Source: Patellaria atrata CBS 101060 (Eukaryota). Taken from it: a stretch of DNA of 64,000 bases. The notes below the pieces were generated by a model. That model saw nothing but the letters and a program-made list of their open reading frames with translations. It had not been told where the DNA came from and ran no database searches. Shown piece by piece: positions 1 through 64,000 of this stretch. The position numbers were made by a program, and so were the translations under genes. Within the stretch, counting starts at the first letter, position 1. Each line of letters begins with the position of its first letter. The stretch spans positions 1,674,001 through 1,738,000 of the forward strand of contig MU006091.1 in NCBI GenBank assembly GCA_010093705.1. Direction: 5' to 3'.

Positions 1-216
1 GAGACGGAAGGAGAGATTGTAGGTGTGCGATTTGTACACTTTGAGGCTGAATTGCTTCGGTCAGGCGAACATTGTTGTTGTTAGTGGTAGGTTGTGGTTC
101 TTAGGTTCTGTAGGATCTATCGGGGAAATAGTGGTAATGTAGGGAGAACATTTGGATTTCATTAGGAAGCTATGACTATGTACATGCGCCTCGTGACTTG
201 AGCCACCATTCCATCA

Positions 217-321
217 TCAACGGTGGAAAAAATTGAACCACCCGTTTGGAAGGCGCGAGGAGATCATGAAGGTATACAATTTGTACACCTTCAAGCCGAA
301 TTGCTTCAACCTGGCAAACAT
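217..321 (-). CDS. Putative 34-aa basic peptide (MFARLKQFGLKVYKLYTFMISSRLPNGWFNFFHR), preceded by apparent 5'UTR introns
   Basis: ATG in ACAATG context and double TGA stop. Upstream intron GTGAGT(404)...GCTAAC...AAG and TATA-like element near 600. A diverged copy at 1-72 shows several synonymous differences in this frame. Confidence 0.35.
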   Translation of the reverse strand: MFARLKQFGLKVYKLYTFMISSRLPNGWFNFFHR

Positions 322-2966
322 TGTTGGAGGTGGAGGTGCTTGTGATTCTACTTGTAGTGTTAGCTTGGATGGTCTGGTTTTATATATGCTTGTCGGGTAC
401 TCACTTGTGTGTGTTGTCTGTACGTGTCTTTCTTGTGTGGAGGTGGTGTTATTTGTGAACTATGAGGCTGTTAGATATCTATCTACTGCGTACAACAGTG
501 TGTGATAAGATAAGTACGTGCTAGAAGGGGATAGTAACTCACGATGTGGATAAAGAAGTTTCGTTGAAGAGTAGAAGGAGGCTGGAAGACTCGACATCGT
601 ATATATACTCCCCTTCACTTACTCACCTAACTGAAGCTCGCGAATTGGGGTGTCGGTTTCGAATGGACGTTTGTAAGGGAGGGGCCTGGTGACATCTTTG
701 GAAGTCGAGGAGGGAGGTACGGACTTCAGTAGATAAGCCCATTGTAAGGGTAGGTTGTTTGTATTGTCTCGGTGCAAGTGAACTCAGATTCATTCTCTTA
801 CAAGTATATACCTCTTTTTGTAGATCGTGCGATTGTCCGCTAATTGTAGCCTAGTTCTCTGGGTGAATGACGGTTATGGTATATTTCGCCTTCCCCTTTT
901 GTAGTTGGCTTCCATCTACATCTTTACGTCTGTAGTAGAGGTACTGGGGGACTGTTAGAATACAGTTTCGGGCGGCATTCAGTGCCTGTATGGTCAACTT
1001 CTATGCACGGACGGGACCTTTTTGTACTTGTTGATTTGGACATACAGAGGAGTTAGAAGTCACTACGAGGTGGAGTGTAAAGTAGGCGAGAAATTTGATC
1101 AAGGGGAGGAGATACTAAGATATCATTAAATTCAACTTGTTCTGAGATTGTCAAGATGTATAGAGCAGTGTTGAAAGTAATTCTACCTAGTTCCGGTTTA
1201 GAGACTCCATCCTAAACTCTCAATAGGGATTTTCCGTCACGGTTTCTCACTGCTTTCTTGATAGATGGAATTAGGCATTTTGAGCAAGGGATTACTGTGG
1301 CATACTTGCGCCTCCGTGAGTATCGGTCTAGAATTGAGCAGAAGCTAAGTAACAGAGGCAGTGCCGATGAAGGAGAGACCTTGGAGGGCTACGGATATAG
1401 GTAGCAGTAAGAGGATCAAGATTGGTACTATACGGTTGCTGTGTACCTGCGAAGTGACCTCTACCTACCTGTAAGTATAATATAACCATCACAAGCCCAT
1501 TTCACGCCCACCGAATCCATAGGAATGGAAGATATTTCTTTGCGCTATCGTACGCGTGGAAAGGGTATATAAGCAACGTTCCAAAAATCGCAAACGAAGT
1601 AGAGAGCATCGTATTTGATCAAAGGATTCTGCAATCGCGGATCAAGTGTGTGCTCTAAGCCTGAAAGAAACGTTCGCCCTTGTTACATGCGGTTGTCCGT
1701 CTGTGACAGCGTTCCTTGGGTGGAACACATAAGTTTATGGCTGTGCAGAAGGAATCCTTGAAATAATGGCCTTCGGAACGGTCCGAGCCATTGATATTAT
1801 CCTACGGGTTGGTAGACACGGAAGGGTTTCTCTAACCATGTAGAGGGCAGCTTTGGTGGATCCCATGCGAATAAATTCTATAAACTTATGTTGATACCGA
1901 TACTCGCGTCAGATTGTTGTGAAGTTGTCAATTATTCCACCTCGCCCGACTAATTCCCTACTCAGGGTTGAAGGCGCAAGGACGGCACCATCCTCTTGGA
2001 GCGTTTATTGCCATGGTAGAATTGCGGATACCTCAGCGTCATAATTGACTATCATAAGGCTGGTGTAGTCCTACCAGAGTATTGAATTTGGTGAATGTCC
2101 GTAGGTTGTAGAAAGGGGCAGTGCTGTCAATGTATGTCTAGTTGAAGGAATAGCCAAGAGTTGAGGACGCACACAAGCCACTCGTCGGAGTATTTTTACC
2201 CTATCTTCCAGTAATTGGTTGAAAACTTGAGAGACTTGAGAACATAGCTATCTATTCCTCTTGCAGGTATGTAAATTGTTCTATAACGATTATATCCGAT
2301 AAGAGAGATATAAAGTCAGTGCATCTGGAGAAGGCTGGGGCTGTGGTACGGATTCCTAGAACCGCTCCACTCATCTGTTGGGTCAATTCTCTCGCTATGA
2401 TCTAGTAGGTAAACCTCTATTTTGTGAGTTGGGCAGGATGAATGATAGCTTTATGGAAGTATAGTCAATACAACTCTGGATGATGAATTGCTGGGTGATG
2501 TTAAAAGGTTTGGGGTAACGGTTAGAACTAGATTGGGTCTATTCTGAAAGGAGTCGGCCTAGTGCTAGAACTGGAACTAGTGTAAATTGAACAGGGGCAA
2601 GACGATGACGAAATGCATCACAGTATTTTCCGACCTCACGGTGATTCCAATTATTTCATAAAGCATAGAGGGGATGAATTCGCACTGCCTTCGCATGCAT
2701 AGCCGCAATCCGGTGTAAAAGCATGAAAGTATACGAAGCCTAGTCCCCTTTACTGTTTCTAGCTTGCTATAAGTTACTGGCTAAGAGACCTTCGGCGAAA
2801 CTATCCGGATTTTTTTTAGAGATATAATAGTCAATAGAACTTAACACTTCGTTCTACCTGTACAATCATATAAATTCTGAAGACAGCTACTCCCGAAGTA
2901 GGAGGGACAATCACAGCATTTAAACCGACTTCTTCTCACATCTACATTTGAACAAATTCAACCATC

Positions 2967-4073
2967 ATGTCCTTCTTCAAGCGTTCATCTAAGGAGAAAG
3001 AACCATCGAGCAGTAGCAACACAAATGATGGAACTGCAGCACCAGAATGCACTATGGACAATTCTCTCCTCCGTCCACCTAGCTATGAGGATACCGAGCC
3101 TGACAAAAGGCGCTCCCGCAACTCATCCCCTCACTCTACTCATTCATATACCAACCCCGAAGGGTCCAGTAGTACCGGCGGCAACCTCACATCTCGGACT
3201 CTCTCCAAGCGTCCCATGCCCCTGAGCCTCGCTTTCCTCTTCGATCACCAGATCACCGTGGACTCTCTCAGCAGCTTCCTAATCCTGTACTTCTCGATTG
3301 ATCTGCTACACCCAGTACCCAAGCCAGATGATTTGTTCGCTTACCTTACTCCACTGGAGCTCCGTGGTTGGGTAGGATTAGGTCGGGCCATTTCACGGGG
3401 CCGCGACGTCGAATCTAGCGGACTCATGGCGGCCTGCAACCAGATAGGGATCTCAGCAGAGCACGTCAGCGAGCGCGTCATGCGCTTTTCAAACCGCGAG
3501 CGGATGCGCAGAACTGAATCGGCGGCATTAGGCACCGATAACGAAGCGCACGAAGCCATACGGAATCATCTACTGATCGTGAAGGTGCTGATTTCACGGC
3601 CGCGGCTCGGTGTTGGCACGTCACGACTGAGAGAAAGGAAAGTCGAATTGAATCGGAGGGTGGATGATCTGCTCAGTCTGTGGATTACACCCTATCTACG
3701 TTACCTGAGTGGAGAAAGCGATCAACCGTATCCGAATCTGCCGACGAATACCTTGAGGCAGCAGAGGAGCAGGGTTATGTGGGAGTATTTTGAGATGAGG
3801 GAAATTGTTAGAGAGCTCCCGGATATTATTTACAGTGGGACCGAGCCACCCTATTGTACTGGAGCGTTTAGACCGATTGATAATGCTTGGGGAATGCCTC
3901 AACCGGAACCAGTGACTGATTCAGAGGCGGATATCCAAGGTCTACGTCAGAGGAATAGCGTTTTAACGAAGAGAATAACAGAGTTACAGACCAGGATCAA
4001 CATCTTGAATGTAGGAGAGCCGGAATCTGCAGTTGGAGTTGATGTCGCCGAGCCACCACCATATGAGCGGTAA
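2967..4073 (+). CDS. Hypothetical 368-aa single-exon protein with PPxY motifs near both ends and a C-terminal coiled-coil-like segment
   Basis: Long uninterrupted ORF, ATCATG start context and TATAAA at ~2869. Contains PPSY and terminal PPPY. No family recognised. Confidence 0.7.
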   Translation: MSFFKRSSKEKEPSSSSNTNDGTAAPECTMDNSLLRPPSYEDTEPDKRRSRNSSPHSTHSYTNPEGSSSTGGNLTSRTLSKRPMPLSLAFLFDHQITVDSLSSFLILYFSIDLLHPVPKPDDLFAYLTPLELRGWVGLGRAISRGRDVESSGLMAACNQIGISAEHVSERVMRFSNRERMRRTESAALGTDNEAHEAIRNHLLIVKVLISRPRLGVGTSRLRERKVELNRRVDDLLSLWITPYLRYLSGESDQPYPNLPTNTLRQQRSRVMWEYFEMREIVRELPDIIYSGTEPPYCTGAFRPIDNAWGMPQPEPVTDSEADIQGLRQRNSVLTKRITELQTRINILNVGEPESAVGVDVAEPPPYER

Positions 4074-5597
4074 TGTCAAAAGAAAATTAAAAGAAACCTA
4101 TAGGGACAAGACCCAAGCACTGCTTAAAAGGCTAGATGTGGATGGACTACTCAAGCTGACCTAATTACTAAAATGCGGAGTAAGACAATGTGGAATACAA
4201 GACCATGATCATACATCCACACTCAGCTACTTTTTACTTTATAATCCTGCATAATCATACGCCTACCTCTTCAATCCTCATGGTTCTCTTTGTTGACTAT
4301 ACGCTTGTAGCAAGATATCTTCCGACTTGTAAAATAGGTAAGAGACGAGTTGGGCCGTATGTGGATATGTATACAGCAAGTATACAGTGAGAAATGAGCG
4401 CTAACTACAAAAAAGGAAGTGATATCGCAAGATGGCCGTCTTCTCAAGTGGGCTATATAAAGGAATACAAAGAATCAATTTTGTCGTGGCACACAAGCTT
4501 AGACTAATTGGCAAATCTTGTCTTCGGGCTACCGTGTTTTAACTCCCTGAGACGGTTCGAAAACTTAAGCTATGTCGCGCATACAACTAACTTCTTGATA
4601 ATATAGGAAATCTAATCCCAATATTTCTTATATTCAAATGATAGAGGGCAATGGAAAAAAACGTTGAACTTCTCTCCTCAACTTCGATCCTTGGAAGACT
4701 ACCTCCTTCCAGAAATGAAATCCAGAATGACCGATTCTCTCCCTTTTCTCCTTATACATTGGACTGAATCGAAGATGTCCAGTTAAATAGTGCCCGATCA
4801 AAGACGGATATGAAGTAATTTTACCCGTGAAAAGAAGCTTACTTCAAGATACGATCGGCAAGCTATAAAGCTCCAATGGTGCGAGTTTCATAATACACTC
4901 GACTTGATTTTGGCTTTCTAGAAGGCGAGTGGCGGGATAAAAACCACGTGGACCGGCTTTGAGAATTTTGCCTGATATTACTGACCAGGATAGTAACAGG
5001 GTACATATACCGAATCCCCCACAGTTCACCTGGTTCTATCACGGCACCTGAACCTCAGATGAAATACTTTGCGCCCAATTAATAATGTCCGGCACCAGTC
5101 TGGATCGTATTCACTCCTGCCAAGTGACCATAAAGTACCGTAAAGCTTCAATCTCTTAACTTAAACATTCCAGGGAACGCGAAGCACCCTGCGGCTATCG
5201 TCGACTTATATCACAGATCTAATTACAACGATTTCATCCCGGAGAGTGGATCTAATTGACTTTGACCGTCCTCCTTACCTTAATCTTATTAGCCGCAACC
5301 CCGGATTGTCGTTCAGGACATGCCTCGACGATGAATTGCGGGGGAATGTTTACTTCAAATTGGAAAATATATACAACTTTTATTCTGGCTTCGCGGTCCG
5401 GTACGGTGGGAAGTAGGGATGAGGGAAGGTCATGTTCTCTTCATCTACACCAGACAGATTGCGCTCATTAAAAATCCGTCTGAAAATGTGGTACTTTATC
5501 GCCCCTCAAAAGGGTCGGTGGCCACATAAAAGAGTCGTGTGTGCCCAATCTAGGATTGAGTCGTAGATTCCGGGTTTTTACAACTACAGAATTCATC

Positions 5598-7717
5598 ATG
5601 CGCGTGTCGACGTTGTTAGGGAGTGTTATTACGCTGGCCAGCGCTGGTAAGAAATCCCCTTTTATGTAGGAGGAGTGTCTAGTACTAAATATATTCCATA
5701 GTCTTCGCACAGTCCGTGTCTTATACCGACCCAGCTACGAGAATTGTTTACCAATCTTATACCAATTCAGATGGCATTTCGTTCCGCATTGCCCTGCCCC
5801 AAGAAGTGTCCACCAACTATGATGCTATCCTCCAGATCGTCAGCCCCGTGTCCAAACCATGGGTTGGGTTTGCATGGGGAGGCACCATGGTGTTTAATCC
5901 ATTGACACTTGGGTGGGCTAATGGTGCCGGCGTTACTTCCTCTTCAAGATTCGCATTGTGAGCTGTGTGTACTCTGCTTTGGGAGACATCTCAGACTGAT
6001 ATGCACTAGTGGTCTCAACACACCAGGTGCCTACGATGGGGAGACCCTCATCCCAATGAAGGGTTCAGGCACGAACAGCACCCATTGGACCATGACAGTT
6101 CTGTGCAAAGGATGCACCAACTGGACCGACAATGAGAACAACCCATATCTGTTGCCCGGAACCAGCACCTCCGTGACATTCGCATGGGCTGTAGGAAACT
6201 CCCCAGTCTACGAGCCCGCAAATAACCAATCGTATTTCGATGTCCATCAGAAATATGGCAAATGGACTCACAATCTGAACGCTGCTCGCAACTCACAGTT
6301 TCAGGGTTGGGTTACAGCAAATGCTCAACCCGCTACTACACCTGGAGGTCCGACAAGCACATCCACCAGTGCCGCCCCAATCTCCACAACCTCAAGCGCC
6401 GTGGTTGCAGGACCTTCAGGGGCTGTCCCAAGCTCTTGCGGTGCTCCTAACCCAAGATACAACCCAGTGCTCAAATCTGGATGGAAGGCTACCAAAGTCT
6501 TAGGCGGCATGACTAACCCCCGCTCTATCGTCTTCGATACCGCAGGTAACATGCTCGTCGTCCAATCCGGCAGGGGTATCTCCATCCACGGCATGTCTGC
6601 CAACGGCTGCGCGTCCGACACCAAGATGCTTATCTCGCAAAACAATCTCAACCACGGTATTGCATTCAGTGTTGATGGAAAGTATCTCTATGCCAGTTCC
6701 GCAACCCAAGTGCTAAGATGGAACTATGATGCTGCATCAAAGTCAGTGCAAGGAAGTTCTACCGTTGTTGTAAAAGGCATGTACCAAGGTATCCATACCA
6801 CACGTACATTGCTTATCGCCCCTCATCAACCCAACCTACTCTTGGTCTCTCACGGTTCCTCTTCGAACTGGGATTACCCAGTTAGCAACCCGACATCTGT
6901 ACCTCGCTCTGTTGTTAAGGTCTTCGATTTGAGCAAGGCACCAAGCGGTGGCTTCGACTGGATTCGTGACGGATGGTTAGCCGGATATGGTCTTAGAAAC
7001 GGTGTTGGTATCGCTTTTGATAATGGAAATATGTGAATCATCTTAACCTACCACTTTACTGTACTATGACTAACATAAACTAGGTTGTGGGAAGTCGAAA
7101 ACTCCGGCGACGATTTCACCCGCCGCGTTAACAACAACAACGTAGACATCCATATCGACAACCCGGCCGAAGAACTCAACTACATCGGCGACGTAACCAA
7201 GGACAACAGGAAGTGGTTCGGCTACCCGACATGCTTCACCGTCTGGCAGCCCCGCCAATTCACCGACACCACCTTCAAGGTTGGCGACCAGTTCGTCGTC
7301 GCGCCCAATAATACCTACAAGGATTCCAACTGCGTCGGCTCGTCTACTCAAGCCTCTCTCTCCTTCCAGGCTCACTCTGCCCCGATCGATCTCAAGTTCG
7401 ACTCCACCAGCAGCAATCTGTTCATCACCTTCCACGGCTCGTGGAACAGACAGCCGACGACCGGCTTCAAGCTCATCAATGTGCCGTTTACAAAGGCCGC
7501 GAATGGCGAATACAGACCCGTGGCGAACCCGGATAGCAACCAGGGTTGGGAGGATATCATGACGAACCCAGATGTAACGAGGTGCGTAGGTAACGGACCC
7601 GTGATGAGCCAGGGATGCTTCAGACCCGCTGGGTTGGGCTTCGATAAGAGCGGAAGATTATATATGACGAGTGATACCACGCAGGAGGGTGAGATTTGGG
7701 TGCTCGGGAAACAGTAG
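5598..7717 (+). CDS. Secreted AA8 (CDH-type cytochrome b) + AA12 (PQQ-dependent sugar dehydrogenase) two-domain protein
   Basis: Signal peptide MRVSTLLGSVITLASA; introns 5647-5701, 5958-6009, 7033-7083. Cytochrome domain with GFAWGGTM (Met ligand) and FDVH (His ligand), then a Ser/Thr linker. Beta-propeller motifs HTTRTL, GLRNGVG, NPAEELN, HSAPIDLKF, FHGSWNR. Confidence 0.9.
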
Positions 7718-8144
7718 GTCAATGTTACTGTGTAAATAGCAAGTTGTTTTAGAACCAGTAGGGCCTATCCTGTGGAGTCATCTGATAAAAGATAGATTGT
7801 TATTTTAAGATTGTGTCATATGTCGAGCAGCTCATTGCGGTTCGTGTTCTGATACCCATACACGAATTTTAATGGTGCCATTGAGAGTTCGAGAGAGCAA
7901 TATCATCGTTCAATATCATGATCATCACCTCCTAATACTATATGCGCGACCAAAGACTATGATGCACCCACCCCAATCCTATTGAACCAGTAATGTCCCA
8001 TTCATGTCAAATTCCCTTATCGCGTAGCTTAGCCCCCTCACAATTTAGACTACTAGCATCCCCTAGCAAAAAACCCGCGAAACCTCTATCTCTGATACCA
8101 AAGGAGTGCGTTGTCTTGACGTGGTAGTCTTGGACAGAGCCGTC

Positions 8145-9028
8145 CTAGACAACCTCAAGCACATCCTTACTCGAACTCCTCACCGGACTGACCTCCGGCG
8201 TGCCCGCTGCATCCACCCTCTCCCTCACCTCGACCGAGTCCCTGAGCGGTCTCGCGTCCTCCGCGCTAGCGCCTGACATCTCGCCGCCCTCGATACTCGT
8301 TTCCTGACCCAACAGGAAATACGCACCGGCGGTCTTGTCGCCGTGGTACTTGCTTCGGGGCTCTAAGGTGGGGGAGTCGAGGGAGCGGGAGCAGTGGGGG
8401 CAGGTGCCGGTGAAGTTCGAGAAGGAGAAGAGACGGAGTGGCAGGAAGGTGGCGAGGGTGCGGAGGGTGAAGATCGTGTGGACGATGCTTTGGTGATGTC
8501 AGTTTTTCGCTGCAGCTTTGCTATAGCAACCAACAGAAGAGGGAAGAGAAAGATGTGACAGTGAGGATAGGGGGGGAGATGGTTCGGGGAACTTAAGACT
8601 TACAAATTCACCAACAAAGGCATCGTGGCATAAGTCCCCAGAATTAAATTGTGATCTTCAGACCAGTAGTAACCCCTCTTCAAGCCTACAAACCAGGCGA
8701 AGAACAAACAGGTCAAGATGCTTAACCCGATAATTAGATCCGCCGCAAATATGCTTCCCGCTAGTAATGCACTCTTCGGCTTGCTCACCTTGCCCCCTAC
8801 ACCTGAGTGGGATGCATGTCGTGCCATGACGGTGTGGTGGTGTAGTATGATGAAGGAGAGCAAGGTTGAGAAGAGCTGGGGGACCAAGCCGATGGCCGGA
8901 AAGGCTTTGTGGGCGACACCTACATGTGCGAAGTTGAGGGCGAAGGCGGGGATGAAGGTGTAGATATTCAACTTGCGGAGGGCGAGGTCGAAAGCATCTT
9001 TATTCGATATCTCGTCTCTAGGAGCCAT
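8145..9028 (-). CDS. Hypothetical membrane protein (about 4 TM) with a CPHC motif in the C-terminal tail
   Basis: Exon 9028-8604, intron GTAAGT...CTGAC...AAG (8603-8488), exon 8487-8145 continuing in frame (FIVHTIFTL...TCPHCSRS...VLEVV*). Confidence 0.7.
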
Positions 9029-9757
9029 TTTCGATATCTCTTTTCTCGTAAACAAATATATCCCCTGACTGCTCTGATTGATCGATGGTGATTGTAAGTA
9101 TTTGACTTGGGATAATTATCAAAATCACAATAGAAGAGGATAGAACAAATTCAAATGACGGGCACAAATACAAGAAATGCTCTCAGCCTTTGTAGTTTTA
9201 TATTATTTACATCTGGTTTATGTTGACAATTGAAGGATTCAATGTGTTACGCGTCCCATGCCGGCGTAGAAGCATTCTAATTGGCTCTTGGCGAAGGCGC
9301 AGCGAACAACGTACATTCCAGACAATCAATCAGATGCTGGGCCATTAAATGGGCAGGCGTATTCGAAGTTCAGACACTGTTCGTTTTGCAATAAGCAACA
9401 GGTGGTTATTATACTTTTTTGTATTGTGAAATCAGCCTTATGGTGCAATTGCGCTACTTCTTTGGTTAGCATAAGAAATGCCACTACCGACTACTGCAAG
9501 TCGAACAGGATAGTGTTTAGAATGGTTGTACGGCATCGCATTTATGTAGACTTCTAGGATCGCCAAAAATCTACGCAGTACGGAGTATGTTAACATCCAT
9601 GACATAAGACTGTTCTGCAAAATAAGAGCATGAAAACGCCTGTAGAGGCTGTAGACATCAGTACCTTGCCAAAACTATCACAGTTGACACTAATCAGTAG
9701 AACTGACGTCGACTAGCCTTATCAGGGGCAAGTTGAACAAGATTTCGCGTGGACCAC

Positions 9758-11816
9758 TCAGAAAACGCGACCTTTAGTCTGCTTCAACCCTCTAACATCG
9801 ATGTTCTCCCAGACCAGGATACTGATAATAGCCACGGGCATGACAGCTGACCCTGCAATGGCGAGACGGCGCTGAACGATTCCATAAACTTTGACAATTG
9901 CGTCTCTTTCCGGACTGCCCCATTGATACGACAACTGTGTTGCTAGTGAGCCATAAATCAATGTTGCATTTTGCTTACTTGCTTCGGGCAGATGTTCCTC
10001 GAGGAGCGGAAGTAAAGAATTAGTCCAGATGGTTCCAGCGATGGATTGACCAATAGAGCCACCGATAGAGGAGAATAGACCGAGCAAGGCAAAAACTACG
10101 GCAATTTCATTATGGGTGACAACTGCCATGACAGCAATCTGCTGGCAAATGACGAGTGTACCACCAGCGAAAGCGATGAAAATTTGACACATTATAATGT
10201 ATCCTAGATGGGTGTGCGGATGGCGAAAGTGAACGAGGAGAGCTGTGCCTAAGGTAGTGAATGGTATGGCGATCATTGCGAGAAGCTTGAATTTTCCAGT
10301 CCAACGGATAATCCTATCATCATGATTAGCCTTCTTGCACAAGAAAATATAACCTCGTAGAGACAGATGACTTACAAACCAACAATTGGGGAGATGCCGC
10401 AAGCACCGAGCGTATAAATGTTGAGGACGTATCCCGCATCTCTGATGCTCAATTGATGCACAACTTGTAAATACGAGGAAAAGTAAATATCCCAGCAGCT
10501 GTCGAATGTCAGTATCAAATATAGAACATCGATAGCTAGTGCTTACTAAAAGCTCACGAATAGAGAACCGGAGAGAATGCATGCGCCTAAGATTGTTCGA
10601 TCTTTCATGTACCGAAACGGTAAGAAAGACACTGGCGCAAAGAACTTCTCCCAGATACCGAAAGCTATCAGAACTACGACGCCTAAAACGATCATAGCAA
10701 TGATATGCGCTGATTTCCACCTATTTAAGGACTGCGCAGCTAAGGTCAGGGGAAGTAATATCAGAGCAAAACCCGCAACCACGAGAAAAGTTCCGATAAC
10801 TAAAAATATTAGTGCACTACTTTAGACATTGTTCTAATTCTCTCACCGTCAAACTCTCTAATATAGTATATAAGAGACTGGGAGAAATTGCGACCTGAAG
10901 AGCCCCTCGGTGGAGCAATTCCTTGTTTCTTCGCTTTCATATGGTAGAAGACGAAGATTACGATTAGCGGAAGAGATATTATCAGAGTGATAATACTGAA
11001 GGCGCCAAAAGCCCATCTGAAATTGCTATGTTCGTAGAACTGTTGTGCCGCATCAGGCCCAGCAAAGGTGGTCGCGATATATGGAGTGCTAATAAGACCG
11101 AAGATAATCGAGCGATTCTTAACGGACGTCGCGTCGGACACGAGAACAGCTATAACGTAATTCATTCCATTGAATCCGACCCAGTAGAAAACCTATCATG
11201 TTTTAAGCATCCCCATTTGTAACTGAACAGAAAACACACCTGAGCTGCAGCATAAGTCTCTACGTTCTGGCAGACTGCCATCAAAACCAGGCCTGAGATA
11301 TCGTTAGCATCCTATTGACATTGATTAGAAGAGATAATACCAAGTGTACAGAAGAACAACATCAGGGAGAACCCTTCAACACGGCCCCAGATGTCTATCA
11401 GTTTTGCCAATGGAAGCCTGGTAACACCTGCAATAATCCCTGACATAACATTGGTGGTCGCGAGAAGGGAATGCTGATTAAATGAAGACGTAACATATGG
11501 GGCAAGATTCGATGTAATCTGCTGCTGTAGAGTATCTACGAAGCTGATGACATAGATTCTAGGAGATGTTAGCCACTACAATAATCAAAGAGTACAGACG
11601 ACAATACACGACAAAAGTTAGGACCATTGCTCTATTTGTCCATACGGATGTAATGGCCTCCACTTGTTTAACGCCGTCTTGTTTAACCTCAATTTCAAAT
11701 TCAACACCAACCCTTCTGTGTTCATGGTGTTGTGCTTCTTTGGACCCAGCATCGTGCGAATGCTTCGAGTCTGAGGCATCGAGCCTGGGAGCTCGTTTTT
11801 CATCAGCCTCAGCCAT
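9758..11816 (-). CDS. MFS siderophore-iron transporter (MirB/Str/Sit1 family), multi-exon
   Basis: Motifs QDGVKQVEAITSVW, PLAKLIDIWGRVEGF, DATSVKNRSIIFG, FRWAFGAF, YQWGSPERDAI and terminal KQTKGRVF. Pieces joined by several canonical introns. Confidence 0.9.
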
Positions 11817-12686
11817 ATGGAGAAGAAATCGAGGTTGAAAAGGATTAAAAATTCAGAACGAATGCAAACGCTTGCTATGAAGTTAGAATTCTCTCCGAAG
11901 CTTTTTATTTATGCACGAAGGCCGTGGGGGAAATGGAATCATATGTGAACTGGCAGTCCCAGGCCCAAGGGTCTGTTCACCCTCAGGCCAGATGGAAAAA
12001 TTATTTCCACGTTAATTAAGCAGCTAGTGGTGACACATGCAGTAGAGCGACAAGAACAAACCTGGATCTAGATTTGATCCATCATTGACTGATTTAGCGT
12101 TTCCTCCGATTATGGCGGGATTATTGAATTCAGTTGTAAGGGAAGAGAACATTTCAAGCCTCGGGGACAAGCAATGTAAGCGTTGACATGGTCGAGAAGC
12201 GAAGGTTCCCTTGCATGAATACCAGTATGCCGATAGGGTAGTATAAAGTACTTATATTTTGCACGTAGAAACAAAGATAAAAGAAATTCTCCGTGAAGGC
12301 CTTCTTAAGGAATTGGGATTGAAATCATTAACGTTTGGCTGATTGGAACTACTACCAAAGGAAACCAAAGAATGAAATAGATGCTCACACCACCCGTTCT
12401 GATGATGATGATATTGATGCAAATCTTGTCAAGGTGATCAGTAGTTCTTGAATCTTTAAAGAGAAAGGAGTATCTACCGAGAGAAGATATACTCTGCAGT
12501 TCTTCATAATCGAGCCGACCATCGTCAACTTGGGAATGGCCGGTTGTGTCAAGGGTGATAGACACCCAGTGACGCCGTCTCAACGGTTTTCGGGCATAGT
12601 GACAGTTGAAGGAAGGTCAATTGTATTTAGCTAGAGAGATCTTCCAACTTCCTTATGCGACATCGGATGGAATTGGTTGGCAAAGG

Positions 12687-12793
12687 ATCAGATAACCTAA
12701 TATCAACCCCCGTGGAGTCCTCCCTGGCTCATAGGCGACCACTCTCAGTCTCCGGCGAAAATTCTGATCTTATCGGTTCGATCGATTAGATAA
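12687..12793. promoter_or_regulatory. Cluster of GATA elements, putative SreA/Fep1 iron-repressor sites upstream of the siderophore transporter
   Basis: ATCAGATAA at 12687-12695 matches ATCWGATAA. Also CTTATC at ~12769-12774 and ATTAGATAA at 12785-12793, about 0.9 kb upstream of the ATG. Confidence 0.6.
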
Positions 12794-13477
12794 CATGATT
12801 CGCGCCACCAACATCGCCATCTAGCTATCGCTTGTAGCGATCCATAACTGAAATTCTTGTAAGAAGTGAATGAAAAATTGGTTTCCTTTTTCATCTTCTG
12901 CGTCTTCTATGGTATGCTACTCCGAGGTAAACTATGATAAAGACATTTTAAAGTAGTGACTCAGTTCGGATGTATTCACGAAGGGCGAGCCGACGTGTGG
13001 AAAGAGCAATTCGTGAGGCTGACGAGAAAACATTTCTCTCATTAGGATTTTTATATATGTTACTTTCCGTGAGGTAATCATTTGCTTCCAAATTGAAACT
13101 ACAATAATGGCGTCTACCTGCTAATGCATAGTGTCAAACATGAAAGAAACGATTATAATCTTGCTGTTACTTCTCCTTAATTGACGATATTTCATAACGG
13201 CTGACTGAACAACATATCAATCTAATCCGCTATATGACCACGACTAAACCCCCGCATCAAGAGAAAAGAACTTTCATTCTGTTCGAATACTACTTCAGTG
13301 AGCCGTCTCGTCGGAGGAGACCTCAGTCCGGAGCTCTTGAAGCCTAAGAATTGAGCTGACTTCCGCGAGTAAACCCAACCATGCTACTCCAATTGACGCG
13401 TATCTGACATCAGCGATGAGTTGAGAGGCGGAACTTATGTCACACATCAGTTACTATTCTGATCCTGGAAGAGGAAC

Positions 13478-14146
13478 TTACAGAGTCCAATGTATTATGA
13501 AGGATGACCATTCCTGCACACGTGATAATATTTCTATCGTTCGAAATGTTTGTTCGGCAGTATCAATGAACTCAATGAGCCGTCGCAATTCCTTCCCAAA
13601 CCTTTGAAACTGGTTGTACCACAGTGCGCGGCGGAATTGGTTCGCATGTCGCCTGCGAAGTTGCTTACAGATCTCAGCAATCTCGATAAGTCTGTTGTAT
13701 TTGATCTCATTGAAACCGTATATAATCTGCGAGGAAACGGTGTGATGTGACTCCATCGAGAAGATCGATTTACCAAGCTCTGCGGAAAGTAAGACTTTGC
13801 CTATGGAGAGGTGGAAGGCCAGATAGACGGATGCCACGAATATAGAGGTTTACCGAGCTCACCGGGCTGAAAAGATGTCAATGTTTCCTTTTCGTTGTTC
13901 CCACGGTTACGGTTGAAGTGCTGATGCTTTGCGCCTGGCTACGACTCGAAAATGCCGATAACGTCGGTGTTTCGTAGTACGAGCACCACTAAACTTCTGC
14001 GTTAATGAATGCATGGATATGACTAGCCGTGAAGGGAAAATGATAAGCTGGTGGGCCAAATAGATTTCGATGGCGAAATCTTCATCACGCCAACATCTAC
14101 ACAGTGCAAAGAAGAGATAGTATTGTGCCATCGAGGAAGTGCGCAT
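13478..14146 (-). CDS. Probable small multi-exon hypothetical gene, boundaries uncertain
   Basis: Protein-like frame 13800-13481 (GKVLLSAELG...RRLIEFIDTAEQTF) flanked by splice signals: acceptor CTCCATAG at 13801 and donor GTAAGT at ~13481. Further introns upstream. Confidence 0.35.
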
Positions 14147-16862
14147 GAATTGTAGATAAAACTTATGATGGACCGATTGATCTTCCTTTTAGAGATGAAG
14201 TGGTAGACTTTATATAGTAAGGGGACCAAGGGGTGGTTGGGAGTAATATAAGATAAAGGAAAGTATTTCAAGGACGAGAGTTTCTATTCGGCACAGACTT
14301 AAACGTAGAACGATTTCACAAAATATTTTTCTTACCGATAATTGACTCCTTTATGAGAGATAGATAAAATTCGGAAGGTTATTATAACGATCTATGCTGA
14401 AATACAACAAAGTAGCGCAAAATGTTGAACAGATGGTGCGTTGCGGACAGCCATCTGCGGCGTTGAAAATTCTATAGCGTAGCAACCCCTTTGCATTCGT
14501 AACGCATTTTGAGTAATGCAGTTGTCAATCTTCTTACACAGTCCCTTATGCCTGCTTATGTATCAGTATATGGAGCGTCTCTTATTGTCTCTGCGTCAAA
14601 ACTTACCAATTAGTAGATGAGGATGTTTGCGAAGTCGCGAGGTCGCGGCCTACTGTAACAATGAAGGGAAGCGCGGTGAAAATCCCCAGGTCCAAGTGTC
14701 CCTCGGTTCACCCAACCTTACAGCAACACCACTCCCATCCATTATAAAAACGGCTTAATTGCGCATCGAGCAGTATCCTAGCACTTCGAAGCCGACTTGT
14801 CTTTGAAGACAGCATCTCTTGCTCCCATTCAAAGCCCAGGATGACTCTATAACTCCTTGACATAAGAGCGCAGAGCCCACCAATATCCCGTCCACACCAC
14901 ATGTTCCTCAGCGGTACCTAACGATTCCCACAAGTGCACATAAGACGTGTATTAGAGCCGAAGTAGTAAAATTAATATGCATCTGGAGTAGTAGCCGTGG
15001 CGGCTGTGGTGGTGATGGTCAGGAAAGCCCCTAAATCGAGTCTCATGCTGCTGGTGCGGGAAGGCACCGTGCAAGCGCTCACGGTCGATTACCACGTTTT
15101 ATGTTATTCTGGACAAAACCTCTAGGACGATACTCATGTTGAACTCAGGGGCAACCTGGATGAGTTGACTTCCTGGTCCTTATGACCGCCGCACAGTTTC
15201 CACCTCCGCACCCATATCAACTCGTATTAAAGAACAATGAAGAGATAGCATACCGATCGCCCTCTTTCTAGCGCTTGCAAAATGCAACTACAATAGTAGG
15301 AATGGAATCCTGATCAGGTGTCAAGCACAAAATTCTTGAGAGGTGAATGTTAGGCGGTTGTTGGTGATGGATATATTGGATGGCTTTAATGTACCCGAAC
15401 CTTCCACTCGTTATGCTCAGTTATCTACTTCCCCTAAAGCCAGAAGCGGAGGTATCTACAAGAACCCACTTGGTTGGTAGCAGTTGCTAATGAGATGTAA
15501 TCGAGATTTTCTAGTATAAAGTCCTGAACGCATTTACTATGGTAAAGAATAACGGATGATATACAAGAAAACAGGATCTTCCGACCCGCTCACTTCGCTC
15601 AATTTAGGGGTGATTTACTCCACTTGACGAGAAATCCCGAACGCGGTCTCGAGACTGATGTAGAACTACTGACACTTTGATATACTGATAATTCTGAGTG
15701 CTTTTGCCTCCAGAAACTATTCTTATAACTAACAAATAGCCTTTTTTCCAGTAGAAACCACTTGAATCGCAATTGTTTTGAAAAGAGTACGAATCAGTTG
15801 TTGTGAGTTAGTGAGTCGTAGTTTATATTCAACAGACATCTTAGCTTTTAGTCCCGTTACTTTCTTCTATTATCTTCTCCGCAGGTTTAACCGAATCTTA
15901 CGCTCTTCATAGGATATGAATATTCCAAAGGAGATTTCGAGAAACATTCTGTAGAACTACCCCACGCCCTGGATATATATTGACTAAGGCGACATTCCAC
16001 TCCTCCAAAACTTTGTCCACGAGCGAAGGTAACTTAAGAACCATGAAAGCGTCTGAGGTTGTTACTACAAAAGTTCTTTTAACTTTTACAATACCTGCTC
16101 CATACATCACCTGCTCTCTGTCCTATTACATCTACTTGAACTATCAGATACTACCTCTAGCTATGATAACAATAAGAAGAAATGGTAAGGTCTTCACCAT
16201 GCTAGGGAAAAGGTCACATTCACGCGTGTAACACTATCATGAACTTATGAAGCACCGAGTTTTGCTTGGACAATAATCCATTTAGACTTTTTCTAGTTAC
16301 ATGAAGGAGCTCCATATGTTGACTGTTCATCCCAGGTCTTCGATTGAGGTATTACTGGATGCGTCAGAGCTCAGAATGATGAGAAGATATGACCACGTCG
16401 TTGCGAGAGTCGAGTAGACTGATGAGGTAAAGACATCTCGCATGACATGATAAGATGAAAAGGCGTTAATCATTTCGCGATAGCGCGAGCAATTTTCATG
16501 AAACCATTCCATCAAACCGCAGAAACAAGACACTCAATCGCAGACATTTTGGAGAGGCAAATAGAAAATTCAACAAGATGTATCGAGGTCTTCCAACGTT
16601 ACGGCCGAGAGCGACAGTGGCAGATTATCAAAGTCAAATGAGCCAACCTGTTACCAAACGAAACCCAAAGACCCGTACACAAGAAGATCCCGTATACAAC
16701 CGGACGCCATTTGTCCTCAAAAGAGCATCAAACTCCATCAAGATCAGTCAAGGAGAAAGGAAATGAAGGCAACTGAATTACAGAAATAGGAAACAACACG
16801 ACATAGAAACAAGGTACAAACATAACTTTTAAGATCGGCAGCATAGAAGCTTACGATTGGAA

Positions 16863-18977
16863 TCAGCGACGAGATTGCCACTTGCGACCCTGAGGAGCAT
16901 GATAACCGAGGGTCTGTTCAAATCGCACGTAGGTTGGAGACGGCCTACGAGAAAATCTGCCATGGGATGGGTAGTGACCTGAATTGACATTGGAAAATTG
17001 GGACCTAAAGGAATGGGATGCAGAAACTGAAGCATGATAACGACCTGTACCAATGGGACTAAGGTTATTAGGCGCATTTTGGTCCATGTCTCTCAAAGCT
17101 TGATGACGGAGAGCTTGCGGGGTGCCACGGTCGTACTGGTCATCGAAAGATCGGCGGGCTCGGTTTGCATTTCCGCCATGGAACAATCCTTTAGGACTGA
17201 TTGTTAGAAGGAGGCGGAGCGACTTGCGGTGGAGGATCTAAGACGGATGAGCTTACCAATGACTCGTGCATTCTCAATAGATCGTTGAAGCTTACTGTAG
17301 TTGTTTGGTGGTGGAAAGTCCTTCTCTTCACCTGGAACTGCTGGGTAAGGATCGCCATGCACGTAAAAGAGCTGGTCGTGTTAGTCAACAACTCATCAAG
17401 TGAGAGAGAGAATAGTACCTTTGGACGATAATCCGGATGTTCAAGTCGAACGCTCGAGTTGCGGAAGTGCTCAACAAGCACCTCTACACCTTGTTGAGTC
17501 GCGAATGCAAGAGCGACTTCCTTGCGAGACGTAGGGAATCCAGGCCAGGATCTGCCATTGACACGACGGAAGAAATTGACAACCGCGTCGGGATCAACGA
17601 AGTTGACGAAGGCATAACCTACACCACGACCGGTGGAGTAATCAATGCGATTATAAAGGAAATCGAATTGTCCTCTGCTTCCATTGTCCATCCAGTTCTT
17701 GAATGTAGCCTTATCAACGTTAGTTGTCAAAGCACTGGAACTGCACGTGGAAGTACTCACAAAGTCCATTTCATTGGGAATATTCCGAATCATGACGGTG
17801 GTGCGAAACTCCTCAAAGCGCTCAATCTTCGCAATGTCAATCGTGGTATTGATGCCATTGCAGCGAGGACGCCTAGGACTGAAGGCGTTTGAGCGATGGC
17901 GGTTGTTCGACTGAGACACATGAAAAAAAGCGACATGGTATCCAGTCTACGGTATGTTAGTCTTCAATCATTCGGAAAGAGACATATGCGACCTTGCTTG
18001 CACTCACATTGTTGATCGAGATCCTTGCAGGAGCTGTACCGTTCCAGTTCAAGATGGCCTGCATTTGAAAATAACTCTGGCAATTGAGATAAATCTGAAA
18101 GCAGCTATTGTCGTGTTCTATGACCCAATGATGACGGAAGTCGCCAAATTGCCTGAGGAAGTACATCAGATCGAAAAGCATTTCGATACCAACCGGATTG
18201 TGGTGTTCAGTGCCAAATTCTTTCGTGGCTCTGAACGTGAGCTGGGTGAGATCTGGATTAGTATCCAAGAGGTCATCAGGTGCGTACATCGCCATGTTGT
18301 TAATGACCCGGTTGGATTCACCATTGCTGATGAACAATGCTCTAACTCCACCATTAACTAAGGGATGGTGAGTAGATAGAGCATGATAGGCCACCACGGC
18401 ATCTTCCACATTCGGGAAGAAGAGATAGACGTAAGTGCCATCTGTACGAGAAAACATGATGTTGCACTCTACTTCGTCAACCTGCCAATATCATTAGTCT
18501 ATTTCTTTGAGAGGCGGGGAACGAGTCAATGGGTTGTGGTTAGTAATCGAGGAATTGCGTAACAGAAGGACTTACACTTAGGATTTCACGAAGAGCGTAA
18601 CCGCAAGCAATGTCAGCGTAGCGAAATCCTTTAAGGACAATAGTGCGGGTTTGCTGTTGGTATGAGTTGAAGAAGGAAAGGGTTGACGAGGATGCTGTCG
18701 CAGATTCGGAAATTGGAAGTTCGAACTGGACGTCAGGCATAGAACCCTTGTTGAGATCCTTAATTGTAGGACTGTCGGCGACATCATCATCAGACCCAGC
18801 GGTTGCAGACTTCGTTGGGACTGTGGACTTGGCCGTTGGCGAGAACTCGATTGCATTCGGGGAAAGCCTGTAAGCAGTAGGCGAATACACAGTGTCGATT
18901 GTACCTTCCGGCGTAACTGGAGGAGACGAACGCTCGCTGACGCCGAAACGCAACGATTGCGGAGTTTCTTGGTTCAT
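16863..18977 (-). CDS. Mei2-like RNA-binding protein (C-terminal RRM_2/RRM3 domain), multi-exon
   Basis: RTTVMIRNIPN, FDFLYNRIDY, VGYAFVNF, FATQQG..LVEHFRNSSV..EHPDYRPK, followed by GLF after the next introns. N-terminal RRM-like exons are divergent. Confidence 0.85.
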
Positions 18978-21223
18978 GATGAAGACTTGACGATGAAAAG
19001 AAGATGACAAAGGACAAAGATTGGAAGGGGAAATGACAAAGTAGATGGTCAATGTCTGGAAGACGGCGAAGTGATATCAATTGATACACAAGAAAGATGC
19101 GATGCGGTAAATGGGTTGGTGAAGGAATGCCACAACACCGAAAAGGTATTTCTCAGCGATGTTGCGTCGTGTGTGGATGGAAAGGAAAAGTGAGAAAAGA
19201 TGGAGGGAAGAGTGAACTTATAAGTTCTTTCCGTGAGCAAGTTTTGAAGACAAGCGAGCGTCGAGGCCTTCCAGGTTCTTCCCCAAAGAACAAACGGATT
19301 GGACCCTTATGGATTTAAGGTTGAGCTGATTATTCGTCATCCTCAAGAACGGGAAAACTGTATAGAATACCTTACCGGGTAACCGTAATATATTAGACCG
19401 AGTACTTATCTTACCGGGAGAGGGAGGGCAAAGGATATCGTCCCGGAGCTATGGACCTTCAGGAGGATAGGGCCGAAGGGTATTACTCCCCTTGAAAGAT
19501 TCGAATACCCGCTTCGAGCTATTCTTACGGGGTCAGAATGCATACTAACAGTCTAACTGCGCTTTGCTATACCCCTATAACCAAAGGAACATACCGTAAG
19601 AGGATATTGTAGAAGGGCGCTCAAGCTACCTTAGAGTATTGAGCTTTCCAACTACCTTGGACTTCACAATGCTCTAGAGCAGTCAATACTCCCTTTATTA
19701 AGATTCGCTCAAAGTACGGAGATGTAACTTGTTATTTTCGAAAAATTTGAACCACATATTAGGACCCTTCTTGAGTTGTGGTCTAGCTATTCTTCAAGAT
19801 GTCTTCATTTCAACTACTTCCGCTCGGTAGGGGCGCAACCTTTCGCGGCGTCAAAGCGGCAGCTCGCCCAAATCTATGGGCATTCTTAACTCAACAATCA
19901 GTCAAGAGTTGCATCATAATACCCCTTTTCTCAGACAGTCTCAAGCAATTACGAAGTTATTCATCAATCTAAAACAATTAGATCCTATTAAATAGGGGTA
20001 CAGATCTAAACACACAGTACTAAGGGTAACCTGAGCGACCGGACTTACCTTGATCTCCCTACCCTGGGCTGTCGCTAAGGTAGGGTAATTTTACATGAGC
20101 GTATCTGTCCACGGCATACTGTGTCCTCGACGTCATCGTAGTCTTCAGTTTCCTGCTTGATATGCGTAATATACACGAAGAAGCTGTTTAGGTTTTCCTG
20201 AGCATTTGCCTTACCTTACGGTCATGTCACCGTCTCATCTCAGCTGGGCTCGCTGTAATGTTTGTGGGACTCTCGGTTTTCAGACAGAGAAGGGCTCTTA
20301 TGAGGGATCTTAGCAAATCTTCAGCATCCTACCACCAAATGGTTTTTCCTGATCTACCCACGCATAAAGCCACTCCAAAGCGGCGTATTCGAATATACTT
20401 GAATTCATCTGCGGGGGTTTATGGTCACGCGAATACTACATATTCATTGGTAGAATACTTGTCCCTTGATGGGAAAATCAGTGGTGTGAACCTCCTCAAG
20501 AGGGTGCTTAGAGGTGCTTCAAGTGGGCTGTATCTAGGTGCCGACGCCCTTCGAGACTTTTACCCGTCCACGGAGTCCTACAATGGCAAGTTTGGGAGAC
20601 ATAACTTTTTCAAAGCGCGAGATTGTTTCAGGGGTAAAATGAGGTCACAAATGAGAATATAGATATTCAAATGCGACATAAATATTGTTCCCTATCTTAT
20701 GCAATATGAAATGCGATAAAGCTAAAGACCAGTTCAGAACCTGAAGTGTACATGAGGATCAGCTAGAATATTGTCCTTTTGGAAGGAGCACCTTGAACTG
20801 GGACGACGTTAGAATAAGGAAAGCACGGGGCTTGGATGGTCGTCCGTTCCTGCAGTTTTGGGCCGCACCAGCATCCTTTTAAGCTTAGCCGAAAGCTGTC
20901 TCCGCTCGAACCCTGTCGGCCTTGTAAGCGTCGCTCGATCAAGATTTCATTAGAATTGTCTATCGTTGTTTTTTACTGCTGATAATGATATCTGGTCTTG
21001 ATGCAATGTGAGAGTTGTTGAATTAACCTTCAGAGCTTGCGAGGATATCTGATACAGTAATCTCGACCCGCCCCAAGACAATAGTTCTCCCAATTTCTTC
21101 CTCACAATCTCACTCGATAAAGACATCACAAATATCATCAGAAAGTCAGAAACAGTTCACGAGAGTTCATCATAATCTCCCAAACTATCCTGATCGAGCG
21201 AGTTCCCTACGAGACGAGCCACA

Positions 21224-24058
21224 ATGCCGGCGTTGATTGATTCTGGGGATGATCTAGCCGCAGCCGTTCAACAGGTATGCGACAACAATGTTCATCAATT
21301 ATGATACATGTCTACGGTATAATAACACTACTTCTATCCTCAGATTACCCTATCCGCTTCGGATACAGATTACGTCGATCAGTTGGTCCCGGTGTTGAAA
21401 GATGTTCGTTATTCGGATCGCGCAGGCCAGTTGGTCCAAGCTCTCAACCAGTTTGCGTCCGAACGTGAAGCCGACATTGAACGCATGTGCAATTCTAACC
21501 ACCAAGAGTTTATCTCCTCCATCAATCAGTTGCTGAGTGTACGACAAGGCTCCGTAGATTTGACTGCCGAAATTCTTGAGCTCAACCAGTCCATCCAGAA
21601 AAGCACAGAAAATCTTGCCGGCCAGAAGAAGTCCTTGGTAGAAGCGAGGGGAGTTCGGCAGAATATTAATGATACCACTGAAGCTCTAAACGCCTGTCTT
21701 GAGGTCCTTCGTTTGGCTAATCAGGTCCATGATCTACTGGGGAAGAAAAACCATTATGCTGCTCTTCGTGCTTTAGATGAGTTGCAGAATGTCCATCTAA
21801 GGGAAGTATCTCGGTACAAAATCGCGGAATTGATTGAAAAGTCCGTACCTGCCACCCAGAAGCTCATTGCCGAAGCTGTAATGTCTGATCTAAACACCTG
21901 GTTGTATCGTATCCGGGAGGCTTCGCAATACCTTGGTGAAGTGTCTTTCTTTCAAACAGAGATGCGCAGGGCTCGCCAGCGGGAAAGGGCCGATAATGAC
22001 GATTATTTCACCAGGTTCAAGCTCAACTCTGCAGTCGAGTTAGTCGCTGATGAAAATGATGAATTAGATATCCTTGACAGCGAAGAGAATCAAATCCACG
22101 TTGACTTTTCTCCATTGTTCGAATGTCTACACATACACGAGACCCTTGGACGTCGCGAGGTTTTTCAAACTGAATATGCAGCTACAAGGAGGAGGCAGAA
22201 GGAACTCCTGATCCCTTCGTCCATAAACCTTCTGGAAGAGGAAGATGCGGATCTCAGTAGAATACTAGAAGATATTGCGGGCTTTGCGATCATCGAGAGA
22301 GCAACCATGAATAGGACAGACAGCTTGCGGTCGAATGCTGATGTTTGTATTCCATTGATATTATCGGTAACATGAGCTAATTAATTCTAGGTTGAAGAGC
22401 TATGGGATTCCATGTGCCATAGTGCCGTGACCCTTATTTCTGGTGCTCTACACACAGTAGATAGCGATGAGAAGCTTCTTCAGATCAAAGGTCGAATTTC
22501 CCTGTTTATGCAGACTATGAGTGTAAGTCGAAAACATGGAATAACAGGCCAAATGCTCACTGAATTCTTCCCTCCAGCACTGGCGCTATTCTACTTCTTC
22601 CTTCGATGCATTAATGCTTAGTTTATTCAATAAGTATGCTGAGGTTCTCAAACGTCGCTTCAGCGAAGACTTCTTAGAGGTGTGTTGCTCTGTTAACCCT
22701 TCTTCTGATAGCCAATTCGCTCAACCCCTGACTTTAGATTGTATCGACCGATGATTATATGCCAATGCGGATAAACAATCCTGAAGAGTATGACAAAGTC
22801 GTAAGCGTCAGCTGGTACTCACCTGAGACCGCTTTCGAGGAGCTCGCGTAAGTCTTCAGTTGTGCTAGGTTGCTATACGAAATTCGCGCGTTTGATGTTG
22901 ATGTCTTGGCAGGTTCCCTTGTGTTTTTCCTTTCTCACAGATGTACCCTCTTTGCTGCATCGACATCCGCAACTTTCTAAATCAGATCTACCTCTTCTCG
23001 GATGACCATTTTGAACGCTCAAGCGTTATCGACGATACTCTAAAATCTGTAAGTATCTTCTTCATTCACCCCCTTGATATCACTCTAGGAACGACTTCGT
23101 CATGTCCAGCTACAATTCGCGTCTATTGCATCTGCTAGTCAATACTTCACTTTACCTAACTAAGAATTTCCTCCAATTAGTCCCTCGACACGCTTCTCTG
23201 TCAAGACGTGTGTGCCAGTCTCGTTGAACGTCTCCGCTCTCAGTACCCTGGCCAAATCGTACAAATCCTCACAAATCTTTCACACTTCGAGACAGCTTGT
23301 CACGATCTCTCAGAGCTGTTGTTTCAAGCTCGCCACTCCTCGTCCGCTGTTGGCCCTGTTGTCCTCCAGGCAACTACTCAATTCCAAAAAGGTCGGCAAC
23401 AAGCTGAACAACGGATTTTTGAATTAGTCAAGTCCAAAATCGACGACCTGGTCGATAATGCGGACTACAATTTGTACGTACGCAGCCATAATCCCACTGT
23501 AATTGCAAGTCTAACGGGTGAAATAGCGATCTTGTTAGTCCACCATCTAGACAGGGTGGTGTACGCCAGGTGGTGGGTGCCGGTGGTACTCATAGTGGCT
23601 TTATTGTTGACCTTAGGGGTTATCTTGACTTATCATTTAATTCTACCCTTGTTGGGCTTGCACCTGTTCTTCGGGAAGAGCTCTATACGGATTGTATTAT
23701 CCACACCGCCAACCAATTACTCGTAAGTACTGTTCAAAGTTAATGTCATATTCAACATGGCTAACTAGTGTTGTAGGAACTCATCATTAGCCCTTCCGTT
23801 CACCGCTTAAGTCGCGGGGTGATAGACCAATTCGCGGCCGACGTGGCCTACTTCGTAGAATTTGTACAGCAACTCCAAATGCCATCAATGGCACAAAATC
23901 TCGAAGAGCTGACGCAGGTGGTGGCATTGCTCACCTCAAACAATGGCGAGGAGGAGTTCTTTGACGTTGCGTCACGTAACCGTCGATATGGCAAGGTAGA
24001 TCCCCAGCAAGGGGCAGAGCTTTTGGAGAAGGTATACAGGGGACGAGCTCTTGGGTGA
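21224..24058 (+). CDS. SEC15: Exocyst complex component Sec15
   Basis: NSNHQEFISSINQLL, HYAALRALDEL, VDFSPLFECLHIH, STDDYMPM, FPFSQMYPLCCIDIRNF, QIVQILTNL. About 9 canonical introns. Confidence 0.92.
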
Positions 24059-25559
24059 TCATTTTCTTCTATATAATAGATACCAATGAAACGTAGCGAT
24101 ACTTCATCATACATTGGTGATCTCATTCCTCTTGTGGTGTGCGGCGTATGATCGACTAATTTCAAAATTCGCTCTTCTTCAACATGTAATATGATTTCGG
24201 ATCAGATTCAATGACCGAGTATCCTAGTTTGTACTTGTTATGTTATAACATCTCCCTATCATTAAAAACATGCTTTCTAATCCTAGTATTGCGTTCTATT
24301 CCCGCGATTATCTGCATATTATTCCGAAACCGTACCCTTTCACTTACACTACTATGGAGCATATACTATATAAGACACTGTACCTCCCTCTATATAATAT
24401 CTCTTTCTTCCTCCATTCTTGGAGTGTCCGCAAAATACTACCGAAAAGTTGATGTCAGAGGTCGCCCCTATCCTAACATCTCACCACACCCCCCTACCTT
24501 TACCCCTTACCCCTAACTCAAAACTTGACCCATCGAACAAACCTCCCCATAAACCAGACGCATCATCTTTCTCAGGCCTCAATTTCCTACATATGTCATC
24601 TCCTGGCTGTCTCCCAGCTCCAGTGCTGAACGTCTCCCCGACATCCAACCGTCGAAAGCACCAAACCTGCTCACATTCCTCCCACAAAACTTGCTCATCT
24701 CTCTCCAAAGACCCCGATACTTTCCATCGAGGTCCATAGAGCTCTAGATTCTCGAAGAATGACTCACAGCGTTGAATTTCCCCATCGGTTTTCAACATTC
24801 GCTTCCGAAAATGTTCTAAAGAGGAATGGTGCGAATTATGAGCAAGTTTATGAGCAGATTTGGGGCGGAAGAGTTATGTCCCGAGAAGCTTTGGGGCAGG
24901 GGTGTAGTTTCCTGAAGGGCAGGGGAGTTGTTTTGTATTATACGGCTGTTTGGTTACGGTATCAAGACACGGTATTGCCGAGGGGGGAGGGTACGGCTCG
25001 GTAGGGCAGTTTGGAGGAAGCGCCGTGCTTCGGGGGATCAGGGGCCGCCCCGATGGGTGAAGTTTAGGGGGACGTGGACCGGTCGCATGCTTGGTCACTG
25101 GGGCAACGGGGAGCTATGTGAGGTCTGAGATCGAGGAAGTAGATCATAAAGGGATTGAACTAAGCTCTATTGCTGTTGTATGCTTGAGTTGTCATCATTT
25201 CCTTCTTTAACTGAGTTCTGAACTTTGTTTTTGGGCTTTCTAGTTGAGTTATGCCACACTTCACTTTCATGCAAGCTCGGGACATCATCTATCTCGCACT
25301 TCTACCACAGAAAGTCACCGTACTTAGAGTCCAAACTGCTGTTTGTCATCACCCTTGTGACTTCAAGCTACTTAGATTATTGCATTTCGCTTCTTGAGCT
25401 GTAGATCGTTTGAACGCAGACTTATTTACAACTATTCTGAGCGTCTATAGGCCACGTGGTGATTTGAACGAGCTATCCACACTCATCTGCTTACTTCCCT
25501 AAGTATTCTGATAGCAGTAGATTCTCCACTATTTCACAACGCAGAACTCCAGATCAATA

Positions 25560-25740
25560 TTCCACACCCACTCTCATACACAGCTACATGGCGCATCTAC
25601 TCCTTAATCTTCTCCTCCAGTTCCTCCTTCCTATTCTCATCGTCCTTGCCGTCCTACTCCTCTTCTTAGTTCTTTACCTCGCCCTCTTCCTCTTCTACTT
25701 CCTCTTTCTATTCTTCTTTTCTCCAATAACTCGGCCCTAG
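25560..25740 (-). pseudogene. Decayed Glu/Lys-rich reading frame interrupted by TAG/TAA codons
   Basis: Frame reads KEE*KEEVEEEEGEVKN*EEE*DGKDDENRKEELEEKIKE*MRH, with four stops in an otherwise coherent acidic frame. Confidence 0.3.
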
Positions 25741-26274
25741 CTTGTACCAACGCCCCTTAGACCGGCTGAACAAGAGAAACAAATAAACACAACACCAACA
25801 GTCTACTGCGGAAGGTCGATAGAGCATAAGTCAATTCGAGAAGCAGTTGGATGGCAAAAGCAATTCTACAATCAAAAAATGTCGATAATTCAGATCGACG
25901 AAACACACAAGTGCCACGATACGGAGGGAATTGGAACACGGCTGTGTACAGGAACACTAAATCACGGCAAATTGACTATAAAGAGGCGTTGATACCAACT
26001 AGTGACAGCAGAAGATTTCTGATCTGTACACTCTGAAGCGAAGAACGAAGAGCAGGACTGCGAAGTAAAAATGCAAATAACTCAAATATGTTTTCAGAGG
26101 ATTCTTTCTAGCAGAGACTAAAGAAAGCAGAGAGCCTTGATTGGTATATTGGACGAAATCGTAGTTTCACCATATGAAGACCATGGCCGGTTCGAAAGGT
26201 CTGTATTTCCACTCCATACACCATATGATACTGTACACAGCGATCTATCTCTTCAATCTTTGAATAAGAAGCTA

Positions 26275-28663
26275 TTATAAGTCCGGCAGCGCAATCATCG
26301 TCCTCTGCACCTCCTTCACCTTCGCCAAAAAGCTCATCTTCTCGTTCTCTGTCGCAAACTCCACCCTAGCGCCACAAATCACCCTTTTCCTATCCTCACT
26401 TGCCCTCCTCGCCGTGACACTACTCCTGCGTTGCATCTTCCCTTGTTCCGTCAATGGTATTGATAACCCCTTGATCTTAACCTCCTTGCCCCCTTCGTCC
26501 TTCACTCTAACCGGTGTGCTGCTCGAGTTGAGATAGAACGCTAGATACCCGTTCCTGAAGTGCGCAGAGAAGTGTATCATTGCTAACACCCCTGATGTGC
26601 CCTCGTCCTCCCATAGTCGCAAGTTTTCCAGAGCGCACATCTGCTCTTGGTATGCCAGGACGCCGGAGAAGCCATCATGAATGCGAAGCGTCTTTTCTGT
26701 TTTGTAGGAGCCGAGGAGTGATCGTCCAAAGATTTCAGCTTGGAAAAGGTTTGCGGACCGTTCATTACTGAAAACATAGTTGATCCAGTTCGTCTTTACA
26801 ACCTTTAGCGGTTTGGCATCGTAATGGCTGTCGTGAAACTTAATTTCAGTGGGAATGGCTATGGAGATCTTTTCAGGGGAAAAGTAGGAGGCATAAGGAA
26901 TAGCCTCTATGCCGTCGGCGACTAAGGGGGTTAGGGTCAGTATTACATAGTAATAGCGGACAGCTTGTGGGGTCTTACGCTTTTGCTGCATTCGAACCGT
27001 TCTGTCGTCCGAGAAGACCCATATGCTCGTTATTATGCGAACCGATTCATTGGATAGCACATCTCGCCTACGAACGATGCATATTCGACAAGCTCTGCAC
27101 GATTCCACCATCTCCATCTCATTCGGTCTATTCTCTTCATCCACCGGTTGTGTATATTCGACCAAGGTTCCCTGTCTACGTGAAGTTAGCCATGCTATCT
27201 GTATAAAAATTGGTCAATACAGGGACATACACATCACACAGTATAGCGGAATTCCGAAATGCAGCACGCTCAAAGGTATCCTGCTCAATGGGAGATATCG
27301 CCGTTTTCTCTGTATCAACCGTCTCTCGGTCCGGGATTACTACCTCGGGACCAAGCGACGGCACTACCTCAGGGTGTGAAGATGTTATGGCGCAATATTG
27401 TCGTTCAAGGTTCGGTAGTGTAGATTCGTAGGTTTTTATCCCTGGATCAGGCGGCTCTTTTAAAGCTGGAGGTGGTAAGGACATCAATGGATAAATACTG
27501 GAGACAACTTTGACGTCTCCCGCCTCAAGTTCCGGTGTATCGATTACAGTCGAGAGGGGTCCTTGACTCTTTCTTTGGGATTGTCTCCTCACAGGTGCAG
27601 AAGGGGTTGCTCGATGTATTAATGGGCTGTGATGGCCATCTGAGAAGGCGTCGGATTCCCGTCGCGACATTATTGAAGATACATCCGAGCCTACGAGCTC
27701 CGGGGTTCCTAGTAGCGTCAACTGAGAGTCATGCCGTCTATCTTGAGGGCTTAAAATAGAACGGTTGATGTCTAAGTGGGATATAACACTCTCTGGCCGG
27801 GTTTCTGGCTGCTGTGCTCCAAGTATGGGAGTGCCTGGGGCAGCAAGTTGGGTGACAATCCTATGCACCTCATCGATTTTCGCGCCAAGATCTCCCGTCA
27901 GTTGATTGTGGATCTCATCAAACTTCTCTGCCATAGGCGTTACGATCTGCGTCAGTCGAGAGAGTGATTTGCTATCGGTATGTTAGAGGGCATGAAAATA
28001 AAGAATAGGCTCAATTAGGACTAGCGCGTAAATGGTAAGTGGGAAAAATAACTTTGAGGCAAGAGATTAAAAAAACACCTTTGCCAATGTGATATCGCCC
28101 TAGCAAAAGCACGAAAGTATAGATGAGGAGGTATACGAATATGCCAGGATTGAAGCTGCTGTTGCTTTGAAAGTGTGGAAATTCGCATACCTCTGTATGG
28201 CCTGAGTTGTCAAAGTGAGAGTACACATGTGCATATGCAGCATATTCCGCAAGGCCTGTATGTTTCCTCCCTCTGTAGTCCACATCATGGTCTTATAGCT
28301 CAACACTACTAGCTCGCTCCACGATCTTTCAACCGCAAAACCACCACCTGTACGTGTTTTTTTTATAACCTGGTATTGCTCTACGAGGGACTCTAGATCG
28401 CGCAAGGTTTGATGACACGAGTGTAGAATGGTAGCTATTCCTGATTTTATTTCTGAATCTGCCCGAGATAAGAGACTGTCGTCGACATCTGCGAAGAGAG
28501 CTTCTGCGAGGAGCTTGAGGCCTTTGGCGAGACCATTGACTTCTGTTTCCACTTCGAGAAATTCAGACGGAGCTCCTTTCCTGCCGGCCGTAAACGCCCG
28601 TCCTATCTTCCAAGCCAGTTGAGACATCATCAAGATATCACCGATCGAAGGTATGCCCGCCAT
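26275..28663 (-). CDS. Hypothetical protein with N-terminal helical domain resembling the fungal STAND N-terminal (SesA/HeLo-like) family
   Basis: N-terminus MAGIPSIGDILMMSQLAWKIGRAFTAGRKGAPSEFLEVETEV...ILHSCHQTLRDLESLVEQY. Four exons, with introns near 28190-27972, 27230-27176 and 26979-26922. Confidence 0.8.
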
Positions 28664-30311
28664 GATGGTTAGAGAGGGGGGATGATAGCGAAATTCAATG
28701 AACAGCCCACGACGAGATAAGTAGCATGAGGACGAGAGGGCAAAAAGTACAAAAGGGAAGAGAATGAAATTTTTTTTTAAGAACTAGAAAGTTCAAGTAT
28801 CGTACGAAGGTCGAAGATATACTATGCAGGGTAAGGTTGTATAGCCTCAGTCTTGACCGAGGGAGAGACAAATACAGGGCTTTCAGCAGATCCACTGATC
28901 CAGGCAGACCTTTTGGGGCCTTAATCCAGCATGATGGTAAAAGCCAGCAACCCCTCATGGCCCTTATGGATTATGAGAGGGTGTGGGAATGTTCCCCTGT
29001 ACCTTTGTTGTACCTGTGGCTGATTATTACGATCAATTGATATCGTGGGGTCGAAATGTTGCACGTGGGGTAATCGATTTGTTCTCATCCTCCACAAGGG
29101 GGGAAACTAACAATATATGTCAGAATTTCACAAAACCCAAATAGCCAACTGGTAGTAGGTAGAGAAGGAACATGTCAAGATTGAGGCTGTGATTGTCTTT
29201 CTCACTTGGCGAACGGTTAAAGATCCACTTGAGACGATACAATTGCCATTGAAGAGGAGTTGATTCCAGTAGTAGGCGCTATTGTATCGAAACACCACAT
29301 ATGCACTCTGAAGCAGCCAAGTTAAGAGCTTGACTGTCCCACAGCATGCTCTTGCAATAAAAGAGGGAAAAAACGCATACGAATCCGAACAGGCGCGGCG
29401 TTGATTTCGCAGAAGGTCCCGAGCATCACCATCTACCGCGAGGATAAGTCAAAGCCCCGGTGACCCAAAGACGTAAGCCGAGAGCTATCATAATGTGTTC
29501 CGTCCCGTTCCGCCCGTATTTACAATTACACAATCTAGTTTACACTGCTATAGATGCGGAATGCTCTCTAGCCGGATCTCACAATGCAGAAGGACGTTGC
29601 ATCATCTAAGCAAGAGGAGAGAAGAGTCTACCCGTTGTCAGTAATAGACTTTGGAAATTCCCTGACGTTATTGACCTGATGAGAGACGGTCTAGGTTCGC
29701 TGCGAGTATAGCCTGTTGAAAAGGTCAGTCAACTTTGGAAAGTATCCAGCGAAAGGGGGAAACTGACCCAAATAGAGGATTAAAGGCAGATAGCCACTGG
29801 ACTTTAGTGTTATCGACAGCTCTTGTCTATGAGGAGGAATTCATTACACATACTAGTGAATCGCGATCCGCGAAACGTCGATGATTCTCGCAATGCGCTC
29901 CTAGTAAACTGTTAGATGAAATTCGGTAGGGAGTCAACACTGCGAACCTTGGTTTCTTCTGAGAATGCCATATCATGTATCTTGGCTTCCTGGGAAGCAG
30001 AAGATGAAATAGATATCGCTACTTCAAGGACAATAGAGTTTTCTCGTCGTGAGTAGCAATAGTTGATGCTCCGGACCCCTTTGGAATGATTGAGCTCCAA
30101 AATGTGGCGGTTGAACTTCGGCGAGGCAGGAACTCCATCATTTTTCTCCCGACGCGATTTAGAAAAGACGAGAGTCTTACGCTTCAACTTTTAGTAGAAT
30201 TGAGACTTCTACAGATTTGTAGTCTTTGACTATAGGGGGGTCGGAGTCGCATTCTATCTATTTGCATTTAATAACATCTAGAAAGAGCTGTGCTCAACTA
30301 GGATCGCCATC

Positions 30312-31314
30312 ATGGCCACCGCACGACACTACAATCAGGACAAAGACAGCACTGTCTACATCGGCAACCTTGACGAACGGGTCACAGATAGTTTAGTATG
30401 GGAGCTCATGCTACAAGCGGGTCGCATTGTGAACGTTCATTTACCGAAAGACAGAGTCTCCCAGACACATCAAGGCTACGGCTTTGTCGAATTCATCAGT
30501 GAAGAGGACGCCGATTATGCTGCGAAGATCATGAATCAGGTGCGGCTCTTTGGAAAACCTATAAGGGTCAATAAAGCGTCAGCAGATAAGCAGAAGACCA
30601 TTGAAGTGGGAGCTGAGTTGTTCATCGGGAATTTGGATCCTTTGGTGGACGAGAGAACGTTGTTTGATACTTTTAGTCGGTTTGGGAGCTTAGTATCAGC
30701 GCCAAAGGTATGTTTGCGGCTATCTCTACAAATTGCAAAGTTAACTTGGTCATTAGGTGGCTCGCGATGATGCCAACCTTTCCAAAGGCTATGGCTTCGT
30801 GTCCTTCTCTACGTTTGAGGCCTCAGATGAAGCTATCGAGCACATGAACGGTCAATATCTGATGAATAAGGCGATCACTGTGCAATACGCGTACAAGAAG
30901 GATGGAAAGAATGAACGACATGGAGATCAAGCAGAGCGCATGTTGGCCGCACAAGCTAGGAAACATAATGTCGCACCTGCAGTACAACCTATTACCCCAC
31001 AAATCTTCAATGCCCCGAATGCACCCGCTGCTACCTATAACAGCGTTCCACCTCCCGTCCAAGTGCAACAGCGACCTCCCCCTAACCCTCTCCCTCCACC
31101 ACCATCAGGTCTCCCTGCTAGACCTCCACCGTCGCAAGCGGGATACGGAGGGCCTGCTACATTCCTCCCTCAAGGCTTCAATGCTCCACCTCCCGGTGGG
31201 CTCCCCCAACCCCCTCCTGGGTTTGCACCGCCACCGCCAGGCTTCTTTCCTCCACAAGGAGCTCCTCCTGGTCCTCCACCAGGATTTCAGCAACCTCCTG
31301 GATTTAGAAGGTGA
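30312..31314 (+). CDS. HSH49: Splicing factor 3b subunit 4 (SAP49/Hsh49)
   Basis: Two RRMs ([42 protein letters not shown]) and a Pro-rich tail. Intron 30708-30756. Confidence 0.97.
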
Positions 31315-33875
31315 TCAGATGATGGACCTTGGATTTAACTTACTGAAGGATTGGGCGTTGACTAGGTTAGGAAACTTGTGTAAATATAACTCTTCGTGAA
31401 CCGGATCTAAGGGCCCAGTCTAACATGTAATATATAATTTAGTGATTCGACCATCGTCATGACTCAGTACGAGATGGGCTGCCCCAGATATATGGCAGAC
31501 ATTGCCGCAGCTACGTCCTGTTCGGATATCAGATATTTCTCTGAACGAGCTAAGGGGTAGTGCTGATTTCATCCCGTCGTGATGGATACTTCTCAATCAC
31601 CAGCGCACTGTTGGTCTTAGGGTATCAACAGTTGTGTCAGATCGTAAACCGCTTGTGAGTGTTGATACAGCTACGACTCTTGCGGAAGATCTAGTGGGAC
31701 CTCCACGGTAGTCGAAGCTACTTCCTCAGAGTATAGAAAAAGCGTCCATCTCGAGTAGCGTTGTGTATCCTACCTTCAGCCGCAATACCCAAGCAGTACC
31801 TGAGTCGTTTGCGACAATCAGATTCGTTCGCTGGCTACCCGCATCATAGTTCAAGTTTACTACACAAAGAGCCACACCTTAAAGTCACTTTTCGACTAAT
31901 TTTTTGATTCTGCCAGCACCTGATGCCCCGAGAAAGCTCTGACTCAGTTACTAGTATCATTACTTTGAGATGCGTCTACTACCTGCGTTTGCTTATCTCC
32001 CCACATTTGTCACCAAGTCCTAAATCTGATCATACGCTCCATGATGAAATGAGACTGTAAGATAGTATATCATATCTACATATATATAAGAGCTCTCTGA
32101 TTCCATAAACTGGAAAGCCTTCTCCAAAACATCTCAGGACCTCCTACACCGGAAATACAACCACCAAATCAAAAAGTGACGTCTGATTACCCCATCGGCT
32201 TAAGGTTGATCTAGGGTACTACAACAAAAAAAAATGGATAATGCAACCACGCTATTCTCCAACCGGGTACTATCACTCTCCTCATCAATACCACAACCAC
32301 ACCTATTCCCACCACCACCATCCTCATGACAATCCCTTTATCCTCCCTCCTCCCAATTCCCCTTACATCCCTCACTCATACGTCTCCGCTGCATATTCCA
32401 TCCACCCCCACTCTTCCACACACTCCCACCGCTCATACCCCTCTTCATCTTCACCACCACGTTCACACGAGTCCTATCCGACCCTGACACTATCGGTTCC
32501 CTCTACAATGGCATACCCAGATACTCTTACGTCCCCCTCAACCCTCTAAATATTCCCTCTCAGCCACTCCAACATCACAATCCGGCATCGCCATTTCGAT
32601 AAGGAGATAAACCACTTCGTGGCAACTGTTCCTAACTGCATCAAAGTATTTGAGATAGGGACAAGAGTGACTGGAAGTAACAAAGCATCGGTTGGAATCT
32701 GGAACGGCCAGAGGGGGATCAAGTGACTTGGGGACAGACAGAGGGATATGAGGGTTGAGGAGGTCGTGGGGGGTAGACGGTGGGATTCCGATGAAAACAG
32801 TGCGATTGTAGTTGACGAAAATATGGGGGTCTCCAAACGCTGAGGAGCTATGAGGGTATTAGTGGAGATGAATGACTAGGGACTTTCGTTGAGTGAGCCA
32901 GTAATTGTGACGCCTTTGTGAAGTGTTAGCGTTGGGTCTTCTTCAGTTCGATTAAGGGTTTGGGGCATTTTCTCGTCTCTTTCCTCGAGTATGCAGTGTA
33001 CCGTCATTCATTCATTGTAGCATAACGCTGTATAAGACAACCCAATCTTATTATCAGTACTCGGATCTGCACCTTCTACACAGGTTTACCGCAGTTGAGA
33101 TACAGACTATATCAGGTACCAGTTAGACTGAAGACCAGCAGGCCAACTAAGACGCCTAACTCCTTGCACAAACACTAGTTATATCCTCTAAGTTTCACTT
33201 CTAGTATGGCCTCTTACACCTGATTGGAGTCGGTCGTCTATCTATCGACCAATGCTTTAAGCAACAAGTCGTTCAACGGATATTCACTTCGGCTGGAATA
33301 TAATATTTACTATTCAGTACGCTAACAGGATAATATGTATTAGGCATAAGTTAAGAATCCCACGGGATAATAGTTAAACCTAAGATAATGTCTAGTATAG
33401 CGATGATCATCCCTAGATCTTAGGGATAAGCAAAGAGAGAATACTATAAAGAGGATAAGAACGCTTCAAGGTCCGTCACCAATTCCGGTATTGATTATAT
33501 ACTAGAGTTAGAAACATCCTATGGGTTGAGCTTAAGGTAAGCTGATACGTATAGTAATGGGTATCTATACAGCCTGGGGGAACAGTACGTTCTAGAGAAT
33601 CTCTTATAAAACGTATAGAAAGGGTCTGGATGGGTAACATACAGTAGGCGAGGATCGGGCGGTATAGGAGGGGATGGTGAGGAGAAAGGGGTTGGAGATG
33701 GGAATAGGAAAGGAAAGGGGGAAGGAAAATGGGAAGTGTACGTAGTAGAAAGTCGGATAGTTCTTAAAAGGGGTCATGATGTATGGATTTACGTGCTAAT
33801 ACGAAGCACCAACTGCTCGATCAGAACTAGAGGAAATAACAGGTACCGGTAGCATACTACCTATTACCCTATCCA

Positions 33876-34895
33876 CTACTCCAAAGGATAATCTATCTCC
33901 CCAACCCTCGTTCCATCAGGCCAGAAGTCATCCAAATTGATATACTTCTCCATTACCAACGCTTTGAGGATACCATGACCATACTTCACAACCGCCGCTG
34001 TCTCCTCCTCATTTCCCCAAGGGACAACAGTAGGCCAAAAGACGAGATGCGCCCCGTAGTGTACACACACCCTCCTCATCCACTCTTGCTTCACCCACTT
34101 ATCCGCGTCCGACATAGCGTCCACATAACCCCTCATAAACGCCTTTCGTAGTCCTCGTTTGCCCCTAAACTTGTCTAATAAGTACGCCTCCGCACAGAAC
34201 TGCCCTACGTCCAGCGCGCTGCATCCACGACGCATGATCTCCCAGTCAACGACCGTGAGCGCTTTCGTTTCGGAATGTACGATTATATTTCCGGGCCAGA
34301 AATCGCCGTGGAGGACACACTCGTTATCCTTGAATAGGAGAGCGCCAAACTGCTCATCCACCTTACGGCCTAGCTCGGGGTCGTAGCCACACTTCTCTAG
34401 CGTTGCGGGGAGGTTCTCGTACACGTAACGGTTGATCGATTTGGCTGTTTTGTTGTCGCCGATATCGAGGTCCTCGGTGACGAAATGGAGATGGGCGAGC
34501 CAGGTGCCGATGCGGATACCATAGGCCTGAATGTCCAGCTGCGGATCCGTGTACGCTTCTTTCAGGGTACGATCCCCGGCGTCAGAGATGTGGAGCATCT
34601 TCTTGACCGTATCGTAGCCTATGACTCGTGGGAGGGAGATCAGATCGTCCACCGGCAGGAGGGGTGGGATCTTCGTGAGTGCGGCCATCTCAAAGTCCAT
34701 CCTATCGACGAGAAGGGGAATGTGCGACATCGCTTTGATGAACGCCTCAGCGTGCTTGATGACGCTGGAATGTTCTCCGTTCTTGATACGGAAGGTGAAA
34801 TTGGCGGTTCCACCGGACAGAATAGATACGCCGGTGAACGGAATGTCATTGGCCTTGAGATAGGCCGCAATGCCAGGAACGGTGGTAAGACTCAT
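33876..34895 (-). CDS. APH/choline-kinase-like phosphotransferase (methylthioribose kinase / PsiK-like fungal subfamily)
   Basis: LSGGTANFTFR, VIKHAE, RMDFE, Brenner motif HGDFWPGN, VVDWE, DVGQFCAE. Single exon; the start is taken at MSLTT. Confidence 0.85.
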   Translation of the reverse strand: MSLTTVPGIAAYLKANDIPFTGVSILSGGTANFTFRIKNGEHSSVIKHAEAFIKAMSHIPLLVDRMDFEMAALTKIPPLLPVDDLISLPRVIGYDTVKKMLHISDAGDRTLKEAYTDPQLDIQAYGIRIGTWLAHLHFVTEDLDIGDNKTAKSINRYVYENLPATLEKCGYDPELGRKVDEQFGALLFKDNECVLHGDFWPGNIIVHSETKALTVVDWEIMRRGCSALDVGQFCAEAYLLDKFRGKRGLRKAFMRGYVDAMSDADKWVKQEWMRRVCVHYGAHLVFWPTVVPWGNEEETAAVVKYGHGILKALVMEKYINLDDFWPDGTRVGEIDYPLE

Positions 34896-36105
34896 GTTGT
34901 ATGCGTATAGATGATTGAGTTGTAGATGAATCGAATAGAAGATGATCGAGTAGAGGACGTTAGAGTCGAATATGCTCCAATAGAACTTGATTAGGTTGAA
35001 GGTGGATGAGGTAGAAGAAGCGTGAGTTGAAGAAGCGTCAGTTAGAAAAGTGTGACTTGTAGAAGTGTTACTGGAAGAAGGGTGGAAAGATACGGTAAGT
35101 AAAGAACGAAGCTTTGAGGTGACGTCGTCTGGGTTACTGACAATAGGGTTTCTGAAGTTAAGAAATAAAGTCAAGGTCTTATGGCAGATATATCAGAGTG
35201 GTTGCAGTGCCGAGCGAACGGTGACTATAAACAGATCGTTCAGTGAAGACCAAATGAAGTTAGAACCAGTCAAGTAGTCAGATAGACCAATTACAGGAAA
35301 ACGAATTCAAACGCCCAAATCATAAAATCCGATTATGATTAAGACATTGATGTTTGATTAGTTTTTCAGAGAGTCATACATCTATTAAAAGGCATGACCA
35401 CATATCAGAGCGAACGTGATAGTCCTATCTCCTGCTAGGTCACACCTGGTACTGTACTCCTCGATTGATAGCAAGGGAAAGGATAATGCGAAGTCAATAA
35501 TTATGAGAAGATGAGCACAACAATGATAGGATTTCATCACCACAAAACCTTTTAGGTTATCGTTCTGAAAACAAAGATTCCGCACCAAAGTGCTACTACA
35601 GTATAATAACTCGATTGAAGAGAAACACTTGGGACTTTCCTGCGACTATCATTTGATATTTACACGGAGCTACCTGATAGTACTCGAGTACTTGTCCCTT
35701 CTGGTCCATACCAAAAATGATCCTACCCGTATCTCTGTTTTGTAGCCAAATAGCGATCCACTATTCGGAGGAGAATCCAGACAAGGTATTCAAACTTCGA
35801 AATACACATCCAATAGGTGTGACGGGTTTGGTAACTTAATCCTCGAAGACTTGAACCATCGGTTCGAGGTTACCTCAGATTGCGCTGCGTGCAACGATCT
35901 TGGCCATATCCTTCAACCTAGGGCCTGAATGGAGACGGGTTGCTACGTTACGCCAACGAGGAGTACTGCAATTTCAGCTGTGACTTTTGCGAGGCCGAGT
36001 ACATTGCCCCTAAAGTCTTACCTAATTGAACTCGTGCTTTTCAGCGTCGAGAGTGTATGATTTTCTAACTGAGCTTTGAATGCATTATCAGTAGTGGACT
36101 ATGAA

Positions 36106-37343
36106 TTACTTCTCACCGCTGGTTCCAGTTATTGCGGTGGCTTTGACAGCAATACCACCTGCAGGAGTTTGAGCCCAGAGCTCATATTTCTCCGGTGAAA
36201 GCTCCTTGCCGCAAAGTGTGAGGGGTTCATCTACGTAGAGCGGTGCAAGATTCCGGTATTGGATCTGTAGGATGTGCTGTTCCTTTCTGTTTCCAGGGTT
36301 TACGACGCATTTAAGATGGTTTTCGAGTAGTAGGCTCAGGAGCGTGAATGTCAGGGGGCCATGGACCAGTAGGTTGCGGTGACCTTCGATTTTGCGGCAG
36401 TATTCTGGGTCAAGGTGGATTGAGTGCGCGTTGAAGGTTAAAGCACTATATCTGAAGAGTAGTGAAGGAGTTGGTGTAATTGTATAGAAGAAGTCGGGTT
36501 TGTGTGGTGCTATTTGCAATACGTATTAGTGAGGTGCCAGACCCGTGGCATCTTTATAGATTCATAACGGAAAGTGTCTAACGTACGCTTCAATATTTTG
36601 TCATTGATCTGGACTGCCAATGCTGCTGCAGTTTCTGGACTCCTTTCTGTCATAAATACAATGTTCCTTCGTTCGATGATTCTTGCTCCATTAAAGGAGT
36701 CTTCATGGGCAGCCCAGAGTAAGTTGCGCTGGTCCCCGTCCGTAATACTGAAATCTAACTTGACTGGGGCTATTCGCCGCTCGATACCTACAAAGATCTT
36801 CTCATCTCCTATAAGTCCTTTGATCTGTATATCCCGAATACTCTCCATACAAACCCACCGTCGGGCCTGGACCATTGGATGGAGGTCGAATCTGAACGTA
36901 GGATTTATCTTATAATACCCGCCTGCCCACATTCTTCTCACAAACGGAGGCCCAGGCGATTGTAAAGGATCAGTGCCATCAGGTAACAACCTGTCTGCTG
37001 ATATAGCGGGATTGAAGTAAACGAGATGGGAACCAGTCGGTAGAGGAAAGGATGCATTCCGCGGGGGAAGCTCTTTCCATTGAGGAAACCATGCTTCGGG
37101 AACGAATGATTTCAATGTTCTTGAGAGACGATATACGTTATCGGGGATTAGGTTATCGTAAATAAGTGGTAAGGTTCGACGGGGCATAGACTTGATCAAG
37201 TGGTCCAAAGTTGAGGCATCGCGTCGAGGTAGGGGGTAAGTGTAGCTAGTTGGTATAGCGAATCGCTTTCGGTATAGGTATCGCGAGGAACTACAAATTA
37301 AGAAACCATCTAGACAAACTATATTTGGTGGTTTGACACTCAT
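36106..37343 (-). CDS. HTD2: Hydroxyacyl-thioester dehydratase type 2 / mesaconyl-C4-CoA hydratase-like hot-dog fold protein
   Basis: HLVYFNP, DGTDPLQSPGPPFVRRMWAGG, LFRYSALTFNAHSIHLD, LVHGPL, YRNLAPLY. One intron at ~36587-36510. The start codon is uncertain. Confidence 0.85.
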
Positions 37344-37472
37344 GATATCAATTGTTCCTCTACAAGAGAGAAAGGAAGCCGTTAAGGTAGGTATAGTTCT
37401 AAGAAGGTCTGTGCTCTCCAAGCTTTTTCATCTAACCTCGACACGTTTCCCAACTGAACGCCAGGTATACAA

Positions 37473-37555
37473 ATATCCCTATATGCAGATATCTCTCTAT
37501 GCGGGTATCCCTCTATGCAGGTCTCCCATTTCTCTATGCAGATATTCCTCCATGC
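37473..37555. repeat. Degenerate ~16-nt minisatellite (RTATCYCTCTATGCAG, about 5 copies)
   Basis: Units atatccctatatgcag / atatctctctatgcgg / gtatccctctatgcag / ...tttctctatgcag / atattcctccatgc. Confidence 0.8.
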
Positions 37556-37574
37556 TACAAATGTATAGCCATTC

Positions 37575-38609
37575 CTAGCTCTCTTTATGCCAGCATCCCA
37601 ACCACTTCACGTGTTCTACCACATCACCCAAATCAGCCAAAGCTCTGTTCACTGACCCTCCTTGAACTGCTCTCAGTCCAACGAATTCAATAACGAAGGT
37701 ATAGTTCCACGGAGCAGTCCCACTTGGCCTTGTTTGGATGCTCGTGAGATTGATATCATGATCCCTGAAGACAGCAAGGGCTTCAACCAGCGATCCTGGC
37801 CTATCTCGTACGGTGAGTGCAACTAGAGATTTGTAGTCGTCCTTTGTTCCATGGGATTGTTCAGGCCGCGCGAAAGGAGAGGGTTGAGCATTCTGCTTCT
37901 TGATAAGGAAAAAGCGGGTCTTATTGTCATTCTTTTCTTGAATGCCTTCCGCGAGTATCTCAAGGCCATGTACATGTGCGGCCGAAAGAGACGAAATTGC
38001 TGCACTGGTACCGGTTGAATCACTGGCAGTCAATTCTGCCGCCCGTGAAGTTGATGTCGTATCCACGCGCTCGACGCCTGTGAGGAAGGTATCCAGAAAC
38101 AACGTGCATTGGCCCCACGCCTGGGGATGGGAGTATAGCCTTTTGATATGCTTGATGGATACGCGAGGTGTGCCTTTCGGACCAGCTGCGTTGGGATCGT
38201 TGACCGTTTGAGGACTTCTCCCTGACGTCCACTCCGATTCAGTTCTTGTAGCAGAACGTCCGAGTAGACAATGGCGAACATCAAAGTAGACCTCCCCACA
38301 GACAACGATATCAGGGTATCTTCCTTGGATGTCGGCGAGAAGATCTAGAGTTGCCATGACTGCTCCGTTGGTCGAGTTCTCCACGGGCACGACCCCACGT
38401 ATAGCAATATCGTTCTGTACTGCATCAAAAACACTTTTGATCTCTACTTGCGGTTCGAATTGGAACCCTTCCTCTTCATAGGCGTTTAATGCTGCCTAAG
38501 TCATTATCAATTCAACGAAAATTGTAGAGTATCAATGTTATAGCAACGGTACCTGGTGCGTGTAAGTCCCAACAGGCCCCAGATACGCTACTTTATTGGG
38601 AATATTCAT
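37575..38609 (-). CDS. PHA2: Prephenate dehydratase
   Basis: VAYLGPVGTYTHQ/AA, GVVPVENSTNG, LYSHPQAWGQC, NKTRF and an ACT domain (INLTSIQTRPS...WNYTFVIE). Intron ~38551-38496. Confidence 0.95.
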
Positions 38610-39256
38610 GTTGTCGAGGTGGTTAGAGAGCTTCATAGATTTGATTAGATTAAAATGATATATACCATCGGTGAAATGGTACAGTACGTGAAGCTTACGT
38701 AAGCACACTGATTATGAGCCAAGGTATAACGAGAGATATTTCCAGTGTCTACAGTTTAATAGAGTGGTAGTGGAAGGGAGCTGTAGAGGTTGCAGTGCTT
38801 GCACCATGGAAACTTGAAAGTAAGTTGACACTCAAGTATCAATTTGTCAAACTCGCGATTTACGTAAGCAAACTCGACGTGTGTGATTTGGGAATCTGAG
38901 GGCAAACACTCTACTTTATTCTTCATTCGCGTCGGGGGTGACGTACAGGTGAATGTCAACACGGTTACTCCCATCATTTTCTCGCAACATGGCAACTTTT
39001 TATCTTATCACGGAACTTAAGAAAAACAACATCAATGTAGAATCTATCTCCGTCAGAGCCACCCCTTCAACATACCTACCGTGATGTTCTACACAAACAG
39101 CAAGTCAAATATGCTTTTCAGTCGGTTCCTAGTACTAATCCAACAAGCCTAGACGTCTCCTACGTCAAAACTGTAAGTCGAATTCTAACTAGGCTTATAA
39201 TGCCTTGACTTTCGAAGCACGTCTAGTTTCAGAATCTAACCTTAAAAGGTTCCAAC

Positions 39257-39486
39257 CTGGTATCGTTGGATCAGCTTTAGCGTCACTCAAAGAAGATGGA
39301 ATACATACTCGTTGGCTTTTTAACGCCACCGATTTACAACTTGGAGTGGCGAAGAGAAGCATTTAGCACTTCCTTCTCTTCGGGCCTACTTACGTCCACG
39401 AGACGCTGACTGCGAAGAGCCGTCAGAGAACCCGGGCCAGGGGTTCCTGGGAGAGACTCCTCGCTCACTGCGAGGTTGCAAAACCG
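39257..39486 (-). promoter_or_regulatory. eRF1 3' readthrough extension plus two predicted 3'UTR introns (readthrough/NMD element)
   Basis: TGA-CGG, then 31 open codons; intron 39393-39340 (GTAAGT..GCTAAAT..AAG); then TTG TAA; second intron 39308-39257 (GTATGT..CTGAT..CAG). Confidence 0.7.
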
Positions 39487-40851
39487 TCAATCGTCGTAGA
39501 ACTCATCCTCGTCGTCGTAGTCAGCAAGCTGCTCAAAGTTGACTTTGTAGCGCAAAATGGCTCCAATTCCACCAAAACCTTTGACGAACTGGTTCCCTTC
39601 ACTTGAACGATCCGAGACAAACTCGAGTGTGGCACCGAAGTCACGATATTTTTCGGCAAGCCATTCCAAGAACGGTTGCTGCTCAACTACTTCCATCTCC
39701 TGGCCGGTCTCCTTGTCCATGAACATCGAACGGTCTTGTTCTTGGGCTTTATTGGTGTGGAGAATAATCTCAGAACTATCAGAAGACTTCAGAGTCCAAC
39801 GGATTGTTTCAAGATTCTCATAAACAATGAGAGTTTCGGCAGCACCAAGCTCCAAAGCCTTCAAGGTATCCTCAATTCCATAACAAACTTTGCCACTATC
39901 TTGGCTGATTTCGTCAAAGTACCTATTGATGAGCTTCTTCTCTTGGATGAATTTGACATTACTGAGCGTCTCGGCAGCAAGTTCAATAGCTTGGTTGAAG
40001 CCATTCTCCCCACCATAGGAGACGTCCACAACTTTGATCACCTTAGCCTGAAGACGCTGATCGAACATGTCGGATTGATTAAGATCATTCTTGAAATCGG
40101 CAGAACCGGCGAGGATCAGGCCAGCAACGTTAACTTTGTCATTGGTGATGAAGTTTTGTACTGCTAATTCGGCTACCTTGCGGACGTAGTTGTGACGTTT
40201 CTCTTCTCGAAGACGGGCGAAACGCAGGGCAGACTGGCCACCACGCCCGTGCTTCTTGGGTAGATCGACAGAAAACTTGTGGACAATGTCACGAGTATTG
40301 CCGCTCAACGTGCCGAACAGAGCGCCATTTCCATCCATGATGATGAAGCCGAACTTCTGGTCCGATTCTAAGAGCTCGCTCAGAGCCTCGGTGTGGAATT
40401 TGTTGTCACAGAGATAGAGCGAAGTGTTGATGGGCTTGAATGGCTCGAAATCGATGTTGATCTTTCTTTCTTTGCCTTCAGCAGTGATGATTTCGCCACA
40501 GTATACAACCAAGCCGTTGGGCGGGACCTTTGAGTAAAGTTTAAGGCGCTGTTGGGTGGAGGTAATGGCAGAGAGGACAGACAAGCGATTCACACGCGAC
40601 TTGATGTTGGAGGCAGTGCCCTAACAGATGAATTGTGAGTTTCAATCTCGCTCATCACAGTCTCAGGTTTCAAGACATACAAATTCTTCAGCCAACATCT
40701 TCGCAGCGCGGGACACCTGATCCTTGGGTGGAATGATGAGTGAGATCATGGAGGTGCCGTTGCCCCTGGCAGCCTCGAGACGCTTGATGAGTTTCTTCAC
40801 CTTCCATATCTCGATATTCTTCTCGGCATCGTTTGCTTGAGGAGCACTCAT
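39487..40851 (-). CDS. SUP45: Eukaryotic peptide chain release factor 1
   Basis: GTSMISL, TASNIKS across intron 40680-40621, YLCDNKF, GRGGQS. Ends [12 protein letters not shown]. Confidence 0.98.
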
Positions 40852-41989
40852 GATGGGCTAGTTACAGCAGGGAGAGCAGGCTGGGTGCTTGGGAGCAAAG
40901 GAGGGGTTGTTTCGGTCAAGTTTTTCTGCTCTGGGAAAAAGAAAGAAAACAGCGGCACAGAGCCCCAACCGCTGGGACAAGGCTTGTCTGAGCGGTGGCC
41001 GCTATTCGAGGGATCTGTCGAGGAAACAAAACTTTAGGTGTGAGAGGCAAAGTAGGAGTTATGAACTCTCCGTTGGCTGAGAGATGGAAGCGAGTGCGGC
41101 TGGGCTCTGAAATTTCCAGATGACTCGTTTTTGGTGTTGCTGAATTACGGCCTACCGCCCTGCCATTTAAAACCGGCAGAAAAGAGGGACCCAAACTCGC
41201 TAGCAGATTTGGGTGAGCAGGCGGCCTGATCTTTGGGCGATAAGCCGCAGAGTCTGCGCCCATATTTCCGCAGACCTGGGTGCTACCCCGCCCGTAAGCT
41301 CAGGCACCCAAACAGACGGAACTAAGGGCGGTGAATGGATTTCCGCCCTCCGCTCGTCTCAGTCTCACGTATCAAACATGGAAAATAGGCCAGTTCTAAC
41401 CGGGAACTTCAGCGAGGAGATATTCGTTAAAGTATTACGGTATCCTTTCAGTTAGCTTAGGTAACTATCAAACGGACCTTGAGTTTTGAGGTGGAATTAG
41501 TGATGGTGTGTAGGTAAATAAATGATGAGCCAAGAGGGCTTCCTATCACTCCTCACTCATGATCCCGTCATTATGCATCTTCGGCTCTTGAATCCATCAA
41601 AGACTACCTTACACATAACATGTTCTCGTGATACACCAACATGAAGAAAGGTAGACATACAGCATGTAATTCCATCTACTTCCATCCTGTGCGAAGAACT
41701 CGCCCCCGTCGGCCAAAATTTCCGTCTTTGCTTATGGACATCCTGGTTCCAAGAGCGATAAGTGTGGAGAAGTTCAACAGGAGAGAACTACCTACCTACT
41801 AGAGATAACTTTAGTTCCCGCAAGTCCTAGACTGCAATCCTTCATCACCTGTTCACTTTTCCTTTCTTCTTCTTCATTTCTCTTCATCTTGCACCTTCTC
41901 CATTTCTCTTGTTTTGATAGCAACATAAGAACTGAAGTGTCCTGCGTTGTGTGGAAGTCCATTTGCTCTCCGCATCTCCCACCCCCGCC

Positions 41990-44095
41990 ATGACTTCCCC
42001 AGCACGCCAAAACTCACAATCCACAATTGGGGACGGCGACGATCAAAGCGGATACTTGGAACCTGTAGACTCGAGGCAAAGCTACAATTCTCAGATATCC
42101 ACTCCTACCATTCGACCGAGCCCACACAATGGCTTAACTTCAGATTCGGACCTTCGCCGGAGGAGGTACGATACCTATACTTTACTTTTCTTTTTGTGTG
42201 AAATGCTTTCACTATGATACTGGGGCTGATTCGAAAATGTTGATTAGATCATCCATGGGATTGGCTTTAACTTCAATTCGACAAGCTGGAGGTGTCAACA
42301 GTATTGACAATTTTGCTCGCTCTTGGCAACGCGCCGCAGGTTTCCATGAGATAACCCCGATACGGCCCCCTTTTATGATTGCAGATGATGCCGAGACTTA
42401 CGATGAAGAGGATGGCGGTAGAGCCCAGGGTCCCAGTGCTCATCACCGTTCACTTCTGCGGGCCGCTTTGGAAGCTGAAGCAGCCCATCACTCAGATACC
42501 GTCATCGAAGAGAATGATGGTGAAAACCAACCATTACTCCCTTCCGGCGTTCAACAGAGACTAAACCAAGGAAAAATTGCACGGAGAGAGAGCATCTTCT
42601 CCATTGAACCGTCTCTTTCGTCTGTTTTTGGAGGCAGTTATGGGACCTCGTACGGAAGTCTAGCCACCCGTGTTAACGAGTCGTCGATGCGACATGCCGG
42701 TAAACTGTTCATACAGCAACAAGTCGAAGGTGTAACAGAGCCTGATAAAGAACGGGAGCCTCTCTTCGTCAGACAGGTGGAAGAAGACGGCAAAATCATC
42801 AATGTTGTTGTCGGCCAATCAACTCTGCCACAGACCATTTTCAACTCGGTAAACGTCCTGATTGGTGTTGGTCTTCTGAGTCTCCCACTTGCTCTCAAAT
42901 ATTCCGGTTGGGTCATCGGTATCCCCTTTCTCATCTTTTCCGCCATCGTCACCCAGTACACTGCAAAACTACTGGCTAAATGTTTGGATGTCGATAGCTC
43001 TCTTATTACCTTTGCTGACTTGGCCTACGTTTCTTTCGGTAGTCGAGCCCGCCTGGCTACGAGCATATTGTTCACCTTGGAGCTTCTAGCATCTTGTGTA
43101 GCTCTTGTTATTCTTTTCGCCGATTCATTGAATGCACTCATTCCCGGTTGGGATGTTCTTGGCTGGAAGATTGTCTGCGGATTCGTTTTGATACCCCTTG
43201 CGTTTCTTCCTTTGCGGTTACTGAGCTTTACCAGCGTTTTGGGTATTTTGTGTTCTTTTGGAAGTAAGTTCAGTCTCACCCTATCCTTTCCGGAATCCTC
43301 GCTGACCCCGTGCTCCAAGTTGTTCTAGCAGTAATAGTCGACGGCCTCGTCAAAGATGAGCAACCCGGTTCCCTTCTCCACCCAGCAAAAACCTACCTCT
43401 TCCCCGAACACTGGACTACGGTACCCCTAAGCTTCGGTTTACTTATGGCTCCCTGGGGCGGCCATAGCGTCTTCCCCAACATCTACCGGGACATGCGACA
43501 TCCTTACAAACACCACCGCGGCCTCAGGATAACCTACCTCTTCACCTTTACCCTCGACACTGCCACTGCCGTCGTCGGCCTCCTCATGTTCGGTTCCCAT
43601 GTTCGTGATGAGATCACCAGCAACATATTCATGACTCCAGGCTTCCCGGCTGCTATCTCCTACTTCATCGCCGTCTGCATTGCTATCATCCCACTTACGA
43701 AGGTGCCCCTGAATGCCCGCCCGATTATCTCAACCGTGGAGATCTACTTTGGGCTCGATGCGCGCGCGGTGGCGGGAAGTAGTGGGATGATCGGGGTGAA
43801 CGGGTTTAATCGGGGATTGCTGATAGTGCTCATCAGAGTTGTGACGGTGGTGATTATTACGTTTATTGCGATTGTGTTTCCGAGCTTTGATAGGATCATG
43901 ACACTCCTAGGTGCTGTAGCATGCTTTACGGTGTGCATTATCCTACCCGTTAGCTTTCATCTGAAATTATTTGGAAATGAGTTAGGGAAGGCAGAGAAGT
44001 GGGGGAATTGGGCTCTTATTGTAGTCAGTTCAGTTATGGCGGTTGTTAGTACGGTCTTTGCTTGTCTGCCTAAGGAGCTTCTTGGGGCGAGGTAA
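41990..44095 (+). CDS. AVT1: Vacuolar amino acid transporter (Aa_trans family, Avt1-like)
   Basis: GGVNSIDNFARSWQRAAGF, GQSTLPQTIFNSVNVLIGVGLLSLP, PWGGHSVFPNIYRDMRHP, PLTKVPLNARP. Introns at ~42166-42247 and ~43264-43319. Confidence 0.92.
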
Positions 44096-44353
44096 TGCTC
44101 TTTTGTTCCGAAGCATATGTACAGGCACTTGCTTGTCCAGGCGTCTTTGGTTGGAGCATTCGGGTTTTTCCTAGCATATTGGGGAGTTTTTTCAATGTTT
44201 CAGAGTTTCCAAGGAAGCCTCATATCTAGGTGCATCCGTCGCGTTTTCGAAATCAGGTAATAGTCACATTCGATAATTCTTCAATTTTACGAAACGATAG
44301 GGTAGTTCTAATCTGAAACCAATCAACCGGTCTAATTTCATCCTTAGAACCGC

Positions 44354-45192
44354 TCAAGGCCTAGCATCACCTTTCCAACTCTTGACATTTTTGAATATCC
44401 CCGCTTCCACCCTCTCCTGACTCTGCAGCACCCTCTTCGTCCACCCACTCATCGGCTCCAGAGGGACTACCTTCTTTCCCAACTTATTGCTCACATCAAA
44501 CTCGTGCAGTGCCAAGAAAGAAGGGGCCGGTGGTGATGTGTCGTCGGAAGCGCGAATCTGGTGGATGAGCTTGTAGCGGACGGTGCGGATGTAGCCTGGC
44601 TCGAGGGACATCTGCTCGTTGTGTTCGTCGCGGTACCAAGCGTCGAGGTCCTGTTCGGTGCCTGGCTGAGGGGCCATGGATGCGACCATTACCGTGGGGG
44701 AGAAAGCTGGGGAGCGGAGTTGTGAGTTGGGGGTGCAAGGAGCGGAACGGTGATGGTAGGAGGTAAGACGTAGAAAAGAGATGGTTGATAAAATCGTCAC
44801 TTCCTACCTTCGTCATGCGGCCCTTTCTCAAAGGTCTGGACCCACTCATAAATCCTCGTATCAATCTCTACCATATCATGTATATTACCCCCTCCCGGTA
44901 GAGTTCTATGTGTCATCGGGATGCTTCTGAACTTGTCGCCATGTATGCCGCTCAGGTCCTGTATCTTGTATAATGCTAGGTATGGCTTCTGCTCGTCCGT
45001 GTCGACGCATTCGAGTCGAGATGCGTGTGAGCATATACCGGTCGACACCATGTCCGGAATGTGGACTTCGTTGTACCATTTGTTAAATGCAGAGGTGCTG
45101 AGGAGAGACTTGGGCTTGAGGCGTGATTGGGACATTATAAGCCCGGGGCCGGAGAGAGCTGGGCCATTATACGTGGTGCGGGTTGGAGGCAT
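44354..45192 (-). CDS. Tandem EthD-like dimeric alpha-beta barrel protein
   Basis: Two repeats of FNKWYNEVHIPD / LDAWYRDEHNEQ with YLALY / FLALHEF. One intron near 44806-44750. Confidence 0.8.
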
Positions 45193-47350
45193 TTTTGCTG
45201 AAAAGTGAACAGAAGCTGGAAAAGGAAGAACTGAATTTGAAACGGACTGAATTGTATGCCACACTACTACTTAAGCTCAAGCAAAGACGATTCTGTTATT
45301 GAGTTAAAGAGAAGGTTGAAAGATATGGATTCCCCGCGTCTTGTGGGGAAATAGATCGGTTCTGGGGACTTCCATGGCTAGGACCTAAATAAGGTATTCG
45401 GGAATATAGTTGTATATTTACACTACCTATAGCTGTAGAAGATGAAGCTGGATATAGAGAGCCGTGGTGTAACAGGAGCGGAAGGATGCCGCCAAGCGAA
45501 AGACGGTGTTGGCTTGATGATGTTGGACTTCTTGTCGCTGGTTGAAAGTATTGTTTTACAACCTCTTTTCCTTTTTGTTTCTCTATGCTATATATTCTCT
45601 GATGACGGCGGATAACTCTTTGAGCGTCCCAGTTACAACCGTCATGGAGAAATCGATGCTGGTGGGTTTGGGCCGTGTTGGTGGAGAGTGTTGGAATGGA
45701 AATCTTTCTCCGCAGGTGCTTGGACGTTGTCCAGAGTAACCTTCAGCCGGATATGAGGTGCTGTAGCCTCATGATTCCATGAGAAATAATCCAAAATCTT
45801 CAAACGTTGACAGAATAATACAAACAGGACATTAACGCGGTGAAAGGCGAAAAACAGACCAATCTGAGGCCATGCGACGAAACCACCGGACGAGAACGCG
45901 GTGCCGTGGTGTAAGGTGGTATGAAAGACTCGTTTGTAAAGGAGAATGATTACGAATCAGAAGATTATCTCTCCCATGCGAATGAATATGGATAAGATGA
46001 TGATATGGGAAAAGAGATGGCGATATTTAGTGGGAAGAGGCGATGTCGCCACGAACTTCGCCTTGGTCGCCTCTCTCTCGCCATCCTCGCCATCTATCCT
46101 TGGCATACAGCAGGTCAAACTACAAGATAATATCACTATAGTCACCGCTATAACTTTGAAATCAAAGAGGGAGCCATCGAGTCGAATTTTCGATAGCTGA
46201 TTATGGATAAGACATTCCTCTTATGATGAAAGACCCAGCTTGTACAGCATAAAAAGAATTCCCCGGACGGACAATTAGGCACATCATCAGACGAGCACAC
46301 TCCCCCATTACCCCCACACAAGCACATCTCCAAGCTACAGTACATGTTAACTGTATCAATCTCCGGATTTGGTCATGTACTTCAACGTTCGCATATCGTC
46401 GAACGTCTAGCGGTTGTGTTGGATCTCTACGCACTTTCGTTGGTCGGTGATATATTGCGCTTCATTGCTGATCCCTGGCCTTTTCATCTCTCCAGAAGCT
46501 TAACTGTCGTGACTGTCCACCGCCAGTTCTTCACTACGGGAACATCCGCGATGCGTGGGGTCAATATGGGGGGGGCAGCTGTGGCAGGATTCATGACACA
46601 GTATGGGCATATTGCATCACATGCATCCCCAGAGCTTCGGTCGGGTTGCCGAGGTGGCGCGCCGATGGGGAGACCCGGGGAGGCAGGGGAAGGGAGAGGG
46701 GTGATTGGTAATGTTGATGAGGTAGGGTAATGTATTTCTTTAAGGCATTCTACCCTTACGAGTCTTGCTTTGTTGTGCTCCTGCTTCACTTTTAAAACTT
46801 CAGGTTGAAAGAGGGTTCTAGTACACAAATATGCCCAAGTTGCGTTAATCAACTCGAATACTGTCAGTATTCTTAGATATGCTCGATCAATATATGTAGA
46901 CCCATAGGGAGAAGCTTGAGAGGCACTTCTTAGCGCTCAGTGATTAGACAATTGTTGTCTCTAAAGTCCTGATTCAGAGAGCGCATAGAAAGAACGCACT
47001 TCTACTTCCCCTTTTCCGGACGTTTGATCCCCATTACCTCCTATACTCCTTCCCGCTTTTGCATCGATAGCCGCCAGTCATCCCTTCCATGTAGATATTA
47101 TAACGTTAGCACCGCGACAGATATGCGTATTTTCAACATTGAGCGGGAAAGGGACAATGCAAAAGTCTTTAGAAGGGGGGTTTTCTTACCCTTCCATTCT
47201 CTTGAAGCTCTATATTGTAAGAGAGAAATTGAGTGTACTTCTACCTTGGTTCGATGTAAAGGGCTGAAATCAGGCTACCTTTGTGTTAAATGGCCATCGC
47301 CACCGTCAAGTCCAATTCTGTAGAGATGCGGGAAATGAGGCTGTGGGAGC

Positions 47351-47379
47351 GGCAAGAGGCAAGAGGCAAGAGGCAAGAG
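47351..47379. repeat. (GGCAAGA)4 tandem repeat
   Basis: ggcaagaggcaagaggcaagaggcaagag. Confidence 0.85.
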
Positions 47380-47987
47380 TGATTGGTAAGAGAAGTGTTT
47401 TCCGTTGACATTGTCTGCTTGGCTGGATGCATTGTGGGTAGGGAGAGAGGTGGATATTGTACCCGACCCTACCCATCAAAAGCTAAACTGATAAATCGTC
47501 TATCCGATTGTAAGTACATTCATTCACTTTCTCTTGACCTCCCCGTTTATCAAGTCCCATTAGTGAAATATGTTTGTATTTTAATATGTTTTCTTTAACA
47601 TCATAGTCAAATAGGAAAAGATATATCATAAGTATGCAAATCCTAAGCACTAAGACGTCCCTCTACTTACATCTCTGTCCTTTCCCTTCCTCACTATCTG
47701 ATACCTGGAGATTCAGTTTGACTCGATTGCTTGAAAAATCCGGTGGGCATGCTCTGGGTTCATAAAGGGGACGTGGATAAGGAGACTTCGGAAGTGGAAA
47801 TGAAGATGATAGCATCAGGCCTTTGCGACAAATGGGAGAGATAATTTTTCACTAACGGGGATAGGACATACAAAACTACAGTTTTAACATCGGCAGACCT
47901 AACATTCAAACTCCACTTATGCATAACTAATATATCCTCGTCCTTCAAATCCTCGACCCTTCGCTACTCCTCATAGTCTCTATATCC

Positions 47988-50900
47988 TTACTTGAAAAAC
48001 CTACTCGAAAACTTACTCACTCTCTTCCCCGCGCTCCCCAATATATCATCAAACGTCTGCGGCCCCTGTCCGGTTGGAGCGGGCTGGCTCTGCGCACTTC
48101 CGGCTGGGGCACCTCCACCCTGTTGATTCACATTCCACGAGTTTGATGGGCTCGGACTTTGCGTGAATCCCGGCGCATATTGACTCTGTGATGGTCTGGG
48201 ACTTCCTCCCGGGGGTGTGCCGTACGGGGGATTCGGATACCCATGCGGTGGTTGCTTATACTGTTGTGATTGCCGCTGTGGTTGGGACTGGAGGGTGCTG
48301 GTCGATTGGTTGAGTGTGCTCGGATATGAACCATACCCGCTATCAACATAGGATCCAGCTCCTGAGCTGTGAGGTTGTGAAAATGGTGGGCTGACTTGGG
48401 TCATTGGCGCCCTTGGTGGATACCCAGCCCCTGGTGTTGGTCCTTCCATTGGCACCGATCCTATATAGGTTTCGGAATGATATCTTCGAGGGTCGGGAGG
48501 ATGTTGACTACCTATACTATTATTGGACAGGTGTGAAGTCAGCGGTGGACGGGCCCCTGGAGAGCCGTAGCTGGAGTCCCGTCCACTTGGACGATAACTA
48601 GTAGGAACAACACTTGAGCCGATTGAGATGGATGAATCGGTACCCCGGTTTGGCACTACTGCGGAAACAGGACTGTTTGAGGAGCCCAGTTCGTATACCG
48701 GGCCGCTGTTCTGGCGTTGGGGTGTCCCGATTGCTTTACGGCGGATACTGTTAGACGTTGATGCCATTGGCTGTGCCTGGGTTTGAGCGTAAACATTATG
48801 ATTATGAGGTTGAGCTTGCGATTTTGGAGGGGATTTCTTTGCGATGCTGAGACTTGGCGGGTAGGGAGAAGTCTCGGCTGGAAGCTGGTATGGTCTTTGA
48901 TCCTGACCATAGCCAACATTATATGGTTGATAAGAATCTCTCTGAGGCGGGCCGTTTGAATAGTGCGATGATGTTGCTTGTTGGTGTTGATACTGATCTT
49001 GAGGAGGCCGCTGGTGTGGTGAATAATTGAGCCCTTGGGGCGGATACTGGCCTTCTGATAGAGGAGCTAGATGTCCTCCCGTCGTCGTGAATTGAGAACC
49101 GTAGGCGCTTTGTCCAGGTAGCGGAGGATGAACCTGTGTACCTTGCGGCCGCCTTACCGATTTCCGGACTGATCGGAACCGTGATATGGTAGGATTCCGT
49201 TTCACCTTTGCCATAGCCTCATCGAGCAACTTTAGGATCTTTGCTTCATCGGTTGAATCTTCAGTGATCTGAAGGCTCACTACACTTGCGCCTTCATCGA
49301 CTGTGGCATTGTCACCCTCATCCTCATCTTCGTATTCTTCCTCGTCATCTTCCTCATCATCATCATCTTCGTCCCCATCGTCTTCAAATTCATCATCGCT
49401 ATTAGCTTCCTCTTCCTCATTGTGTTCGCGTTTCAGAGCGTCCAGAGCTGACCCAAGCACCGGATCTCGAGCTTGAACATTAGCCCCATTCTTCAACAAT
49501 GTTTCGACAACTGACGTTTGGTGATAATAAACGGCCTGGATAAGTGCTTCATCCAGCATCCTGTCAGAGGGGTTCTTATCCAGCAGGAGGGAGACAGTCT
49601 TCGAACATCCCTCGCGAGAAGCTGCGGTTAATGCATGCCCGTACAAACCACCAGTTACATGTATGTTCGCACCATGTTCTAGTAAGCTGGCGACAATTTC
49701 TACACGATCCATGTACGCCGCAGCTTGTAGAGCGGTGCCGTACTTCCCGGATACTTCGTTGACGTCCAAGTCTTTCTCGAGTAAATAGTCAACAAATTCT
49801 TTTGAAGCCTTCAGTGCCGCCGCTTGAAGGCAGTTACCATACTTCCCACCTGATCTCTTGAAGTCGACTTCGTATTCGTCAACGAACTTTTTGAATATCT
49901 CAAAATTATTGCCATAGGATGCAGCTTGAGCGACAGTTCCGAAGAGGCCCCCTTCTAGATGTGGATCTGCGTCGTGTAGGAGTAAGAGGTCCACACATTG
50001 GTCATTATCATACCGGCAAGCTGCTGCTTGTAAAGCTGTATGATACAGTCCTCCGACTTGGTCAACGTCGACGTCCCTCTCCAGGAGATCCTCAATAACG
50101 GCGTAATTGCCTGCATAGGATGCCGCTTGCAAGGCAGTACCATATTCCCCACCTACTTCATGGATGTTAGCATCGGCTGAAATAAGAGCGAAATAGCAAG
50201 CATAGTCTCCTGAAAGTGCAGCAGCCTGTAACGCATTGCCATATTTTCCACCGCTGAGATTGACATCAGCCTGATGAGCGAGCAGAACATTGACGCAATC
50301 AACATCAGTAGCGAAGGCTGCGGCTTGTAATGCGGTACTCCATGGGCCACATTGCTGATTTACATCTGCGCCGTGTTCCAGCAACTGTTTACACATGTCC
50401 TCCTCCCCCTCTGAAGCAGCAGCATGGAGAGCAGCACCGTACATTTCACTGATCGCGTGGATATTTGCTCCTCGCTGTAGTAGGTACTCCACGCCGTCTA
50501 TGTCTCCCGTGGATGCGGTAGCAATAAGAGCAGTATTTCCATCCTTATCGGTGCCCTCTATATCAGCGTCGTGATCCAACAGTAACTGGAGCGATTCTTT
50601 AGGAAGACCAAATCCAGTTAATACCAGTGGTGGTGAGTTACTTTCGCCCCCTTTTACGTTAGCGTTAGCGCCTTGTTTGAGCAGTACTTCCAGCGTCTCG
50701 TGATCCTGTTCGTCTGCAGCCGCAATAATCGGGTAGCCATACTCTCCTCCGCGAATGTTCGGGTCCGCTCCACGCATCAAAAGAAGTTTAACAACATCGG
50801 TATTTCCAGTGTAACTTGCAGCCTGCAGAGCGCTTCCATATTTTCCGTTTGGATCCTGGTTAACTTCAGCACCGTGGTCCAGAAGCATCGTCACGATCCC

Positions 50901-53900
50901 TAGATCACTATTCAGAGCAGCGGCCTGAAGAGCGTTTCCGTAATCACCACCTTGCTTATTAGGATCCGCTCCTTTATCCAGCAGAATTTTGACGATCCCT
51001 TCACTTCCGTCGTATGCAGCTGCTGTGAGAGCGGTACCGTATCTATAAAAAAAATCAGTAACTCACTAAGGAAATAAGCATTAAAGATGGATATAACGCA
51101 CTCTTTGCCTTCGGCATTTGGATCCGCACCGAATCCAACCAGTAGAGCAACAGTAGATTCATTCTCATGATCAGATGCATCATACAACGATTTGTCAAGC
51201 ATCTCTTGGTTGGTCCCTCGCTTCTGCAATAGTTCAAGACATTCATCTCGTCCATAGGATGCCGCAAGGAAAAACGCATTCTGATGACGGATGGTACCGG
51301 AATGGTCAAGCAGTTTTTGGACAATATCAACATTGCCATTTTTCGACGCAATTGCAAGAGCTTGCTCCATGGATGGGTTGTCTGGATTTTTTTCTAGTAA
51401 AGCATGGACACAATCGGTGTGTCCATATGTTGCAGCTGCAGTGACAGCGCTTCCGTAAGTGTTGATCTTACGGTTAACATTCCACCCTTTCTCTAGCAGC
51501 AAACGTACCACGCCATCATGACCACTTCGCGCAGCAGCTCCAAGTGCGCTACCGTACCGATACTCTTCGTCCGGATCTACATCTGCTCCCTTATCGAGCA
51601 ACATCTCGCACGTCTCTCGATGGCCGAAGTACGCTGCAACGTTGATTGGTCTCAAATGTGTTCCACCAGTGATGTTGACATCCGCACCGTTGTCCAGTAG
51701 TATCTTAACTACATCTTTTCTGCCGTACTCCGCTGCAATATAAAGTGGAGTTCCGAACATCTCGTCTTTACCGTTCACGGTGGCTCCTTTTTCAATCATG
51801 TATTGAACCAGTGTAACATGACCTTCGGAAGCAGCATTCCACAGAGCGGTTTTCCCTCCGTCTCGTCGTTGAGCATTAATTTCCGCGCCACCCTTGAGAA
51901 GACGGTCGATCAAAGAGATATCACCTTTTCGACAGGCCCAATATAGTGGTTGGTAACCCCATAGATCCATTTCATGGAGCTCATCTTCATGATAGTTGTC
52001 AAGCAAGTAATCCAGAAGCGCAGCATAGCCGGTAAACGCAGCAACATGAACCGGAGTAAACTTTTCAGAGCCCGCAACGTCTTGTGTTTCTGCATAGCTC
52101 TTCCACCATATTTCCCTACTAGGTGACTCCTTGTACCAGAATGGGTCGCTGAGGTCAAGCTCTTGAACGAGATCAGGTGGCGCCTCCATAGCATGTTGAA
52201 TCCAAAAGTTTCCAGGATAGGTGAGCATTCGGGTTGGGGTATCTTCAATTTCGTTTTCTGCATCGTAATCCACAGCCTCTTCTTCTCCTGCGTTGGTCTC
52301 AATATCCTGTGTATCCGCTCCTTCGGTGGCATCATTTTCGACGCCTTCATCTTGTACTTGCTGATTATCATCCTGATCATACTCGAATCCTTTATCCTCA
52401 TCGCCGCTATTCTTTTCAACATGATCACTCGACGAAACCGGCTTTCGACCCACTTGTAGAGAAGCGGGAAGCGCATTGTTGGTCTCAATATCCGATAAAG
52501 CTGCATCACCCTGAACTTTCTCAGTGTTCGTGTTGTTATTGCGATTCTCATCATTCTCTTCCGAATTTGTATCATCTACACCGTCCTCTTCCTCATGCTC
52601 AATCTCTGCTTCTTCAGCTGCTGGCACTTCAGCCAAAGTAGTCTTGCGCACATAATCGAGGCAACGAAGGGCAATGATCCCATGCTGCAGGTCGACGGGC
52701 TCTAGAGATAGCTGGTCTTTGGCATATCGTTCCAGATGCTCTTTCGCTGCTTTGTCGATCCACTCGACCGTCTCATCATCGTATTCGTTTATTGTAATGA
52801 AACCTCCACAGCTTTGCACATGCCGCTTGAGAGCTTCCGCGTCATTACGCTCATATTCTGGTAGATCCGCTATAACAGCAAGGTCGTATATTGTGGGCGC
52901 TACTGCAGCGATGATGAGGCATCGAAAGATCTCTTTAGTATACTCTATTCCATAATTTGTCGGATTGAGTACCTGGTTAAAGAGTCAGTTTGGATCTTAT
53001 GCGGGATTGTATTTAGATTCTCTAAGCGCGCTTACTCTGCGACGAATGTGCTCGAAGATTTCCGTCAATCCGTAAGGGAAAGCTTCTAAAAACTTTCTTA
53101 TCGTCGAATTATCCACCTGAGCAGGATCGAGATTCTTTAATTCTTGAATCACCAGACTGACATATATGTAATTACTTTGCGCTTTTCCGTAGATATGTCG
53201 TTTAATGAAGTAGGCAAGTCCGGAATTGTACCCCTTTAACACCGCAAGTCTGTCAACCTCGTAGGAGATCTGGGCTTTAACACCGTCATTGATAAAACTG
53301 ATGTTCTCTTTATCTTCCATATCTATCACCAATGCGCCTTTCAACGCTTTTTCGATATCTGGTCGGCCCGACCTACTTAATAGAGTCCATTTGACCGGGG
53401 TATCCTCAGAGTTATCAGCGTCCTCGGAATTAACCTCATCTAGGTCTACAACTTTGTCCTTTTCCTCTGGTTCTGAGGCTATAAGATACAACTGAAGTAA
53501 CCCTAGAAACTCGGTTAAAGATTCAGTATCCATTTCATCCAACCCGTTGATAATAAAATGAACGGTGCCAACGCTGGAGTTCCGCAGAATATTCTGCATG
53601 TGATTCCACATAACAGACGCGGCGGCTACTTCAAATGTGATCTCAGAGTTGTCCCCCTTTTTACCCTTGGTCTGATCACTGAGGAGATATTCCGTCAGGT
53701 CTGGCTTCTTCTCTATCATTTGCCGTACTAGAACCTTGAAAACATCGAGAGAGCTTCTTCGATTAGGATCCTTTTCGTCGCAAAAGAAGTAGGCTGTAAA
53801 GACAGTCAGACTCTCGTCTTTGCTAGTTTCAGATTTCAAATCTTGAATAATCGAAGAGGCTATGACAGCTTGACCTTGACCGGCGGAACCATGAATCCAG

Positions 53901-55296
53901 AGCACCTGAGACTTCTCACTCTTTTTCCATTCGACGTATTGATCATTACTCGTAATCCAAGCGCCTTGGTTTGCAGGTCGACCTTTTACGCTTGCTTCCA
54001 TGTCTTTTGCCGGATCCGTTACCATCAGAGCGCGGAGAATTGCAATCCAAGCCCCGTCATCTACCAATGCTTGACGCTTTGCATTCTGGCGGCCCTTGAT
54101 GATACCACGAGACTTCTGCACCATGGTGCTTATCTCCCCTGAGACCGCCACGTACCGTCCGTCTTTAGGCCCTTCGAATTTATTGAGTTGAAAATGGTCA
54201 GAAGCTAGGGAACTTTTGTTGTATCCTAGGATAGTTGCTGAGTCTTCTTCCACAACATGTTCCTGTGCAAACACTTGTTAGGAAATTGTTCGCACTCGAA
54301 GTGAGGAGTAATATGAATACCATATGTTTCAAACCGGATCTGCCCAGTATGGTATGCTTGAGCAATAAGGCCGCTGTATCACTTTCATACTGTTCCCAAA
54401 AGCAGAACAAGCCGATCTTGGCATCTCTTGCAACGGAGACAAATTGCTCGAGTAAATCTTTAAGGAACTCATTTCCGGCCTCCAGAATTTTCATTAGGCC
54501 AGAATTGATACCTAGACCTACAGCGCTTGCTAGTTCAGCGAACATTGATGCTTTTGCTTGAGACTTCGTGCCCCTGAATGGAGTTCCTAGGAAAACGCAT
54601 CCAACTATAGAGCTAAAGATGTTGGGATAGTAATTCTGATGTAGTTTCGCGGCCAGAACTGCCTAAGCTTCAATTTCAGAGGGATGTTTATCATTGAATT
54701 ACCTGTTACTGACCCTTTCTGTGATAATACCGCCTAGACAGTGGCAAACAAAGACGATTGGTCGAGTTGATCCCCTCTGTGGATTCCATTAGTATATGAT
54801 CTTGTTGGGGGATGTTATTTAAGGACTGGGAACATCATACTGGTCTATTATAAACGAGAGCTTGCATCAACTGATTGGCAACATTCTCGAGTTTATTGTC
54901 AATGGCACCTTTTCCGAACCATTGGCTAGTATACTCGAAAACCATGATTCTGCAACTGGGAATCTTGCTATAGAGCATGTTTGCATCGGCCAGCCAATCT
55001 GTTTTCTCCTTTCTCCACGTATAGATTGGGTTTGCGCCCAGTCCAGGGACAGCGACGATACTGAGGGATGTTAGCTGTTACCCTACCCACCCCAGGACCT
55101 TGGTGACATACTCGACAGAGATTTCATGATTGCTTGACTTTCCCGCTTCATTGGGATTAGGGATAACTTTGAGACCTTGATTAATTTGCTGTGCGGCGTC
55201 ATTATCAAGACGGAAAACACGTCTTTGAGATGTTTCTCTTACAGTTTGATCTAGTTTCGAGTGCTTCGGCTTAGGATCACGGGTAACCGTTGCCAT
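47988..55296 (-). CDS. NLR-like protein: SesB-like alpha/beta hydrolase - NACHT-like domain - ankyrin repeats - acidic stretch - Q/P/S/G/Y-rich C-terminal tail (about 2200 aa)
   Basis: DIVAVPGLG, PIVFVCHCLGG, VFLGTPFRG, CFWEQ, HVVEEDSA, DHFQLNKF; then VLWIHGSAGQGQ, AYFFCD, FIINGLDE; more than 20 YGxALQAAA ankyrin repeats. Six canonical introns join the ORF pieces. Confidence 0.88.
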
Positions 55297-56122
55297 TATA
55301 TTGGTTCCATAAAACGGTATGCACCGCACAATATTCTAGATGTTTAAGCGGACACAGTCGTGATAATGAAATTACAATCTAAAATATACGGCATATAGAT
55401 CGAGGAAGCTTCATAAACAACACCAAGAAATAGAAAAGCACAAAGCAGCGAGAGAAGGTCTGATTTCGATAAGGTCTCCTTTATTGGTGAGACATTTCTT
55501 CTTTTGGAGACGTATCTCAGAGAGCTTCCAGAAGATATATCGAACAATAATCCTGGAGGCTTGTAGACAAGCATCTATTTAGAACTAAGGGGAGACATGC
55601 TGCAAGACGCGCGCTCGCGAGTAGTTTTGGGGGCGAGTTTCAAAGTTCTACGCCTTGCAGTCAGACGGTACGTTTGTTTCCCGGTTGGTGAGACTATTTA
55701 AGGGATACGCGAAGCCCGAAAGGGAATACTGTCGCTGACCAAAAGAAAATAGGATTTACAGCCTCCTTTGAAATTCCATAAGCCGCAAGGGTACCAGTAC
55801 AGTACAGGGCCTATATCTGAAACTCACGCCTAGATAAAGAACTACAGCGGAGTAGTTGATATATAGGGCGAGCCAATGTACTTGTACTTACGCGAGAGAA
55901 CCACACGCCAGACACAGGGCGGTTACAGTACGTAATCTGGTGGACTGGATATGGATATGTAGACATTTGAGGTAGTCAATGATAATAGTAGTAAGTGGGT
56001 CATATCAACAACATAAATTGCGGCAATGTTGATTGTTCAAGTAGTTGCTAGAAATTCGTAAAGGTACTATATCTGTCCGTGTCCTAGTTTTGAACCGAGG
56101 TCCAAACTCCAGGGGAGAAATA

Positions 56123-57227
56123 TCACCTTTCTTCACCTAAATCTGCCTTCCGCCTTTGCTGTTTCCGTCTCTCATGAAATCTTCTATTGTAAACTAGTGT
56201 GGCAATGAGGTTCTGAAGTACGAGGCCGAGCAAGACCAAGACCAGAGCGACAATGAGTGCCAGTGGCGCAATGATAGCAAAAACGGAAAATCCGTAAGAT
56301 ACCGCATGAAAAGCCTCGTTATCCTGGAGGTAGGTAGTGCCCAATCCAACTTGCATGGCTGACAGAGCAATGGTGGTATATGCAAATAAAGTGATTAATG
56401 AATTTACGTTGTCGCGGAAGAAGTCCCCATATGTTGTACAACTGCTGAGGTAGCCTCGTACTTTGCGCATCCGTAGCCGATATATCAGGTTGAGTCTACC
56501 CAGACGAAGCTCACCGTATTTATATCGCTTGTTGACGTCTAAGACATTGGGGGAGGTGAGAAATTGCGCGACGAGTACGGTCCATTTGGGCCAAGTCAGT
56601 TCCTCGGGTAGTAATCCCGCTTCCGTGGCCAATTTGAAATCACTTTGATGCTGAATAAGTGCCGTATAAGATTGTAGAAAGCCCATTGCGCAAGAATACA
56701 ACTGGTGACTCTTGCAAAGGTACTCTTCCCATACCTTTGGTTGTAACAGAAATCGAGGTATAGGTTTGATGTATATACGACGAGGAGACCACACGAGATG
56801 CAAATCCGTCTGTTCCGTAATGACTATTTCCCGCATCTTGATTTTTTGCACATGAAGTGGTCGAGGGGGCATAGGTAACCCAACAAGCCATAGGTGTTCA
56901 CTGATCTCGTTCAACCTCGTAACACTGAGCTCCTTCTGCAGATATTCCGAATCATTTGGACTGGCAAGTTCAATCTGATTGTTCTTATTTCGGTAGGAGG
57001 CTGAATAGAGCGGTGTCGCTACAGTGGGCTTCTGAAGTGTTCTATCTGAAGTTCCGGTTCCGCGCCTTGTAGGCGGTACAGCGTAATCGTCATTAGAACT
57101 ATCGTCGTCGAATATGCTTAAGGTAAACGGAGGGTATAGAGGCTCTTGTCCCTATCGGCGAAGTTAGTTCCTCTCTACTCTCTACTTAACAGAGATGGAA
57201 CGGAATGCAAACCTTTATGTCACCCAT
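56123..57227 (-). CDS. DUF6601-like fungal protein with two C-terminal TM helices; 5' end uncertain
   Basis: LSVTRLNEISEHLWLVGLPMPPRPLH, REIVITEQTDLHLVW, KPIPRFLL, RYKYGELRLGRLN, ALSAMQVGL. Frame is open up to an acceptor at ~57152. Confidence 0.8.
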
Positions 57228-57820
57228 TACGCCATATAGATTTACTGTATAGTTTGACTGCCTTCCAACTCAGCACACCAGTTCCAAGAAGAGAGATCTC
57301 ATAGCAGAGTGGAAAAGAGGAGATACATATTAGAATATATAGCACGCCCTATCTGCATTCTACCACATGAGGAAAAAGGTCGTCCCCATCCCCTCGTATT
57401 GATCGCAAGAGAATTTGGCCCCCATTATTGTCTCCATTAGTAGGGGTTGTTGCAGGCCTTGGAGCCCCAATTCCCGTCTTCTGTGGAGGGGGCTGAGTCA
57501 TGAAAGCTTATAGGCGTCCCCTGGGCCCTGGCTGCAGTTAGATGCGCCCGGAAATCCCGCCTGAATCGAGGCAACTCTGCCAATCTCACCACCAGAAGCC
57601 AACCTTCGGATGACGTCCCGTATGTGAAAAGCTTCGCGAAAGCTCTTTTTACAGACACACTCTGCGTCTCTATCCGAACCCCGTGTGATCACATTCCTGC
57701 GCTCACGTTCGCACTTATCAAAGGTTAAATCAGATTCAACACCAACAGCCTGGTTGCACCGTACGTTCTATCTTGAAATCCAAGCATGAGAACGATAGAA
57801 GGAGTCGTCGATACATCACC

Positions 57821-58972
57821 ATGCCTAGGGTGTATCCGACAATTGACGGCAAACCATCGAGCTCTCTCTCTCCATCCATCGTAGAGTCAATTGCTGGCTT
57901 TTCTGCTGGTGTAATGGCGACATTGGCCGTACATCCTTTCGATGTCCTTAAAACGCGCCTTCAATGTATGCTCGAATATACAACAATCAGCATGTGGATC
58001 TAACTTGCGCCTTAGTGGATCAGAATTATCAATCGAAACCAGGTGAATCTATCCGAATACTTCGCAATATCGTCCGCAATGAGGGTAGCTATGGCGCCCT
58101 GTACCGCGGTCTTATGCCGAACATGATCGGTAATTCTGTCAGTTGGGCATTATACTTTCTATGGTGGGTTTATTTCAGTGGCAATCCCGATCCATATTCC
58201 TCTGACACTTGAAGTGCAGGTATCGCAATTTCAAAGATGCCTTCCAAGAGTATAGAGGCGAGGGCGGTCGCTTGACATCTTTGGATTATTTCCTTGCCTC
58301 CGGAACATCAGGTGAGGGTTGCGTCAGGTCATGACCCTAAACACACTCTAATAGCATATATAGGTGTTATGACAGCAATCTGTACTAATCCAATATGGGT
58401 AATCAAGACGAGAATGCTCTCGAGTGGCCGCAATGCCCCCGGAGCATACCGCAACATCTGGCACGGTGTCACTGACATATATGGCAAGGAAGGCGGGGCC
58501 GGGTTCTACAGAGGGCTTTTACCATCCCTTTTCGGAGTATCTCATGGTGCTATTCAATTCATGGCCTACGAGCAGTTGAAGCATTACCGGGGCTCGAAGA
58601 TAGGAGGCGAATCCAAACTTAGCAACTTCGACTACCTCTATCTGAGTGCGCTTTCCAAGATCTTCGCGGGTAGCATAACATACCCTTATCAAGTCGTCCG
58701 TTCGCGGTTGCAGACCTATGATGCTCAACTTTCGAAGCGTTCTGCGCGAGATGTTGTACACCAGGTCTGGAAAGGAGAAGGCTGGCGTGGATTCTACAAA
58801 GGGTGCGATTTCCCGCCAGCATACATTCAAGGATTTACGAGCATGTGTTAACCATTTTAGACTTGCTCCGAATATTATCCGAGTCCTACCGTCAACATGC
58901 GTAACATTTCTTGTATACGAGAATACCAAGTTCTATTTACCCCGCTTCTGGTCGCCAGAGAAAAATCTCTAA
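57821..58972 (+). CDS. FLX1: Mitochondrial carrier, FAD/folate transporter-like
   Basis: Three PxDxxKxR-type repeats (HPFDVLKTRLQ, NPIWVIKTRM, YPYQVVRSRLQ), SWALYFLWY, VSHGAIQFMAYE, RVLPSTCVTFLVYE. Four introns. Confidence 0.9.
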
Positions 58973-59616
58973 AGGATGCAGTTTGAAACTGCGAACATCA
59001 TCTGTAATTATACAACCGTGTTTGGAGAATTGGTGCAGCCGGAACCAGCGTATTGTGTAGATACCCAGGACGCTTGAGTGGTACTGTATTTCGTAAAGTT
59101 AAGCCATTCTATGATCGCAATAGGAGTTGTCTGTCAAATTCATGGAAGGGTTCTGGAGAGCAGGTGTGCTTGCACTCTGTTTATCCTGACGGAGCATTGA
59201 TCTCTTTCATTCACCTGTGTCCAGATGATGAACGGCGTGTACAGTACTTATGATCGGATATGATTGCTCCTTGCGAGTTGCCAAATATCAAATATCACCA
59301 TCTACTCTCTTACTTGCAGTGCTGTATATCGATTGCGACCGCCTTCAACAACACTCTCGTATTTTTCATACAAGCTTCCACGCGTAATGAAGTAGCTCTA
59401 GAGTGTTGTAAAGAAGCTTGAATGATGCTGATGTGGTTGTATGCGCCAAGCAATAGAGATCAAGACCTATCTGGTACTATAATTAGAACTAGCCGACCCA
59501 CACAATAAATGCCAAAGGGAAAAATCATATCCGGAAATCGGCCCTCTGTTACCTCATTGTTGTGGTAATTCTTACTTATCTATTATATGTCTATTCACGG
59601 GCCGGCGAATAAACAA

Positions 59617-59768
59617 GCCTTCATAGCTCAGTTGGTAGAGTAATTACTCCCCCTTCTTCACCTTTTCGGCTTGAAATCAGCCCACTAACATTGTCAGGCG
59701 TTTCACTAGTAAAGATCAGGAAATACACTGGTATGAAAAGGTCATCAGTTCGATTCTGATTGAAGGCA
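59617..59768 (+). tRNA. tRNA-Thr(AGT) with a canonical 37/38 intron (59712-59732) and an additional 58-nt D-arm insertion with spliceosomal-intron signals (59640-59697)
   Basis: Acceptor GCCTTCA/TGAAGGC; D-stem GCTC/GAGC after removing 59640-59697; anticodon stem TTTCA/TGAAA with loop CT-AGT-A/A; T-arm ATCAG-TTCGATT-CTGAT. A and B boxes intact; oligo-T terminator follows. Confidence 0.9.
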
Positions 59769-59774
59769 TATCTA

Positions 59775-59791
59775 TTTTTTTGTTTTTTTTT
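59775..59791 (+). terminator. RNA polymerase III oligo-dT terminator of the tRNA gene
   Basis: TTTTTTT-G-TTTTTTTTT starting 7 nt after the discriminator base. Confidence 0.8.
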
Positions 59792-60444
59792 AATATTCTT
59801 GTTTGCCCGATATTCATTCTACCGAACAGTCAATATCAGGGGTAACGACTCCCTTTTTTCATTCTTCCGTATAGTAGACGCTCCTAGAAGAAGTCCAGAG
59901 CATCAAAGGGACGGTGAGTGTTTACAATCGAGCGTCAAAAGGGCTGTGCTACTCTGTACTGCGGTGACCACAAACATCTGCGGACAATTTGGAAGTGCTG
60001 GAGGGCTGAGTCACAATTGATTTTTCAGCATGTCTCGTGGCGTAGACATTCTTTGTGTTTCAAGTGCAAAACAATTATATAGTTCGATAGAACTAGAAAT
60101 TCAGCACAGTTATCATTATTATCCTACTACAGTGAAAAGGTATTTCGAGCATACTCCGTACACGACATCTAATGTCAAAAGATCATCAGGGGCTCGAGAA
60201 GGTCCGTGCATCCAAATTTCAGTATCAAGAACACCACCCCCTTGTCCCACCACCATCAGATTCTGAGCCTGTCTCACGACGACAGCGACGAAAAGGAAAG
60301 CGAAGTCCATCCCCACTGTTGATTCCACAAAGCTCAGAGAATCCCAATCTATCAAATTCAGCTCATCCCTTATCCCCGGTCCAGTATCTACAAGTACTGA
60401 CACACGATGCTCTCTCTATCCCATCTTCTCTCCCATTAACGATA

Positions 60445-61014
60445 ATGCCCCCAACATCCTCGATCCCTCTCCTCATCGCCTCCATTGGCAACCCTGGCCC
60501 CGCCTATGCCGACACGCTGCACTCCGCTGGCCACACTGCACTTGACGCTCTGCGTGTCCTTCTCAACTACCCATCCTTTTCCAAATCTCGTGCTCTCGGT
60601 AGTCTAGTCTCCCTCCCGCCGTCCCCCGACCTACCATGGACGCTCTACCAATCTCCAACCCTAATGAACGTGTCCGGTCCCGCCATTTCCTCTGTATGGC
60701 GCGCTTGGCCGTACTCTGGAGTGGGAGCCGGAGGCGTGTTGGTTATCGTGCACGACGAGTTGGAAAAGGGGTTGGGGAGCGTGAATGTGAAGAGGAGCGG
60801 GAGTCCGAGAGGCCATAATGGGCTCAAAAGTATTATCAAGTCCCTACCCGGGGTCGACTTTGTGAGAGTTGGAGTGGGGATCGGTAGGCCTGAGAGTAGG
60901 GAGCCGGGAGTAGTTTCGAACTATGTGCTCAGCAAGATGAACGGGAGAGAGAGGAAAGTCGTGGAGGATTCCGCGTGGGGGATTCTGAAGGCACTTCAGG
61001 AGATCAGGGGTTAG
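60445..61014 (+). CDS. PTH1: Peptidyl-tRNA hydrolase (Pth1 family); the ORF is open further upstream to ATG 60172
   Basis: LIASIGNPG, HSAGH, PTLMNVSG, LVIVHDELE, GHNGLKS, RVGVGIGRP. Confidence 0.9.
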   Translation: MPPTSSIPLLIASIGNPGPAYADTLHSAGHTALDALRVLLNYPSFSKSRALGSLVSLPPSPDLPWTLYQSPTLMNVSGPAISSVWRAWPYSGVGAGGVLVIVHDELEKGLGSVNVKRSGSPRGHNGLKSIIKSLPGVDFVRVGVGIGRPESREPGVVSNYVLSKMNGRERKVVEDSAWGILKALQEIRG

Positions 61015-61676
61015 TGTTGCGAGTGAAGCTATGATTGCGGACTGGGAAAAGTTTGCGAAGTTTGGAATGTGTTCGGTGATACTGCTTCCGGAGTTGAGGA
61101 AAACATATTCGCAAAAGACGGATCCGGTTCGATTACGAGACTGGATAGATAGGGGGCAAAGAGTTCCGTATGTTACGAAGAAGTATTAATGCTCTTGATA
61201 TGGATTCGACGCTGTGGATCCATGGATGCTGTACATAATTGTATAATTGTAAGGATATAACCTGTACATAGTATAGACTTCGTCATGACTCGGTAAACTA
61301 GAAAATCGATTGTAACCAAGGTTGATTTCATGTACTAGTGCTGCATAACACTACAATAGTTGGAATTTGTGTATCACTGCTCATCTACCTGATCCACGCT
61401 GGTAATTTTATATTACCACTCAAATTTCATCACATCTTATTCCCTTCCGGAATAGAGTGAAATTTTTCCTTAAAGTAGTTCAATCCACTTCAAAAACTAG
61501 GCGTCAAACTGCTCACATTCGATATGGTACTTGAATTATTAACAGTGTATAGCAGTACTTCCTATTGCCCAATGTAATATTGCATAAGTAGAAGAAATTG
61601 GGCAAAGGAATATTTTGCCAGTTAAGAGTTTTATAATACAACTATTCTTTGCACTGCGGCAAACATGCATGGTATC

Positions 61677-62879
61677 TCAATCACTATCATCATCGCTTCC
61701 ATATCCAACCAAGGGCCCTGAAGGTTTCTGGACTGGCTGTGACGTTGAGAATTTCACTGGCGTTCCCAACATCTGGTTCTTCAGAGTTGCTAGAACGGAA
61801 CCTGACAATATGCCACCATTTTCTATTGCCTGAGGCTCCTTGATTTCATACTCTCTCCCAGCATTGCTCTCCTCAATCATCAATAACTGCTCATCAGTGA
61901 GTGCTTCACCATCCCCATGCTCTAACGCAGCCTTTTCTTTGGCATACCAAACATCATCCGAAGCTTCGTAGCCTTGCAATCCAAAACTACCTTCGATCTT
62001 CCGCCGCTTCTTCTGTTCGGGGTCTCGTCCTTCAATCTCAGCGACGTAGTCTGCGGGTAGTGCTCTTCTTATGGCTTCAGCGGCCTGCTCTTCTATCTTT
62101 CTCGCCTCTCTCTTTTGCGCCTGCGGGTTTGGATCTACTGTCGCCCATCGCACATTAAGGACTTCATTATGATCTAGCGCTTGATGGGCCATGGCCTCTT
62201 TCGCAAACTGTGAATTCGCTTCGTTGGTGTAGGTTACGAATGCAACACCACGTGCATTCAGAACGCGTATACGGTCTACTTGGCCCCATTCTTGAAAATG
62301 GCGGGCGACGATTTCTTCGATATCGTCAGTTACATGGATACGACCTACGTATAGCGTGCGATTTTGTCTCATAAAGCTGCCCACACCTCCCATATCATCC
62401 CGGTAGTCGCTGTGCTTGTCGCGCCCGAAGCAGTCGACGTTCGGATTGTATAGATCATGAAGGCCTGGTAGCCTGTGCAGATATTCGCATTCCTGACCCT
62501 TGGGACATAAGCCCCGCGCGAAGAACAGACAAAAGTAGCTTCCGGGTACACGGTCTGCACGGGTGTAACCGCTGTCGCGAGCAATGTTACAGCGTGAGGG
62601 AGCCGCAGTTTTTGAAATGTATTTGTCTTCACGATCGCCGCCCGACCATTTGTTATACCAGATATTGAAGATGGTACCAGTTTGTGGCGGAGGTTCGGAT
62701 TTGAAAGTACTGGGATCGACTTGAGGACGAGCCGGGCGCCTCTTTTTGCGGATGATCTTCTTAACTTTCTTCTCTGGGTTGGTGGTTGTAAGAGCGGTTG
62801 ATGGAGGTGGTGAAGCGGTTTCAGGGAGCGGAGATGTCGTTGATGTGGGAAGTACGGGAACTGCCTCTACTTCAGCCAT
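61677..62879 (-). CDS. CWC2: Pre-mRNA splicing factor Cwc2 (Torus/CCCH zinc finger + RRM)
   Basis: RPARPQ, FNIWYNKWSGG, CLFFARGLCPKGQECEYLH, DCFGRDKHSDYRDDMGGVGSF, AQFAKEAM-like NSQFAKEAM, LNVRWA. Confidence 0.97.
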   Translation of the reverse strand: MAEVEAVPVLPTSTTSPLPETASPPPSTALTTTNPEKKVKKIIRKKRRPARPQVDPSTFKSEPPPQTGTIFNIWYNKWSGGDREDKYISKTAAPSRCNIARDSGYTRADRVPGSYFCLFFARGLCPKGQECEYLHRLPGLHDLYNPNVDCFGRDKHSDYRDDMGGVGSFMRQNRTLYVGRIHVTDDIEEIVARHFQEWGQVDRIRVLNARGVAFVTYTNEANSQFAKEAMAHQALDHNEVLNVRWATVDPNPQAQKREARKIEEQAAEAIRRALPADYVAEIEGRDPEQKKRRKIEGSFGLQGYEASDDVWYAKEKAALEHGDGEALTDEQLLMIEESNAGREYEIKEPQAIENGGILSGSVLATLKNQMLGTPVKFSTSQPVQKPSGPLVGYGSDDDSD

Positions 62880-64000
62880 GATGGAAGAAATCGGTTTTGT
62901 TGGGAGAGAGGGTGAGAGACGCGTTGGTTATTATTTGGTATATCTTTCAAAATTTAAAGCTTTGATGCGTTCAGTCGAACTGTCGAATCATGATATGGCC
63001 CGTGCGCAGTAGACCAGCAAAAACCCTAGGCTTATTACAGGTAGCTTAGAACACTATAAATATCATATTCCTAATTTTATAAGTATGTAAGTATGAAATC
63101 AGTCCAATACGCTCTATAAAGCCCTTTTTGATATAATCCACATAGACCGACATGTAAATATACTCAAAGAGATTTTTAGAACTACTGCCCTGTACTCTTA
63201 TAGAACCTTTTTTAGGACCAGAGATATGTGTTTTCTTTTTGCTTGCATACATACATATGTCTCCCATTTGATCCCTCTTGATCGCATTTGAACACCCAAC
63301 ATACCCAGGTGACGGTGGTGGCCCTATCATTGGAATAGTAACTCGCGAGAGACTGTAAATAAGGTACTTATGAAGGGAAGCGGAATCAAAGTACTGTGCC
63401 ATCTGTCCTAAGCAAGAAGTGCTCAAAGTGATAGAGAAACATATTAGAAGGTAGCTAAAAACCTAAGTCAAGAGTGAGTTGCTGCAATACGGCTTTGTAG
63501 ACGGTTTTAGCGTACAAAAAGGCGCGCACTGCTTGTTATATCAATCTCCATGGTGACGACAAGAACCATTTCGTCGCTTATAGATATCCTTGAGCCACTT
63601 CTAAACTAGTATTAGTTTCTTCGGCTGTAGTTAGATCATGAGCACCATCAATTACTTGGAAGCGAAATATGTTACCCGTTCAAGAGCTAAAGTGTGGGCT
63701 TATGAGAAAATTCCAGTCCTCTCTCCAGAGAGACGTCCACCATTTGTGTAGAGCATATCTTGAGGCCTGTGAAGGACGTGAACCATTTCCTGTTGCGGAT
63801 ACCGTGGGTGGTTTCCTTTGCTCGGGATGGTTCTTACAGTACCACATTGATTCTCCCTGAGCAGTTTGCTGGATGGTTCGCACTGTGGGTTTCCTCTTAT
63901 ACCTATTCATCTGTACCGCTCTTTCTAGGGTGAACGCCTTTCTCTATACCCCTGGGGTATTATCTCGTCTGCATCTCGAGGTGATATTTGAAGGTGTTTC

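Follow-up and report, generated by a model that had tools for sequence, protein, structure and literature searches.

The erf1 gene of Neurospora crassa reportedly regulates its own expression by combining stop codon readthrough with NMD that depends on a 3'UTR intron, a circuit said to have been described by Kurilla et al. in FEBS Lett in 2020 and by Zhang and Sachs in Genetics in 2015. Cryptic PTS1 signals exposed by readthrough are likewise said to have been reported by Freitag in 2012 and by Stiebler and Schueren in 2014. In plants, where a second, unregulated eRF1 paralogue is retained, the regulated gene (eRF1-1) carries an RT-NMD 3'UTR, for which the available text of Nyiko 2017 (PMC5397192) gives three components: a readthrough-promoting stop context with C at position +4, an intron more than 50 nt past the main stop, and a second stop near the junction that this intron leaves. 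Type II viral readthrough signals consist of UGA-CGG or UGA-CUA followed by a 3' stem-loop, according to the part of Firth 2011 (PMC3159437) that is available. The initial annotation of the window (the whole stretch of DNA analysed here, 64,000 nucleotides in length) had pointed to eRF1 autoregulation in plants and Neurospora, which agrees with the plant work (Nyiko 2017, PMC5397192, as far as its available text goes) and with what has been published for Neurospora, and had proposed the same for an eRF1 gene on the minus strand. The predicted readthrough-plus-NMD layout is well supported by our comparison with 80 related loci, and we put at about 0.68 the probability that this 3' end is a sensor of the Neurospora crassa and plant kind, in which a candidate intron downstream of the extension (intron B) would act and the intron first proposed (intron A) would most likely be extension. 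The leaky UGA-C, the extension and the 3'UTR-intron layout of the original proposal are thus backed by the 80 loci, whereas its choice of intron is not.

The identity of the gene as eRF1, the translation termination factor, is evident from its exon-2 product, which matches Pfam eRF1_1 (E = 3.7e-15), eRF1_2 (E = 2.3e-49) and eRF1_3 (E = 9.3e-35), all above the curated cut-offs, and from fungal eRF1 proteins, which are 90-93% identical to the product of the window. Coding exon 1 (40681..40851, minus strand) begins with an ATG at 40851 and ends GAATTT, directly before the GTATGT of a 60-nt coding-sequence intron (40621..40680, minus strand; GTATGT...TTAG), the excision of which restores a segment conserved in named eRF1 proteins. 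Coding exon 2 (39490..40620, minus strand) comprises 377 codons ending in ...DEDEFYDD, and the two exons joined give an eRF1 of 435 aa. The host is a dothideomycete fungus, probably Patellaria atrata, within Pezizomycotina. A search for sequencing runs gave none of RNA; the two runs that it did return each carry the entire stretch unspliced in one contig and are probably its DNA source. A number of public eRF1 gene models skip the stop codon by splicing and present the sequence beyond it as ordinary protein, and the comparison described here corrects eRF1 gene models that take this extension for normal coding sequence.

Our comparison used metagenomic eRF1 loci from fungi, 80 in number; dereplicated together with the window, they form 62 groups. 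The window has no close relative in this set, and its extension shares only 16-40% identity with the extensions of the other loci. The coding sequence of the window ends ...GAC GAT TGA CGG TTT (39481..39492, minus strand), with the TGA at 39489-39487, so that the GAT TGA CGG first noted at the end of eRF1 is in place. GAT-TGA-C is invariant in all 62 groups, a count that is circular for 23 of the 81 sequences, in which the stop was placed by seeking ATTGAC after an apparent intron. The bases that follow TGA are CGG in 23 groups, CAA in 21, CAG in nine, CTG in five and others in four. As described in the available parts of Firth 2011 (PMC3159437) and Nyiko 2017 (PMC5397192), these downstream bases belong to known leaky classes, UGA-CGG being the type II readthrough context of the former. 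The earlier description of UGA-C as prone to readthrough agrees with the TGA-C found in 62/62 groups and with that class assignment (Firth 2011, PMC3159437, available text).

Beyond the TGA, the same frame runs on for 50 codons without a stop when read unspliced (39337..39486, minus strand), as far as a TAA (39334..39336, minus strand) that is preceded by TTG. This putative readthrough extension includes the 31 stop-free codons RFCNLAVSEESLPGTPGPGSLTALRSQRLVD singled out in the initial annotation, and it can be aligned from end to end with the extensions of relatives, which have 49-57 codons; in relatives with an extension of its type, the length is 49-51 codons. Across 56 groups, in-frame extensions measure at least 49 codons, with a median of 84.5, while the medians for the other two frames are 14 and 5. 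Indels within the extension are multiples of three. A Pfam search with the 50 residues matched no family. We ruled out reinitiation on the extension, which contains no Met codon, and dismissed selenocysteine at the UGA, since fungi are not known to have the selenocysteine machinery.

If the window were considered alone, the open frame and the splice-like motifs could be taken for chance features of an ordinary 3'UTR that carries no regulation. The probability of a 50-codon open frame is roughly 0.09, calculated as (61/64)^50, the GTAAGT of intron A occurs at chance frequency, and the local fold energy is unremarkable. This reading is contradicted by what the relatives share, namely GAT-TGA-C in 62/62 groups, openness confined to one frame, the position of a hairpin after the stop and the distance from the next stop to a spliced intron, all of which are conserved, and we consider it highly improbable. 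The leaky context and the open frame each clearly exceed chance.

The hairpin, CCTCGC-AGTGA-GCGAGG (39459..39475, minus strand), has 6 bp, starts 11 nt after the stop and is recognized both as a conserved motif and in single folds. The exact motif with identical spacing is present in 63 of the 80 loci as well as in the window. Counting pairs for this stated structure, 94.1% of the hairpin cells are paired, compared with 33-60% when the structure is slid along the alignment. It appears in 53 of 62 single-sequence folds against about 10% in controls, and both the MFE and the centroid folds of the window contain it. Covariation is thin, with arms that are almost invariant, and amounts to two U:A and three U.G changes at one pair; RNAalifold returned no consensus pairs for the 62-sequence alignment, the fold energy of the window at the hairpin is not unusual (z 0.26), and scanning positions 38900-39600 against Rfam yielded nothing at E values up to 1. 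Other stems fill the place of the hairpin in loci L059-L067. A second conserved motif, CUGACGGC (39419..39426, minus strand), lies 61 nt after the stop and represents the recurrent TGAC[GA][GA]C, which 31 of 61 groups contain; the UGA of the motif falls in the +1 frame, counted from that of the extension, in 30 of these, and 20 have it exactly at +61.

The intron favoured by the initial annotation, intron A (39340..39393, minus strand), was read correctly from the letters: a GTAAGT lies 93 nt past the stop, at 39393, and the 54 nt from 39393 to 39340 contain GCTAAAT, end in AAG, are stop-free and in frame, and are followed by TTG TAA. If it were a functional 3'UTR intron, readthrough ribosomes would cross its junction and terminate 3 nt further on, at the TAA. 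Arguing for it are its perfect GTAAGT donor, a branch-like CTAAA, an acceptor AAG of the kind used by the verified 3'UTR intron of a relative (L047 compared with L057), and the length of a typical fungal intron; in addition, some lineages have an extension that does cross a junction (L056/L028, L008/L010). However, the 18 codons of intron A align ungapped to exonic extension in relatives and carry the conserved tail [ST]LRxS[KR]L, after which comes the stop. The annotated C-terminus of Diplodia corticola eRF1 aligns ungapped to residues 8-37 of the window extension, and this BLASTP match spans the donor of intron A and leaves 13 residues in both sequences. Excising intron A would leave an extension of 32 codons, when the shortest among 56 groups has 49, and would delete the conserved tail that ends in SKL (ASLRHSKL in the window, TLRLSRL or ACRSRL in relatives, each directly before the stop). 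The GTAAGT itself does not exceed chance, as the window holds 34 copies on both strands (0.27 per kb, where base composition predicts 0.28 per kb) and about 0.04 would be expected in a 150-nt stretch. Of the three features whose conservation in relatives had been named as a check, TGA-C (62/62) and the open frame (at least 49 codons) are retained, but the intron is not, because relatives have no donor at the place homologous to that of intron A. We therefore regard a functional intron A as unlikely, and the claim that it is one as probably wrong; the stretch most likely belongs to the extension proper and is probably no constitutive intron, though it may serve as an alternative or additional one.

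The position of intron B (39257..39308, minus strand), a 52-nt candidate 3'UTR intron with GTATGT...CTGAT...CAG, agrees better with splicing in relatives. Our intron calls rest on alignments with transcript-like contigs, the initial rule-based finder having been noisy. Four such contigs lack both a coding intron and the 3'UTR intron of their genomic counterparts: L057 compared with L047/L048 (99% identical), L056 with L028 (91%), L046 with L049 (86%) and L008 with L010 (86%). The homologue of intron B is missing from L057 and L046. Another type of lineage has an extension that reads into the donor, with a conserved tail, GRSNLRNMVMV, following in the same frame past the junction up to its stop. 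A donor is located 25-35 nt past the extension stop in 17 of 23 loci of the same type as the window. Across the groups as a whole, an intron-like unit 10-45 nt past the next stop is found in 19 of the 54 with enough sequence, against 8.3% of control positions, in a count that uses loose intron motifs and includes at least one false positive (L046). Intron B is probably the homologue of the intron spliced in relatives, and this is homology by position, not by sequence, because the window lacks a close relative and shares so little of its extension with the others. At the sequence level, the three components of the plant RT-NMD 3'UTR (Nyiko 2017, PMC5397192, available text) are found here: UGA-CGG is a readthrough-promoting context with C at +4, intron B, a candidate identified by position, starts 178 nt past the TGA, and the TAA lies 25 nt before its donor.

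A sensor built in this way would work as follows. The hairpin, 11 nt past the stop, would face the mRNA entry channel of the ribosome. Splicing of intron B would leave an exon-junction complex some 20-24 nt before the junction. This complex would lie about 155 nt downstream of the UGA, yet in the path of a ribosome arriving at the TAA. When eRF1 is plentiful, termination would occur at the UGA, the complex would be retained and the mRNA would be lost to NMD; when eRF1 is scarce, more ribosomes would read through to the TAA, the complex would be stripped and the mRNA would be stabilised.

The end of the extension bears on what else readthrough might achieve. A PTS1 is defined by the consensus [SAC][KRH][LM] at the extreme C-terminus, and the final three residues of the window extension, Ser-Lys-Leu (TCC AAG TTG; 39337..39345, minus strand), match it. 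The same consensus ends 13 of 58 complete extensions but only 10 of 1979 control peptides (0.5%) from the same regions. This enrichment could mean that the main purpose of readthrough is a functional extended protein, with coupling to NMD secondary or absent, a reading that overlaps with the sensor. The tripeptide is preserved through differing codons (TCC AAG TTG, TCC AGA TTA, TCC CGA TTG, GCC CGC TTG, GCC CAT TTG and GCG CAC TTG), with AGA, AGG, CGA, AAG, CGC, CAT or CAC at the middle position of the tail and TTG, TTA or CTG at the last. The annotated eRF1 proteins of Diplodia corticola and Lasiodiplodia theobromae include the extension and end in ...CRSRL, and the indels in threes noted above would also suit a translated product. 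On the other hand, a PTS1-like ending occurs in only about one group in five, and seven of the 13 groups that have it belong to one clade. Extensions in other lineages end in ...RPSPLRSVMTAS or in the GRSNLRNMVMV tail, so that a PTS1 cannot explain in general why the frame is kept open. Protein-level selection on the entire extension is not supported, as 20 of 21 pairs have a dN/dS of about 0.4-1.3 and the remaining one, a near-identical pair, has 4.1. In addition, dS is much lower in the extension than in the coding sequence. These values point to constraint at the nucleotide level more than at the protein level. An extended protein as the main purpose therefore seems doubtful to us. A minor extended form of eRF1 may nevertheless go to peroxisomes by way of its terminal Ser-Lys-Leu, although we know of no role for eRF1 in peroxisomes. 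The SKL, SRL or ARL tail, which looks like a peroxisomal signal, may be new. The best 15 of 66 literature matches included no paper on a PTS1 in a release factor.

The sensor and the tail can also be combined. In several lineages of filamentous ascomycetes, that of the window among them, readthrough might protect the mRNA from NMD and at the same time yield a PTS1-ended eRF1 (SKL, SRL, ARL or AHL) that is removed or re-routed. The 6-bp hairpin, nearly invariant, not described before and placed exactly 11 nt past the UGA, would then be what drives the readthrough; we offer this joint reading only tentatively. If the SKL-type tail is a working peroxisomal signal, it would represent a new fate for the readthrough product of a core translation factor. 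The dosage of eRF1 sets stop-codon fidelity cell-wide, and how its own level is measured and corrected is a basic question. The layout is kept almost unchanged across many filamentous ascomycetes, which supports the Neurospora and plant model and provides testable rules: an invariant GAU-UGA-C, a hairpin 11 nt on, and a second stop separated from a spliced junction by no more than about 35 nt.

Neurospora crassa erf1 shares with this locus the gene, the subphylum Pezizomycotina, and, with intron B as the candidate intron, the combination of leaky stop, in-frame extension and 3'UTR intron. The proposed extension of the circuit to a new lineage is consistent with this match in layout, but it is a modest advance, the Neurospora circuit having already been published. 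The described cases in which readthrough exposes a PTS1 resemble the window in having a UGA-C stop and, after it, a short extension with a canonical PTS1 tripeptide at its end; those are metabolic enzymes with UGA-CUA, whereas here a release factor with UGA-CGG carries a predicted signal. Bacterial RF2 (prfB) is similar in that a release factor senses its own level by recoding at a stop in its own mRNA (Nyiko 2017, PMC5397192, available text), but it does so by a +1 frameshift inside the coding sequence, with no readthrough and no mRNA decay step. Type II viral readthrough has in common with the eRF1 locus UGA-CGG, a short spacer, a conserved stem (here a predicted one) and fewer synonymous changes downstream. 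In the available text of Firth 2011 (PMC3159437), the viral stems are of 11-12 bp or more, often enclose about 100 nt and follow spacers of 7-9 nt, whereas the eRF1 hairpin is compact, with 6 bp, a 5-8-nt loop and an 11-nt spacer, and is located in a cellular gene. The plant eRF1-1 stop is UAG-CAAUCA (Nyiko 2017, PMC5397192, available text), in contrast to UGA-CGG here and UGA followed by CAA or CAG in other fungal lineages. The plant extension is reported, in the text available of the same paper, to be unconserved and without motifs, while the fungal extension is partly conserved, including its C-terminus.

The eRF1 gene of the window lies on the minus strand and consists of two exons (40851-40681 and 40620-39487) separated by a coding intron of 60 nt (40680-40621). 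Its product has 435 aa, and the exon-2 portion hits Pfam eRF1_1, eRF1_2 and eRF1_3 and shares 90-93% identity with named eRF1 proteins from Lecanoromycetes, Eurotiomycetes and Dothideomycetes, the last being the class of Patellaria atrata (order Patellariales). Downstream of eRF1, the neighbouring minus-strand gene (37575-38711) codes for a prephenate dehydratase with PDT and ACT domains, 100% identical to a protein of Patellaria atrata CBS 101060 and about 52% identical to its second-best match, which assigns the window to that species or to a very near relative. Between the two genes there is an AATAAA at 38920. The eRF1 frame ends in GAT TGA CGG, with the TGA at 39489-39487, and read without splicing it continues for 50 open codons, the last residues being ASLRHSKL, to a TAA at 39336-39334. 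We confirm the observation made in the initial annotation, which had correctly described GAT TGA CGG followed by 31 codons without a stop, a GTAAGT at 39393, 93 nt past the stop, and a unit at 39393-39340 that is 54 nt long, stop-free and in frame, contains GCTAAAT, ends in AAG and is followed by TTG TAA. Just two sequencing runs were found to contain this stretch; both carry it entire and without splicing in long contigs, and they are probably the DNA source.

Relatives were collected from metagenome contigs; the query was the C-terminal 200 residues of the window's eRF1, and the search patterns sit in the protein and not in the 3'UTR. In all, 595 pattern matches gave 491 confirmed relatives, of which the best 80 were retained (loci L001-L080). 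Dereplication at 95% identity across the 120 nt past the stop reduced these 80 loci and the window to 62 groups. GAT-TGA-C is present in 62/62 groups. The stop was reached in 58 of the 81 sequences by simply continuing the match in its frame; in the other 23, whose last Asp codon is apparently split by an intron (G/AT TGA), it was located through the string ATTGAC, which makes the count circular for them. The bases after TGA are CGG in 23 groups, CAA in 21, CAG in 9, CTG in 5 and others in 4, and contexts of the CGG, CAA, CAG and CTG types belong to readthrough-favouring classes in the available text of two studies (Nyiko 2017, PMC5397192; Firth 2011, PMC3159437). Where 400 nt or more of downstream sequence is available (56 groups), the eRF1 frame stays open for a minimum of 49 codons (median 84.5), while the minimum is 0 in both the +1 frame (median 14) and the +2 frame (median 5). 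The long open stretch is peculiar to the eRF1 frame, and the conservation of TGA-C and frame in related genomes, proposed earlier as a check, is borne out.

Several relatives carry a recognizable 3'UTR intron. L057, a contig 99% identical to genomic L047/L048, lacks exactly two of their stretches, one a coding intron and the other a 3'UTR unit of 48 nt (GTACGT...AAG), and because of this it has the appearance of a spliced transcript. A matching two-intron absence distinguishes L046 from L049 (86% identical), L056 from L028 (91%) and L008 from L010 (86%). In the lineages with an extension of about 50 codons, to which the window's type corresponds, 17 of the 23 listed loci have a donor 25-35 nt past the extension stop. 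The other six include two spliced contigs and two with too little sequence; in L050 a GTATGG is seen by eye at 28 nt, and in L015 the first donor-like site comes at 85 nt. A second type of extension ends in ...PPARQDLGLVH and directly enters a donor, and removal of the predicted intron joins it in frame to a conserved tail (GRSNLRNMVMV, GRSRLRHVDAV or GRSSLRHMAMV, each followed by a stop), a junction that is already joined in L008. The third type ends in ...RPSPLRSVMTAS and a stop, with a donor 20-22 nt beyond. A loose intron motif begins 10-45 nt past the next stop in 19/54 groups with enough sequence, a count containing at least one false positive (L046), as against 8.3% (3786/45838) at control positions; it occurs only inside the extension in 28 further groups and is absent in 7. 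The common rule read from these sequences is that the second stop lies no more than about 35 nt from the 3'UTR exon junction and the main stop far upstream of it. The extension itself crosses the 3'UTR intron in L010, L024, L038, L043, L053, L069 and L008, and the second-type tail past the junction, about 11 residues of the form G-R-S-x-L-R-x-x-x-x-V, resembles the third-type tail ...SPLRSVMTAS.

In the window, the position homologous to the relatives' 3'UTR intron is probably that of a 52-nt candidate at 39308-39257 (minus strand), with GTATGT, a branch-like CTGAT and a CAG acceptor, whose donor is 25 nt past the TAA and 178 nt past the TGA. The interpretation in the initial annotation, in which readthrough of the eRF1 stop would shield the mRNA from NMD, appears right in kind, but the intron it named, 39393-39340, is most likely the wrong one. 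This unit sits within the extension. Its 3' half reads CTTCGCCACTCCAAGTTGTAA and lines up with CTTCGCCTCTCCAAGTTGTAA in L049 and the relatives of that locus, a stretch that is exonic in the transcript-like contigs. The window's 50-residue extension aligns end to end with the 49-57-residue extensions of most relatives, which show no gap at the position of the unit, and residues 8-37 match positions 435-464 of Diplodia corticola eRF1, as annotated, without a gap and across the proposed donor, leaving exactly 13 residues in both sequences. Removal of the unit would leave an extension of 32 codons, against a minimum of 49 elsewhere, and GTAAGT is not enriched in the window relative to chance. These five points argue against a constitutive intron at 39393-39340; its donor is nevertheless perfect (GTAAGT) and AAG acceptors are in use among these fungi, and it may conceivably serve as a minor or additional intron beside the favoured candidate at 39308-39257. 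A longer intron of 137 nt is also possible in principle, running from the GTAAGT at 39393 to the CAG acceptor at 39257; it would take out the TAA and give a product ending in ...VD/VGTF.

A small hairpin, CCTCGC-N(3-8)-GCGAGG, is found past the stop in 63 of the 80 loci and likewise at 39475-39459 of the window, preceded every time by 20 nt made up of NNNGATTGAC and 10 nt, with a constant spacer of 11 nt. Its arms encode Leu-Ala and x-Glu, yet their third codon positions are invariant, which points to a constraint at the RNA level. A pairing-preserving variant, CCCTCGT...ACGAGGG, with C:G replaced by U:A, occurs in L071 and L075/76, a U.G pair in L031, L038 and L068, and other stems near the same position in L059-L066 (GGCTC-N5-GAGCC) and L067. 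Pairing holds for 94.1% of cells in the alignment of the 62 sequences and for 33-60% after sliding the partner column, although real covariation is thin. Single folds place a stem of at least 5 bp beginning 9-16 nt past the stop in 53/62 sequences, compared with 29/275 at other offsets and 30/310 in shuffles, and the hairpin is present in both the MFE and the centroid folds of the window. Counting against it, RNAalifold gave zero consensus pairs on the 62-sequence alignment, the fold energy of the window is ordinary (z 0.26), and the hairpin region of the window has no Rfam match. The short intron that apparently splits the last Asp codon in 23/81 sequences (TAC GAC G/GT...AG/AT TGA C; L001-L004, L007, L009, L011, L015, L023, L032, L034, L035, L037, L040, L041, L044, L045, L051, L053, L069, L073, L079 and L080) would put the leaky stop and the hairpin at the very beginning of the last exon; the window's eRF1 has no intron at this codon.

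The unspliced extension of the window ends in SKL. An end of the form [SAC][KRH][LM], the consensus for the C-terminal peroxisomal targeting signal PTS1, occurs as SKL, SRL, ARL or AHL in 13/58 groups with a complete extension, compared with 10/1979 other stop-terminated peptides of the same regions. The tripeptide is preserved via differing codons, and annotated Diplodia and Lasiodiplodia proteins end in ...CRSRL; 7 of the 13 groups fall in a single clade, and the conserved tails of other lineages are of different kinds. In that clade, dN/dS of the whole extension is about 0.4-1.3 for 20/21 pairs (4.1 for one near-identical pair) and dS is 0.03-0.6, compared with 0.6-2.4 for the final 100 codons of the coding sequence, which argues that the constraint on the extension acts mostly at the nucleotide level. 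The low dS, seen in L019, L033, L046, L048, L049, L052 and L062, suggests RNA-level elements further to the hairpin. A second motif, CUGACGGC, lies at 39419-39426 (minus strand), about 61 nt past the stop, and is found in 31/61 groups; it duplicates the UGACGG present at the main stop and encodes LTA(L/P)R in the extension frame, and in 30 of these 31 groups its UGA falls in frame +1 as counted from the extension.

Public eRF1 models of 477-548 aa (P0005, P0007, P0006, P0019, P0073, P0074, P0086 and P0120) include the readthrough extension as ordinary coding sequence. They belong to Diplodia corticola, Lasiodiplodia theobromae, Saxophila tyrrhenica, Extremus antarcticus, Emergomyces pasteurianus, Geoglossum umbratile, Glutinoglossum americanum and Agyrium rufum, and they are probable mis-annotations, apparently caused by a predicted intron that skips the stop.

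Similar circuits have reportedly been proposed in many fungi. The same circuit has been published for Neurospora crassa (Kurilla 2020), and the window's eRF1 would add a case to a kind already known. In the available text on plant eRF1-1, the RT-NMD 3'UTR, a layout in which readthrough of the eRF1 stop would protect its own mRNA from NMD, is defined by three sequence criteria, which include an intron more than 50 nt past the stop and a leaky stop with +4 C, and the layout of the window, with its candidate intron at 39308-39257, would agree with all three (Nyiko 2017, PMC5397192). There it is also stated that ribosomes strip the initial 20-25 nt of a 3'UTR of exon-junction complexes, with which the fungal stop-to-junction spacing of 20-35 nt agrees (Nyiko 2017, PMC5397192). 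The hairpin, the spacing rule and the PTS1-like tail may be additions to the known circuit; a release factor with a PTS1 was absent among the literature matches listed, and Kurilla 2020 and its supplements may report one. UGA-CGG with a stem after it is reminiscent of the type II viral signals as presented in the available text of Firth 2011 (PMC3159437), in which the stems are longer than the fungal hairpin and the spacers are 7-9 nt.

What the first reader, a model, noticed from the sequence alone, without database searches (positions are those of the whole stretch)
59581..59791. One small Pol III-type gene that would need two splicing machineries, with an intron compatible with Pol III
Seen: the same tRNA keeps a typical 21-nt endonuclease intron after position 37 (59712-59732), whose ACTGGT can pair with the anticodon-region ACTAGT. 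The D-arm insert lies just 3' of the A box (TAGCTCAGTTGG), leaving it intact, and only lengthens A-B box spacing. Its longest T run is T4 (59663-59666), below the T5-T6 usually needed for fungal Pol III termination. A TATA-like TATTATAT sits about 30-36 nt upstream and a T7/T9 terminator downstream. Inference: since eukaryotic SEN recognises the folded tRNA body, spliceosomal removal would have to come first, coupling Thr-codon decoding to spliceosome activity. Alternative: the tRNA is cut from a Pol II read-through transcript (FLX1 upstream and PTH1 downstream are on the same strand).
Basis: partly seen in the sequence, partly recalled or inferred. Interest (0 to 1): 0.75.

Follow-up and report, generated by a model that had tools for sequence, protein, structure and literature searches.

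The report
tRNA-Thr gene with two intron types
A fungal threonine tRNA gene carries an ordinary tRNA intron plus a second insert in its D arm that looks exactly like a messenger-RNA intron, so this tRNA probably needs the spliceosome as well as the tRNA-splicing enzyme, which I found described in no paper I could search.

Summary
Window 59617-59768 (+) is a tRNA-Thr(AGT) gene in three pieces. A 58-nt insert (59640-59697) lies in the 3' strand of the D stem. A 21-nt intron (59712-59732) lies at the canonical 37/38 site. Cutting out the 58-nt insert in silico gives a perfect cloverleaf.

The insert has GTAATT, CACTAAC 9 nt before CAG, and the size of this genome's mRNA introns. Chance gives this about 1.5 in 100,000 times.

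Two distinct metagenomic relatives carry a diverged tRNA-Thr(AGT) with an insert at the same place. They also carry a 13-nt canonical intron and a third GTAAGT..ACTAAC..TAG insert at 47/48. All 21 stem pairs are kept, 7 of them by changes on both sides.

Best reading: a working tRNA gene that needs the spliceosome first and the tRNA endonuclease second. It is probably a Pol III unit, with TATA at -33 and T7/T9 at +7/+15.

Not shown: any RNA. The only runs found were DNA. Gene copy number is unknown.

The "Pol III-compatible intron" point is true but not special: 17 of 19 candidate mRNA introns here also lack T5.

The scan noted similar tRNA inserts before on other DNA.

The parts
59581..59588 (+). 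TATA-like box TATTATAT, -36 to -29 from the mature 5' end
   Evidence: Read. TATA starts at -33 here and at -36 in both relatives. TATA-like words have P of about 0.014 per 15-nt span in this window.
59617..59639 (+). Exon 1, tRNA positions 1-23: acceptor 5' strand, D stem 5' strand, D loop, first two bases of the D stem 3' strand
   Evidence: ARAGORN on the in-silico spliced gene. Rfam tRNA match.
59624..59635 (+). A box TAGCTCAGTTGG (positions 8-19), intact
59640..59697 (+). 58-nt spliceosomal-type intron between tRNA positions 23 and 24 (GTAATT...CACTAAC...CAG)
   Evidence: Relatives carry an insert at the same place.
59663..59666 (+). T4, the longest T run inside the gene
59683..59689 (+). 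Branch-site motif CACTAAC. The branch A is at 59688, 9 nt before the 3' splice site, and the first AG after it is the splice site.
   Evidence: Sequence read.
59698..59711 (+). Exon 2, tRNA positions 24-37, including anticodon AGT at 59708-59710
59712..59732 (+). 21-nt canonical tRNA intron at 37/38 (endonuclease type)
   Evidence: ARAGORN. Constrained fold with an anticodon-intron helix.
59733..59768 (+). Exon 3, tRNA positions 38-73, including the discriminator A
59748..59756 (+). B box core GTTCGATTC (from position 53). 112 nt lie between the A-box end and the B-box start.
59775..59791 (+). T7 (59775-59781), G, T9 (59783-59791): a Pol III-type terminator at +7 and +15

Best explanation
This is a working nuclear tRNA-Thr(AGT) gene of a filamentous ascomycete-type fungus, interrupted twice by two different kinds of intron.

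Inferred pathway:
1. The unit is probably transcribed by RNA polymerase III from its own TATA-like box and A and B boxes, and stops at the T7/T9 run.
2. In the nucleus the spliceosome removes the 58-nt GT..AG intron from the D stem (between positions 23 and 24). This lets the D arm and the tRNA elbow form.
3. Only then can the tRNA-splicing endonuclease and ligase remove the 21-nt intron at 37/38. In yeasts this happens after export, on the mitochondrial surface.

Shown here: the anatomy, the splice signals, the fit to local mRNA introns, the existence of diverged relatives with the same layout, and structure-preserving evolution of the exons.

Inferred, not shown: transcription, the polymerase, actual splicing and its order.
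For: 1. Removing 59640-59697 in silico gives a perfect cloverleaf tRNA-Thr(agt) with a canonical 21-nt intron. The mature 73-mer folds to the cloverleaf as its minimum-energy structure.

2. The insert carries GTAATT, CACTAAC and CAG, and the first AG after the branch A is the splice site. Its length of 58 nt and its branch distance of 9 nt lie inside the ranges of 19 candidate mRNA introns of the same window: length 47-99 (median 55), branch distance 9-24 (median 12).

3. Chance is low: 3 of 200,000 shuffles and 10 of 127,884 window 58-mers show these signals.

4. One metagenome scan gave 3 loci, which are 2 distinct sequences. L001 equals L003 over 1947 bp, and L002 is 88% identical to L001. 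Both hold a tRNA-Thr(AGT) with a 52-nt insert at 23/24 (GTAATT..TACTGAC..YAG), a 13-nt insert at 37/38, and a third 51-nt insert at 47/48.
- The third insert was not part of the search pattern. It begins GTAAGT or GTAAGC, has ACTAAC about 10 nt before TAG, and has unambiguous ends.
- Its removal restores the variable loop AGGTC, which the window gene has uninterrupted.

5. The window and relative mature tRNAs differ at 17 of 73 positions. All 21 of 21 stem pairs are standard in both. 7 pairs changed on both sides and 1 on one side.

6. Between L001 and L002 the exons differ at 0 of 73 positions and the three inserts at 9 of 116 (Fisher p = 0.013). The flanks differ at 65 of 600 (p = 0.0006 against the exons).

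7. Pol III signs: T7 and T9 lie at +7 and +15 (P of about 0.005). TATA is at -33 here and at -36 in both relatives. No T run longer than 4 lies in the gene.

8. Precedent: the S. pombe U6 gene, a Pol III gene, has an intron removed by the spliceosome, and many fungal U6 genes have such introns (PMC5855946, section 14).

9. Order of splicing:
- TSEN contacts the D arm, the D stem and the elbow (PMC10539383).
- SEN of S. cerevisiae needs the mature domain (PMC10275265, section 12).
- SEN is cytoplasmic in both budding and fission yeast (same paper, section 14).
Against: 1. No RNA evidence exists. The two runs found are DNA contigs, near-identical to the window and perhaps its source.

2. The search pattern itself demanded GT after exon 1 and AG before exon 2 at this position. 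The GT..AG ends and the shared position of the relatives' D-arm insert are therefore true by construction. Relatives without an insert, or with other ends, could not be found or counted.

3. The 5' splice site GTAATT has T at +5, where 15 of 19 candidate local introns have G and 1 of 19 has T. In the predicted fold of the precursor it lies in a GAGU/ACUC hairpin.

4. The A-B box spacing is 112 nt here, and 149 nt in the relatives by my sum of the lengths. Both exceed the 31-93 bp natural range quoted for S. cerevisiae.

5. The relatives have only T4 runs (+16, about +81, about +92) and no T5 or longer within 400 nt downstream. If T4 stops Pol III in such fungi, the T4 inside this intron could cause early termination. 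In S. cerevisiae T4 alone gives no release in vitro, but a nearby hairpin or Sen1 can make it work (PMC9278858).

6. A same-strand protein gene lies upstream both here (stop at 58972, 645 nt away) and in the relatives (390 nt away). Pol II read-through is therefore not excluded.

7. Absence of T5 in the intron is not informative, because 17 of 19 candidate mRNA introns also lack it.

8. The copy number of tRNA-Thr(AGT) in this genome is unknown.
Confidence: 0.6

Rival explanations
1. The same gene and the same two splicing steps, but the precursor is made by RNA polymerase II. It could be read-through from the upstream carrier gene or its own non-coding transcript. It would be spliced co-transcriptionally, and the tRNA would then be cut out by RNase P and RNase Z.
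For: - A same-strand gene ends 645 nt upstream here and 390 nt upstream in the relatives.
- The relatives have no T5 or longer run within 400 nt downstream.
- The A-B spacing of 112 nt (149 nt in the relatives) is beyond the natural yeast range of 31-93 bp.
- Recalled, not from a call: spliceosome recruitment is normally coupled to Pol II and the cap.
Against: - T7 and T9 start 7 and 15 nt after the gene, with P of about 0.005.
- TATA lies at -33 or -36 in all three sequences.
- The A and B boxes are intact.
- The flanking genes differ between the window and the relatives, so no particular host transcript is conserved.
- S. pombe U6 shows that a Pol III transcript can be spliced.
Confidence: 0.2
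2. This copy is a dead or dying tRNA gene. An insertion disabled it, and other intact tRNA-Thr(AGT) copies do the work.
For: - No expression data exist.
- Copy number is unknown.
- The 5' splice site is weak, with T at +5.
- An earlier scan note (e1-7501899, unchecked) describes a tRNA-Gln copy whose intron is spliced two bases off.
Against: - The cloverleaf after excision is perfect.
- All three splice signals are present at odds of about 1.5e-5.
- Diverged relatives keep the layout, with 21 of 21 stem pairs intact and 7 compensatory pairs.
- Between two relatives the exons differ at 0 of 73 positions against 9 of 116 in the inserts.
- The terminator and the TATA box are intact.
- The insert is not a repeat in the window: the longest other match is 11 nt.
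Confidence: 0.1
3. The D-arm insert is removed by the tRNA-splicing endonuclease through a bulge-helix-bulge-like structure, as with the ectopic tRNA introns of the red alga Cyanidioschyzon merolae and of archaea. The spliceosome is not involved.
For: Ectopic and multiple tRNA introns in a eukaryotic nucleus are known from C. merolae (PMC3728597, abstract seen in the listing). There, position alone does not imply a spliceosomal intron.
Against: - No bulge-helix-bulge can be drawn. In the predicted fold the 5' junction lies inside a 4-bp hairpin stem, and the two junctions are not held in 3-nt bulges around a 4-bp helix (and my reading of the sequence).
- The insert instead has a GT start, a branch site at 9 nt and a YAG end.
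- The relatives' third insert has a textbook GTAAGT..ACTAAC..TAG.
Confidence: 0.04

Closest known systems
mRNA-type (spliceosomal) introns in fungal U6 snRNA genes (S. pombe: Tani and Ohshima 1989; many fungi: Canzler et al. 2016), as reviewed in PMC5855946 section 14 (passages read)
   Same: Both are short GT..AG introns with a branch site, inside a small structured non-coding RNA gene read by Pol III. For S. pombe U6 the intron is removed by the spliceosome. [quoted passage not shown]
   Different: The host here is a tRNA, which that review does not list among RNAs with such introns (it names U1, U2, U5, U6 and rRNA). The tRNA also keeps an endonuclease-type intron, so two machineries are needed. 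U6 sits in the spliceosome's active site, which explains reverse splicing into it; a tRNA does not.
Spliceosomal introns in fungal U3 snoRNA genes (PMC5832005, passages read)
   Same: Both are normal spliceosomal introns inside an independently transcribed small RNA gene, placed in a structured 5' region. For U3 they were shown experimentally in S. cerevisiae and N. crassa, according to that paper.
   Different: The RNA class differs. No second, non-spliceosomal intron is involved.
Canonical eukaryotic tRNA introns at 37/38, removed by SEN/TSEN and a ligase (PMC10275265 sections 11, 12 and 14, passages read)
   Same: The 21-nt intron at 59712-59732 is of this kind in position, in length (14-60 nt in budding yeast) and in its pairing with the anticodon.
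   Different: The 58-nt D-stem insert is at another position and has no such structure. That review states that eukaryotic tRNA introns lie between N37 and N38.
Ectopic and multiple introns of nuclear tRNA genes in Cyanidioschyzon merolae (PMC3728597, abstract only, listing)
   Same: Both are nuclear tRNA genes with more than one intron, including positions outside the anticodon loop.
   Different: Those introns are tied to the bulge-helix-bulge motif and the tRNA endonuclease (my recall beyond the abstract). Here there is no such motif, and spliceosomal signals stand in its place.

Membership tests
Spliceosomal U2-type GT-AG intron | GT at the 5' end with an extended 5' splice-site consensus | tested here: inconclusive
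   GTAATT. GT and A at +3 and +4 fit, and T at +6 fits. T at +5 is rare: 1 of 19 candidate local introns has it, against G in 15 of 19. The same GTAATT stands in both relatives. The boundary can slide by 1 nt.
Spliceosomal U2-type GT-AG intron | Branch-site motif (CTRAY) a short distance before the 3' end | tested here: met
   CACTAAC, with the branch A 9 nt before the end. The local range is 9-24 nt, median 12. The relatives have TACTGAC and AACTAAC about 10 nt before the end (my count on the sequences).
Spliceosomal U2-type GT-AG intron | YAG at the 3' end, being the first AG after the branch point | tested here: met
   CAG at 59695-59697. No AG lies between 59688 and it.
Spliceosomal U2-type GT-AG intron | Length typical of the host's introns | tested here: met
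   58 nt, against 47-99 nt (median 55) for 19 candidate introns. Those candidates are heuristic and were not verified by RNA or homology.
Spliceosomal U2-type GT-AG intron | Removed as a lariat by the spliceosome, with exons joined exactly | not testable with these tools
   No RNA run was found.
Canonical eukaryotic tRNA intron (SEN type) | Lies between positions 37 and 38 | tested here: met
   ARAGORN reports intron insertion position 37-38 and length 21.
Canonical eukaryotic tRNA intron (SEN type) | Intron pairs with the anticodon region, with the 3' splice site in a bulge next to the anticodon stem | tested here: met
   The constrained fold has 5 pairs (32-36 with the intron) and the 3' site in a 2-nt bulge, at -23.2 against an unconstrained -25.3 kcal/mol. 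The classical register (position 32 with intron -3, and a 3-nt bulge) is possible as a single C-G pair only.
Archaeal or red-algal type ectopic tRNA intron (bulge-helix-bulge) | Both junctions in 3-nt bulges separated by a 4-bp helix | tested here: not met
   The predicted folds of the precursor put the 5' junction inside a hairpin stem. I could draw no 3-4-3 motif from the sequence.
Pol III type 2 (tRNA-type) transcription unit | Intact A and B boxes | tested here: met
   A box at 59624-59635, B box from 59748.
Pol III type 2 (tRNA-type) transcription unit | A-B spacing within the range TFIIIC accepts | tested here: inconclusive
   The spacing is 112 nt. The natural range quoted for S. cerevisiae is 31-93 bp (PMC11724288). 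The tolerance in this fungus is unknown.
Pol III type 2 (tRNA-type) transcription unit | Oligo-T terminator just downstream, and none inside | tested here: met
   T7 at +7 and T9 at +15. The longest internal run is T4. In the relatives only T4 runs follow the gene.
Pol III type 2 (tRNA-type) transcription unit | Occupied and transcribed by Pol III | not testable with these tools
   No expression or ChIP data could be reached.
tRNA pseudogene | Broken cloverleaf or lost promoter or terminator, and neutral decay | tested here: not met
   The cloverleaf is perfect after excision. 21 of 21 pairs are kept against the relatives. Exon changes are 0 of 73 against 9 of 116 in the inserts between two relatives.

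The most novel reading that the evidence does not exclude
An essential-class tRNA is made from a Pol III transcript that must pass through the spliceosome before the tRNA endonuclease can act. This layout is old and maintained by selection in more than one fungal lineage: the relatives need three splicing events, two of them spliceosomal, for one 73-nt tRNA. tRNA supply would then be wired to spliceosome activity, and spliceosomal introns would be able to colonise and persist in tRNA genes.
Probability: 0.45. Interest if true: 0.88.

Novelty: new variant of a known kind. Interest (0 to 1): 0.75.

Why it matters

A tRNA that needs the spliceosome would break that division. It would also:
- add tRNAs to the short list of small RNAs with mRNA-type introns (U6, U3, U1, U2, U5);
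- give a second natural case, beside U6, of the spliceosome working on a probable Pol III transcript;
- offer a simple system for asking how introns are gained in very short, highly structured genes.

There is a practical side. Such genes are missed by standard tRNA finders. ARAGORN in its default mode and Rfam at window scale both missed this one. Fungal tRNA gene counts may therefore be incomplete.

Tried and rejected
- **Whole genome.** None is held. I could not count tRNA-Thr(AGT) copies or look for other split tRNA genes.
- **RNA evidence.** No RNA holder was listed. The two runs found are DNA contigs of 15-66 kb, identical to the window, with no joints. This says nothing on expression.
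- **Standard finders.** ARAGORN default found no tRNA in the window. With long introns allowed it mis-called tRNA-Cys with a 74-nt intron. Rfam at gathering threshold on all 64 kb found nothing. Only the local search found the tRNA.
- **Bulge-helix-bulge for the D-arm insert.** Rejected (and the sequence).
- **Insert as a repeat or mobile element.** The longest other match in the window is 11 nt.
- **T-run avoidance as a sign of selection for Pol III.** Rejected as uninformative, because 17 of 19 candidate mRNA introns also lack T5.
- **Pattern scans of prokaryotic genomes and viral contigs.** 0 hits each. This is a weak control, since the exons are eukaryotic.
- **Synteny.** The relatives have different neighbours (NadN-type nucleotidase upstream), so flanks give no orthology.
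- **Earlier-notes look-ups.** By place, by sequence and by relatives, nothing was found for this locus.
- **Literature.** Of these, searches were aimed at prior descriptions of spliceosomal introns in tRNA genes. Judged by titles and abstract starts, none listed such a paper. The one doubtful hit, PMC3879985, was checked by passages and is irrelevant. Subscription journals are not covered.
- **First intron heuristic.** It gave 54 raw candidates and was replaced by a stricter one: 41 raw candidates collapsed to 19 clusters.

Full report
**What is in the sequence**

Window 59617-59768 on the + strand holds a tRNA gene in three pieces.
- ARAGORN in its default mode sees nothing in the window.
- Rfam at gathering threshold on the whole window also sees nothing.
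- A local Rfam search matches the tRNA model end to end at 42.4 bits (E 7.6e-08), with a 90-nt gap in the middle.
- I cut out 59640-59697 in a script and ran ARAGORN. It returned a perfect 73-nt tRNA-Thr(agt) with a 21-nt intron at 37-38.

The pieces are:
- exon 1: 59617-59639 (positions 1-23);
- 58-nt insert: 59640-59697;
- exon 2: 59698-59711 (positions 24-37);
- 21-nt intron: 59712-59732;
- exon 3: 59733-59768 (positions 38-73).

- A box at 59624-59635, 4 nt before the insert;
- T4 at 59663-59666 as the longest internal T run;
- TATTATAT at -36 to -29;
- T7 and T9 at +7 and +15.

The neighbours are a mitochondrial-carrier gene upstream and a peptidyl-tRNA hydrolase gene downstream, both on the + strand. 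A Cwc2-like gene lies on the - strand beyond. The name FLX1 was not tested.

**The D-arm insert looks like a spliceosomal intron**

- It starts GTAATT. It has CACTAAC with the branch A 9 nt before a terminal CAG, and that AG is the first after the branch point.
- The junction can slide by one base, so GT..AG is one of two equivalent readings.
- I collected candidate mRNA introns of the window by a heuristic. It required GTR, CTRAY 6-25 nt before YAG, at least 60 open codons on both sides, and an in-frame stop inside. 41 raw candidates collapsed to 19, unverified by RNA.
- These candidates are 47-99 nt long (median 55) and have branch distances of 9-24 nt (median 12). The tRNA insert fits both ranges.
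- Its one oddity is T at +5 of the 5' splice site, which 1 of 19 candidates shares, against G in 15 of 19.
- Chance is low: 3 of 200,000 shuffles of the insert and 10 of 127,884 window 58-mers carry the three signals.
- The insert is not a repeat in the window.
- I could draw no bulge-helix-bulge. In the predicted fold of the precursor the 5' junction lies in a 4-bp hairpin stem.

**The second intron is an ordinary tRNA intron**

With the cloverleaf enforced, positions 32-36 pair with the intron's 3' part (five pairs, one of them G-U). The 5' site lies in a loop and the 3' site in a 2-nt bulge. The energy is -23.2 kcal/mol, against -25.3 for the unconstrained optimum.

**Relatives**

One scan of metagenome contigs, using exon 1 + GT, a gap, and AG + exon 2, gave three loci. 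L001 and L003 are the same sequence (100% over 1947 bp). L002 is 88% identical to L001. That makes two distinct relatives, close to each other and far from the window.

The pattern forced GT..AG and the position. Those two features are therefore not independent evidence, and genes without an insert could not be counted. The following features are independent of the pattern:
- The same extended GTAATT, a TACTGAC branch site about 10 nt before YAG, and a length of 52 nt.
- A 13-nt insert that I place at 37/38. ARAGORN calls tRNA-Thr(agt) on both spliced relatives but places the 13 nt differently: at 33/34 in L001, and with no intron reported in L002. I prefer 37/38 because it keeps A37, which I recall is needed for t6A in tRNAs that read ANN codons.
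- A third 51-nt insert at 47/48 that was not searched for. It starts GTAAGT (GTAAGC in L002), has ACTAAC about 10 nt before TAG, and has unambiguous ends. Its removal restores the variable loop AGGTC, exactly what the window gene has uninterrupted. The window gene thus serves as the intron-less allele for that site.
- The mature sequences of window and relative differ at 17 of 73 positions. All 21 of 21 stem pairs stay standard in both. 7 pairs changed on both sides and 1 on one side.
- Between L001 and L002 the exons differ at 0 of 73 positions, the three inserts at 9 of 116 (p = 0.013), and the flanks at 65 of 600 (p = 0.0006 against the exons).

The inserts behave as introns, and the exons as a tRNA under selection. 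This argues strongly against a dead gene.

**Which polymerase**

For Pol III:
- T runs of 6 or more are rare here: 24 on both strands of 64 kb. Two of them sit right after the gene (P of about 0.005 for a 25-nt span).
- TATA lies at -33 here and at -36 in both relatives.
- The A and B boxes are intact.
- The Pol III gene for S. pombe U6 has an intron removed by the spliceosome (PMC5855946, section 14).

Against Pol III, or open:
- The A-B spacing is 112 nt here and 149 nt in the relatives (my sum of the lengths). The natural range quoted for S. cerevisiae is 31-93 bp (PMC11724288, introduction).
- The relatives have only T4 runs within 400 nt downstream.
- A same-strand gene lies upstream in both cases.

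On T4: in S. cerevisiae in vitro, T4 gives very weak pausing and no release, T5 is intermediate and T6 is efficient. A hairpin close by, or Sen1, can make T4 work (PMC9278858, passages). The lack of T5 in the intron is no sign of selection, since 17 of 19 candidate mRNA introns also lack it.

**Order of the two steps**

- Human TSEN touches the D arm, the D stem and the elbow (PMC10539383, passages).
- S. cerevisiae SEN needs the mature domain and measures from it (PMC10275265, section 12).
- A 58-nt insert in the D stem sits on that recognition surface.
- The SEN complexes of both budding and fission yeast sit on the cytoplasmic face of mitochondria (same paper, section 14).
- If that holds for this fungus, the nuclear spliceosome must act first by geography alone.
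- The 37/38 intron here forms no true bulge-helix-bulge. I recall that such a motif would allow cleavage independent of the mature domain, and it is not available here.

All of this is inference. No intermediates were seen.

**Known or new**

I used all ten paper searches, seven of them aimed at prior descriptions. None listed a paper describing a spliceosomal intron in a tRNA gene. One doubtful hit was checked and is irrelevant.
- The U6 review lists such introns for U6, U1, U2, U5 and rRNA, not for tRNA.
- The tRNA review states that eukaryotic tRNA introns lie between N37 and N38.
- Subscription journals are not covered.

This scan's own earlier notes (AI notes, unchecked by me) report similar inserts in other tRNA genes of other fungi, and in a tRNA-His gene of this same genome. 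One of them reports RNA support. The scan has therefore found this kind of thing before on other DNA.

What this locus adds:
- the coexistence of both intron types in one gene;
- a diverged relative with three introns;
- structure-preserving exon evolution.

**Verdict**

- Two machineries, and spliceosome first: likely.
- Pol III: probable, not shown.
- Coupling of Thr decoding to splicing: open, because copy number is unknown.

I rate it a new variant of a known kind, namely an mRNA-type intron in a small, probably Pol III-read RNA gene. Interest is 0.75.

Noticed in passing
L001 1380-1568 (-) and L002 1189-1377 (+): The metagenomic tRNA-Thr(AGT) gene is 189 nt long for a 73-nt tRNA and is split by three inserts: 52 nt at 23/24, 13 nt at 37/38 and 51 nt at 47/48. 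The first and third look spliceosomal. The 47/48 insert is absent from the window gene, so this site shows intron presence and absence between lineages.
   Followed up: yes
window 59638-59649: The exon 1/insert junction lies inside a perfect 12-nt palindrome (self reverse-complement match). As RNA it is a 4-bp hairpin that would hide the 5' splice site. It is not kept in the relatives, so it is probably chance.
   Followed up: partly
window 59626-59641: In the unspliced RNA the first two intron bases (G, U) can stand in for positions 24 and 25, so a D-arm-like hairpin can still form. Rfam aligned it that way. The same GTAATT start is kept in the relatives. Whether this serves early processing is unknown.
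   Followed up: no
window 61677-62879 (-): A Cwc2-like splicing-factor gene (Torus domain, RRM and CCCH zinc finger) lies about 2 kb downstream of the split tRNA gene. This is most likely a coincidence.
   Followed up: no
L001 and L002, 60-150 nt upstream and 20-200 nt downstream of the tRNA gene: The flanks next to the relatives' tRNA gene are better conserved between the two relatives than the 88% average over the loci: 255 of 300 positions upstream and 280 of 300 downstream are identical. No open reading frame or RNA family was assigned to them.
   Followed up: no
window 7033-7083 (+): A candidate mRNA intron also has T at +5 of its 5' splice site (GTGAAT), with an ACTAAC branch site. Weak +5 sites may therefore be tolerated in this genome.
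   Followed up: no

Follow-up and report, generated by a model that had tools for sequence, protein, structure and literature searches.

A tRNA-Thr(AGT) gene in a dothideomycete-like ascomycete with a candidate mRNA-type intron in the D-arm and a canonical intron at 37/38

Results

Anatomy of the interrupted tRNA-Thr(AGT) gene

Within the 64-kb stretch of DNA that was analysed (the window), positions 59617-59768 of the plus strand hold a tRNA-like locus that scores 42.4 bits against Rfam RF00005 (gathering score 29; E = 2.7e-07). In a 1.4-kb search the alignment runs over the locus from end to end (model positions 1-71), leaving about 90 central bases unaligned. When 59640-59697 are deleted in silico, ARAGORN returns a tRNA-Thr(AGT) of 73 nt and reports a further intron of length 21 ('Intron Insertion Position(37-38)').

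Three exons can be laid out from these results. Exon 1 (59617-59639, +), delimited by ARAGORN after excision, by RF00005 and by the sequence itself, comprises the 5' strand of the acceptor stem, positions 8-9, the 5' strand of the D-stem and the D-loop, together with bases 22-23, the first two of the 3' strand of the D-stem; it ends in GGTAGA and includes the A-box region. A GT-AG intron-like insert of 58 nt (59640-59697, +), defined by sequence, chance rate and geometry, then lies between tRNA positions 23 and 24. Exon 2 (59698-59711, +; ARAGORN after excision) supplies the rest of the D-stem (24-25), position 26, the 5' strand of the anticodon stem and the loop as far as A37, with the AGT anticodon at 59708-59710. 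It is separated by the canonical tRNA intron of 21 nt at 37/38 (59712-59732, +; ARAGORN and constrained fold) from exon 3 (59733-59768, +; ARAGORN and RF00005), which carries A38, the 3' strand of the anticodon stem, the variable loop, the T-arm with the B-box region, the 3' strand of the acceptor stem and the discriminator A73.

An earlier note on this DNA had described a cloverleaf split by 58 nt at 59640-59697, and both the coordinates and the letters are as described. It spoke of a single interruption; the 58-nt insert is indeed there, and the second interruption, the 21-nt intron at 59712-59732, had been missed. The borders of this 21-nt intron can be moved by 1 nt, and in a constrained fold it contributes an ACTGG that pairs with CTAGT in the anticodon loop, the arrangement seen in ordinary pre-tRNAs of eukaryotes. 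As far as the letters can tell, the presence of two interruptions of two kinds in one tRNA gene, a 58-nt insert of apparently mRNA type and a canonical intron at 37/38, is confirmed.

With both interruptions removed, the stems of 7, 4, 5 and 5 bp consist entirely of Watson-Crick pairs (21/21), and the minimum-energy fold of the 73-mer is a perfect cloverleaf (-19.9 kcal/mol), in agreement with the earlier statement that excision restores the D-stem and leaves every stem paired. The invariant bases U8, A14, G18, G19, A21, U33, G53-C56, A58 and C61 are all kept. Marks of decay, that is stem mismatches or missing invariant bases, are found nowhere in the tRNA.

Pol III signals and genomic neighbourhood

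A reading against the consensus finds both box regions, A and B, intact, and the distance from A to B is increased by 79 nt. A Pol III terminator, made up of T7 and T9 runs, was located from a listing of T-runs at 59775-59791 (+), 7 nt past the 3' end of the tRNA. Within the gene, the only run of at least four T residues is TTTT at 59663-59666, inside the insert, and there is no run of T5 or longer.

The interrupted gene is intergenic and shares its strand with both neighbours. Upstream, the coding sequence of a mitochondrial-carrier gene stops about 650 nt away; downstream, the ATG of a PTH-like gene (peptidyl-tRNA hydrolase family) lies at a distance of about 400 nt. The labels FLX1 and PTH1 that had been attached to these neighbours are thus borne out at the level of the family. 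The downstream gene (60136-61011, +) matches Pfam PF01195 with E = 1.5e-32 and has an N-terminal extension of about 110 aa; that a tRNA gene adjoins a peptidyl-tRNA hydrolase gene is probably a coincidence. In the same intergenic region, 59221-59307 (+) gives a sub-threshold match to the C/D-box snoRNA snR55 (19.2 bits versus 50, E = 2.3), probably by chance. Elsewhere in the window, a very large gene at 47991-54662 (-) combines NPHP3_N/NACHT with long ankyrin-repeat ORFs of 426, 690 and 1,024 aa, the architecture of a fungal NLR-like protein.

As to lineage, the best named relatives of a neighbouring CWC2-like protein are Dothideomycetes, with 74-78% identity (Cenococcum 78%, Mytilinidion 76%, and Botryosphaeria, Diplodia and Coniosporium about 75%), and an atlas look-up likewise points to Ascomycota. 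For this class, the accessible part of PMC4457414 describes introner-like elements and contemporary intron gain.

Detection by tRNA finders

Under default settings ARAGORN makes no tRNA call at the locus, and RF00005 run over the whole 64-kb window misses it both at the gathering threshold and at E up to 0.1. That standard finders would probably miss or mis-score the gene had been predicted from the sequence, and both behaved as predicted; annotation at genome scale would probably miss it too. With introns allowed, ARAGORN proposes a tRNA-Cys(ACA), which was rejected for its 74-nt intron at 33/34, its mismatched anticodon stem and its odd variable region.

In-silico excision followed by a tRNA finder, put forward as a check in the earlier note, singles out the same interval when run over the window, the only proper Thr(AGT) reading being obtained from 59640+58. 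Excising 6,571 GT..CTRAY..AG segments across the window yielded 21 ARAGORN calls, all 21 of them at the tRNA-Thr locus, and a Thr(AGT) with a second intron at 37/38 emerged from 59640+58 only. A metagenome scan for the D-arm followed by 35-65 nt and GCG-N5-CTAGTAA returned three loci and no interrupted tRNA gene; each of the three is a bacterial-type tRNA gene without interruption, in which the downstream part was matched by chance.

Intron signals of the 58-nt insert

The insert opens with the donor GTAATT (59640-59645; GT at 59640-59641) and closes with the acceptor CAG (59695-59697; AG at 59696-59697). Its branch motif ACTAAC (59684-59689) starts 14 nt from the intron end, so that the A presumed to serve as branch point lies at 59688, 9 nt ahead of the final G of the insert, and its pyrimidine content is 65.5%. 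The start, the pyrimidine-rich interior, the branch motif and the end are all as had been described. Because a G follows both GGTAGA and CAG, the borders of the insert can be shifted by 1 nt, and of the two possible positions only one gives GT-AG.

Such a combination of signals is rare in the window. The pattern GT..CTAAC..AG, with CTAAC within the last 35 to 4 nt, occurs in 11 of 127,884 58-nt windows (both strands, real introns included), and loosening CTAAC to CTRAY raises this to 44 of 127,884. GTA..ACTAAC..YAG is found in a single one of the 127,884, namely the insert itself. The intron signals of the insert are therefore far above the chance rate.

For comparison with local mRNA introns, a reference set of seven introns in the window was fixed by continuity of Pfam profiles or of conserved carrier motifs; the second junction of Sec15_C was excluded as ambiguous. 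Deriving mRNA introns from ORF joining alone gave 376 candidates in 58 groups, which was too noisy, and unsupervised refinement gave nonsense. The seven reference introns measure 49-132 nt (median 52), so that the insert, at 58 nt, is within range. In these introns the branch motif begins 14-26 nt from the intron end, a range that includes the 14 nt of the insert. Their donors are GTGAGC, GTGAAT, GTAAGT, GTATGT, GTAAGT, GTATGC and GTGCGA, with G at +5 in six, A in one and T in none, and the insert has a T at this position (GTAATT). The donor is the weak point of the match. The earlier claim that size and signals match those of the mRNA introns in the window stands for the GT-AG ends, the branch distance and the length, and fails for the G at +5. 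Taken together, the ends, the branch motif, the distance from branch to acceptor and the length support the reading of the insert as an mRNA-type intron.

Two of the reference introns deserve separate mention. In the neighbouring mitochondrial-carrier gene, the last intron (58803-58860) is exactly 58 nt long, with a GTGCGA donor, a TTAAC-type branch motif at the same distance of 14 nt and a TAG end; no sequence similarity was found between it and the tRNA insert. The intron at 7033-7083, fixed by continuity of the TrAA12 profile, has the donor GTGAAT, with A at +5 and so likewise without G, and shares ACTAACAT with the branch region of the tRNA insert. Its host gene encodes a cellobiose-dehydrogenase cytochrome domain and a TrAA12-like domain.

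Structure and reality of the insertion

No second copy of the insert is present in the 64-kb window, where the best other blastn-short match is 11 nt long. The ends of the insert, GTAATTAC... and ...ATTGTCAG, do not form inverted repeats, and its borders show no duplication of the target site other than one shared flanking nucleotide. The lack of inverted repeats and of a duplication longer than 1 nt fits the insertion of an intron rather than of a DNA transposon, and by its sequence the insert does not look like a typical DNA transposon or MITE. A perfect 12-nt palindrome, GAGTAATTACTC, spans the 5' junction of the insert at 59638-59649 and, in the predicted fold, forms a small hairpin in which the first bases of the donor are buried; it could be due to chance or be a trace of the arrival of the insert.

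Logan contigs from two runs of one sample cover the insert with no differences and no joint, at depths of 323 and 460, which rules out a scaffolding artefact. The two runs probably represent DNA and may be the assembly's own source, and they count as one biological sample rather than as independent biology. Among the contigs of both runs no pieces of a paralogue were found at 80% likeness, a search in which short tRNA matches may be filtered out.

Predicted folding of the unspliced precursor

The unspliced 152-mer has a predicted minimum energy of -40.6 kcal/mol, versus -20.1 kcal/mol for the fold constrained to the cloverleaf. The acceptor stem and the T-arm are predicted to be kept, and the middle to be trapped in a non-cloverleaf fold. 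Within the insert (59661-59677), CCTTTTC is complementary to the 3' strand of the anticodon stem (59735-59741) and TGAAAT to its 5' strand (59700-59705); by pairing with both strands, the insert is predicted to keep the precursor out of the cloverleaf until it is spliced. For the branch A's the prediction is an unpaired state (probabilities 0.95-0.99), and for the donor bases 59638-59640 it is pairing in the small hairpin (unpaired probability 0.0). The predicted folding fits a departure of the 58 nt before the other steps of maturation.

Discussion

A tRNA gene that may need two splicing machineries

The best explanation of the locus appears to be that a dothideomycete-like ascomycete has here a nuclear tRNA-Thr(AGU) gene with two different kinds of intron. 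The anatomy of the gene and the likeness of its insert to an intron can be read from the letters; from these we infer transcription, splicing and the order of steps. That the spliceosome removes the 58-nt insert and that the gene works has, in our judgement, close to an even chance. We hold slightly more tentatively that this would be a natural nuclear tRNA in need of both machineries, the spliceosome for the intron in the D-arm and the tRNA endonuclease for the one in the anticodon loop. The argument for function comes from one locus in one sample.

The insert would be a recently gained spliceosomal intron, which may have arrived by reverse splicing into the pre-tRNA and copying back to DNA, or as an introner-like element. 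Pol III would produce a precursor of about 152 nt, not counting leader and trailer, in which the D-arm could not form. The nuclear spliceosome would then excise the 58 nt as a lariat and join position 23 to position 24, and only with the 58 nt gone would the tRNA body fold. The usual steps would come next: the ends would be processed, the tRNA exported, and the 21-nt intron taken out by the tRNA splicing endonuclease and ligase.

Several points speak against splicing: the T at donor +5, the paired donor bases, the T4 run at 59663-59666, which could terminate some Pol III transcripts, and the predicted misfolding. Moreover, we know of no Pol III transcripts other than U6 that are natural substrates of the spliceosome, and a literature search, with subscription journals largely outside its range, returned no tRNA gene with a natural spliceosomal intron.

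Alternative explanations

The same observations lend weight to the view that the locus is a freshly inactivated copy of tRNA-Thr(AGU), a pseudogene too young for decay whose Pol III transcripts are unspliced or too rarely spliced. We regard this as a real possibility, somewhat below an even chance. The insert would then be intron-derived sequence that came in through reverse splicing and retro-copying, as an introner-like element or by break repair. The weak donor GTAATT, without the G at +5 found in six of the seven local introns, could be a first sign of decay, and the predicted misfolding of the precursor, the T4 run inside the insert and the failure of the literature search to turn up a natural spliced tRNA all agree with a dead copy. 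tRNA-Thr(AGU) is usually encoded by multiple copies, a redundant isoacceptor family, so that a dead copy would be tolerated. Additionally, ongoing intron gain in Dothideomycetes, as far as the accessible part of PMC4457414 describes it, would lead one to expect very recent insertions.

On the other hand, no defect is seen in the 21 stem pairs, the invariant bases, the pairing of the canonical intron or the terminator, and since the tRNA is free of defects throughout, the insertion must be very recent if the copy is dead. The earlier note had taken the perfect stems as an argument against a decayed pseudogene; the argument holds for an old pseudogene and does not reach as far as a very young one. 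Furthermore, an insert with exact splice-site ends should be spliceable in principle, and the accessible text of PMC5855946 presents S. pombe U6 as a fungal Pol III transcript that is spliced.

The spliceosome might alternatively act on a Pol II transcript, for instance read-through from the carrier gene, with the tRNA being freed by RNase P and RNase Z or with the spliced RNA having nothing to do with tRNA production. Such a substrate would suit a machinery that normally acts on Pol II transcripts, and the tRNA lies on the strand of its neighbours, about 650 nt past the stop of the carrier gene, and the PTH-like ATG follows it at about 400 nt. We nevertheless consider it improbable: the A- and B-box regions and the terminator of the tRNA gene are intact, and the exact restoration of the D-stem would go without explanation unless the tRNA is the product.

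Still less probable, and in our view very unlikely, is that the tRNA splicing endonuclease excises the insert as a non-canonical BHB tRNA intron of the sort present in Archaea and in some red algae. In vitro, BHB substrates can be cut by the eukaryotic endonucleases, and on paper the cuts after 59639 and 59697 would fall in 3-nt bulges around a 4-bp GGUA/UGUC helix. This helix is the only candidate for a BHB central helix; two of its four pairs are, however, G-U, the adjoining helices are absent or start with mismatches, the ensemble gives it a pair probability of about 1e-9, and imposing it on the fold would cost 14.6 kcal/mol. The strict 4-bp geometry test fails on the gene's own canonical 21-nt intron as well, so that it is uninformative on ruler-type recognition at 37/38 and bears only on a BHB route elsewhere in the molecule. 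In addition, the four-subunit tRNA endonuclease of fungi and animals removes introns at 37/38 only, according to the accessible part of a 2023 review (PMC10485636), and the GT..ACTAAC..CAG of the insert would have to be a coincidence (about 1e-4). Removal of the 58-nt insert by the tRNA endonuclease is disfavoured by these predictions.

An equally slight chance attaches to random filler DNA that mimics an intron in a dead gene, its signals being meaningless, which has nothing specific in its favour beyond the single locus and the lack of a second insert copy in the window, and against which stand the low frequency of GT..CTAAC..AG (11 of 127,884 windows even with real introns counted in) and the agreement of length and branch distance with those of local introns.

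Implications

If the tRNA-Thr(AGU) precursor is spliced as we propose, the spliceosome acts on a Pol III pre-tRNA in nature, and the gene would be the first case of a tRNA that hosts a spliceosomal intron, adding tRNA to U6, U1, U2, U5 and rRNA as structural-RNA hosts. mRNA-type introns in structural RNA genes, including the Pol III-transcribed U6, are already known; a tRNA host, as plausibly proposed here, would be new. It would offer a natural substrate on which to ask what the spliceosome needs beyond the three signals (cap, Pol II tail, folding state), and intron gain in Dothideomycetes would extend beyond mRNA. A further hint would be that more genes of this kind escape standard tRNA finders in fungi that gain introns. 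Since ARAGORN under default settings and the whole-window Rfam search both miss this one, counts of tRNA genes in such fungi may be too low. Should the copy turn out to be dead, it would still capture, like a dated snapshot, the landing of an intron in a target other than mRNA, and would bear on models in which introns are gained by reverse splicing or from introners.

Comparison with known systems

An intron in the D-stem of a tRNA gene has an organellar counterpart in chloroplast trnG-UCC, which carries a group II intron that is removed by a lariat mechanism; this intron is about 700 nt long and is a self-splicing-type ribozyme, not a spliceosomal intron. As to the spliceosome itself, Koehrer, Vogel and Domdey (EMBO J, 1990) are said to have engineered a yeast tRNA gene with a pre-mRNA intron that was spliced by the pre-mRNA machinery. 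The construct was reportedly artificial and would show that the mechanism is possible.

BHB introns of Archaea and some red algae resemble the tRNA-Thr insert in lying outside 37/38, including in the D-arm; they sometimes occur several to a gene and are missed by standard finders, as far as the accessible parts of PMC10485636 and PMC3978253 describe them. In these sources they are defined by the BHB and cut by a protein endonuclease, whereas the tRNA-Thr insert does not form a BHB and its signals look spliceosomal.

The introner-like elements of Dothideomycetes are, in the accessible part of PMC4457414, newly gained spliceosomal introns in the class to which the CWC2-like protein points, and they are said there to become indistinguishable from regular introns soon. 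They differ in residing in unrelated genes, with no tRNA host named in that part of the source. Membership among them calls for many near-identical copies, and within the 64-kb window no second copy of the insert is found.

Spliceosomal introns in fungal structural RNA genes come nearest. The accessible text of PMC5855946 reports them in the U1, U2 and U5 snRNA genes of Rhodotorula and in ascomycete rRNA genes. They share with the tRNA-Thr insert the spliceosomal type and a fungal structural RNA host, in the case of rRNA one that is not transcribed by Pol II; the host RNAs are different ones, and no tRNA is among those named in that text. The same source describes the single U6 gene of Schizosaccharomyces pombe as transcribed by Pol III, with an intron removed by the spliceosome and with a proposed origin by reverse splicing and reverse transcription. 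Fungal U6, as presented there, and tRNA-Thr(AGT) are both Pol III non-coding genes with a short intron that has a canonical 5' site, a branch site and a 3' site. U6, however, sits in the catalytic centre of the spliceosome, which explains why introns land in it, whereas a tRNA has no such contact. The splicing of U6 is known from experiment and that of tRNA-Thr is predicted from sequence, and the tRNA, unlike U6, would additionally need the tRNA endonuclease for its second intron.
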